From the IMG/VR virus record IMGVR_UViG_3300012942_000084, positions 1 to 38,456 of that record: 38,456 bases of DNA. One strand, written 5' to 3'. Position 1 is the stretch's first letter. Every line of letters starts with the position of its first letter. Shown in pieces: positions 1 through 38,456 of this stretch. The translations under genes were made by a program, and so were the position numbers. This DNA is from a virus (Duplodnaviria > Caudoviricetes). The notes under the pieces are model-generated. The model made no database searches. It worked only from the letters and a program-made list of their open reading frames with translations, and was not told the origin of the DNA.

Positions 1-399
1 GGTGTCGATGATCACGGTGACGGTGCCAGAGGTCACACTCTGGTCAGCCCCGAAGTCGGTCCACTTGACGAGCTGCGAGGTGGAGTCGGTGCCGGTGTCG
101 TCGAAGATCACCATGTACCGGAACGTGCCGGACATGCTGGCGAACGCGATGTCTGACGAGTCAAGCACGGCCGCGTGACCGGTCGAGTCGTAGGTGACCA
201 CCGGGGAGCCGACCGCGACGCGCGCGTAACCCGAGCCGGACAGTTCACCCGTCAAGTCGGCGACGTATTGGTGATCCTTGGAGGGCGTGTAGCTGGACGA
301 CAGCAGCAGCGCCTTGAGGGTGGACGACCCGTCCAGGGTGAGGTCGCCTGAGATGCCGGCGGCGAGTGCGTGACCGTACCAGGAGGATGTTGCAGCCAT
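1..399 (-). CDS. Minor tail protein, runs off left edge (MAATSSWYGHALAAG...DFGADQSVTSGTVTVIIDT)
   Basis: ATG at 399 with AAGGAG RBS upstream; open frame to base 1; downstream of tape measure; absent from ORF track because it is truncated. Confidence 0.8.
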   Translation of the reverse strand, partial: MAATSSWYGHALAAGISGDLTLDGSSTLKALLLSSSYTPSKDHQYVADLTGELSGSGYARVAVGSPVVTYDSTGHAAVLDSSDIAFASMSGTFRYMVIFDDTGTDSTSQLVKWTDFGADQSVTSGTVTVIIDT

Positions 400-437
400 G
401 AGTGAATCTCCTTGTGTGCGAAGTGGGCTGGGTGGTG

Positions 438-830
438 TCAGTACTTTTTGGCTGGGACGCTGATGGCGAGTGCTTCGGCCGGGATGGTGACGTGCGACCC
501 GGCGGTGACGGTCATGTCAGTCACCTTCGCCGACCGCAACGGTGTCGACCCCGCCGAGTCGGCGTAGAACACGCGGGCCGCGGGCACGAAATCCTCGGTC
601 GCGGTGCCCATGTCAAGGTCGGCCTTGGGTTGCACGGACCGGTCCGTCGCCGCCTCCCAGGTGGTGGCCCCGTTCCGGGGGAGCTCGACCAGGGCCAGGC
701 CGGAGTCCTCGATCGACCCGGCCGACAGGTCGTCGTCGGGCACCGTCAGCGACAGGCCCACCCAGTACGACCCACCGGCCGACACGATGCTGTCAAGGTT
801 CGAATTCGCTTCGGTGTCAGACACGCTCAC
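438..830 (-). CDS. Minor tail protein (~130 aa, MSVSDTEANSNLD...)
   Basis: GTG at 830 overlaps the upstream TGA (GTGA coupling); position in tail operon. Confidence 0.7.
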   Translation of the reverse strand: MSVSDTEANSNLDSIVSAGGSYWVGLSLTVPDDDLSAGSIEDSGLALVELPRNGATTWEAATDRSVQPKADLDMGTATEDFVPAARVFYADSAGSTPLRSAKVTDMTVTAGSHVTIPAEALAISVPAKKY

Positions 831-1270
831 GGTGCAACCACTCCCGTCGAAGTCGTGTTGGGATTCGCAGGGATCGAGATCGCCAGCCCTTTGCGGTTGT
901 TGAGCCAGTCGTCGGTGGTGAACCGCGGGACGATGTCGGCGACCTCGCACCGCCATGTCTCTGACACGCCCGCCGAGGTCCGTGTCAGCAGGAAGTCTGA
1001 GGACCACAACGCGGCCTTCAGGGCTGCCGCCAGGCCTTCCGCGTGCGGCATATCCGTGCCCTGGCAATAGAGCCCGATCTGGAGCTCAGCTTCGCCTTTC
1101 CGCTTGTTCACAACCCCGCGGCCGGCCATCTTCCGAGACTCAGCAACCTCCTTCACCCACTGCCAGCTGTCGTCCCACGACGTGATGACATACCCGTGCG
1201 CCTGGTCGACCTGGATCCGGAGTGTGGTGCCGTCCAGCTCGTGCACCGTGACTGCGATGTCCTGGATCAT
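827..1270 (-). CDS. Minor tail protein, possible distal-tail-like
   Basis: ATGA-coupled directly to the tape measure stop; 147 aa. Confidence 0.7.
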   Translation of the reverse strand: MIQDIAVTVHELDGTTLRIQVDQAHGYVITSWDDSWQWVKEVAESRKMAGRGVVNKRKGEAELQIGLYCQGTDMPHAEGLAAALKAALWSSDFLLTRTSAGVSETWRCEVADIVPRFTTDDWLNNRKGLAISIPANPNTTSTGVVAP

Positions 1271-4200
1271 GGCCGGCCGGCCTTCCGGGTTCCGCCCGCG
1301 GCAAGGAAGTCTTGCCTGGCCATGTCTCGCGCGAACGACTTCGCGTCGCCGGTGACCACGGTGTCGACGTGCGTATGCCGCTCGACGATGTGCGACCCGA
1401 CACCGTTGATCAGCGCCGCGAGCTCGGCAAGATCACGCGCGGACAGGCCGACCGAACTTGACGACGTGACAGACCGATTCGAGAGGTAACCGTCGGCGGC
1501 ACGTCGCACGTTGCGGCGAATCATGTCGTAGCCGTAGAACTCGGCACCGACGCGCAGCAGCTGCACCGCGTGGCTGGCGCGCGCGTCCCTGGTGAGGGGT
1601 GCGTAGAGCTCCGGGCCAGCCTCGCCCCACAAGATCGGACGGCGGGTGATCGCGGCGTGGTGGGCAATCGCGCCGCCGGTCGCCATACGCTGCACACCGT
1701 CGGCGTCGTAGAGCCCACCCAGCGCGTTCGGAAGCGGCAGACGGTGCCGCTTCAGGTTGTCGCCCGGGTGGATCTCCTTGTAGACCGCGGTCACCGAGAA
1801 CGTCCTGTCGTGGGCGGCGCCGCTGATCTGGTCGAGCTCGGCCTTGACGTGCCCGAGCCGGGCTTTGGCCGTGATCGTCATCTGCTTGTCTTTGGCGGCG
1901 TCCAGGACGCCCTTGATGATCGAACGCGCGGTCGGTGCACCGACCGCCTCGAGCTTGGTCTGCACCGGCTTGGAGAGCGTGTCGTAGTCCACCCCAAGGT
2001 CTTTCGCCGCCGCCTTAGCGTTCGAGGAGTCCGCGATGAGCTTGGTGCGGACATCGGGGGTGAGCGACTCGTAGTCCTGGCCGAGCAGCTTCGTGATCTG
2101 CCGGGCCTTGGTGTCGCCGAGGGTGAGGATCTGGGTCTGCACCTTCTTCGGCAGCTTCTCGAAGGTCGTACCGAGCCCGAGAGCTGCAGTCTCGGCCTCC
2201 TGGAGGTTCTTCTTCGCCTGTTTGGTGTCGGCCGAGATCCTGGTTTTGATGTCGGCCGGGATCTTCCCGAGCGAATCGTGGACGTACTTGTCCGCGGCCT
2301 TGCCCGTCAGACCGAAGCTGATCGCCAGGGCTCGCAGGTCGGACTTCGTGGTGGCGAGTGTCGACCGGAGCTTCGAATCGGATGCACCGTTCTGGTATTG
2401 GTTCTGCAGGTTCGCCAGGCCGGCCTTCGCGGCTGCATCCAGCTTCTCGGCGTTGTCGCGGCCCTTCTGGGTGTAGTCGGAGGTGCCGGCTTTGCCTTGA
2501 GTCTTTGCCGCCTCACGGGCGTCCGCGAGCGCCTGCTGGTAGGCCCGGCTGGCGTCACGGGTGGCGAAGAACTTGTTGTTCGCGTCGTCGAGGTCGGCCG
2601 CGAGCTGCTTGTTCGCGCGGGCGGTGTCCTCCGCCGCGGACTGAGCCTGTTTCTGGGCGGAGACATACGCAGCAATCGCCGGCGGAACCTCCCTGACCTT
2701 CTTCGTATGTTCGGCTGTCGCCGCCGCGATCTGCTTCTGCGCGTGGACCGCCTTCTGGAGCTCCTTGTTCGAGCCTCCGACCGAGTCGGTCACCAGGTCC
2801 ATCGTCTTCTTGAGCGCGACGCCGGAACCGTCCATGTCGGTCATGCCGCCAGTAGCCTCGGTATAGGCCTTACCGACTGCATCGACGGCGTCGCGGACCC
2901 GCTTCTGGGCGGGCACATTCCCGAGTGCGGCATCGGTCATGTCGGATAGCGAGATACCGAGCTTCTGGGCGGCGTCGAGTGCGCCCGACTTCTGCAGGTT
3001 GTCGGCGACGGTGGCGCGGGTGTCCTTGGTGACGGCACCGGTGTGCTTGTTCAGTGTGGACGTGAGCTCCTCGACCCGCTGCTGGGACTCCAGCGCGGCC
3101 TGCGCGGCCGACTGCTGGTGCTTCTGCCACGCCATCAGCGCCACGCCGCCGGCGATGAGCGCGAGCCCCCACGGCCCACCAAGAACCCCGATGAGTCCAC
3201 GAGCCGCGCCGCGCATCCCGGTCATCGCGGCGGCGGCGAGGCCTGCCGCGCGCGGGAAGCGGGCGGCTTGTCCGGCTGCCCGCTCGAAGGACTGCGCCAT
3301 CCGGGCGATGTTCCCGTTCCCGGTGCCGAGCGCCCCGACAACAGCGTTGAAACGCCCGACGTGGGGTGCTTCCTCGCGGGCGAGTTGTCCCATGGCGCGC
3401 ACGTTCCCGGCCGCAGCGCCTAGGCTGCGGCCGGCGGTCCCGGCGCGGCTGCTGATTCCGTCGAGCCGGTTGCCGAAGACCCGGGACGCGATCCCAGCCG
3501 CGACGAGCACCAACACAAGTTGCTGTGCCGGCCCGGGCAGCTCCTTGAACCCGGACACGATGGGGCCGAGCACGGACCCAACCCCTTGCGCGGCCAGCCC
3601 AATTGCCTTGAACCCCAGAGCGACCCCACCACCGAGCGCCCCGCCGAGCTGGCCCGCGGCGTCGCCGACGTCCTTCATTTCGCCGGCGAAATCGACAAGG
3701 GCCGGGACAGCTGTGTCGGTGAGGAAATCGACCGACTTGTCGACGACAGGGATCAGCTTGGTGCCGAGGGTGACGACGAACCGACCCCACAAGGTCGACA
3801 ACTTCTGGGTCGGGGTGGCCATGGCCGCTGCTGCGCCGCCGAACTCGGAGGAGACCTCCTTCAGGATGACCTTCTGCGCGCCGAGCGTGTTGCCGGCGGC
3901 GACCATGGTCTTGATCTGGTCGCGCTGCTGGTCGGTGAAGGTGACACCGACGCGCTGCAGGGCTGTGAGCCCGCGGATCGGGTCGTTGAGGGCCTTGCCG
4001 AGCATCGTCGCCGAGGACCGAGCGTCGGTACCCAGCGACTTCGACATATCGATCGCGGCACGGGTCGTATCGTCGAAGATCTTGTCCGCGCCGATGTTCT
4101 TGATGTTCTTGAAGGTCAGGATCAGGTTCGCGGTCTGCTGCGCCGCCTCGTCCGAGATGCCGGCCTGCTGGGCGAGCTCCATCGAGAGCTCTTCGACCTC

Positions 4201-4758
4201 TTTGCGGGTCACACCGGCCGCCGCGCCGGTGGTCTGGATGACCTTCGTGGTTTGCCGCTGGATCGCGAGGTTCTCCTCGGCGTCCTTGTAGGCGTCCTTC
4301 ACCAGGTCGACGGCCTTGGACACGGCCAGGATCCCGAGCAGCGGGGCGAGCATCTCCTTCAGCCCGCCGGCGACAGTGCCCGCCAGGCCGACCGTGGCGG
4401 CCTTCACCCGAGACGTCAGACCTGTGGCGTACGCCTGCCCGGCACGGCGGCCCGCCACCGCTGCCGGCGTCGACGTAGCCTCGAGCGAGGCACCCACAGA
4501 CCGTGTCGTGCGCGCGAGCGCCGCACCGGTCACTGCCGTCCGCACACCCTCGGTGAACCCTCGACCAGTGGCCGCACCTGCTCGGGCCGCACCTGTCGCG
4601 GCGCCGGCCATCGAGGACGTCATACGCCGTGACGCGGTCGCCGTGCTCGAAGCCGCGGTCGACGCGAACCGTTCCGTCGCGGCCGCGGCACGGTTGATCG
4701 GGGTCACATATCCGCCAACCTCTGCGAGAAGGCGGGTCCTGAGCGTACGGTCTGGCAT
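1267..4758 (-). CDS. Tape measure protein
   Basis: 1163 aa, Ala-rich; LGKALNDPIRGLTALQRVGVTFT and GGPWG motifs; AGGAGG RBS; follows tail chaperones. Confidence 0.95.
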   Translation of the reverse strand: MPDRTLRTRLLAEVGGYVTPINRAAAATERFASTAASSTATASRRMTSSMAGAATGAARAGAATGRGFTEGVRTAVTGAALARTTRSVGASLEATSTPAAVAGRRAGQAYATGLTSRVKAATVGLAGTVAGGLKEMLAPLLGILAVSKAVDLVKDAYKDAEENLAIQRQTTKVIQTTGAAAGVTRKEVEELSMELAQQAGISDEAAQQTANLILTFKNIKNIGADKIFDDTTRAAIDMSKSLGTDARSSATMLGKALNDPIRGLTALQRVGVTFTDQQRDQIKTMVAAGNTLGAQKVILKEVSSEFGGAAAAMATPTQKLSTLWGRFVVTLGTKLIPVVDKSVDFLTDTAVPALVDFAGEMKDVGDAAGQLGGALGGGVALGFKAIGLAAQGVGSVLGPIVSGFKELPGPAQQLVLVLVAAGIASRVFGNRLDGISSRAGTAGRSLGAAAGNVRAMGQLAREEAPHVGRFNAVVGALGTGNGNIARMAQSFERAAGQAARFPRAAGLAAAAMTGMRGAARGLIGVLGGPWGLALIAGGVALMAWQKHQQSAAQAALESQQRVEELTSTLNKHTGAVTKDTRATVADNLQKSGALDAAQKLGISLSDMTDAALGNVPAQKRVRDAVDAVGKAYTEATGGMTDMDGSGVALKKTMDLVTDSVGGSNKELQKAVHAQKQIAAATAEHTKKVREVPPAIAAYVSAQKQAQSAAEDTARANKQLAADLDDANNKFFATRDASRAYQQALADAREAAKTQGKAGTSDYTQKGRDNAEKLDAAAKAGLANLQNQYQNGASDSKLRSTLATTKSDLRALAISFGLTGKAADKYVHDSLGKIPADIKTRISADTKQAKKNLQEAETAALGLGTTFEKLPKKVQTQILTLGDTKARQITKLLGQDYESLTPDVRTKLIADSSNAKAAAKDLGVDYDTLSKPVQTKLEAVGAPTARSIIKGVLDAAKDKQMTITAKARLGHVKAELDQISGAAHDRTFSVTAVYKEIHPGDNLKRHRLPLPNALGGLYDADGVQRMATGGAIAHHAAITRRPILWGEAGPELYAPLTRDARASHAVQLLRVGAEFYGYDMIRRNVRRAADGYLSNRSVTSSSSVGLSARDLAELAALINGVGSHIVERHTHVDTVVTGDAKSFARDMARQDFLAAGGTRKAGRP

Positions 4759-4823
4759 ACGTGACCTCCTCGAGGCGCGTGACGGGCTATGTCAGCCCGG
4801 AATCTGGGGTGAAGGGAACCGCC

Positions 4824-5294
4824 ATGAAAGTCGCTGCAGCCATCGCCGCATTCGGACTCGTAGCGCTCGGGCTCACCGGTTGCGGCGGTGGGTCAGGGGC
4901 GAGGACGACAGTCACGCGTCAACTGCCTGCGGTGACGAAGACCGTCACCGCAACTGCGCGCGCGACGCCGAGCGTCGTCGTCAAAAAGATCACGATGGGG
5001 CCGGTTGACGGCACCGAGTCTCCGGACCTCTTGGTTGCGAAGCTGGTGCATAACTCTCTGATCGGGACAACTGGCACCTATGGCTTGTCGGATGACGAGG
5101 TGGTGCAGATTGCCGAATATGACTGCAAGATGTTGCCAACCCACACGCTCCCGGAAGCGTTCAAGTTGCACGCGGCGTACGCCAAAAGGCTTGAGCCGGT
5201 GGTTCTCTGGGACACCGACACGTCCCGCAAGTTCCTGATCGCGGCCGCCGACGCAAAGTGCCCGAAGGTCACCTGGATCGGGAAAGGAAGCTAG
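4824..5294 (+). CDS. Lipoprotein antisense to the tail operon (DUF732-like Cys pair)
   Basis: GAAGGGA RBS then ATG 4824; signal peptide MKVAAAIAAFGLVALG plus lipobox LTGC; Thr-rich linker; C...CP terminal domain. Confidence 0.8.
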   Translation: MKVAAAIAAFGLVALGLTGCGGGSGARTTVTRQLPAVTKTVTATARATPSVVVKKITMGPVDGTESPDLLVAKLVHNSLIGTTGTYGLSDDEVVQIAEYDCKMLPTHTLPEAFKLHAAYAKRLEPVVLWDTDTSRKFLIAAADAKCPKVTWIGKGS

Positions 5295-5657
5295 GCGCCC
5301 GGCCCGAACCGGGACCGGCCGCGCTCGATCCCTTTCCTGATGAAGGCTTTCCACCCGGCCGGGTGTTCCTTCTTCGCGTCCTTCTCCAGGGCCGCGCACC
5401 CCGAGCAGACCTTGCCGTCGACTTGGTGCTCGTGGTTGCTGCCCCACGCCTCATCGACGGGGAGTCCGCACCCGGGGCACGTGGTCGCGTCGAGCCGGGT
5501 GAGCGCGACGTGGAGCGTCCGGTCGGTGAGGGTCCAGCGGGCGCAGGGCCGGCGTCCCCTGCGGATGACCGACAGGGCGACGCCGACGCGGTCTGCGGTG
5601 CGCAGCTCGTCGAGGACGCCTTGATTCAGCGGCGCGCGGAGCGCCGCGACGAAAAAT
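5291..5657 (-). CDS. Tail assembly chaperone, -1 frameshift extension (gpT-like)
   Basis: -1 frame relative to the upstream chaperone, open across GATTTTT; CPGCG...CSGC motif; no convincing own start. Confidence 0.75.
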
Positions 5658-6219
5658 CGAGGTTGTAGCCCTTCGACTGCGCACAAGACGCATCGAGCGC
5701 CTCCTGCACCACGGCCCATTGACGGGTACCGACTGCGAGCGCGATCTTGCGCCACTGGTCCACGGAGGCCCGTGGGGTGATGATGACCTTGGCGGCGAGT
5801 TGCACGTAGTACTCGTCGAAGTTGATGTTCTTCGCGCCGTCCTCGTCGCGTTGCTTCGCCGCGCGGCGAGCGCCGGCCTGGTCGTCGAAGTTGGCCGACC
5901 GCACGCTGCAGTGGAGTGCACCGGGGCGCAACTGGTCCTCCATGTCGAGGATCTCCTCGCGCAGCTTCGCCAGCTCGGCCTTCGGCGTCGAGGGATGCTC
6001 GCGGGAGACCCGCCCGTCAGGCTCGTCGTTCTGGTCGGCTCCGCCGGCGGACTCCTCGAGGGCGTCGTACCGGTCGCAGGCGTCCTGGTATGCGTCGTAC
6101 AGCCGGCCATCCTGGAAGATGGTGAATTCCTTGCCAGTCGGGATGACGCCGTCGAGCCACTGGTCGAGGTCGATCTCTTCCGGCTTCGGCGTGGTTGCGG
6201 CCTGGTCTTGGTCTGGCAT
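5626..6219 (-). CDS. Tail assembly chaperone (gpG-like)
   Basis: Between major tail and tape measure genes; ATG 6219 with GAAAGG RBS; acidic. Confidence 0.85.
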   Translation of the reverse strand: MPDQDQAATTPKPEEIDLDQWLDGVIPTGKEFTIFQDGRLYDAYQDACDRYDALEESAGGADQNDEPDGRVSREHPSTPKAELAKLREEILDMEDQLRPGALHCSVRSANFDDQAGARRAAKQRDEDGAKNINFDEYYVQLAAKVIITPRASVDQWRKIALAVGTRQWAVVQEALDASCAQSKGYNLDFSSRRSARR

Positions 6220-6276
6220 GGTCTGGCCTTTCATGGGTGGTCTGGTTGGTCTGGGGTGGGTGACGCGGAGTTGGGG

Positions 6277-6317
6277 CCCTGTCGCCCGGTGGCCAGACCG
6301 CACACCGGGCGACAGGG
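6277..6317 (-). terminator. 15-bp perfect hairpin after major tail gene (terminator/processing or stabilising stem)
   Basis: CCCTGTCGCCCGGTG (6277-6291) pairs with CACCGGGCGACAGGG (6303-6317); no U-tract. Confidence 0.55.
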
Positions 6318-6325
6318 GGTCGGGG

Positions 6326-6862
6326 TCAGGCTGCGGCCGCTGCGGTAGCGTCGAGCTCGGCCGACAGGACCGAGAGCTTGACGATCTTCTTGATGTAGCC
6401 GGTGCCGTCGTCGTTCTGCGGGTCGTCGGTCATGACCTCGTAGACCTGGCATTCGTCGTCTTCGGCCCAGGCTTCGGTCGAGTCCTTGCTGGTCTCTCGG
6501 ACCGCGATCCACAGCGTGGTGCCCTTGGTCTTGACCGCCTGGAAGAGCGCGTCCCCGACCGTGCCCGCGCCGCCGGTCTCCGGGGCTCCGGTGGTCGGGT
6601 CGAAGTAGCGGAACACGGACATGGAACCGTCGTAATTCGAAGGACCCCAAGCCTTTCCGTTGCCTTTCACCGCGAGCGGGACTTCGTCGACGGTGTCGGA
6701 GCCGGTCGGACCAAGCGCGAAGTCGGACTTCACGATCCGTAGCGCCGCGTCGATGCCTGCCTCGAGCTCGGTGATGGTCGGCTTGGTCATATCGGCCGGG
6801 GCGGTCGACATGACGCTGACCTTCTTCATCGCGTCGGCGAGGGTGAGGATGTCACCAGCCAT
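6326..6862 (-). CDS. Major tail (tube) protein
   Basis: PT..EL.AG and FRYFD motifs typical of actinophage tail tube proteins; synteny. Confidence 0.88.
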   Translation of the reverse strand: MAGDILTLADAMKKVSVMSTAPADMTKPTITELEAGIDAALRIVKSDFALGPTGSDTVDEVPLAVKGNGKAWGPSNYDGSMSVFRYFDPTTGAPETGGAGTVGDALFQAVKTKGTTLWIAVRETSKDSTEAWAEDDECQVYEVMTDDPQNDDGTGYIKKIVKLSVLSAELDATAAAAA

Positions 6863-6864
6863 GA

Positions 6865-7107
6865 TCACTTACCTTTCTTTCGATCAGCCGACGCACCGGA
6901 TGTGGTGGCTGCGTCCGGGTCGCCGGCCGGGGTGGCAGGCGACTTGTCATCGCCGGTCGTGTCGGCCGGCTTGTCGCCGTCGGCGGGCTGGGCGTCGGCC
7001 GGCTTGAAGTTCGGGAACGGCGAGTTGTTCTCGAGCCAGTGGCGCGGGACGACCTGCTCCTTGCCAGTGTTCGTGTTGATCGCGCGAACGAATTTCGATG
7101 TGGCCAT
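6865..7107 (-). CDS. Small hypothetical virion-region protein (80 aa)
   Basis: ATG 7107 with AAGGAG RBS; fills gap between tail terminator and major tail genes. Confidence 0.7.
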   Translation of the reverse strand: MATSKFVRAINTNTGKEQVVPRHWLENNSPFPNFKPADAQPADGDKPADTTGDDKSPATPAGDPDAATTSGASADRKKGK

Positions 7108-7109
7108 CT

Positions 7110-7562
7110 TCAATCTCCTTGTGCTGCAGTCGGGTTCACGTCGACGCGGAAGATCATCGGCAGGAACCGGGCGTGCGGTGTGACGGACTCGTCCTTCTGG
7201 ACGGTCCCGGTGGGGTCGAGCCGGGCCCGGCCCGTGAACGGGGTGACACGGACTCCCTCGAGGGCGGCACGGACCTTGTCCGCGGCGCGTATGGCGCGGT
7301 TCTGGTCGCCCCCGACGGCGGTCACCTGCCACGAGATGGACCGCAACGGCCGTGTGCCGTCGAGGGCTTCGTCGTCAAGGCCGGCAGTGTCCATCGACCA
7401 CCACAGGACCGCGGTGATGTGGATGCCGGGAGCGTCACTATCCATCCGGTACTTCGACTGCCCGAGCTCGCCGACGGCGCCGTCGAGGACGTCGAGGTTG
7501 TCTTGCGCCTTGAGCGCGGCCAGGACGGCGTCGTGCAGCCGGACGGAGAGCGGGTCGGTCAT
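7110..7562 (-). CDS. Tail terminator / tail completion protein
   Basis: ATGA-coupled to the gp10-like gene; WQVTAVG...A..VRAAL pattern; synteny. Confidence 0.75.
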   Translation of the reverse strand: MTDPLSVRLHDAVLAALKAQDNLDVLDGAVGELGQSKYRMDSDAPGIHITAVLWWSMDTAGLDDEALDGTRPLRSISWQVTAVGGDQNRAIRAADKVRAALEGVRVTPFTGRARLDPTGTVQKDESVTPHARFLPMIFRVDVNPTAAQGD

Positions 7563-7915
7563 GGCAGCAACCGCCTCGACATGGCGTCGAATGCGGCACC
7601 GAACCGTTGCTCCTCCGCATCCTCCGCGGGCCGCACGAACGGCTGTGGCGCCATGTGCACGGACCCGAACTCCACGGGTACCGCATACGACTCGGTCGGT
7701 CCCACCTCCGCGGACAGGCGCTCTTCGTCGACGTCAGCGGTGATCGAGTCCCGCAGGGTGCCGGTGCGGACGGGCGCGCCGGCTTTCATGGCCTTCTCGA
7801 GGCGGTCGGCGGACTGCCCGAGCTCGTGACGTGCCTCGGCCGGTGCACGGGTCGCGGCCGCGCGCAGCTCGGCCGCGAACGCAAGGGCGCCGGTCTGGAT
7901 GAACTCGATCGGCAT
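7559..7915 (-). CDS. HK97 gp10-like neck protein
   Basis: APVRTGTLRDSI, YAVPVEFGS and MAPQPFVRPA motifs. Confidence 0.9.
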   Translation of the reverse strand: MPIEFIQTGALAFAAELRAAATRAPAEARHELGQSADRLEKAMKAGAPVRTGTLRDSITADVDEERLSAEVGPTESYAVPVEFGSVHMAPQPFVRPAEDAEEQRFGAAFDAMSRRLLP

Positions 7916-7924
7916 AGCGCCCTC

Positions 7925-8557
7925 CTACCGGTTCAGGACCGCCGTGAAGCGGCGGGCGACGTCGACGGTGATGCCGCCGACCGCGGTGACTGCGAGGACC
8001 TGGCCGACGAGGACCGGGTCCGGGCTGTCGGTGATGGTGACCAGGTCGCCGATCTGCAGGTCGAGGACCGTCCAATCGATCTCGCACGCGAACGACGCGG
8101 CGACGACTGGTTCGTCCACGGTCGACGCCGGTGACGACGCCGCGGCTGCGAGCGCGATGCGGCCGGTGTAAACGGTGGTCTTGGCGCTGGTCGCGGATTC
8201 GGTGCCCGGGTCCCAGCCGATGGGGCCGGTCCACCGGTCGATGCGGCATGTGGCGTCACCGATGTGCAGGGTCGTGGTCGCGGTGGTTTCGGGCCGGTGG
8301 CCGGGCCATCGTTGGACTGGGCCGGGCACGTCGAGCGTGCCCTCGTTGCAGCGGATCCGGTCACCGGCCTGTATGTCGGGGTAGCCGATCGCGGTGAGCT
8401 GCCAGGCCGGGAGCAGGTTCGGCGCATGCTCCGGGTCGGCGGTGCCTGCGAGTGGTTGCAGGGACACGCCGTGGATGACCAGCAGATCTGGTGTCGTCCA
8501 GTCGCCGCCCGTGGACCGCTCTCGGATGATGGTCTGCCGTTGCGCGGACCGGCTCAC
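7925..8557 (-). CDS. Head-to-tail stopper, apparently two tandem stopper-type domains
   Basis: N-half DW...SLQP...DIQAGDRI...G.VQRWP; C-half DUF6093-like TVYTG...GDLVTITDSPDP.LVG. Confidence 0.7.
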   Translation of the reverse strand: MSRSAQRQTIIRERSTGGDWTTPDLLVIHGVSLQPLAGTADPEHAPNLLPAWQLTAIGYPDIQAGDRIRCNEGTLDVPGPVQRWPGHRPETTATTTLHIGDATCRIDRWTGPIGWDPGTESATSAKTTVYTGRIALAAAASSPASTVDEPVVAASFACEIDWTVLDLQIGDLVTITDSPDPVLVGQVLAVTAVGGITVDVARRFTAVLNR

Positions 8558-9024
8558 CAGCAGTCACCGCCATACCGTCGCCGGCGGTGCTCGAGGTCGT
8601 GCGGCAGCCTCGTGGCGGGCGGGAAGCAACCCTTGGGGGAAGGGACCACGTCACCGTCACGGATCTGGTTGCCCCAGTCGCGGGCGCTGGCCAAGATCGC
8701 GTTGCGACGCTGCTCATTCCACTGCAGCGTGACCCGATCCGTGCCGTCCACAGCCGCGCCGGCCGGGTTCTCGCACGAGATCGCACCCAACTCCACGGCC
8801 CACGAAAACACTTGCGGCGGGAGCGGATCCGGCCACACTTGCAGATGGGCCGCGTCCAGCAGCAGCCCGTTGACGACCTTGTGGATGACCGTGTAGGTGC
8901 CGTCGTCGATCGACGTCTGGTCGTCGACCACGGTGGAAGGGTCGACCCCCGGCGGCAGAGCCTGCTTGCGACGCTGCAGAAGGTCCTCCAGGTCGGACTT
9001 CTGAAAGAGAGTCACATCTGCCAC
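8554..9024 (-). CDS. Head-to-tail adaptor
   Basis: Synteny after capsid; ENP.G motif and C-terminal P.G.FPP pattern. Confidence 0.7.
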   Translation of the reverse strand: MADVTLFQKSDLEDLLQRRKQALPPGVDPSTVVDDQTSIDDGTYTVIHKVVNGLLLDAAHLQVWPDPLPPQVFSWAVELGAISCENPAGAAVDGTDRVTLQWNEQRRNAILASARDWGNQIRDGDVVPSPKGCFPPATRLPHDLEHRRRRYGGDCW

Positions 9025-9044
9025 CGGGAATCACCACCCTTCTG

Positions 9045-9311
9045 TTACTCGCCGGAGCCGTCGTCGTCACCGGCGTCGCCGCCGGTGCCTTCGTCGGTGC
9101 CCTGGTCCGCAGCCGCCTTCTTGGCCGAGCCGCGGCCCCGCTTTGCCGCGGCCGGCTTCGGCTGCCCGACGAGGCCGGAGTCGCGCAGCTGCTTGACGTG
9201 GTCCTTGTCGACCCAGTCCGGCAGATCCGCACCCCGGTGCAGGTAGTGCTGCACACCCTCGGCGTCAGTGACCACGATCAGCGGCCCGGTCACCTTCAGT
9301 GCGGCGGCCAT
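9045..9311 (-). CDS. Small capsid-associated protein
   Basis: TGATG-coupled to capsid; G..LP.......L...GLV motif plus low-complexity tail. Confidence 0.75.
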   Translation of the reverse strand: MAAALKVTGPLIVVTDAEGVQHYLHRGADLPDWVDKDHVKQLRDSGLVGQPKPAAAKRGRGSAKKAAADQGTDEGTGGDAGDDDGSGE

Positions 9312-10249
9312 CAGTTGCTCACCCCGGTGACCTTGCACGCCGCGCCCGAGTCGGTGACGACCGGGACACAGACCCGACGTGCCCGAACCCGGTAGCGGTC
9401 CGCGACGTCCTCCCGGATCGACTTGACCTGCACCGGTGCGGTGCCGGTGCCGGACGCTGACACGTAGCCGGGGCCGCCGAGCTCCTCGTCAGCCATGCCG
9501 CCGAGCTGCTCGCTGTCGAGGACGAGCACGGTGGAGGCCAAGGCGTTCGGTGTGGCCAGCCAGACCTTGCCGTCGATCGTCGGGAACTGACCGGTCAGAA
9601 CCGGGTTGTTCGCGACGGACTCCTTCGGCAGGAAACCGGCCTTGACGAACGCGATGAACGCGTACGTCCAGGTCAGGTCGTCCAGCACCACCGTGTCCGG
9701 GGTGTATCCCTCGTTGAGGGCCTTCACCTTGGTCTCGGCGAGCTTGACGTCCTTCAGCATCGCGTCGGCGGTCGCCGCGGACCAGACACCGGCAGCAGCC
9801 TGCGTCTGGGTGACGGCGGAGCTGATCACCGACATGGCCACGCCGTCGACCGTCTTGACGTTCTGGTTGGCCAGACGCGTCAAGGCGCGGTCGACGGGGT
9901 TGCGCAGCTGCCGGGCGATCGCCTCGTCGCTGACGATCGAGTCCTGACCCCACTTGTCCACCTTCGCCAGCGACAAGGTGCCGCCGTTCATGGTGATGAT
10001 CGGGTACTCGCTGCCTGGAGTGACGACCTCGGCGTCCTCGCCGGTGAACAGCGACTCGCCGGTGTCGTACAACACCGCGCCGCCCTGCGCGATGAACCGC
10101 TGCTTCAGCAGGGCGTCCGCAATGAAACGCTGCTGCAGCAGTGTCCGCAGTCGCCGCGCCAGCAGCGTCGGCGACTTCATGAACTGGTGGATCGTGACAG
10201 CATCAGCGTTCACGGTCGGCCCGGGGGCCGGATAGGTGTAACCGGTCAT
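9311..10249 (-). CDS. Major capsid protein
   Basis: 312 aa; EVVTPGSEYP, KVDKWG and C-terminal VPVVTD.GAACKVTG motifs; GGAGGA RBS. Confidence 0.92.
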   Translation of the reverse strand: MTGYTYPAPGPTVNADAVTIHQFMKSPTLLARRLRTLLQQRFIADALLKQRFIAQGGAVLYDTGESLFTGEDAEVVTPGSEYPIITMNGGTLSLAKVDKWGQDSIVSDEAIARQLRNPVDRALTRLANQNVKTVDGVAMSVISSAVTQTQAAAGVWSAATADAMLKDVKLAETKVKALNEGYTPDTVVLDDLTWTYAFIAFVKAGFLPKESVANNPVLTGQFPTIDGKVWLATPNALASTVLVLDSEQLGGMADEELGGPGYVSASGTGTAPVQVKSIREDVADRYRVRARRVCVPVVTDSGAACKVTGVSN

Positions 10250-10269
10250 GACTTTCCTCCTCCGGCCTC

Positions 10270-10635
10270 TCAGATGGACTTCACGGTGACGGGATCTCCG
10301 TCAGCCGCAGCGGCCAGGGCGACCCCGACCACGGTGCCGGCCGCCGGGGTGGCGCCAGCCGTCTTGACCTTGCCGCCGGTGTCAGCGACGAGCAGGTCGC
10401 CGGCGGCGACAGCGCCCGATGCGGTCGGGTGCTGAATGCCGCCGGAAAAGACGGTCACGTAGTCGCCGCTAGAGACGTCATAGCCGGCGTAACCGACCCA
10501 CTTTGCCGAGGCGGCGGCCGCGGGCTTGACGGTCTCGTCTCCGGAAACCTCGAGCAGTTGACCGCCCGTGATGTCCGCGGACGCGGCCAAGGTGATCGCC
10601 GCACCAGGGGTGTACTTCGGCAGGTAGTCGCCCAT
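10270..10635 (-). CDS. Capsid decoration/cement protein
   Basis: Ala/Gly-rich 121 aa with ASGAVAAGD and VGVALAAAADG; between protease and capsid. Confidence 0.85.
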   Translation of the reverse strand: MGDYLPKYTPGAAITLAASADITGGQLLEVSGDETVKPAAAASAKWVGYAGYDVSSGDYVTVFSGGIQHPTASGAVAAGDLLVADTGGKVKTAGATPAAGTVVGVALAAAADGDPVTVKSI

Positions 10636-10636
10636 C

Positions 10637-11926
10637 TCAGTTCTCCTCCTCGCCATACATCGCGGCGTAGACGGGGTCGTCGTCGCCGGCGCCGGACGGG
10701 GACGAGTGACCCCGCTCGGTGACGTTGACCAGGCCCGGTGCGAGCGATGCCAGGAGCGCCTCGTTGCCTTCCGGGTCGGCCTCGAGCGCAGTCAGCCAGT
10801 GGTCGCGCCGGGCACGCGGGATCCGGCCGTCACTGATCGCGGCTGTCACCAGCTGAGCGCGGTGCTCGGAGACCTGCTGGTCCCGGGCCTCGCGGCCGGC
10901 GGCCGCGTTGTCGAGCAGCTGCTGATACTGCTGCTCTTCCAGCAGGACCATGCCCTCGGGCGGTCCTGTCTGCGCCTGCGGGGCGGGTGCATCGGCACGC
11001 TCCTCCAAGCACTCTGCGAGCGCCGCCAGGATCGTGTCGGCATCGGCGTCGACGGGGACACCGACCCTCTGCCGCAGGGTCGTGAGCTGCTCATCGCTGA
11101 AGTCCACGATGGTGCTCCCTTCCTGTGTGTCCCCGGACGATCCGGGGGTTGGTGAACCTGGCCCGGTCGGGTCAGGCAGATCAGGGCGCCCGTGCGTGGC
11201 GATCGCAGCGACCTGCAGGTGGGTGCGGTCGCCGGTCAGGACGGGCGGGGCGGGCGCGTTCGTGCGGCCCTGGTGGGCGAACATCGAAAGGTCCCAACGG
11301 TTCTGGGCCTTCGCCGTCGCTGTGTCGGTGCTGCTGGTGTCTTCGGCGACCCGGTCGGCGAGGCCGGCCGCGACCGCCTCCTCGGCGTCATACCAAGACT
11401 CGGCGAGCATCGCTTCACGCCACTCGGCGACAGTGCCGCCGCGGCGGGCATACAGTGCCGCGATCGAGGCGGAGATGTGGTCGAGCTCGTCGCCCATCTG
11501 CCGCATGTCCGCGGCGTTGCCCCAGCACAAGCCCGACGCGTCGTGGATCATCAGCTGCGCACCCGGGTGCATCACGATCTCATCGCCCGCCATCGCGATC
11601 ACCGATGCGATCGACGCGGCCAGGCCGTCGACGTGGACCTCAATCCGGGCCGAGTGCTGCTGCAGCGCGTTCTTTATCGCGATGCCGTCGAACACGTCGC
11701 CGCCCGGCGAGTTCAGGTGCAGCTCGATCGTCGATGCCGTGACGTCCTTCAGCTCCTCGACGACCATGCCGGCGGAGATGCCCCACCAGTCGCTGATCGG
11801 CTCGTATATCCACATCTGGTGCACGTCACCGGACGCTTGAGCCCGAGGACGCGCACGATCGCCGGCGCCGGTGCTGAGGGCCTGCAGCCGGGCGCGGGTG
11901 GCCTCATGGATGCTGCTGCGTGTCAT
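10637..11926 (-). CDS. ClpP-type head maturation protease with C-terminal scaffold
   Basis: LNSPGGDVFDG, GLAASIAS, MIHDAS and ESWYDAEEAV motifs; ATGA-coupled to portal. Confidence 0.93.
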   Translation of the reverse strand: MTRSSIHEATRARLQALSTGAGDRARPRAQASGDVHQMWIYEPISDWWGISAGMVVEELKDVTASTIELHLNSPGGDVFDGIAIKNALQQHSARIEVHVDGLAASIASVIAMAGDEIVMHPGAQLMIHDASGLCWGNAADMRQMGDELDHISASIAALYARRGGTVAEWREAMLAESWYDAEEAVAAGLADRVAEDTSSTDTATAKAQNRWDLSMFAHQGRTNAPAPPVLTGDRTHLQVAAIATHGRPDLPDPTGPGSPTPGSSGDTQEGSTIVDFSDEQLTTLRQRVGVPVDADADTILAALAECLEERADAPAPQAQTGPPEGMVLLEEQQYQQLLDNAAAGREARDQQVSEHRAQLVTAAISDGRIPRARRDHWLTALEADPEGNEALLASLAPGLVNVTERGHSSPSGAGDDDPVYAAMYGEEEN

Positions 11927-13200
11927 GGCGTGGGTGCTCCTTCGCTGGCCGCGGGTGCGGACGTTTTGGCGCCACCGGCAGCCGGCAGCTGGTAGGTCGA
12001 CCGGACGAACCGCTCGAGCGCCTCGTCCGGGGTGAGCACGCCGGCGTTGACCAGGAGCTGCAGCGCCTGCGCGGTCGCCTGCTGGTTGGATCCGATCGGC
12101 GAGCACACGACCCGCGGGGCGGGCACCGACTCACCGAAGTTGATGTCGACCAGGTCCTCGACGACGTGCTGGGTGATGGTGTTCGCGATCTCGTCGGCCA
12201 CCGCCTGCAACGACAGGGTGAAGAAGTCGGCGAACGTCGACCCAAGCGCCCACGACCCGGTCTGAGTGCCCAGGTTCAGGAAGTGCGCGAGGACCGCCCG
12301 CGCCATCTGCTCGTCGTGATACCGGATCGGAGTGTCCGCGTCCGGGAGCTGCCCGTCGACGCCGTGCGCGCCCAATTTCGCGCCGTGCGGTATCGCTGCT
12401 CCGGCCATCGAGCCCGACCGCCACTCCTCGGCCCGCTTCTGACCCGCGGTGAGGTCCTGCTCGCCCTCGGCGCCCTCGTAGACCGGGATACCCATGCCGT
12501 TCCGGTCGACCGTTTCGACCTGGACGCGCAACAGGATGTCCTTCAACATCCAGTTCTTGTATGCCGGTCGAAGCATCGACATACCAAGCCAATTCGAGCC
12601 CTCCCGCTCATTCACGTACGCCACCAGCGCCGACACCGGGATCGGGTCGTTAGGTGCATCACCGGCCGGGTACTGCTGGATCGACACCAGCCCACCGTCC
12701 GCGGCGACTTTTATCTCCTCGATCGTGCGCGGCAGCCGCGGCCCGAGCTTGCGCAGCCACGCGTGACCGGTCTGCTCGTCGATCCGGTAGAGCTGCTCGA
12801 AGAACATGTGCCCGAAGTCCAGCGACAGCAACGCAAGTCGCAGGTGCTCGGCGAACGAGAACCGCCCCTTCGTGCGCACCGGCGGCGGAGTCTGATCCTG
12901 ACCCTTCACCGGCAGGCCCAGGTTCGCAGCGATGAAGTCGGTGACCTCCTGGTCGACGCCAGTAGCGTCAATCAGCCACTCCGCACGACGAATCGGCAGC
13001 TTCACCGCCCGCAACACCGACACGATCTGCGATTCCTCGCGACGCATCCGGTCGAACACCCGAATCGACCGCGGCCACCGGAGCTCCGGTGCGTCCTCGA
13101 TCTCGTCGTCCGTGATCTGACCGAACCACGTCATCAACGACGCGTGTCCGCGCTCCCTTGTGTTCGCCGATAGGGGCGCCGGCGGGGTGTTGGTGGCCAA
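11923..13200 (-). CDS. Portal protein (DUF935/Mu gp29-like)
   Basis: 425 aa after TerL; G.S.LRPAYK.W, GMGIP, GSWALG and INFG motifs. Confidence 0.9.
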   Translation of the reverse strand: MATNTPPAPLSANTRERGHASLMTWFGQITDDEIEDAPELRWPRSIRVFDRMRREESQIVSVLRAVKLPIRRAEWLIDATGVDQEVTDFIAANLGLPVKGQDQTPPPVRTKGRFSFAEHLRLALLSLDFGHMFFEQLYRIDEQTGHAWLRKLGPRLPRTIEEIKVAADGGLVSIQQYPAGDAPNDPIPVSALVAYVNEREGSNWLGMSMLRPAYKNWMLKDILLRVQVETVDRNGMGIPVYEGAEGEQDLTAGQKRAEEWRSGSMAGAAIPHGAKLGAHGVDGQLPDADTPIRYHDEQMARAVLAHFLNLGTQTGSWALGSTFADFFTLSLQAVADEIANTITQHVVEDLVDINFGESVPAPRVVCSPIGSNQQATAQALQLLVNAGVLTPDEALERFVRSTYQLPAAGGAKTSAPAASEGAPTP

Positions 13201-13216
13201 CGTCAGCTCCCTTCAC

Positions 13217-14824
13217 TCAGAAATGCATGCCCCGGACGTCCGTGCGGCCCAGGCCACGGCCGTCCGTCCTGGTGACCGTCATCGGTGACGGCGGCGCGGC
13301 CGGCTGCCGGCCGAGCAACTGCAGCCCGTAGCCGGCGAACACCGCGGAGATGAACGGGGATGAGTCGACGTCCCCGGTCTGCCGCGAGAGGACCTGCCTG
13401 TCGCCCACCCGCCGCACCTTCGCGGCCGCGAGCGCCACCGTGAGCACAACCTGGCCCGGGTGGTGCAGCGGCGGCCGCCACAACGCCGCAGCGGCCTTCG
13501 CTGCACCGTCCTGGTCGTTCTCCGGTTCGGGTCGCGGCTCGTTGCCGACGGTCAGCACCCACGCGCACGCTTCGGCCACCTCGTCAGGGGTCAGCACCCG
13601 GAACCTGATCCCCATCGCTTCCATGTCCGGGATGAGCCAGGCGACCGGCCCACGCGGGTCGACCACGACGTCCGGGACGGTGTCCATCGACGCCTGCAGC
13701 GCCGCCAGCTGGTCCGGGAGCCAACGGTTGCCGCGTTCGTGCGCCAACGTCTCGATGTGCACGGTGCCGTCCGAGCGGAAGCCGGAGCAACTGATCGACG
13801 CCCGCGACTGGTCGCGCATGCCGTCAATCGCCAGGAGCGCGGACCCGACGATTTTGGAGTTGGGGTCCTCGAGCTCACCTGTCCAGTGCGATGACGGGAT
13901 CAGCCACCGCTCGGTCTCGGGCTTCGGGTAGTTCCCGACGCCGCAGTACTCGCGGGCGAAGTAGTCGAGCCGGTACCGCCACTTGCGGTATGCCGAGGCC
14001 ATGTTCGCCGGCGGCATCCGCCACCCGTATGCCGGGTTCGACTTCGCCCACGTCGCCGGGTCGCCGAGATCGTCATCCTCATCGGCGCCCCACGCCATCA
14101 AGGTCAAGCCGATCCGGTCCGGGGAGTCGACCGGCGTCTGTGTGGCACGGTGCACCAGGTCGCCCTGCACCACCGATGACGAGCCTCCAGCGGATCCGGC
14201 ATACCAGACCTGCGGGTTGTCCATCATCTGCAGCGTCGGCAGCAGCGCCGACAGGTGCGCGTACTGCGCCGCCTGGGACTCGTCGATGAATACCAGGTCA
14301 CCGTCGAGTCCGCGGCCGCCGTCCGGCACGCGGGTCTTGAAGCTGATCCGCTGCCCCGTCTTGAGGGTGATCGACTCATCACCGTTCTTGGTGCTGATGC
14401 CCTGGTTACGAGTGCGTGCCAACTGGGCCTTCAGCTGTGGCGTTTCCCAGATGAGGCGCCGCATCAGCTTGAACGCCTCCATGGCGGCGTCATACCGGTG
14501 CGCGGTCCACACGATCCGCTGCTCGCCGAGCAGGAACAGCCCGGCCAGGGCCCGGGCGGCGAGGACGACTGACTTGCCGTTGCGGCGCGACACGATCAGC
14601 GCGACGTCGGGAGAGGCCCAGTCACCGAGGGAGTCGACTCCCATGCCCTCGCGCAACGCGTGCTGTTGCCACGGCATCAGGTGCAGTCCGGCGTCCGCCG
14701 CGAGCGCGATCGCGGCGTCACCCTCGGACCACACGTGCTGCTGCAGCAGTTGCTGTGTCGGTTCCTGGCTGCCGCGAAGGTCACCCAGTGCCGTCGCCGA
14801 GGGCCTTTCGTCGAGCTTCGTCAC
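13217..14824 (-). CDS. terL: Terminase large subunit
   Basis: Walker A SRRNGKS, Walker B LVFIDE, W.KSNPA, F.REY; GTG 14824 with GGAGG RBS. Confidence 0.95.
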   Translation of the reverse strand: MTKLDERPSATALGDLRGSQEPTQQLLQQHVWSEGDAAIALAADAGLHLMPWQQHALREGMGVDSLGDWASPDVALIVSRRNGKSVVLAARALAGLFLLGEQRIVWTAHRYDAAMEAFKLMRRLIWETPQLKAQLARTRNQGISTKNGDESITLKTGQRISFKTRVPDGGRGLDGDLVFIDESQAAQYAHLSALLPTLQMMDNPQVWYAGSAGGSSSVVQGDLVHRATQTPVDSPDRIGLTLMAWGADEDDDLGDPATWAKSNPAYGWRMPPANMASAYRKWRYRLDYFAREYCGVGNYPKPETERWLIPSSHWTGELEDPNSKIVGSALLAIDGMRDQSRASISCSGFRSDGTVHIETLAHERGNRWLPDQLAALQASMDTVPDVVVDPRGPVAWLIPDMEAMGIRFRVLTPDEVAEACAWVLTVGNEPRPEPENDQDGAAKAAAALWRPPLHHPGQVVLTVALAAAKVRRVGDRQVLSRQTGDVDSSPFISAVFAGYGLQLLGRQPAAPPSPMTVTRTDGRGLGRTDVRGMHF

Positions 14825-15263
14825 GTTCCCTCCGTCGCTGCTCGAGCAGGTCACGCTGCACGACCGTCGACGCGCTGTCGCCGTCCTCCGACGCCTCGGG
14901 TGGGGCGTCCATCAACGTCGCCGGTGCGAGCGCCAAGCCGAGCAGGTAAGCGCGCAGACGGATGTACTGCCGAACCTCACGGGAAGCATCGACCTCGCCC
15001 TTCATCGCCCGCGGCCACCACACCGTCAGGAGCCGGTCGATCCGATCGACCTCCTGCTCGCGGGCCTTCTCGCGGTCGAGCTCGGGGCCGCCCGTCGCCG
15101 CGAGCGCACGATCGAAGGCCTTCTTCGCGGCGCCACGGTTCGACAACCCGACAGTGCGAGCGATCGCGTCGAACGTGGCGCCGGCGCGACGCAGCTCCAG
15201 GACCCGTGCGTCGCGGGCGGCGCGCTCCTGCGCCCGGGTCGGGACATCACCGCCGGCGTTCAC
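14781..15263 (-). CDS. terS: Terminase small subunit (N-terminal HTH)
   Basis: VLELRRAGATFDAIARTVG HTH; directly upstream of and overlapping terL. Confidence 0.8.
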   Translation of the reverse strand: MNAGGDVPTRAQERAARDARVLELRRAGATFDAIARTVGLSNRGAAKKAFDRALAATGGPELDREKAREQEVDRIDRLLTVWWPRAMKGEVDASREVRQYIRLRAYLLGLALAPATLMDAPPEASEDGDSASTVVQRDLLEQRRRERDEARRKALGDGTG

Positions 15264-15328
15264 GGCAACCCACCTCTCGAGCTGGGCTGCGTACTGCGAA
15301 ACCGGCTCGTGAGGCCCCCCCCGCTTTC

Positions 15329-16603
15329 TCAGAACTCAACGGGATCACCGTCCCGGGTCGGGAAGCGTCCGGTGTGCTGCTGCCAGCGTCGGCAGATCAC
15401 GTCGACGTACCGCTCGTCGAGCTCCATCAACAGGGAGCGCCGGCCGGAACCGTATGCCGCGATCAGGGCCGAGCCTGACCCGCCGCACATGTCGAGGACC
15501 GTGTCACCGGGGCGAGTCGCGTTCTCGATGCCCCGGCGTACCAGGTCGACCGGCTTCATAGTCGGGTGCAGTTTCGACGCGGTCGGGCGCGGCACCTCCC
15601 ACACCGTGTCCTGCCGGCGCCCGCCCTCCCATGTGTGCCCGGCACCGTCAGCCCACCCGTACAGCAGAGTGGCGTGCGCGTCGTCATACAACGGTGGCTC
15701 GACCGGGTCAGCACCGTTTGCCCACCCGTGCAGAATCGTCTCGTGCCGCTGGTGGTAGTCCTGCCGGCCCAGGACGAACCGATCCTTCACCCAGACCAGC
15801 TGCTGTCGCAGGCGGAGGCCGGCGGTGTCGAGCGCGAGCCGAAACACGGTCTCCAACTCCCCAGACGGGGAGCAGACGTAGAACACGCCGCCCGGGCGGA
15901 GCACGCGCGCCGCCTGCTCGAAGATCTCCTCGAGCAGGATCCGCAGGCGGTCGACGGGCAGATCGTCGTTGACGATCGTCAGGTGCTCCTTCGTGCCGCC
16001 GACATACGAGACGCCATACGGCGGGTCCGTCCACACGACATCGACCACGGCGCCGCCGACCAGGACGTCGACGTCCTTCGCGGAGGTCGAGTCGCCACAC
16101 ATGACACGGTGCTCGCCCAGCACGAACACATCGCCACGGCGGGCGATCGGGTCGCCCTCGGCGAGCGCCGGCGCATCGTCCGGGTCGGTCAACGCCGGCC
16201 GGTCCTGGACCGACGCGAGCAGCTCGGCGAGCGCCGCGTCGTCGTACCCGGTGCCCTCGAGCTCCGGGAGTGACGACAGCAGGTCCGCGAGCGCCTGGTC
16301 GTCGTACCCGGCAAGGTCGTTCGCGCGGTTGTCGATCAGAACGATGCGGGCCGCGGTGTTGTCGTCGACGTCGACCCACGTGACCGCGATCTCCGGCCAG
16401 CCGAGTGTGCGCGCAGCCGCCAGCGTGTGATTGCCGGCGAGCACCTGGTGGTTGCGCCGGTTCGCGACGATCGGCCGATACTGGCCGTGATGGCGCAGCG
16501 AGTCCGCGATCAGAGTCACGTCGCCGCGGCGCGGGTTACCCGGGAACGGCCTAAGGTCCTCGAGCGGCACCATCGCCGACCCGTCCACGATCACCGCTTC
16601 CAT
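15329..16603 (-). CDS. ParB/Srx domain fused to N6A/N4C DNA methyltransferase (beta class)
   Basis: NPRRG...VLAGNH ParB-like N-terminus; DPPY motif IV precedes HPTMKP and DMCGGSGS motif I. Confidence 0.93.
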   Translation of the reverse strand: MEAVIVDGSAMVPLEDLRPFPGNPRRGDVTLIADSLRHHGQYRPIVANRRNHQVLAGNHTLAAARTLGWPEIAVTWVDVDDNTAARIVLIDNRANDLAGYDDQALADLLSSLPELEGTGYDDAALAELLASVQDRPALTDPDDAPALAEGDPIARRGDVFVLGEHRVMCGDSTSAKDVDVLVGGAVVDVVWTDPPYGVSYVGGTKEHLTIVNDDLPVDRLRILLEEIFEQAARVLRPGGVFYVCSPSGELETVFRLALDTAGLRLRQQLVWVKDRFVLGRQDYHQRHETILHGWANGADPVEPPLYDDAHATLLYGWADGAGHTWEGGRRQDTVWEVPRPTASKLHPTMKPVDLVRRGIENATRPGDTVLDMCGGSGSALIAAYGSGRRSLLMELDERYVDVICRRWQQHTGRFPTRDGDPVEF

Positions 16604-16857
16604 CGCGCCGCCTTCACCCGGAACGGTGCGAGCGCGTCACGCAGCTGAACGCCGCGGGTGCGGTTGCACGACCGGTGCACGATCCGGTCACCACCCGACC
16701 GGCCACCCGACAGCGCCGCCGGCGTCGTGTGATCCAGCTCGAGCAGGTCACCCGCACGCATCATCAGCCCGCACAACGGGCACCGAGTGTTGATCGCGGC
16801 CGGCAGCAACTCCTTGCGGGTCCGGCGGTGCTCTGCGCCATACGCTGAACGAGCCAC
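16591..16857 (-). CDS. HNH endonuclease (packaging-associated)
   Basis: CPLCG...LDH...HRSCN; near terminase. Confidence 0.88.
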   Translation of the reverse strand: MARSAYGAEHRRTRKELLPAAINTRCPLCGLMMRAGDLLELDHTTPAALSGGRSGGDRIVHRSCNRTRGVQLRDALAPFRVKAARWKR

Positions 16858-17143
16858 GCGAGCACCTCCGCCGAATCTTCAACGTTCGCAACGCGATCCG
16901 TGCGCCGAATCCTCAAGGGTTGCAACAGATTCGCGAGCGCCGCCCGATCACCGATCGGGCGGCGTCGCTGGACCGGGCGAGTGATGACCGGCCCCCTTTT
17001 TTAGCTTGTTTCCGGGGAGAGGAGACGCGACAGATCTGCTCGCTGGCATCGCGAGCGCTGGATTTTTTGGCGACCGACGAGCACGAAACATCAATGAACG
17101 CAAGGGTATTCGCATCATCGCTCATCACGAGCGCGCAGCGACG

Positions 17144-17293
17144 TCAACGACGCTCGCGCGGTGCAGTGTCGACGAGCCTGGTCGCTGCCACCTCGACCAC
17201 CAGACCACACTCAGCGCAGTAGGCAGTGAACTTCACCGTCGAACGAGAGCGCGCGGCTCGAAGCACTGCAACCCTCGGCGTGCTCGACACCAT
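17144..17293 (-). CDS. Possible small Cys-containing protein (49 aa)
   Basis: ATG 17293, YCAECG motif; weak support. Confidence 0.3.
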   Translation of the reverse strand: MVSSTPRVAVLRAARSRSTVKFTAYCAECGLVVEVAATRLVDTAPRERR

Positions 17294-17334
17294 CGAGCCG
17301 CGGCAACCGAGCCGGCATACGATCCTCCGCCCCA

Positions 17335-17374
17335 CACGAAAGCCCCGAGCATCACAGTGATGATCGGGGCTCGT
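17335..17374 (-). terminator. Intrinsic terminator-like hairpin at early/late boundary
   Basis: Minus strand AGCCCCGATCATCAC-T-GTGATGCTCGGGGCT followed by TTCGTGT. Confidence 0.6.
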
Positions 17375-17418
17375 GGACATACCTCGTCCGCTGGCATTCA
17401 CTGTATCCCGAACCCGGA

Positions 17419-17757
17419 TCAGTCCACCAATCCCACTGAGCCACCGGGCGTGTCGCCCCATGCCGGATCGAAGTCCGGGTGGTCGGAGTAGATCGCGGCG
17501 AGGGCGCGCAGCTCATCGCACTCGTCGTCCTCGACCATCGCGTCCTGGCACAGGTGCCTGCCGTCGAGGTGATCGAACAGGTGGTGCTGGATGATGGCTC
17601 GCTTGGCCTCGCACTCGGCCAACACACGGGACGGCTGCACCCACAGATAGCCGTAATTGTCGTTGGCGTACGCGGCCCGGTCGGGGTGCGATCGGCCACG
17701 CTCGGCAGCTTGCTCGTCATCGGCGATGCGGGCCAGCAGGAACTCGACGATCGTCAT
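17419..17757 (-). CDS. DUF6221-like protein
   Basis: MTIVEFLLARIADDE...RVLAECEAKRAI...LRALAAIYSDHPDFDPAW; GAGGA RBS. Confidence 0.85.
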   Translation of the reverse strand: MTIVEFLLARIADDEQAAERGRSHPDRAAYANDNYGYLWVQPSRVLAECEAKRAIIQHHLFDHLDGRHLCQDAMVEDDECDELRALAAIYSDHPDFDPAWGDTPGGSVGLVD

Positions 17758-17771
17758 ACGAACATCCTCAC

Positions 17772-18404
17772 TCATCGAGGCCGCGGGTTGGCGCGGCGTG
17801 GACCGAACTGGCTGAGCTGCGCGTCGACGCCGGCACGAGAGTCGCGAAGCGCGGTGCCGCGACCGGCATCCGCCGTAAGACGAACGGGCCGAAGCGGCGG
17901 GAGCGCATCCTGCGGCCAACACCCGTGCGGGGCCAGCTCGGCAGCGAGTCGGGTGTCGAGAGCCCATCCTTCCGCAGCATCAGGCAGCGCGGTCGGCAGG
18001 TGACGGATCAGCCCCCCAAGGTGGTCGTGACTTCGATCCCAGGACGCTGTCTCGTCGACGATGAAGTAGTCCGCCGAGTAACCATCGCGGCACCTATCCC
18101 AGCGCTCCGACTCGATGAATGGTCGGTGAAGCTCCATGGCAACTGCAGTGCGGGCAACACTCGCGGCGAAGGCATGGATCGCATCCAGCGCAAGCCTGAA
18201 CGAACCACCGAGTTCCGCCCACTCGATGGCATCAAGGACGAGCCGATCGTGACGGACGAAGTGGTCGTTGCCGTAGTACTCGCCACCCGTGTCGTGCTCG
18301 TGCGACCCGTCCGCCGACCAGCTCGCGGCGTCATACGAGCCTTCCCAGTCGTCGATCACGTCGTCGCACTCGGCAAGGAACGCGTCGAGGTCGTCACGGG
18401 TCAT
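17772..18404 (-). CDS. Hypothetical acidic protein
   Basis: ATGA-coupled start with AAAGGA RBS; 210 aa. Confidence 0.65.
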   Translation of the reverse strand: MTRDDLDAFLAECDDVIDDWEGSYDAASWSADGSHEHDTGGEYYGNDHFVRHDRLVLDAIEWAELGGSFRLALDAIHAFAASVARTAVAMELHRPFIESERWDRCRDGYSADYFIVDETASWDRSHDHLGGLIRHLPTALPDAAEGWALDTRLAAELAPHGCWPQDALPPLRPVRLTADAGRGTALRDSRAGVDAQLSQFGPRRANPRPR

Positions 18405-18703
18405 CGGCGACGTCCTTTCGACTTGGGTGGCTGCGGCTTCGGTGCGCTGTCCGGGATGGTGACCCGGGTCCATGCCCGCTGCTCTCGATCGATCCTGGCA
18501 CGTTCCTTGGCCAGTGCACGAGCGGCGACCGTCTCAGCATGCCGGCGAGTGCCGACCGCGACGCGCGGCGAGTAGGTCAGTCGGTTGATGTGGATCTCTA
18601 TGTCCCACGTGAAGAGGCCGCGGCGGCGAAGCTGGGCCTGCGGGTAATCGGTCATGGACGCCAGCTGAGGCGGGCGTCGACGAGGCGGCTTGTAGTAATT
18701 CAT
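18401..18703 (-). CDS. Hypothetical basic protein (100 aa)
   Basis: TAATG coupling, GGAGGA RBS. Confidence 0.65.
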   Translation of the reverse strand: MNYYKPPRRRPPQLASMTDYPQAQLRRRGLFTWDIEIHINRLTYSPRVAVGTRRHAETVAARALAKERARIDREQRAWTRVTIPDSAPKPQPPKSKGRRR

Positions 18704-18894
18704 TACTTCCTCCAAGGCTTCGGATCGATGGTGGTGGCGGCCAGGACCTCGTCGGCATCCCAGACGTTGATGGTTGCCCGACCCAGCCGGATCTGCCCGA
18801 CACGATGCAAGCCGCGGCGTTGAGCCCAGGTGCGGAACGAGCCCTCGGCAACGCCGACCAGGCGTGCCGCTTGAGCCGTGGTCACCCGGGTCAT
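18703..18894 (-). CDS. Small HTH DNA-binding protein (MerR/excisionase-like)
   Basis: TTAQAARLVGVAEGSFRTWAQR; ATGA-coupled. Confidence 0.75.
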   Translation of the reverse strand: MTRVTTAQAARLVGVAEGSFRTWAQRRGLHRVGQIRLGRATINVWDADEVLAATTIDPKPWRK

Positions 18895-20039
18895 GCGAGG
18901 TCTCCCCAGGGGTCGCCGGATCCGTCGGCCAGGTCGGCCATGTGCCAGGTCGAGGGGCGGCCGTCGACGTCGACGCAGGACGGGCGAAGGCAGTGCACGA
19001 GATCGGTGACCGGGTCGCGGCGCAACGAGTCCGCCCCGCACGTCGGGCACGCCCACCGCAGCCACCGCCGGCGGCCGGACCGGATCCGCCGGCACGAACT
19101 GTGTGCGCACGACGTGCAGACCGGCCCGAGCCGTTGCCCAGGCAACGCCGGCCATCGGACCGACCAGCACGACGGATGCTCACAACCGGCCTGCTCGCAC
19201 ACCGGGCCAGCCGAGACCAGGCGAGCCGGCATCGACCACTTGTGATCAGGGTTCGGCAACTCCGGCAGACGTTCGAGCGGCAGCTCGTGACCCGTCAGGG
19301 TGAGCGCGCGCTGGTGCCAGCCGCGAACCCGCGACTCGATCAGTCCCTGCGTGCGGATCTCCCGTTCGCCGGTGATCTTCACCCCGAGCGGGTGATCCCG
19401 GTCGGCGAGCAGCTGCACCAGGCCAGGCAAGGCCTGCAGCGCGTGACGCCCGGCCTGCTCGAGGGCGAGCGACGTGATCGGCAGATCCTGATTGAGCCAC
19501 TCGACCTCGAGGCCGGCGATCGCCAGGCACGATGGATGCTCGCACCACAAGTCACGACACACAGGGCCGCACACCGGTGAGGCCGTACGCGGCCGCACTG
19601 GCCGCAGCCTCTTGCGGTTCACCGCGATCGTCGCCGGCTCCAAGCCCAACGTCTGCCGTCCTTCCCGTTGGGCACGCACCGCACCACGCAGCAGCTCGTC
19701 GAGCAGCTCGGCGGCGGCCGGCGACCACGGCGCCGGCGACCCTGCCGCGGCACCGCGAGCATGCTGGCCGGTCGATCGGCCGGCGGCGCGGATCATCGAT
19801 GGGGCGTCGGGTGCCGGCATCATCTCCTGGCCCGGCTTCGACAGCTCCGCCAGCCTGTCCAGCAGCGACTGGCGCCGACCGTGCACGCCATGGGTGCACT
19901 GCTGCCACCGGGTCGGCCGACACACGTGGTCGACCGGTGGCGGCGACGCCACCCCGCGCAGCAGCTCGTCGACGACGTCCTCCAACGACTTACGCCGAAC
20001 GAAGCCGATCACCGGATCCGCACTCACAGCTGCCGTCAC
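18891..20039 (-). CDS. Cys/His-repeat putative zinc-binding protein
   Basis: Three GPVC..C.H.SC repeats plus CPTCG...C...C; GTGA-coupled. Confidence 0.75.
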   Translation of the reverse strand: MTAAVSADPVIGFVRRKSLEDVVDELLRGVASPPPVDHVCRPTRWQQCTHGVHGRRQSLLDRLAELSKPGQEMMPAPDAPSMIRAAGRSTGQHARGAAAGSPAPWSPAAAELLDELLRGAVRAQREGRQTLGLEPATIAVNRKRLRPVRPRTASPVCGPVCRDLWCEHPSCLAIAGLEVEWLNQDLPITSLALEQAGRHALQALPGLVQLLADRDHPLGVKITGEREIRTQGLIESRVRGWHQRALTLTGHELPLERLPELPNPDHKWSMPARLVSAGPVCEQAGCEHPSCWSVRWPALPGQRLGPVCTSCAHSSCRRIRSGRRRWLRWACPTCGADSLRRDPVTDLVHCLRPSCVDVDGRPSTWHMADLADGSGDPWGDLA

Positions 20040-20602
20040 CCTTGCTCCCCACACGTCGGATGCGTCCGCTCACCAGAGGCGTATAGCTGCGCATCCATCA
20101 CCAACCCGCACACCCGGCAATGGGGTACGGGATCCTTCGGCGGCGCCGCGACACGGTGCGCTCGAGGGCACGTCGCCGCGTGCGCCCGGTACGCCGGCTG
20201 CTCCAGCGGCAGATCCTGATTCCCGGACACGAACGCCAGCACCACCGAACCCGACGGACGTAGCCGGACGTTCCCGGCCGCCGTCGGCAACGGGTCGATC
20301 GGCATCAGGCGGCCACGGGTCGTGCGGACCCACCGCACGGGCTGACCGCACCACCGGCACTGGCCGGCGGCGTGTGCGGACGATGCCCGGGCCGCCTTCT
20401 CCGTCGCTTCGACCAGGAGCGACGCGACCTCGGTCCACTCGATATCCGACAACGACGACGCGTCACCGGCCTCGAGCAACTCAGCACGCGTACGAGCACC
20501 CGACCGGCCACGCAGCTCCGAGACCACCAAGCCTCGACCGACCGCGATCCGTGCGATGTCCCGAGCTGCAGGTGACACCGTGCGTGAACCCAACTGACCC
20601 AT
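20036..20602 (-). CDS. Hypothetical zinc-finger protein
   Basis: CRWCGQPVRW....G..MPID...GNV...H.ATCP and CRVCG...HPTC. Confidence 0.7.
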   Translation of the reverse strand: MGQLGSRTVSPAARDIARIAVGRGLVVSELRGRSGARTRAELLEAGDASSLSDIEWTEVASLLVEATEKAARASSAHAAGQCRWCGQPVRWVRTTRGRLMPIDPLPTAAGNVRLRPSGSVVLAFVSGNQDLPLEQPAYRAHAATCPRAHRVAAPPKDPVPHCRVCGLVMDAQLYASGERTHPTCGEQG

Positions 20603-20608
20603 GAAGGA

Positions 20609-21784
20609 TCACCTCCGAGACCGCCTCCCACGACGACGGCCAGAAGATGACTGCTCTCCCGAGCGGAATCCCGGAAGATCACCAGACCCACCACCAGGCA
20701 GGCTGGCGCCCGGCCCTACCCGAACCGACCCGTCCCGTCCCGGGCCGCACCCTGTCGATCCGCTCGGATCTGCTGGAATCTGCAGATCCGGCGGGTCGGG
20801 TGCGGCCCAGGCGGGCGGTGCGGTCGGTGGACCATGTCCCCAGGTCGTCGAAGCGGGATCCGGTGAAGGGGTGTCGCCGGGTCGCTCTTGCGGGCGCGCG
20901 GTATCCGGTGCGGGTGCACCAGGTCGCGCAGGTCGCGCGGTATCCGGCGAGGATGCCTCGCCGGGTCGCGCCGGTGTTACGGGTCGCGCGGTATCCGTCT
21001 CGTCATGGGGTCGCGCATGCTGCTCCACGGCGCCCGGGGCCGTCGCCTCCGGTTGCCGGTGCGGTGTCCTGGTCCGTCGACCGGGGTCGCACTGTCCCGC
21101 GCCTGCCGGGCCGGCCGGCCCGGTAGGTTGCGGCTCGACGATCGGCACACCGTGGCTGGCCAGCCACTTGATCGTCGAGGACGAGTAGTAGGGGTTGTCG
21201 GGTGCGGGTCGCAGCGGCATCTCGTCGTCCGCGGTGACCTTGTCGCTGCGTCGGGCGTTGCAGCCACGACACGACACGACATACGTGTCCACGGTCGCGG
21301 CCTTGCCCGGCTCCCGGTGGTCGTATGTCGCGCCGCGAGCGCCTTTGCGGTTGCCCCAGTAGACGACCTGGGCGCAGTACCGGCAGGTGTCGCCGTCACG
21401 GACACGGACTGGCACTGTCAGCTCCGGGTTGGCGGCGTCGCGGCGGCGTTGCCGGTCCCACTCGACCTCCTCGCGGAGGCGGATGTGGAGGAACTCCGGG
21501 TCGTCGACGAGGCGCCAGAACTTGCTGCGTCCGGTGCCGTGCTCGGTCATGATCCCGGCCGAAACACACTGCCGTAACAGGATCTTCGTGCGGTTGCCGG
21601 CGAGTGATGTCGCGGTGCCAAGGCTGACGCGGTAATCGGTCATGTGCCCGGCCGACTCCAGCGCGCACCGCACCGCGAACCCGAAAGCCTCGTTCATCGT
21701 CCGGTCGTCGCTCTTCGGGACAGTGAGGAGCGCCATCACCAGCGGATGGGTCGCCGCGTTGTCGCCGCCTTTCAGCCAGGGCAC
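20609..21784 (-). CDS. Replication initiator-like protein with HNH domain and Pro-rich tail
   Basis: MPWLK..D....HP N-terminus typical of actinophage replication proteins; RDG..CRYC...DH...CRGCN HNH; AGGAG RBS. Confidence 0.75.
   Translation of the reverse strand: MPWLKGGDNAATHPLVMALLTVPKSDDRTMNEAFGFAVRCALESAGHMTDYRVSLGTATSLAGNRTKILLRQCVSAGIMTEHGTGRSKFWRLVDDPEFLHIRLREEVEWDRQRRRDAANPELTVPVRVRDGDTCRYCAQVVYWGNRKGARGATYDHREPGKAATVDTYVVSCRGCNARRSDKVTADDEMPLRPAPDNPYYSSSTIKWLASHGVPIVEPQPTGPAGPAGAGQCDPGRRTRTPHRQPEATAPGAVEQHARPHDETDTARPVTPARPGEASSPDTARPARPGAPAPDTARPQERPGDTPSPDPASTTWGHGPPTAPPAWAAPDPPDLQIPADPSGSTGCGPGRDGSVRVGPGASLPGGGSGDLPGFRSGEQSSSGRRRGRRSRR
20895..21016. repeat. Direct repeats within replication gene (candidate iterons)
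   Basis: CGCGCGGTATCCG at 20895, 20934, 20985; GGTCGCGC at 20922, 20931, 20964, 20982, 21009. Confidence 0.6.
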
Positions 21785-21852
21785 GAGTCTCCTTCCTCCG
21801 GAGGCACATTCGGACGGTCACGATCACAGGGGCCGGCGTGTTCATGGCGGCA

Positions 21853-22506
21853 TCAGTCCGCGACTCCCAGCACGCGCGCGGCTTGTTCGACGAGGTCCCA
21901 TTGGGCGCGGGACCCAGTCGCCATGTCGGGGTGTGCTTTGCGTCGCGCGACCCTAAAGACGTGCAGCAACGAGTGCGGGTCGGTGTTCAGGTGCTCGGGC
22001 CGCAAGTTCGCTTGCTGGGCGAACACCGCGATTGCCTGCTCGCGCGTCATCGCTGCGGCGCTCTTCGCTTCGATCTGCCGGTAGCCGACGTACTGCTCAC
22101 CCGATGACGTCGCGCCATACCGGTCGACAGCGCGCAGCGCCTCGAGGGTGAGCGCGATCGCGCGCACGTTGTGCTGCCACAGCCGCTGCATCCCATCCCG
22201 GGCGTACGGGCGAGCGTTGTACCGGTCGCACCGGAACATCAGCGGGCCGCGGCGTGACTCGAACGCGATCGCTACGGCGTTCGTGGCCAGGCTGGCGTTG
22301 GCGCGCAGCTGGCCGTCGAGGCGGATGTCCTGTTCGGTGCAGTCGACCATCAGCACCGGGTCGTCCATGCCGTGGGTCTGCAAGGTGTAGACCTCACGCT
22401 CGAGCAGGTCCAGTGTGTTGGTCCAGGTCGCGGTGAACTTGGACCGCTCGCGAGGAGCGGCGCCGATGAATGCCCGGTCCGTCAACGGGCGCACCGTCAG
22501 CTTCAT
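21853..22506 (-). CDS. J-domain (DnaJ-like, HPD) phage protein
   Basis: W.HNVRAIALTLEALRAVDRYG...QY.GY plus C-terminal ARRKAHPD. Confidence 0.82.
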   Translation of the reverse strand: MKLTVRPLTDRAFIGAAPRERSKFTATWTNTLDLLEREVYTLQTHGMDDPVLMVDCTEQDIRLDGQLRANASLATNAVAIAFESRRGPLMFRCDRYNARPYARDGMQRLWQHNVRAIALTLEALRAVDRYGATSSGEQYVGYRQIEAKSAAAMTREQAIAVFAQQANLRPEHLNTDPHSLLHVFRVARRKAHPDMATGSRAQWDLVEQAARVLGVAD

Positions 22507-22862
22507 CCTTCGACCTCGAGCGTGCACGGCCCGTTGTGCGCCTCGTGGAAGTCCGCCAGGTGCCCGCAGCCGACGCAGACACCGTTACCGCTCGGCGACA
22601 GCTCCTCGCACCCACACTGGCGCAGAGCCACTGCCCCAGACGCCGGGCGGGCATGGAACATCCCATCCGGGATCCCGGCCGCCCTGGTCTCTTCCGCGGG
22701 CGGGGTCGTGATCGCCTCACACAACTGCCTGACCACCTCGACCAGCGCGAGAGTGGCATGAGCCTGAGCCCGGTCGAGCATGAACTGCGTCCAAGGCCCG
22801 GCTTCTTCACCGTTGGCGTTCTCGATGTCCGCGAGCGCGGCGGCGACATAATCCCGGCTCAC
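22503..22862 (-). CDS. Hypothetical protein with Cys/His C-terminus
   Basis: Coupled at both ends; AQAHATLAL motif; CGC...C..CGH...H. Confidence 0.7.
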   Translation of the reverse strand: MSRDYVAAALADIENANGEEAGPWTQFMLDRAQAHATLALVEVVRQLCEAITTPPAEETRAAGIPDGMFHARPASGAVALRQCGCEELSPSGNGVCVGCGHLADFHEAHNGPCTLEVEG

Positions 22863-24349
22863 GACGCCGCCCCGGCGTTGCCATCGATCAGGGACTGCTC
22901 GAAATCGGACCACTTGTAGCCCCAGATCCTCGGGACGTCCTGCAGCCAGTTCCCGCAGATCGAGTAGTTCTCGGTGTCCTTCCAGCCGGATGCCGTTGTC
23001 GCGAGCGAATCCTCTGCGGACAGGTTCAGCTCCGAGACGAGAACGAGCTGGACGGCGGTCATGCCGTCGATGGCCTTGCGGATCCGGTCCGCCAGGCCCG
23101 GTCGGTCGAGGGAATCTTGGGTGGCGTTCGGTAGCACCACCTCGGCGAGGATCCGTTGCTCTTTCAGCGCCCACTGCGTCTTGCCGGCAAGGACGGTCTT
23201 CAGCTTCCGCATGATCAAGGCCCTGGCGACGTCCTCGGCCTCGGGTGCGTTGATCACGTCGCCGAGGAAGTGGCGGCGGGCGACTGCGGTCGCGCCGAGC
23301 TGCAGTTGCAGCTCGGCGCGGGCACGTTCCTCCTGCTCCCGTGTTTCGCGACGACGCGCGGCCTCCTCTTCGGACAACGTCGAGGTCGCTTCGGTGGCGC
23401 CGGCGGCGGTGCTGTCGTGTGGGTGCCGCAACGGTTCAGCGCAACCATGCTCGACGAAGATCCGGTTGCCGTAGACCTCGACGTGGGCGAACGCGCCGGG
23501 GCAGTCCTTGTGCGCCTCGACCGCGACCCGTTTCCATTCCTGGTCGTTTGCGCTGTCCGGGTCCAGATCGTCCGCGGCGCCTAAGGCTGATGCCGGCAGG
23601 TCTTCCAAGGCGACCCAGTCATCCAGGTCGTCGGTCTGCTCCCGGCTCAGGATCCGGATGCCCTTCGCCTTGAGGTCCTTCTTGATCTTCGCGAGCTCGC
23701 GCTCGTTCTTCTTACGCATCTCGAGCTCGGCGAGCTGGTTGTCGAACTGCCACTTGCCCAGATCCGCGGCCTTCTGCAGCTGGCCGATCGCCGCGGCATC
23801 GCCCGCGAACTTCGCCATGCGCTGCGCATCCTCGAGCGTGAGCTGACCCTCGCTGATCCGCTCACGTGCCGACTCCGGCAGCCCGGCCACCTTCACCAGC
23901 GCCGCGACCTTCGTCTTCGGCCGAGACACTCGCTGGGAGATCGTGGCCGTGTCCCAGCCGAGGTCGAGCAGCTCCTGGTAGGCGTCGCCCTCCTCCACCG
24001 CCGTGAGGCCGGCGCGCTGCAGGTTCTCCACGAGCATCCGGGCGACCTGGTCCTCCAGCGAGGAGGCCTCCGGTTGCACCATCGCCGGCAGGGACGTCAG
24101 ACCGGCCGCCTGCGCGGCCGCCAGGCGCCGGTGCCCGTGGATCAGCAACCACTTTCGGGCGCCGGGCTCGGTGTCGTCCGGGAACGGTTCGACCACGATT
24201 GGCTCGAGCACGCCCTGCTCAGCGATCGAGGCGGTCAGTTCCTTCAGGTCACCGAGCGAGTGCCGCGGGTTCTTCGGATGCGGTGCGATTGTGTCCGGGT
24301 CCAGGTCCTGCAGCGTCGCTGCCGGCCGAGTAGTAGCGGTTCTTGCCAT
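22859..24349 (-). CDS. ParB/RepB/Spo0J-family protein
   Basis: HPKNPR...L..SI...GVLEP, GHRR, ENLQR..L...EE..AY; HTH follows. Confidence 0.9.
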   Translation of the reverse strand: MARTATTRPAATLQDLDPDTIAPHPKNPRHSLGDLKELTASIAEQGVLEPIVVEPFPDDTEPGARKWLLIHGHRRLAAAQAAGLTSLPAMVQPEASSLEDQVARMLVENLQRAGLTAVEEGDAYQELLDLGWDTATISQRVSRPKTKVAALVKVAGLPESARERISEGQLTLEDAQRMAKFAGDAAAIGQLQKAADLGKWQFDNQLAELEMRKKNERELAKIKKDLKAKGIRILSREQTDDLDDWVALEDLPASALGAADDLDPDSANDQEWKRVAVEAHKDCPGAFAHVEVYGNRIFVEHGCAEPLRHPHDSTAAGATEATSTLSEEEAARRRETREQEERARAELQLQLGATAVARRHFLGDVINAPEAEDVARALIMRKLKTVLAGKTQWALKEQRILAEVVLPNATQDSLDRPGLADRIRKAIDGMTAVQLVLVSELNLSAEDSLATTASGWKDTENYSICGNWLQDVPRIWGYKWSDFEQSLIDGNAGAAS

Positions 24350-24387
24350 GAGTCTTGATCTCCAATACGGACGGAACGGATTGAGGG

Positions 24388-24669
24388 TTAACGGGATTCG
24401 GGTGCGCGCATCGGACGCACCCATGTGCCTGGGCCGGGCCGGCGAGACAGGACGTCGTGCAGCATTGCCAGCACTTCGAGCCGGAACGCCGGATCCTCCT
24501 GAAGGTCGTGACCGATCCGGTGCCTCACAGACCGCGCGACGAGCTCAGCCGTGGCCCGGCCGGTTCCCGGGCTGACGTGCGAGATCCACGTGCCGATTCC
24601 GGAGCTGATGCCGGAGAGGTACACGTTGAGCAAGTCCTCATCGGTGACTGTGAAAGTCTGCTTGTCCAT
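24388..24669 (-). CDS. Hypothetical protein (93 aa)
   Basis: ATG 24669 with GGAGGAG RBS. Confidence 0.7.
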   Translation of the reverse strand: MDKQTFTVTDEDLLNVYLSGISSGIGTWISHVSPGTGRATAELVARSVRHRIGHDLQEDPAFRLEVLAMLHDVLSRRPGPGTWVRPMRAPESR

Positions 24670-24673
24670 CGCG

Positions 24674-25498
24674 TTACTCCTCCGCCTCGGCCCCGGCCCC
24701 GGACGGCGGTGCGTCGACGACACGCAGCTCGACACGTGCGTCGTCGGCGGCACCCGAGTCGGCGCGTGGTGGGAGCATCCGATCCGGCAGGCGATTCGCC
24801 CAGTGCTCCCACGCCTCGAGCGCGTCCGTATCGTCGGCAAGGATCTGCTCACGCACATCGCGGGCGGTGACCAGGCCGATGAAGCTCTCACCGACCGTGA
24901 CAACCCCCACAAACCGGCCGTCCGCGACCTGCACCAGCCGCAGCACCGGCGCCGCACCATAGGCCTTCCCGGCCGTCACGAACGCCGCGAGCGCCGGCCC
25001 GGACAGACCGAGGGGTTCCGCGGCATACGACGTGATCTCGGTCTCGGCGCGGTGCACGTTCGACCCGAGGTACCCGGGCAGCTCCGGGTAGCCGTCAACC
25101 GGTTCCGCGAGCGGCACCACCAGCGACTCGGTGCCGGCGAACAGGCCCGAGATGTCGTGGGTGACAACCGAGTCCGTCTGGACGTCGAACAGGATGGTTT
25201 GCTCGACCTCCTCACCGGAGACCTTGCGAACCTTATGGACCGCCAGGATCTTCTTGGCCTCGTCCGGGCCCAGGTCGAACGCCGGGAACCTGCCCTCGTC
25301 GTCCGGGAGCAGGGTGTCGTCCGTCATGGTCGACACAACCGCGAGCCCGACCGTGATCGTGTTCGTGGCGCCGATCATGACGTTGATCGGGTCGACCCAG
25401 AACCGGATCCGCCCGAACCGGCCACCGTCGTCCTCCGTGTGCGGCAGGACCGCCGCGATCGCCGCCCGCAGATCGCGCAGCTCGACCTGGAACTTCAC
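24674..25498 (-). CDS. Putative sliding-clamp (DnaN)-like fold protein
   Basis: DLRAAIAAVLPH...IRF...ATN..T.G and later YP pattern recall phage clamp-like proteins; GTGA-coupled to whiB. Confidence 0.5.
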   Translation of the reverse strand: MKFQVELRDLRAAIAAVLPHTEDDGGRFGRIRFWVDPINVMIGATNTITVGLAVVSTMTDDTLLPDDEGRFPAFDLGPDEAKKILAVHKVRKVSGEEVEQTILFDVQTDSVVTHDISGLFAGTESLVVPLAEPVDGYPELPGYLGSNVHRAETEITSYAAEPLGLSGPALAAFVTAGKAYGAAPVLRLVQVADGRFVGVVTVGESFIGLVTARDVREQILADDTDALEAWEHWANRLPDRMLPPRADSGAADDARVELRVVDAPPSGAGAEAEE

Positions 25499-25782
25499 GA
25501 GGTCGCCGCCTTCCGGTTGCGCCGCCGGATCGTGCCGCGCTCCCACGGTGTGCACCCGCCCCAAATCCCGTGCCGCTCCTTGCGGGTCATCGCCTCGTCG
25601 AAGCACTCCCAGACCACCGGGCAGGACCGGCATACACGGATCGCGGACGCGACCGCGGCCGCGTCCGAAGGGTGCGGGAAGAACAGGTCCGGATCCACGC
25701 GCAGGCATGCCGCCTGCAGCCGCCACTCCTGGCCCGCGGCCGGAGGACGGTGACCGGAGTCCTGCAACGCCGGCGCGGTCAT
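25495..25782 (-). CDS. whiB: WhiB-family transcription factor
   Basis: W...AAC...DPDLFFP, C..CPV..EC, GIWGG, ER. Confidence 0.95.
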   Translation of the reverse strand: MTAPALQDSGHRPPAAGQEWRLQAACLRVDPDLFFPHPSDAAAVASAIRVCRSCPVVWECFDEAMTRKERHGIWGGCTPWERGTIRRRNRKAATS

Positions 25783-26498
25783 GACGGCTGTCCGTCGTGA
25801 CCGTCGGCGTACGCGACCGGCATGCCGACTGCGAGCGCGACGTCACGTTCGAGGCGGGCGCCGCGGGAGTGCCACCAGTCCTCGAGCATGAGGATCGAGT
25901 CGCAACCGAGGAGGACGAGCAGGTCGGTGCGCATGAAGCACGTGGATGAGGTGTGCACGGTCGATGTGTCGCCGGGTGAGTACCCGTCCGGACACGCGGC
26001 GGCGTGGCTGAGCGGTTCAATATCGAACGGGTTCACCGGGTCTTTGCCGTCGTATGCCACGTCGAGCGCGGCGGCGCGGAACCGGTCGGCCGCGTCGGGG
26101 ACGCCGGAGATCGGTCCCGACAGGTAGACGCGCTCGGTCGCGAAGTGGATGTCGCGGCGTTCGAGCGCCCCCAGCCAGGAGATGGCGACGGCTGCGACCT
26201 GGGTGAGTTCGGCCGACAGCGTGCTCGACCACGGGTCGTGTGCTTCGGCGAACGCCTCGGCAACCTCCTCGAGGAGGATCTGCCGCCACGTCACCCCACC
26301 GTTGCGGGCGGAATTGTCTGTGTCGCGGCGGGCCGTTCGGCAGATCGTTGACGCGTCGTCGTCGCGGGCGATCTGTGCCGCCCACCGGACATACCCGCCC
26401 GTGCCGGACGGGTGGTTCTGCTCGCCCCATTTCGCGTCCTGCCGGGTCCGCTCCTGGACCACCTGGGCGAGGATCCGCAGGTCCTGCAACGTCGTCAT
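25779..26498 (-). CDS. Fusion of MazG-like NTP pyrophosphatase and DUF4406 (NDT-like) domain
   Basis: RQDAKWGEQNH...ILLEEVAEA...EL.QVAAVA..W, then VYLSGPISG...NP...CD.I.ML..W..SRGA.LE...A. Confidence 0.8.
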   Translation of the reverse strand: MTTLQDLRILAQVVQERTRQDAKWGEQNHPSGTGGYVRWAAQIARDDDASTICRTARRDTDNSARNGGVTWRQILLEEVAEAFAEAHDPWSSTLSAELTQVAAVAISWLGALERRDIHFATERVYLSGPISGVPDAADRFRAAALDVAYDGKDPVNPFDIEPLSHAAACPDGYSPGDTSTVHTSSTCFMRTDLLVLLGCDSILMLEDWWHSRGARLERDVALAVGMPVAYADGHDGQPS

Positions 26499-27610
26499 GG
26501 CATCTCCCGGTCACAGCACGCGCACGTGCCCGTCTGTACCGAATCGGCGACGATCTTGCGACGCTCATCGGCGCGGATCACCTGCTCCCAGCACGCCCCG
26601 CACGCCGTCCGCGCAAGGTGTGTGCCGCGTGGGTGCCCGTTCTGGGCGCAGAGCTGACGGGCGAACGTCACCAGCCGGTGCGTCTCCGACAGGTGCGGGC
26701 CGGTGTCACGGTGGCCACGGGCCCGCCCCGAGACGGCGCGGCCGCGGGCGACCGCGTCCTGGACGCGCAGCTCGCCGGAGCGGACACGGCGCTGGTCTTC
26801 CGGGGTTAACGCGAGCAGCGCCAACCTCGAGGACACCCACACCTGGGACTTGCCGATCTTCGCGCCGACCTGCGAGTGCGTGGAGATCGAGTACTGCACC
26901 ATCAAGTGCTGCACCGCGCGCGCCTCCTGGATCGGGTCCAGGTCGCGACGCTGAGAGTTCTCGATCAGCATCGCCGCCAAGACCTCGGCGCGACCCATTT
27001 CCTCACGCACGACGCACGGCACCGTCGGCCAGCCGAGACGTTTGCACGCCGCGTGCCGGCGATGGCCGGCCACGATCTGCAGCGTCCCGTCCGGGCGACG
27101 CTGCGCCACGATCGGCTGCAGCAACCCGGCCTGCGTGATCGACGCGACCAGGTCGTCCAGGTCCGCGTTGATGTCCTCACGGGGATTGTCGGCATCCGGG
27201 TGCAAGTCGGCGACGGGCACGTCGACGAGTTCCTGCGCCGCGGCCGACGACGCGCCACGCATCACCGCCGGCTCGACCACGGGTGAGACCACGCCGGGCC
27301 GTTTGAACCGCTCGAACTTGCCGCGCGGCGCATACCCGACAGGCTCGTCGAAGTCGCGACCGAAGTCCGCCAGACCACGGTCCACGAGCGGCGACCGCGA
27401 CTCCGCCGGGGCGTTCGCTGCCTTCACCATGCCGGCCAGGACGTCCCGAGCCTTCATCATGTTGTCGAACACGGGATAGCCGTGGTGCGACGCGATGTCG
27501 AGCACTTCGCTGCGGCCGAGACCACACGTCTGCGCGGCCGCGTCCAGGTCCGGATTATCGACCAGCGCCTCGACGACCTCGAGGCGCACCTTCGCGTCAT
27601 ACGCAGTCAT
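26495..27610 (-). CDS. Second ParB/RepB/Spo0J-family protein
   Basis: DNPRE...L.ASI.QAGLLQP, AGHRR, EN.QRRDL.PI.EA, HTH, Cys-rich C-terminus. Confidence 0.9.
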   Translation of the reverse strand: MTAYDAKVRLEVVEALVDNPDLDAAAQTCGLGRSEVLDIASHHGYPVFDNMMKARDVLAGMVKAANAPAESRSPLVDRGLADFGRDFDEPVGYAPRGKFERFKRPGVVSPVVEPAVMRGASSAAAQELVDVPVADLHPDADNPREDINADLDDLVASITQAGLLQPIVAQRRPDGTLQIVAGHRRHAACKRLGWPTVPCVVREEMGRAEVLAAMLIENSQRRDLDPIQEARAVQHLMVQYSISTHSQVGAKIGKSQVWVSSRLALLALTPEDQRRVRSGELRVQDAVARGRAVSGRARGHRDTGPHLSETHRLVTFARQLCAQNGHPRGTHLARTACGACWEQVIRADERRKIVADSVQTGTCACCDREMP

Positions 27611-27831
27611 CACCGGACACCTCCCGCCACGGGCAGGTCGCCCTGGTCCTCGACCAGGAGCACACCGGTCAGGACGTCGGGGTCGGTCGCGATCTTCCGC
27701 AGCCGGGCAGCCATCCATTCGATGCCGTCACCCACACCCACGTGGTACGGGCACGTGTTCTCCATCGCTTCGCAGGCCGCGCAGTCCTCGGCGTCCGTGC
27801 GGTCGAAGTCCAGCAACACGTTGTGTGCCAT
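27610..27831 (-). CDS. Hypothetical protein (73 aa, CxxC...CxxH)
   Basis: TGATG-coupled at both ends. Confidence 0.65.
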   Translation of the reverse strand: MAHNVLLDFDRTDAEDCAACEAMENTCPYHVGVGDGIEWMAARLRKIATDPDVLTGVLLVEDQGDLPVAGGVR

Positions 27832-28049
27832 CACTGACCACCACCCGCGGCCGCGACCCGTGCACAAGCTGCACACAGCACCGGTGCGACCGAGGCGCCA
27901 TCGACCGGGGTCATGCCGCCGCAGACGTCGCACGGCAACGGCGTTGCCGGCGGCGTGCCGTCAACCCAGTCCGTGATCTCCTTGCCGAACGCGATCACCA
28001 CCGCGATCGCGATCAGGATCAGAACGACGCCGCCGTTCACGACGCCCAT
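27831..28049 (-). CDS. Small membrane protein with CxxC pairs
   Basis: Hydrophobic VVLILIAIAVVIAF; coupled at both ends. Confidence 0.65.
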   Translation of the reverse strand: MGVVNGGVVLILIAIAVVIAFGKEITDWVDGTPPATPLPCDVCGGMTPVDGASVAPVLCAACARVAAAGGGQ

Positions 28050-28291
28050 CAGCCCAGCTCCCGCGCCGTGCGAGCCGCGATCGCGGCAGACCGGCGCAAC
28101 CGCTGCACCCGTGCCCAATGAGGGATCAGTGCGTCCGCGACCTGCAGCGGGGTCAACGCACGGTCCCGGCACAACCGGGCACCGAACGCCACCGCCTGGC
28201 CCTCACGCTGGTCCGCCATCCGCTCCAGACGAGTCGCGAGCGCCGCGGTGTTCGCGGCATACGCGTTCGTCGAGCCCACCACGGTGCTCAC
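28049..28291 (-). CDS. Hypothetical protein (80 aa)
   Basis: GTGA-coupled start, TGATG-coupled end. Confidence 0.6.
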   Translation of the reverse strand: MSTVVGSTNAYAANTAALATRLERMADQREGQAVAFGARLCRDRALTPLQVADALIPHWARVQRLRRSAAIAARTARELG

Positions 28292-28722
28292 GCCGTCCGC
28301 CCCAGGTCGTAATCCGCGACACCCGAGCGCCACCCGCACCGCCGGCACCCGGTCAACACTGCGCCGCGGCGCGGATCCAACCGGACGTCCGCGATCGTGT
28401 AGACCGACGCGGTCGAGCAGCGCGGGCACGTCCGTGACGCCGGCAACTGCACCTCGAGCGCGGTCGCCTTCGCGGTGGCCAACAGGTGCCCGTTGCAACG
28501 GATTTCGAGGATTGCACTGGTGCCGTGGTCGGCGACCATGTCGACCGCGAGTGCGTGGCGGTCCCACGACTGGGCGAACCGGTCAAGCAGGCGGCCACGC
28601 AACACCGTGCCGGCCGGTGTGCCCGCCACGATCAGATCACGCATCGGCGCCGCGTTGACGGTGTCGAACTCCACCAACGTGTAGTCCTCCCGCGGCGCCC
28701 CTTCAGGCTTGCGATGCTTCAT
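28288..28722 (-). CDS. Hypothetical protein with C-terminal zinc ribbon
   Basis: ATG 28722 with AAGGGA RBS; CPRC...CRRCGW. Confidence 0.7.
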   Translation of the reverse strand: MKHRKPEGAPREDYTLVEFDTVNAAPMRDLIVAGTPAGTVLRGRLLDRFAQSWDRHALAVDMVADHGTSAILEIRCNGHLLATAKATALEVQLPASRTCPRCSTASVYTIADVRLDPRRGAVLTGCRRCGWRSGVADYDLGRTA

Positions 28723-28747
28723 TGCGGTAAATTCCCTTCTTGTTGGT

Positions 28748-28889
28748 GGGCCCTCGGTCGACGTCGGGAAGGCGCTGTGACCGAGGGCCCGCTCTCGTTT
28801 TGTCTTCTGCACGTTGGGGGTGGCGGCGGCGGGGCAACAGCACCTCGCCCGAGGAAGGCGAACCCGCGTGGTACCGGCCCGCCGCCGCC
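28748..28889 (-). other. Two-hairpin structured intergenic RNA element
   Basis: Perfect 12-bp stems 28748-28759/28779-28790 and 28822-28833/28878-28889. Confidence 0.55.
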
Positions 28890-28982
28890 GTTCCTCACTC
28901 AGCCGGGGGGACCGCTGCTGCGTGAGGAAGACTTCGTCGCGTTTGGAGGACGAGACACCGGCCGAGCCATACGCTCGGCGTC

Positions 28983-29189
28983 ATGAAGCTGCTCACCTGG
29001 CGCTTGGACGCCGACACCATCCCCGCGCCCGGCGACACGGCCGCGAGCGTTCTGGAGCTGTTCACCCTCGTGGGTGAGCCGAACGATGCTCAACGGCTCG
29101 ACACCGGTGAGGACCAGGTGATCTCGCACTCCATCACGCAGCTCGCGGACGGCGACGTGGTCCTGAGCGTCCTGGTCGACCACGACTAG
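28983..29189 (+). CDS. Small acidic protein antisense to early operon
   Basis: 68 aa; TACGCT -10 box at 28970-28975, 7 nt before ATG (leaderless geometry). Confidence 0.6.
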   Translation: MKLLTWRLDADTIPAPGDTAASVLELFTLVGEPNDAQRLDTGEDQVISHSITQLADGDVVLSVLVDHD

Positions 29190-29236
29190 GACCAGCCGCG
29201 GCACGTCACGCCGGCCCGTGATCTCCCGCCACGGCA

Positions 29237-29467
29237 TCACTTCGCCCCAAGCTGTTGATCGCGGATCTCTGCGACGAGCTGCTTGCCTGCCGGCGAGACG
29301 TAGCACTTGCGGCACAAACCGAACGACCCGTGCACCCGGTATCCCGGCGGAATAGTGAGCGCGCACCACTCACGAGAAGCCGGAGTCATCGGGATTCCGC
29401 AGAGGTAGCACGGATCTCCAAATCGAACACGCGGCTGCGTCTTCCAGCGGTTCTGATAAGTCGGCAT
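29237..29467 (-). CDS. Small zinc-finger protein
   Basis: CYLCG...H...GLCRKCY; TGATG-coupled. Confidence 0.7.
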   Translation of the reverse strand: MPTYQNRWKTQPRVRFGDPCYLCGIPMTPASREWCALTIPPGYRVHGSFGLCRKCYVSPAGKQLVAEIRDQQLGAK

Positions 29468-29634
29468 CACCGACCACCGCCCCGAGAGCGCTCCGAAGGA
29501 ATGACGGAGAGCGAAATCGCGCAGGAGCTTGCGGCGTGCTGATTGCATTGCTCGTGTCCGATGTCTCCGGCCTGGTGACTACCGCACGCACCGGCGCACC
29601 GCTGGCAGTCCCGGCTGCCGAGATCCCATCGCAT
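29467..29634 (-). CDS. Small Cys-rich ORF (55 aa, MRWDLGSRDCQRC...), not in ORF track
   Basis: Start overlaps the Cro stop and its stop overlaps the next ATG (TGATG at both ends). Confidence 0.5.
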   Translation of the reverse strand: MRWDLGSRDCQRCAGACGSHQAGDIGHEQCNQHAASSCAISLSVIPSERSRGGGR

Positions 29635-29873
29635 CAGGAAGCCGCTTTGCCGTGGGAGCGGCGGGCGAGGCCTCGCTCCTTTTCACGGATCTCGTCGAGC
29701 AGCTCCCGGCGGACTCGTTCCACCTCCGAGACGTCGAAAAGAAACGCGCCGCGCAGGCCCGGCAGCTTCTGGCTCGGTTGGATCCGGCCGTCCCGAACCC
29801 AGCGACTGAGAGTGCTCTGGTGGACCTTGAGCACCTGAGATACCTGACCGCTCGTCATCGAGGTTGTGCGCAT
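29634..29873 (-). CDS. Cro-like HTH protein (MerR/excisionase-type)
   Basis: TSGQVSQVLKVHQSTLSRWVRDGRI...KLPGLRGAFLFD; divergent from repressor. Confidence 0.88.
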   Translation of the reverse strand: MRTTSMTSGQVSQVLKVHQSTLSRWVRDGRIQPSQKLPGLRGAFLFDVSEVERVRRELLDEIREKERGLARRSHGKAAS

Positions 29874-29999
29874 GGCCACATATGTAAATGCACATGTTGT
29901 GGATTGTCAAGGAACGTGCATTTCCTGATGAAGGATCGATGTTCAGAAAACTTGGATGCCCCCTTCCGTACGATGTGAACGTTATGCAATACTCGCGAC
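29874..29999. promoter_or_regulatory. Divergent immunity control region (lytic and repressor promoters, candidate operators)
   Basis: AT-rich; minus-strand TTGACA at 29910-29905; plus-strand TGC-AATACT 6 nt before the repressor ATG; AAATGCAC/GTGCATTT inverted repeat flanking the -35. Confidence 0.7.
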
Positions 30000-30635
30000 A
30001 TGAGTACAGCACCGACAGAGCGTGTGGACCTGCGGTTCGACCTAGTGGACCGCTTGCACAAGTCCCTCCGGGTCTCGCGTAAGACCGCGGGGCGGATTGC
30101 CGAAGACCTCGACACTCACCGCAACACCGTTGCGAACTACTTGTCGGGACGTAGTCAGCCGAAGCGCGAAACGCTCGCGGGGTGGGCGTTGGCCACCGGT
30201 GTACCTCTCCGCTGGCTCGAGTCCGGTGACATGGGTCCGAGTGGTGGACCTGATGGATCGTCCGGTCAGCTCTCGACCGCGTCTGTGGGCGCGATCCGTG
30301 CTGGGATTTCGCAAGTGATCGGCCGGGACGTCGACATGATCACGTTTGCGCTGGTCGCTGAGGCCCTCGGCGGACACGACGACGAGATGCTCGCGAAGAA
30401 CGGATTCACGGCGTGGATCATCGCGACGGCATCAGGCTTCGACGCGAAGGCGCGCGGTCTCTCGCAGTTCGTACCCGCGTACATAGATGAAGACCGCCTC
30501 GCGAGTGATCTTCGCAAGGCGGTCGATGAGTGCACCCGTAGGGATTCGAACCCCAAACCTTCTGATCCGAGGTTGGCAGCTCCCGTCGTTGAGCTATTTC
30601 CGCTCCTGACGCTACCTGACCGGGTCGCGTCATGA
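30000..30635 (+). CDS. Immunity repressor (XRE HTH) containing attP
   Basis: DRLHKSLR...IAEDLDTHRNTVANYLSGR..P......WALATGVPL.WLESG; attP core encodes CTRRDSNPKPSDP. Confidence 0.92.
   Translation: MSTAPTERVDLRFDLVDRLHKSLRVSRKTAGRIAEDLDTHRNTVANYLSGRSQPKRETLAGWALATGVPLRWLESGDMGPSGGPDGSSGQLSTASVGAIRAGISQVIGRDVDMITFALVAEALGGHDDEMLAKNGFTAWIIATASGFDAKARGLSQFVPAYIDEDRLASDLRKAVDECTRRDSNPKPSDPRLAAPVVELFPLLTLPDRVAS
30531..30569 (-). other. attP common core = 3' half of tRNA-Arg(ACG)
   Basis: Reverse complement CGGATCAGAAGGTTTGGGGTTCGAATCCCTACGGGTGCA gives anticodon 3' side, T-arm with GTTCGAATC and acceptor 3' strand; no 5' half present. Confidence 0.9.
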
Positions 30636-30802
30636 GCACTCGCGACGTCTCGCAGTACGGCGCGTACATCGCGAGCGCACTCGACGCGCTGTCCCTCGAG
30701 GTCGGCTGCGACCACGACGCCCAGCTGATCGCACGACGCGCCGATGAGTGGCGCGCCGAGGCACTGACCACAACTCACGGAACGGAGGACCGCGATGGCT
30801 GA
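30632..30802 (+). CDS. Small protein (56 aa, MSTRDVSQYGAYIASAL...), not in ORF track
   Basis: ATGA-coupled to the repressor stop; overlaps next start. Confidence 0.6.
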   Translation: MSTRDVSQYGAYIASALDALSLEVGCDHDAQLIARRADEWRAEALTTTHGTEDRDG

Positions 30803-31109
30803 GCTCGACCAGGAGTCAAGGTGTAGCCGGCTGACGTCGGCATCAAACGGGATCGACAACGCCCGCTACTTCATCGAGCGCGACGAGTCGCCCGACCTGC
30901 TGCAGCAGGCGAAGCACGCCGCGATGTGGTGGGGGATGTTCGCCGAGGAGCTCGCCGCGCAGCTCCTGGCGGCCGGGCACACGTGGCCGGAGATCTTCGA
31001 CGCGCTCAAGCTCGCCGGGCCGACCGGCGCCCTTGCCGACTACTTCCGCGACTGCGCCGAGCGGCGCGCTGCCGATCTGCAAGCCATCCAACAGGAAGCC
31101 CACCTCTGA
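30795..31109 (+). CDS. Hypothetical protein (104 aa)
   Basis: GGAGG RBS; phage-like codon usage. Confidence 0.75.
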   Translation: MAELDQESRCSRLTSASNGIDNARYFIERDESPDLLQQAKHAAMWWGMFAEELAAQLLAAGHTWPEIFDALKLAGPTGALADYFRDCAERRAADLQAIQQEAHL

Positions 31110-31125
31110 GGGGAAGGACAGCACG

Positions 31126-31455
31126 ATGCCCACCAACCACGAAGTCGCCGCCGCGCGCCGAGTACTCGCCCACTGGTATGCCGACCACGGCGACGTCCAC
31201 CGCTGCATGATTCAGCTCTCCAAGGCGATCGAAGCCGAACACGCGCCGGTGCCGGCGGCGGCCGCGGTGATCGGCGCCCACGGCACTGTCACGCAGATCC
31301 GGGAGACACGATGCGGTCAGCAACTCCACGGACTCGACACGTGGACCTGCGCGCTGCCGGCCGGGCACGCCGGGATGTTCCACGAGACGCCCGAAGGCGA
31401 CCGTTGGCGCACCCGAACCCGTGAGCATCTCACCCAGACAACCGACCAGTTGTGA
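31126..31455 (+). CDS. Hypothetical protein with C...C.LP.GH.G.H motif
   Basis: AAGGA RBS before ATG 31126. Confidence 0.7.
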   Translation: MPTNHEVAAARRVLAHWYADHGDVHRCMIQLSKAIEAEHAPVPAAAAVIGAHGTVTQIRETRCGQQLHGLDTWTCALPAGHAGMFHETPEGDRWRTRTREHLTQTTDQL

Positions 31456-32456
31456 AAAGGGATCAGTACGCTCGTCGGCCGGGTGTCAAGATGTCACATC
31501 TCCGTATAGTCCCTGGTGCGTTCCTGGGAAGTGGCTGCGCGAACGTCTTTGCGGCTGATAGGAATTCGGTCATGAACGACGTCCCGGGGGAGGCCTGGCA
31601 ACAGCCCGCACTGCCGATCGCAAACGACTTCGACGACACACTCGAGGCGTGGAAACGCCACCAGGTCGCGGCCGCGCACAGCAAGCGCACCATCCAGTCA
31701 CGGACCTACCTGATTCGCCGCTTGCGCCGGCAGGGCATCGACCCGCTGACCGCGTCCCGCGACGAGCTCACCGACTGGCTCAGTGCACTCACCAAACCGG
31801 ACACGGACGAGCTCGTCGAACGGTCCACGCTGGCGACGTACCAGTCCTATCTGCGTGCGTTCTACAGCTGGCTGCAGGACACCGGCCGGCGCGACGACGA
31901 CCCATCGCTGAAGCTGCCGAAACCGCACGCACCACGCGGAGTGCCGCGCCCCCACTCGCTCACCCAGGTCCAGGCGATGCTCGCGGCCTGCTCGGACTTC
32001 CGCACCCGCCAGACCAGGGCGTACATCATCCTCGCCTGCTACGCCGGCCTGCGAGCGCACGAGATCGCCAAGGTCCGCGGTGAGGACCTGGTCGGCGACC
32101 AGCTGCGGGTCCGCGGCAAGGGCGGCAAAGACGCCACCATCGGTGTCCACCCGAAGGTCGCGCAGCTCGCGTTGACAATGCCCACCCGCGGATGGTGGTT
32201 TCCATCAGACAGTATTGCTGGACACGTCCACCGGTGTTCGGTTTCGAGCGCCATCAAACGGGCGATGAACCGCGCCGGTGTGCCCGGCACGCCCCACGCC
32301 TGCCGACACTTCTACGGCACGCAGGTGCTCCGGGCCACCGGCAACCTGCGCCTCGCCCAACGGGCCCTGCGGCACGCGAGCCCAGCCACCACCGCGATCT
32401 ACACGAAGGTGTTCGATGATGAACTCCTGAACGCGATCGCCGCCATACCCGCATGA
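31452..32456 (+). CDS. int: Tyrosine integrase, no evident N-terminal arm-binding domain (start may be ATG 31572)
   Basis: GLRAHE, GKGGK, HACRH, LRH, TAIY catalytic motifs; ends AIAAIPA. Confidence 0.95.
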   Translation: MKRDQYARRPGVKMSHLRIVPGAFLGSGCANVFAADRNSVMNDVPGEAWQQPALPIANDFDDTLEAWKRHQVAAAHSKRTIQSRTYLIRRLRRQGIDPLTASRDELTDWLSALTKPDTDELVERSTLATYQSYLRAFYSWLQDTGRRDDDPSLKLPKPHAPRGVPRPHSLTQVQAMLAACSDFRTRQTRAYIILACYAGLRAHEIAKVRGEDLVGDQLRVRGKGGKDATIGVHPKVAQLALTMPTRGWWFPSDSIAGHVHRCSVSSAIKRAMNRAGVPGTPHACRHFYGTQVLRATGNLRLAQRALRHASPATTAIYTKVFDDELLNAIAAIPA

Positions 32457-32755
32457 GAAGGCTGACCATGGCACCAGACCACACCGCCGCGTCACTCACC
32501 GAACCGCTCTCGATCGCGGACGACACCATGCCGCTGGCGTCCGCCCTGCGCGTCCTCGGCGTCAGATCCCGGCTCGAGGCACTCCAGATGCTGATGGACG
32601 GACCTCGACTGACGGCGCAACTGCCAGCACGCCACGACGAGCTCAACATGCTGCAAGACGTCGGGGTCGTCACCAGCGTCCCGGAAGGCCGGACCTGGCG
32701 ATGGTCGCTGGTCCCCGAAGCCTTGGAGAAGGTCGCGGACTGTCTGAAAGGCTGA
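32453..32755 (+). CDS. ArsR-like winged-helix protein (shortened HTH)
   Basis: LRVLG..SRL..L..L..GP...L...GVV....EGR...WSL; ATGA-coupled to int. Confidence 0.7.
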   Translation: MRRLTMAPDHTAASLTEPLSIADDTMPLASALRVLGVRSRLEALQMLMDGPRLTAQLPARHDELNMLQDVGVVTSVPEGRTWRWSLVPEALEKVADCLKG

Positions 32756-32759
32756 CGCG

Positions 32760-33104
32760 ATGTCGGGATCCACGCGCACACTGGAGCTCGTGAACCACGG
32801 GATCGCGCAAGGTGCCGACAAGCCCTCCGGCCCGCGCGCCCTGGCGAACGCGTCCTGGCCGCGGTTCCCCCGCCGAGTGCCGACGAGGCCACGGATCCCC
32901 GTCACAGTCCGGCTGGTGTGGTCCGACAAGGAAGAGTGGGTCCACGGCCACGCGACGAGGTGGTCCGGACGCCACGTGTTCGTCGCGGTCTGGCACGACC
33001 GAGTTCGACCCGTGCACGGGGTCTGGGTCGATGCCGCTGACGTCCGACGCTCGGCCCGGGCCGGGGTCGAGAAGGTCTCAATTTCGGCAAAACCGCGTAC
33101 GTGA
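32760..33104 (+). CDS. Hypothetical small beta-rich protein
   Basis: PVTVRLVW...EEW..G.A.RW....V.V...VWV.A.DV.R pattern. Confidence 0.65.
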   Translation: MSGSTRTLELVNHGIAQGADKPSGPRALANASWPRFPRRVPTRPRIPVTVRLVWSDKEEWVHGHATRWSGRHVFVAVWHDRVRPVHGVWVDAADVRRSARAGVEKVSISAKPRT

Positions 33105-33206
33105 CGGCTTCCCGACGAGTATGACTTGGGGACGGCTCGGGGGCCGCGGAGCGCAACCCCGCGACGCCGAACAGAGGGCGACGCGAACGATCGGAGGTGG
33201 GTTCGG

Positions 33207-33734
33207 ATGCCAATCCCGCCGATCGACCCACGGACGGGTTTGCTGCCAGCGGCAGCTGGGGCATACAGCGCCACACTGCAAGAGATTGAACAGCAATTCG
33301 TCGTGCACGCGCCCAACGCGCTCCAACGCGCCGACATCTTCGCTGCCCTTTGCTTGTGGGTCACCCGGGTGCGTGCCACCTTCGGGACCGGGCGTGTCTG
33401 GATTGATGGCGGTTTCGTCACCCATAAGGCACCGCCGCCGCATGACGTCGACGTCGTCTTCATCCCAGACGACCCTGGTCGAGTGAACGATGAATTACTC
33501 ATGGCGGAGGGGTACGACCTCCTCACCTTGCAACAGCTGTTCTTCCTGCATCCAGCACCGGGTGGGACACTAGAACGACTGCAACCTGTCGGTGGTCTCG
33601 TCGATGCTTTTATTGCGGACCCGCGGCGGCCCGACGTACTTCAGTCTTGGGCGACACTGTGGTCAGCGGTCAAACTCGATGACGGATCGATCTCACAAAA
33701 TCAGACGAAGGGCTACTTGGAGGTGATTCTGTGA
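33207..33734 (+). CDS. DUF6932-like polymerase-beta-family nucleotidyltransferase
   Basis: GLLP N-terminus, WIDGGFVTHK..P.DVDVV (GG/GS + DxD), later VDAF, C-terminal KG; GGAGG RBS. Confidence 0.8.
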   Translation: MPIPPIDPRTGLLPAAAGAYSATLQEIEQQFVVHAPNALQRADIFAALCLWVTRVRATFGTGRVWIDGGFVTHKAPPPHDVDVVFIPDDPGRVNDELLMAEGYDLLTLQQLFFLHPAPGGTLERLQPVGGLVDAFIADPRRPDVLQSWATLWSAVKLDDGSISQNQTKGYLEVIL

Positions 33735-34636
33735 CGAACGTGCTGCAACTCCGCGAGGAAATCGCTCGTATCGCTGCGGAGACCCACCAGGATCGTCTTG
33801 CGGAGGTTGCGAGTGACGGACTCGTCATGGCCTTCGACAAGGTCGTGCCTCGAGTCATGGCGATCCGCGGCGCCGCCAGCATCGCGCTAAGTGTCCAACC
33901 AGGCATCGGTCGGCTCACTTCACGCCAGTCCGCCCAGACGCAAGAACGGTTCGCACGAGCTGTCGCATCCATTGGGCACGAGATCTCACGGCCCCGAGAA
34001 CCCACCACAAGGCTGACGCAGGCGGACTACGCTCGCGCACCGATCTTCACCACCACGACACCGGCGGGCCTCCTCGTCTTCACGCCCGCTCGGGGGGCAC
34101 TGGTTGCGGAAGACGAAACAGAGTCATTGTCCGAGCGCGCAATGTCGCGGTTAGCCGACCTGCTGCCGGCGCGAGACCAGGACGATCTGCTCCAGGAACG
34201 CCTACTCTCGCTCCGAGTTCCGTCTGCACGTGCGGTTCATGAGGTGGCGATGGTCGCCAAGTCAGTCGGTGGCCTCGAGCTATCGCTCGTAACAACAGAT
34301 GATGAGACGCACGTCACTTCGGTGGTCACCTACGACCAAGCCGACTGGATCGAGGATTTCCTCGACGACCAAAGCGAGTCGGTGGTCCGCCAGCGTGTGA
34401 AGGGACGCCTCGACGGGATGCGCTACAAGCGCCGAATGTTCTACCTTGAGGCGGACGGCGGTGCGGAGTTCTCCGGCACGATCGATGAGTCGCTAGTCGA
34501 CCGCGTGAGCCACCTTGTGAACGAGCCCGTAAACGCCGTGCTCGAGAAGGTGACCCGAACCAGCCGAGCCGGTATCGAACAACGGCCGACCTATCGACTC
34601 GTTGGGGTCAGCGAGCAAGATTTGAAGATGCTGTAG
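33731..34636 (+). CDS. Uncharacterised 301-aa partner of the nucleotidyltransferase (possible C-terminal OB-like domain)
   Basis: GTGA-coupled with GGAGG RBS; beta-rich C-terminus VKGRLDG...FYLE...FSG...YRLVGV. Confidence 0.8.
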   Translation: MTNVLQLREEIARIAAETHQDRLAEVASDGLVMAFDKVVPRVMAIRGAASIALSVQPGIGRLTSRQSAQTQERFARAVASIGHEISRPREPTTRLTQADYARAPIFTTTTPAGLLVFTPARGALVAEDETESLSERAMSRLADLLPARDQDDLLQERLLSLRVPSARAVHEVAMVAKSVGGLELSLVTTDDETHVTSVVTYDQADWIEDFLDDQSESVVRQRVKGRLDGMRYKRRMFYLEADGGAEFSGTIDESLVDRVSHLVNEPVNAVLEKVTRTSRAGIEQRPTYRLVGVSEQDLKML

Positions 34637-34650
34637 ATGGTCGAACGACG

Positions 34651-34693
34651 AAAAGGCCCCGCCCGAGCGCGTAGCTCGAGCGGGGCCTTCGTT
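34651..34693. terminator. Intrinsic terminator between convergent accessory cassette and lysis operon
   Basis: AAGGCCCCGC.CGAGC / GCTCGAGCGGGGCCTT stem; T-tract on the minus strand, TTCGTT on the plus strand. Confidence 0.8.
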
Positions 34694-34708
34694 GCCGCCG
34701 ACAGTCCG

Positions 34709-35104
34709 TCAGCCGCCGGCGGCGTCCTCGGTGAAGATCCCGTCCGGGATCGGTACGCAGGGCACGGTCTGCCCGGCGAGCACGTGCGTCGAATCGGGGA
34801 GGAACTGCCATTGCCCGTCGCGCACGAACGAGTGGCACCTGGTGTCGTCCCCGGGCTCGACGCTCGGGTGCCGGTGCTTCACGAACTCCGGGTACTCCGG
34901 CGGCCACTGGGCGCCGTGCACCAGGATCGACGGGCTGATCGTCGGCTTCACCCGGTCGCCATCCCACGTCCACTGTGGCCCGAGCTGCTCGCCGGCCGTT
35001 CCACCGAACTGGACCCGGTGCAACTGCTCGCAGCCCGGGCACCACAGCCACAGGGATGTGCCACGCCGCCCCGGCTGGGACGCCGGGTCGGTGCGGACGA
35101 TCAC
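34709..35104 (-). CDS. DUF6527-like Cys/His protein
   Basis: WCPGC...H, W.WDGD...PT.SPSIL, RCHSFVRDG..QFL.D.TH.LAGQTV. Confidence 0.8.
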   Translation of the reverse strand: MIVRTDPASQPGRRGTSLWLWCPGCEQLHRVQFGGTAGEQLGPQWTWDGDRVKPTISPSILVHGAQWPPEYPEFVKHRHPSVEPGDDTRCHSFVRDGQWQFLPDSTHVLAGQTVPCVPIPDGIFTEDAAGG

Positions 35105-35349
35105 GACCCGCCGCTCGGCTTCTCCGGCAGGCTGGTCGCGGACGGGGTGCCGTCCGTGGCGGGCTCGTGCTCGGTCGGGTCGGTGTTCGGGAACACGTAG
35201 ACCCCGATCGCGGTGAGCACACTGGAGACGATGCCGAGCCAGTGCGGCGGCTGCGGCAGGCTGATCAGCAGCGTGGTGACGATCGCGCCGAGCAGCCCGA
35301 TTACCGCCTTCGCGTAGGGCTGGAGGGGCGCGGGAATGATGTTGACCAT
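35101..35349 (-). CDS. Holin (2 TM)
   Basis: YAKAV......TAIGVY.FPN actinophage holin pattern; directly downstream of endolysin. Confidence 0.82.
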   Translation of the reverse strand: MVNIIPAPLQPYAKAVIGLLGAIVTTLLISLPQPPHWLGIVSSVLTAIGVYVFPNTDPTEHEPATDGTPSATSLPEKPSGGS

Positions 35350-35362
35350 GTGGGGTGTCTCC

Positions 35363-36211
35363 TTACTTGACGCCGAGCTTGTGGCAGATGGCTTCGATGG
35401 ATTCGGTGCCCAGGATCGAGTCGACCGAGTTGCCGCGCAGACCCGCCCACCGCTGGGTGTGAGCCGCGGTGTCGGGGCCTCCGATACCGTCCTGCTTCGC
35501 GCCGACGAGCCGCTGCCACGCCTTCATCCCGACGCTGCCGCGGGCGTTCTTCCTGGTCGTCCAGTGGATGGTGGTCCACCGGTCGCGGGGGAAGTTACGC
35601 AGATAGGTCGAATCCTGGGAGTCGAACCATCCGTCGTGCCGGCCGGGAGACTTCGCTGCCACCTGCATGGCGGTCACGACGCGTTCGCCGGCGACCCAGC
35701 CCTTCACCGTGGGTGTCATTGGGGTGGGTGTGCCCTCGAGCCACTTGGACATGTCCACGAAGCCGTCGAGGTCTCCCAGGAGCCGGGTGGCCGCGTAGAC
35801 ACCGATCGGGCCACTGGTGCCACCGCGGGTGTTGCCACCGACCTCGGGAACCTTCGACCCGGATGGTGCGCCGCGGCTGATGGAGACGTGGTCGACGTCG
35901 CCGACACCGCCCCAGTTCCAGACGTCGAGGTCGCTGGCCTGCAGGTGCCCGGCATACGCCCGGGATCGATAGACACCGAGCCGGATCGCTGCGGCCTTGA
36001 TCGCGGGGACGGAGAAGATCGGGGTCACACCGACCGGCATGATCGCCTTCAACCCGGCATGGGTCTGGCACCAGCCGGTGAAGGTGCCGCACCACGCGTA
36101 ACCGTTCCAGGCGGGGTAGAGCTCGGCGTAGTACTTGTTGGTGTTGCCGGGACCGGAACGGTACCCGACCTCGGCCATGGCGACGTTGAGGAGCCGGGTG
36201 CGAGTGGTCAC
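35363..36211 (-). CDS. Endolysin: CHAP domain plus peptidoglycan-binding repeats
   Basis: EVGY...NKY...AWCGTF..WC, DHV, GGNT; C-terminal Q...G...DG..GP.T repeats. Confidence 0.9.
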   Translation of the reverse strand: MTTRTRLLNVAMAEVGYRSGPGNTNKYYAELYPAWNGYAWCGTFTGWCQTHAGLKAIMPVGVTPIFSVPAIKAAAIRLGVYRSRAYAGHLQASDLDVWNWGGVGDVDHVSISRGAPSGSKVPEVGGNTRGGTSGPIGVYAATRLLGDLDGFVDMSKWLEGTPTPMTPTVKGWVAGERVVTAMQVAAKSPGRHDGWFDSQDSTYLRNFPRDRWTTIHWTTRKNARGSVGMKAWQRLVGAKQDGIGGPDTAAHTQRWAGLRGNSVDSILGTESIEAICHKLGVK

Positions 36212-36348
36212 TATTCGCTCCCTTCCTCGTCGTCGACGTCGTCGTCGGGCGCGACACGGTCGGTGTCGACACCGCCGTTGCTGGTCTTCGCGAGCAGCTC
36301 GCCGGCCTCCTGGTCGGTGAGCCCCTCGAACGGGTTCTCGTCGGACAT
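36211..36348 (-). CDS. Small acidic peptide (45 aa) coupled to endolysin, not in ORF track
   Basis: GAAAGAGA RBS; MSDENPFEGLTDQEAGELLAK...DDDVDDEEGSE; TAG overlaps the endolysin GTG. Confidence 0.65.
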   Translation of the reverse strand: MSDENPFEGLTDQEAGELLAKTSNGGVDTDRVAPDDDVDDEEGSE

Positions 36349-36375
36349 GACGGATCTCTCTTTCGTGCGGACATG

Positions 36376-36409
36376 CGAAAGCCCCGGAGCCTGGAATGGC
36401 TACGGGGCG
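36376..36409 (-). terminator. Terminator-like hairpin upstream of endolysin
   Basis: Minus strand GCCCCGTAGCC-ATTCCA-GGCTCCGGGGC followed by TTTCG. Confidence 0.55.
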
Positions 36410-36422
36410 CAGATGGGGTGGC

Positions 36423-36884
36423 TCAGTCGACGGCTGGTGGTGCGGCACCACCGGTGAGGTCCGGAGACCACATGCGGATGATCGCGAGGATCTCCGCCGG
36501 CGTCGGCGGCAGGGGCGGGATCGAACCGTCCTCGATGCCCCGCCGGAGCTCGACGATGTGCTCAGCGAGGAAACCCTGCAGCGACCGGAAGGTCTGATTC
36601 TCCGACTGCAGCCGGGCGATGTGCTGATCCTGCTGGTCCGAGCGGTGACGCTCGTCCCGCAGGTCCTGCTCGACGGTCGCCAGACGCCGCAGCGCGTGCT
36701 GATGGTCACGTTCGACCTTCGACAGCCGGCGACGGTAGTCGTCCATGCTGTCCGCGATCGCCTGGTTGGGGTCGACATTCTCCGTGACGGATCCGGCGCT
36801 GCGGCCAACCCGCCGGAGCCCGAGGACGGCGACGATCAGGGAACAGACCCCACCGATGGCGTAGTAGACGATCTCCGGGTTCAC
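36423..36884 (-). CDS. Single-TM coiled-coil lysis-cassette protein
   Basis: N-terminal TM, long heptad region, PPLPP motif; GTGA-coupled. Confidence 0.78.
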   Translation of the reverse strand: MNPEIVYYAIGGVCSLIVAVLGLRRVGRSAGSVTENVDPNQAIADSMDDYRRRLSKVERDHQHALRRLATVEQDLRDERHRSDQQDQHIARLQSENQTFRSLQGFLAEHIVELRRGIEDGSIPPLPPTPAEILAIIRMWSPDLTGGAAPPAVD

Positions 36885-37312
36885 TGGTCGCCCTCCCCGC
36901 CGCCACCGAAGCGGATGGGTTCTCGCCAGCCGGCCATCACGAAGATCAGCCCGACGAAGGCGACGTTCCGGATCCCGGAAAGGGCGACGTCGGTCAACCG
37001 CGGGGTGCCGATCGCCTCGACCGCCGCATCCGCGTAGACCGCGAGCGCGTAGATGGCCATTACCTGGACGGCGACCCATCCGGGTGCGTCGCGGCCTTGG
37101 GCGCGGAACGCCTGGTGGCAGGCGCCGAGACCGGTGATGATCCATCCGGCGGCCTGCAACCACCACGGCGTGTGGGAGTAGAGCCAGTAACCGGGGACGG
37201 ATCCGGGGTGGTGGAGCAGGTCGGAGACACCCTCGAGGATCCAGATGATGCCGATGATGAGCAGGGCCGCGCCGCGGCGGCCGAGCAGGTGACGAACTGG
37301 CTGGGTGTCCAC
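36881..37312 (-). CDS. Four-TM membrane protein (holin-like)
   Basis: LGRRG..L...G..W...G; four hydrophobic segments; AAGGAG RBS. Confidence 0.8.
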   Translation of the reverse strand: MDTQPVRHLLGRRGAALLIIGIIWILEGVSDLLHHPGSVPGYWLYSHTPWWLQAAGWIITGLGACHQAFRAQGRDAPGWVAVQVMAIYALAVYADAAVEAIGTPRLTDVALSGIRNVAFVGLIFVMAGWREPIRFGGGGEGDQ

Positions 37313-37325
37313 GGTGGTGGCTCCT

Positions 37326-38456
37326 TCAGACGATGCCGAACTTGCGGTTGGACGACTGGATCGTGGACGTTTGGATCCGCCGGTTCGCGCCCATCGCGAG
37401 CCCGTCCGATCGTTGGATCTTCCGCAGCGGTGGGGTGACGGTCTGCTCGGCGGGCTTCCAATAGCGGAAGGTTCCTGAGGTGATCGTCGATCGACGGACG
37501 GTAAACTGGGCGGTGAGATTGTCGTTTGCCCCCGTGAACCCGCCTCCACCGCTGACGCCGGTCACCGCACCCGCGCCAAGCATCATCGTCGGCCGGGCGT
37601 ACACGATGTAGTTGCCGGGGGTCGCGGGTAACGTCCAGATCCCCGACGCCGTCAGGTCACCAGAGATGGGGGTTGCGTCGGGCCCTCCGGAGAGAACAAT
37701 GCTGCCCGTTTTGTTGCCGGTGAACCCTGGGACCGGGTCGACGGTGTACTTCCACGCGGAGCTGCCCAGGAATTGTGAGGTCACGGACGATTCGGTGGGA
37801 TCGAAACCGATGCTCCATGTGTCATCGCTCGCGCCACCGGCGGGGTTCCAGTTGTCGTAGTAGGCGTCGACGTCGATCACGATCGGGGTTGACGTCGCTG
37901 GGGCCTCGGCTTCACCCGCGCCGGCGTCTTCGTAGACGAAGTAGTTCGGGTCATAAATCCAGTCGACACCCCATGCCAGGTCATCCGCGTAGTTCGCGAG
38001 GCCGCCGAACGCGCCGTCCGGGTCGGCCACTGACATGAAGGCGTCGTTCGCGACCACGGACCCGTTGGAATACCACATGAGTCCCGACGTGCTATAGCCG
38101 ACGCTCGCCCGACCACGAGCGCTGAACGTGCTCCCGGAGCTTGCCGTCCAGCTGGGGTCGGGTGCGACCCATCCTGTCCCCCCTGCGGCTGCGGTCAACA
38201 GTGCGGTCAGGTCGGCGTTGGATGGTTTCGACGACGATGTCGCTGTAGCTTGCGCGCCGTTATCGCCGCCGAACCGGATACCGCTGGCCAGGACGCTTGT
38301 GGTCGTGACGGGACCGTGCTCGGCCCAACTGCCAGGAAGATCCCCGCTGTACCGGGTTTCGCCGGCAGTAGAGAAGATGATGAGCGCGGCGGCGGTGTCG
38401 ATCTGCACGGTTCCGGAGGTGCACGAGATCTGCCCGTCCACGCCATACCAGTCGAA
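37326..38456 (-). CDS. Minor tail / receptor-binding-like protein, 5' end beyond right edge
   Basis: Open frame to base 38456; Gly/Ser/Thr/aromatic-rich; directly upstream of lysis genes. Confidence 0.75.
   Translation of the reverse strand, partial: FDWYGVDGQISCTSGTVQIDTAAALIIFSTAGETRYSGDLPGSWAEHGPVTTTSVLASGIRFGGDNGAQATATSSSKPSNADLTALLTAAAGGTGWVAPDPSWTASSGSTFSARGRASVGYSTSGLMWYSNGSVVANDAFMSVADPDGAFGGLANYADDLAWGVDWIYDPNYFVYEDAGAGEAEAPATSTPIVIDVDAYYDNWNPAGGASDDTWSIGFDPTESSVTSQFLGSSAWKYTVDPVPGFTGNKTGSIVLSGGPDATPISGDLTASGIWTLPATPGNYIVYARPTMMLGAGAVTGVSGGGGFTGANDNLTAQFTVRRSTITSGTFRYWKPAEQTVTPPLRKIQRSDGLAMGANRRIQTSTIQSSNRKFGIV

What the first reader, a model, noticed from the sequence alone, without database searches (positions are those of the whole stretch)
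33207..34636. Candidate undescribed two-gene defence/toxin-antitoxin system: DUF6932-like nucleotidyltransferase plus 301-aa partner
Seen: two translationally coupled genes (GTGA), each with a GGAGG RBS, visibly richer in A/T-ending codons than the structural genes. They are oriented with the lysogeny genes, closed by a terminator, and sit between int and lysis. Gene 1 has a minimal Pol-beta NTase signature (GG-FVT-K, DVD, third Asp). Gene 2 has no motif I recognise (no HEPN RxxxxH, no TM) and a possible C-terminal OB-like domain. Established: this slot carries prophage-mediated defence genes in temperate actinophages, and minimal NTases act in MNT-HEPN, AbiE/MenAT and CBASS systems. Inference: a new NTase-based module in which the enzyme modifies the partner or tRNA, or makes a signal, and the partner is sensor or effector.
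Basis: partly seen in the sequence, partly recalled or inferred. Interest (0 to 1): 0.8.

Follow-up and report, generated by a model that had tools for sequence, protein, structure and literature searches.

The report
Prophage nucleotide-transferase toxin with modular partner
This soil-phage gene pair is a distant member of a catalogued but unexplained candidate anti-phage system (PDC-M63), and its relatives suggest that the small nucleotide-transferring enzyme is likely a toxin, predicted to be held in check by the first two helices of a partner whose remaining part also appears beside other toxins and may be a reusable sensor.

Summary
In detail: two GTGA-coupled, low-GC3 genes; gene 1 is a DUF6932 minimal Pol-beta nucleotidyltransferase and gene 2 ends in an OB fold. 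It is not undescribed. Gene 1 hits PADLOC PDC-M63A, and gene 2's family aligns end to end with true PDC-M63B proteins (94.7%), although the PADLOC model misses gene 2 itself. PDC-M63 is an untested candidate; the one deletion test I found saw no defence. The pair is tightly linked (42 of 46 loci) and sits directly behind the repressor in five named temperate phages, the lambda rexAB slot. New here: DUF6932 partners nearly always start with a short helical hairpin, which occurs alone, on an HTH, on HTH plus ImmA, or on gene 2's core plus OB. The same core, without the hairpin, lies beside VapC/PIN toxins. Best reading (0.5): the enzyme is the toxin, the hairpin its inhibitor, and core plus OB a swappable sensor. 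Binding, toxicity, substrate and defence are untested.

The parts
33193..33197 (+). Ribosome-binding site (GGAGG) of gene 1
   Evidence: sequence
33207..33734 (+). Gene 1: DUF6932 minimal Pol-beta nucleotidyltransferase, 175 aa, PDC-M63A-like; predicted toxin
   Evidence: Pfam PF22014 E 2.8e-20; PDC-M63A E 3.6e-11; phrog_9194; model pLDDT 94.6, best matches minimal NTases 2rff and 1ylq, Z 6.0
33408..33452 (+). Catalytic motif G68-G69-F...K74...D80-x-D82 (third aspartate D133 at 33603-33605)
   Evidence: conservation
33719..33723 (+). Ribosome-binding site (GGAGG) of gene 2, inside gene 1
   Evidence: sequence
33731..34636 (+). Gene 2: 301-aa remote PDC-M63B homologue; predicted antitoxin/sensor
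   Evidence: family profile vs four enterobacterial PDC-M63B proteins 94.7%, E 5.7e-8, 264 columns; no direct Pfam or PADLOC hit
33740..33844 (+). Gene 2 residues 4-38: two-helix hairpin, inferred NTase-binding module
   Evidence: helices in model; partner classes and swaps; binding itself not tested
33881..34363 (+). Gene 2 residues 51-211: alpha/beta core with no solved match; shared with PIN-linked proteins and, weakly, PDC-M32A
   Evidence: predicted phage structures with DUF6575 match at E 8e-14
34370..34615 (+). Gene 2 residues 214-295: OB fold
34653..34689 (.). GC-rich hairpin, probable terminator between the pair and the convergent lysis genes

Best explanation
[quoted passage not shown] The rest of gene 2 (alpha/beta core plus OB fold) would be a sensor. 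On meeting an infection cue, most plausibly single-stranded nucleic acid or a phage protein, it would release the enzyme, which would add nucleotides to an essential target (tRNA ends by analogy with MenT) and arrest the infected lysogen. Shown: fold, catalytic motif, linkage, PDC-M63 homology, partner classes, phage slot. Inferred: polarity, hairpin binding, sensing, target, defence.
For: (1) Catalytic-type residues are invariant in the enzyme, whereas gene 2's family conserves mostly Gly/Leu positions. Its best-kept polar motif, D228-G-x-R231, is absent from the enterobacterial PDC-M63B proteins, and it has no membrane helix. (2) Among 93 DUF6932 loci the coupled downstream gene is core(+OB) in 63, hairpin+HTH in 9, hairpin+HTH/ImmA in 6, a 66-74-aa hairpin alone in 6, and other, cut or none in 9. 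HTH_3 or Peptidase_M78 was confirmed for the 5 partners scanned; the 3 of these given to PADLOC hit the RosmerTA antitoxin RmrA. (3) The hairpin follows the enzyme while the tail swaps. L080 has the stand-alone/HTH-type hairpin (E 3e-10) on a gene-2 core, and its enzyme groups with the hairpin-alone enzymes. L014 has the gene-2-type hairpin (E 4e-10) on an unrelated domain. (4) Where the core occurs without the enzyme it lacks the hairpin and precedes a PIN toxin: L127 and L130 align from gene-2 residue 53 (97%; reversed control 0.1%); the L130 neighbour is VapC-like (E 2e-7) and the L113 neighbour is PIN. (5) L045 keeps an intact-looking enzyme with a partner cut to 74 aa that retains the hairpin, and L046 keeps the partner with a frameshifted enzyme. 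Both are metagenome bins, so the breaks may be errors. (6) Directly behind the repressor in prophiGD21-3, Holliday, mEpX1, PhiR30_1 and vB_EhrS_59. (7) Precedent: the 68-aa MenA1 blocks MenT1 by helix binding (PMC10435456, passages).
Against: Deleting PDC-M63AB in E. coli NILS69 changed nothing against 10 virulent phages (10.1101/2024.12.20.629700, passages). The gene-2-type hairpin shows no sequence homology to the HTH-type or stand-alone hairpin above reversed controls, so 'one module' rests on position, predicted shape and two swaps. L080 is a long branch with support of only 84 in a quick tree. The nearest solved folds of gene 1 are MNT-type enzymes, which are antitoxins, and the order enzyme-then-partner also fits MNT-HEPN. 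L041 has an intact enzyme and a partner frameshifted within the hairpin (bin). Gene 1 is not DUF1814 (MenT1 E 0.45), so tRNA as target is only an analogy. OB folds need not bind nucleic acid: the top matches are metal-binding SilF. Several loci lie between housekeeping genes.
Confidence: 0.5

Rival explanations
1. MNT-HEPN-like polarity: the enzyme is the antitoxin and silences gene 2 (or its hairpin) by nucleotidylation; gene 2 is the toxin.
For: Best solved matches are minimal NTases, including HI0073 and a HEPN-MNT complex. The enzyme comes first in the operon. HTH-type and stand-alone hairpins end in a conserved Tyr that could accept a nucleotide. PF22014 weakly picks up MNT-HEPN-like loci L067-L069.
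Against: Gene 2 has no HEPN motif, membrane helix or family-wide catalytic residue. The hairpin Ser is only 62% conserved and is Gly in this protein. Partners carry antitoxin-type HTH/ImmA parts. L046 keeps gene 2 beside a frameshifted enzyme.
Confidence: 0.2
2. Same toxin-antitoxin polarity, but the role is upkeep of the prophage or element (addiction, control of lysogeny), not anti-phage defence.
For: Negative deletion test. HTH-type partners are classic autoregulated modules. 10 of 32 loci have an integrase, transposase, resolvase or phage gene among the nearest two genes on either side, against 5 with defence-type genes (no control).
Against: PDCs were drawn from genes embedded in BREX/DISARM/RM systems (10.1101/2024.01.29.577857, passages). 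The rexAB-type slot. A 250-residue core plus OB is more than addiction needs.
Confidence: 0.15
3. Signalling system: the enzyme makes a nucleotide messenger that gene 2 binds and acts on (CBASS-like).
For: Pol-beta fold; CD-NTases appear among the weaker fold matches (CdnE Z 5.0); an OB fold could bind an oligonucleotide.
Against: At 175 aa the enzyme is about half the length of the CD-NTase chains (272-374 residues). There is no recognisable effector domain and no CBASS model hit. Partners of 66-74 aa could hardly be receptor and effector at once.
Confidence: 0.1

Closest known systems
PDC-M63AB (PADLOC phage defence candidate; Payne et al. 2024 preprint), e.g. the pair behind cI in coliphage mEpX1
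   Same: DUF6932 enzyme followed by a coupled ~300-aa protein with the same N-terminal RS[LM] helix, core and C-terminal region; prophage location.
   Different: Very divergent: gene 2 escapes all PDC-M63B models and has no significant BLAST match to the mEpX1 protein (E 0.15). GG instead of GS in the motif. Here it lies between int and lysis, not directly behind the repressor.
MenAT1 (MenT1 NTase toxin with the 68-aa helical antitoxin MenA1)
   Same: Works like it in the best reading: a Pol-beta-type enzyme and a short helical inhibitor; stand-alone DUF6932 partners are 66-74 aa.
   Different: MenT is DUF1814, gene 1 is DUF6932 (E 0.45 to MenT1). Gene 2 adds a core and an OB fold. tRNA modification is not shown.
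MNT-HEPN (type VII toxin-antitoxin)
   Same: Minimal NTase fold, enzyme first, coupled genes.
   Different: Partner is not HEPN; polarity is probably reversed.
PDC-M32, PIN-linked core+OB proteins and DUF6575 proteins
   Same: Share gene 2's core+OB: PIN-linked L127/L130 97%; PDC-M32A weak but colinear, E 0.001-0.003; a DUF6575 phage protein by structure, E 8e-14.
   Different: No hairpin and no NTase; other end domains and other partners (VapC/PIN, PDC-M32B). The link to PDC-M02B (DUF4365 partner) was not significant (about 1%).
Lambda rexAB slot (recalled)
   Same: Two accessory genes directly behind the repressor in five named temperate phages.
   Different: No Rex model was hit and there is no membrane protein.

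Membership tests
PDC-M63 | A component matches the PDC-M63A model | tested here: met
   E 3.6e-11 over residues 16-89; PADLOC's own cut-offs are not shown by the tool
PDC-M63 | B component matches a PDC-M63B model directly | tested here: not met
   0 hits for gene 2; 1 of 12 close relatives at E 0.0015. PADLOC would not call this locus.
PDC-M63 | B component homologous to PDC-M63B proteins over its length | tested here: met
   profile-profile 94.7%, 264 columns; distant members of gene 2's family hit PDC-M63B down to E 2e-14
PDC-M63 | A and B adjacent, same strand, A first | tested here: met
   window; 42 of 46 loci
PDC-M63 | Anti-phage activity | not testable with these tools
   untested candidate; one negative deletion test
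MNT-HEPN | HEPN RNase partner with RxxxxH | tested here: not met
   no strict RxxxxH, no HEPN Pfam hit, alpha/beta plus OB model
MNT-HEPN | Minimal NTase fold with DxD | tested here: met
MenAT / AbiE | DUF1814 (AbiEii-type) toxin | tested here: not met
   Pfam gives DUF6932 only; MenT1 E 0.45
MenAT / AbiE | Nucleotide transfer to tRNA 3' ends | not testable with these tools
   needs biochemistry
CBASS | CD-NTase cyclase | tested here: inconclusive
   no model hit; weak fold match Z 5.0, tied with other NTases; protein much shorter
CBASS | Effector with nuclease, phospholipase, TIR or membrane domain | tested here: not met
   none by Pfam, PADLOC or hydropathy; the core's fold has no solved match, so a new effector is not excluded
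Type II toxin-antitoxin | Toxicity of one gene, rescue by direct binding of the other | not testable with these tools
   needs expression tests; no complex prediction was obtained

The most novel reading that the evidence does not exclude
Gene 2's core plus OB fold is an undescribed, reusable infection-sensor chassis. Through swappable end pieces it is wired to unrelated toxic enzymes: an N-terminal hairpin for DUF6932 nucleotidyltransferases (PDC-M63), a C-terminal tail for VapC/PIN RNases, other domains in PDC-M32 and DUF6575 proteins. DUF6932 would be a new nucleotidyltransferase toxin family, distinct from MenT/AbiEii, and several separate PADLOC candidates would be one system family.
Probability: 0.3. 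Interest if true: 0.8.

Novelty: new member of a known kind. Interest (0 to 1): 0.5.

Why it matters
PDC-M63 is catalogued but has no mechanism in the papers I could search, and DUF6932 returned no paper. The partner classes give a direct, cheap hypothesis: which gene is the toxin, which 45 residues neutralise it, and which part senses infection. A laboratory E. coli phage (mEpX1) carries the pair in the rexAB slot, so the test is easy. If the shared core is a sensor, it would link several orphan candidate systems. The actinobacterial clade, including pairs in mycobacterial and Gordonia phages, is missed by the PADLOC B models used here, so defence inventories of these hosts likely undercount it.

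Tried and rejected
'Undescribed system' was rejected. HEPN, CBASS and DUF1814 membership were rejected or unsupported (see tests). Complex prediction of gene 1 with gene 2: the queue was full, so no job ran and there is no verdict. Homology of the gene-2-type hairpin to the HTH-type hairpin: not detected. Link to PDC-M02B: not significant. Gene 2 residues 1-213 were not folded and searched alone, so the absence of a solved match is weak. Foldseek rows for Bax1 and release factors (E 0.01-0.04), NCBIfam UreE (E 0.03) and Pfam CdrL_M were treated as chance. Single-sequence scans of viral contigs found nothing; the metagenome scan returned only the window's own contig; tblastn with distant gene-2 relatives in plasmids and phages was blank. 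No RNA holder was listed. L047, L054, L131 and L132 were dropped as false matches. Literature: DUF6932 0 papers; PDC-M63 1 paper; four-term NTase/OB search 0; NetFlax plus nucleotidyltransferase 0. No mention in passages of PMC13092281, PMC13069673, PMC8092301, PMC9934374 or 10.64898/2026.10.19.760177. Brenes and Laub 2025 is not held and may have tested lambdoid pairs. The bioRxiv supplements of Payne 2024, and DefensePredictor Table S1 and its supplementary PDF, could not be seen and may describe PDC-M63.

Full report
The window is a linear virus record, 61% complete by CheckV. It has structural genes on the minus strand, a repressor-like HTH gene at 30000-30635 and a tyrosine integrase ending at 32456. 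The described pair is there as stated: 33207-33734 (175 aa) and 33731-34636 (301 aa), GTGA overlap, GGAGG sites, GC3 of 0.66 and 0.72 against 0.85 for the integrase, and a strong hairpin at 34653-34689 facing the convergent lysis genes. Two short ORFs lie between int and the pair.

Gene 1 is Pfam DUF6932 (E 2.8e-20). Its model (pLDDT 94.6) matches Pol-beta-family enzymes. The best are the minimal NTases 2rff and 1ylq at Z 6.0, with no match above Z 8, so it is its own branch. R41, P78, D80 and D82 are invariant in 104 aligned family members, and D133 is kept in 81%. Gene 2 has no Pfam, PHROG or PADLOC hit. Its model (pLDDT 94.4) shows two N-terminal helices (4-38), an alpha/beta core (51-211) and an OB fold (214-295; Z up to 9.1). 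The profile search found 191 relatives at E 0.001 or better.

The pair is catalogued. Gene 1 hits PADLOC PDC-M63A (E 3.6e-11). Distant members of gene 2's family hit PDC-M63B models down to E 2e-14 (118 proteins scanned, most with no hit). Coliphage mEpX1 carries a bona fide PDC-M63AB (E 1.8e-41 and 7.5e-45). Gene 2's family profile aligns to it and three enterobacterial relatives over 264 columns (94.7%, E 5.7e-8), although direct BLAST fails (E 0.15). [quoted passage not shown] The only test I found deleted a prophage PDC-M63AB in E. coli NILS69 and saw no effect with 10 phages (10.1101/2024.12.20.629700, passages). DefensePredictor's tables list an E. coli pair of 181 and 309 aa with a 4-base overlap and a Pol-beta hit as predicted defence genes. 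The 181-aa protein's accession did not appear in the tables of tested systems, and I could not confirm that the pair belongs to this family (PMC13092281, supplements).

Linkage and context. Of 47 loci from a genome scan with gene 1's clade, 46 hold the enzyme, and 42 of these have a gene-2 homologue directly behind it. The exceptions are a contig end (L024), a truncated partner (L045), an interrupted enzyme without partner (L042) and a different partner (L014). In prophiGD21-3, Gordonia phage Holliday, mEpX1, PhiR30_1 and Erwinia phage vB_EhrS_59 the pair lies immediately behind the repressor, the position of rexAB in lambda (recalled). The mEpX1 pair is in 18 of 5426 E. coli genomes. Among 32 actinobacterial loci (125 nearest ORFs scanned), 10 have mobile-element or phage genes and 5 have defence-type genes, while several sit between housekeeping genes (no control, so no enrichment claim). 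DUF6932 was found in 15, 13 and 17 of three draws of 401 genomes, the first and third overlapping in part.

What the partners show. I classified the coupled downstream gene in 93 loci with a near full-length enzyme. The own locus, four duplicates and weak or partial matches were dropped, and about half the sample comes from the window's own clade. Results: 63 core(+OB), 9 hairpin+HTH, 6 hairpin+HTH/ImmA, 6 hairpin alone (66-74 aa), 9 other, cut or absent; 62 have the exact 4-base overlap. The hairpin classes were assigned with a profile built from those same proteins, but stand-alone and HTH-linked hairpins are independently homologous (97%). HTH_3 or Peptidase_M78 was confirmed for the five partners scanned, and three were scanned against PADLOC and hit RmrA antitoxin models. 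Two loci show swapping. L080 joins the HTH-type hairpin (E 3e-10) to a gene-2 core, and its enzyme groups with the hairpin-alone enzymes (support 84, long branch, quick tree of 86 rows). L014 joins the gene-2-type hairpin (E 4e-10) to an unrelated domain. Against this, the gene-2-type and HTH-type hairpins are not detectably homologous to each other.

The reverse search is as telling. Gene 2's profile hit 10 of 281 genomes: four with the enzyme, one fragment, two false, and three (L127, L128, L130) without the enzyme. L127 and L130 align from gene-2 residue 53, so they lack the hairpin, and they add an acidic C-terminal tail (97%; reversed control 0.1%; they were selected by this profile, so the figure is inflated). 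The gene behind L130 is VapC-like (E 2e-7); those behind L127 and L128 look PIN-like by eye in broken frames. L113, a PDC-M32A-like protein (E 2.5e-55), also precedes a PIN gene. PDC-M32A aligns weakly but colinearly with gene 2's core (E 0.001-0.003), while PDC-M02B does not reach significance. A DUF6575-containing phage protein matches gene 2's model at E 8e-14 over 262 columns.

Mechanism. The simplest reading is a type II toxin-antitoxin design. The conserved enzyme is the toxin; the hairpin, which can stand alone, is the inhibitor, as the 68-aa MenA1 is for MenT1 (PMC10435456, passages); and what follows the hairpin (HTH, HTH-ImmA, or core plus OB) sets regulation. In this phage the core plus OB would sense infection and free the enzyme. 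Binding, toxicity, target and defence are all inferred, and no complex model was obtained. I give this 0.5, the MNT-like reverse polarity 0.2, a non-defensive upkeep role 0.15 and messenger synthesis 0.1.

Verdict. A real, well-conserved module, but a new and divergent member of a named candidate system, not an undescribed one. Its value lies in the testable polarity and in the possibility (0.3) that gene 2's core is a sensor chassis shared by several orphan systems. Interest 0.5.

Noticed in passing
window 34712-35104 (-); L110 3033-3330 (-): A DUF6527 gene (Pfam E 2e-12, phrog_3362) ends the lysis cassette, convergent on the pair. A Bradyrhizobium plasmid locus also has a DUF6527 gene convergent right behind its pair. 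May be coincidence.
   Followed up: no
window 32468-32755 and 32760-33104 (+): An ArsR-like HTH ORF (E 1e-4, below cut-off) and a 114-aa ORF without family hits lie between int and the pair, with host-like GC3 of 0.81-0.82.
   Followed up: partly
L057, L058, L106-L109: DUF6932 enzymes coupled to hairpin+HTH+ImmA/IrrE proteins (L108: ImmA hit only), a RosmerTA-like antitoxin layout with a possibly new toxin class; L108 lies beside Tn7 tnsE on an Acinetobacter plasmid.
   Followed up: partly
L077, L079, L081, L082, L088, L089; L073 2953-3120: Minimal modules: DUF6932 plus a 55-74-aa helical protein, in Acidobacteriota-phylum draws and Streptococcus phage MissE1.
   Followed up: partly
L113 905-2253 (-), L127, L128, L130: Core+OB proteins with C-terminal tails directly before PIN/VapC-like genes; not seen named in the libraries used.
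   Followed up: partly
L112 2595-2975 (+): PDC-M32B (126 aa) has no Pfam or solved-structure match.
   Followed up: partly
L014 5489-6052 (+): Gene-2-type hairpin fused to an unknown beta-rich domain with no Pfam hit.
   Followed up: partly
window 15329-16603, 22859-24424, 26495-27718 (-): Three ORFs look ParB-like by eye (recalled motif, not scanned).
   Followed up: no
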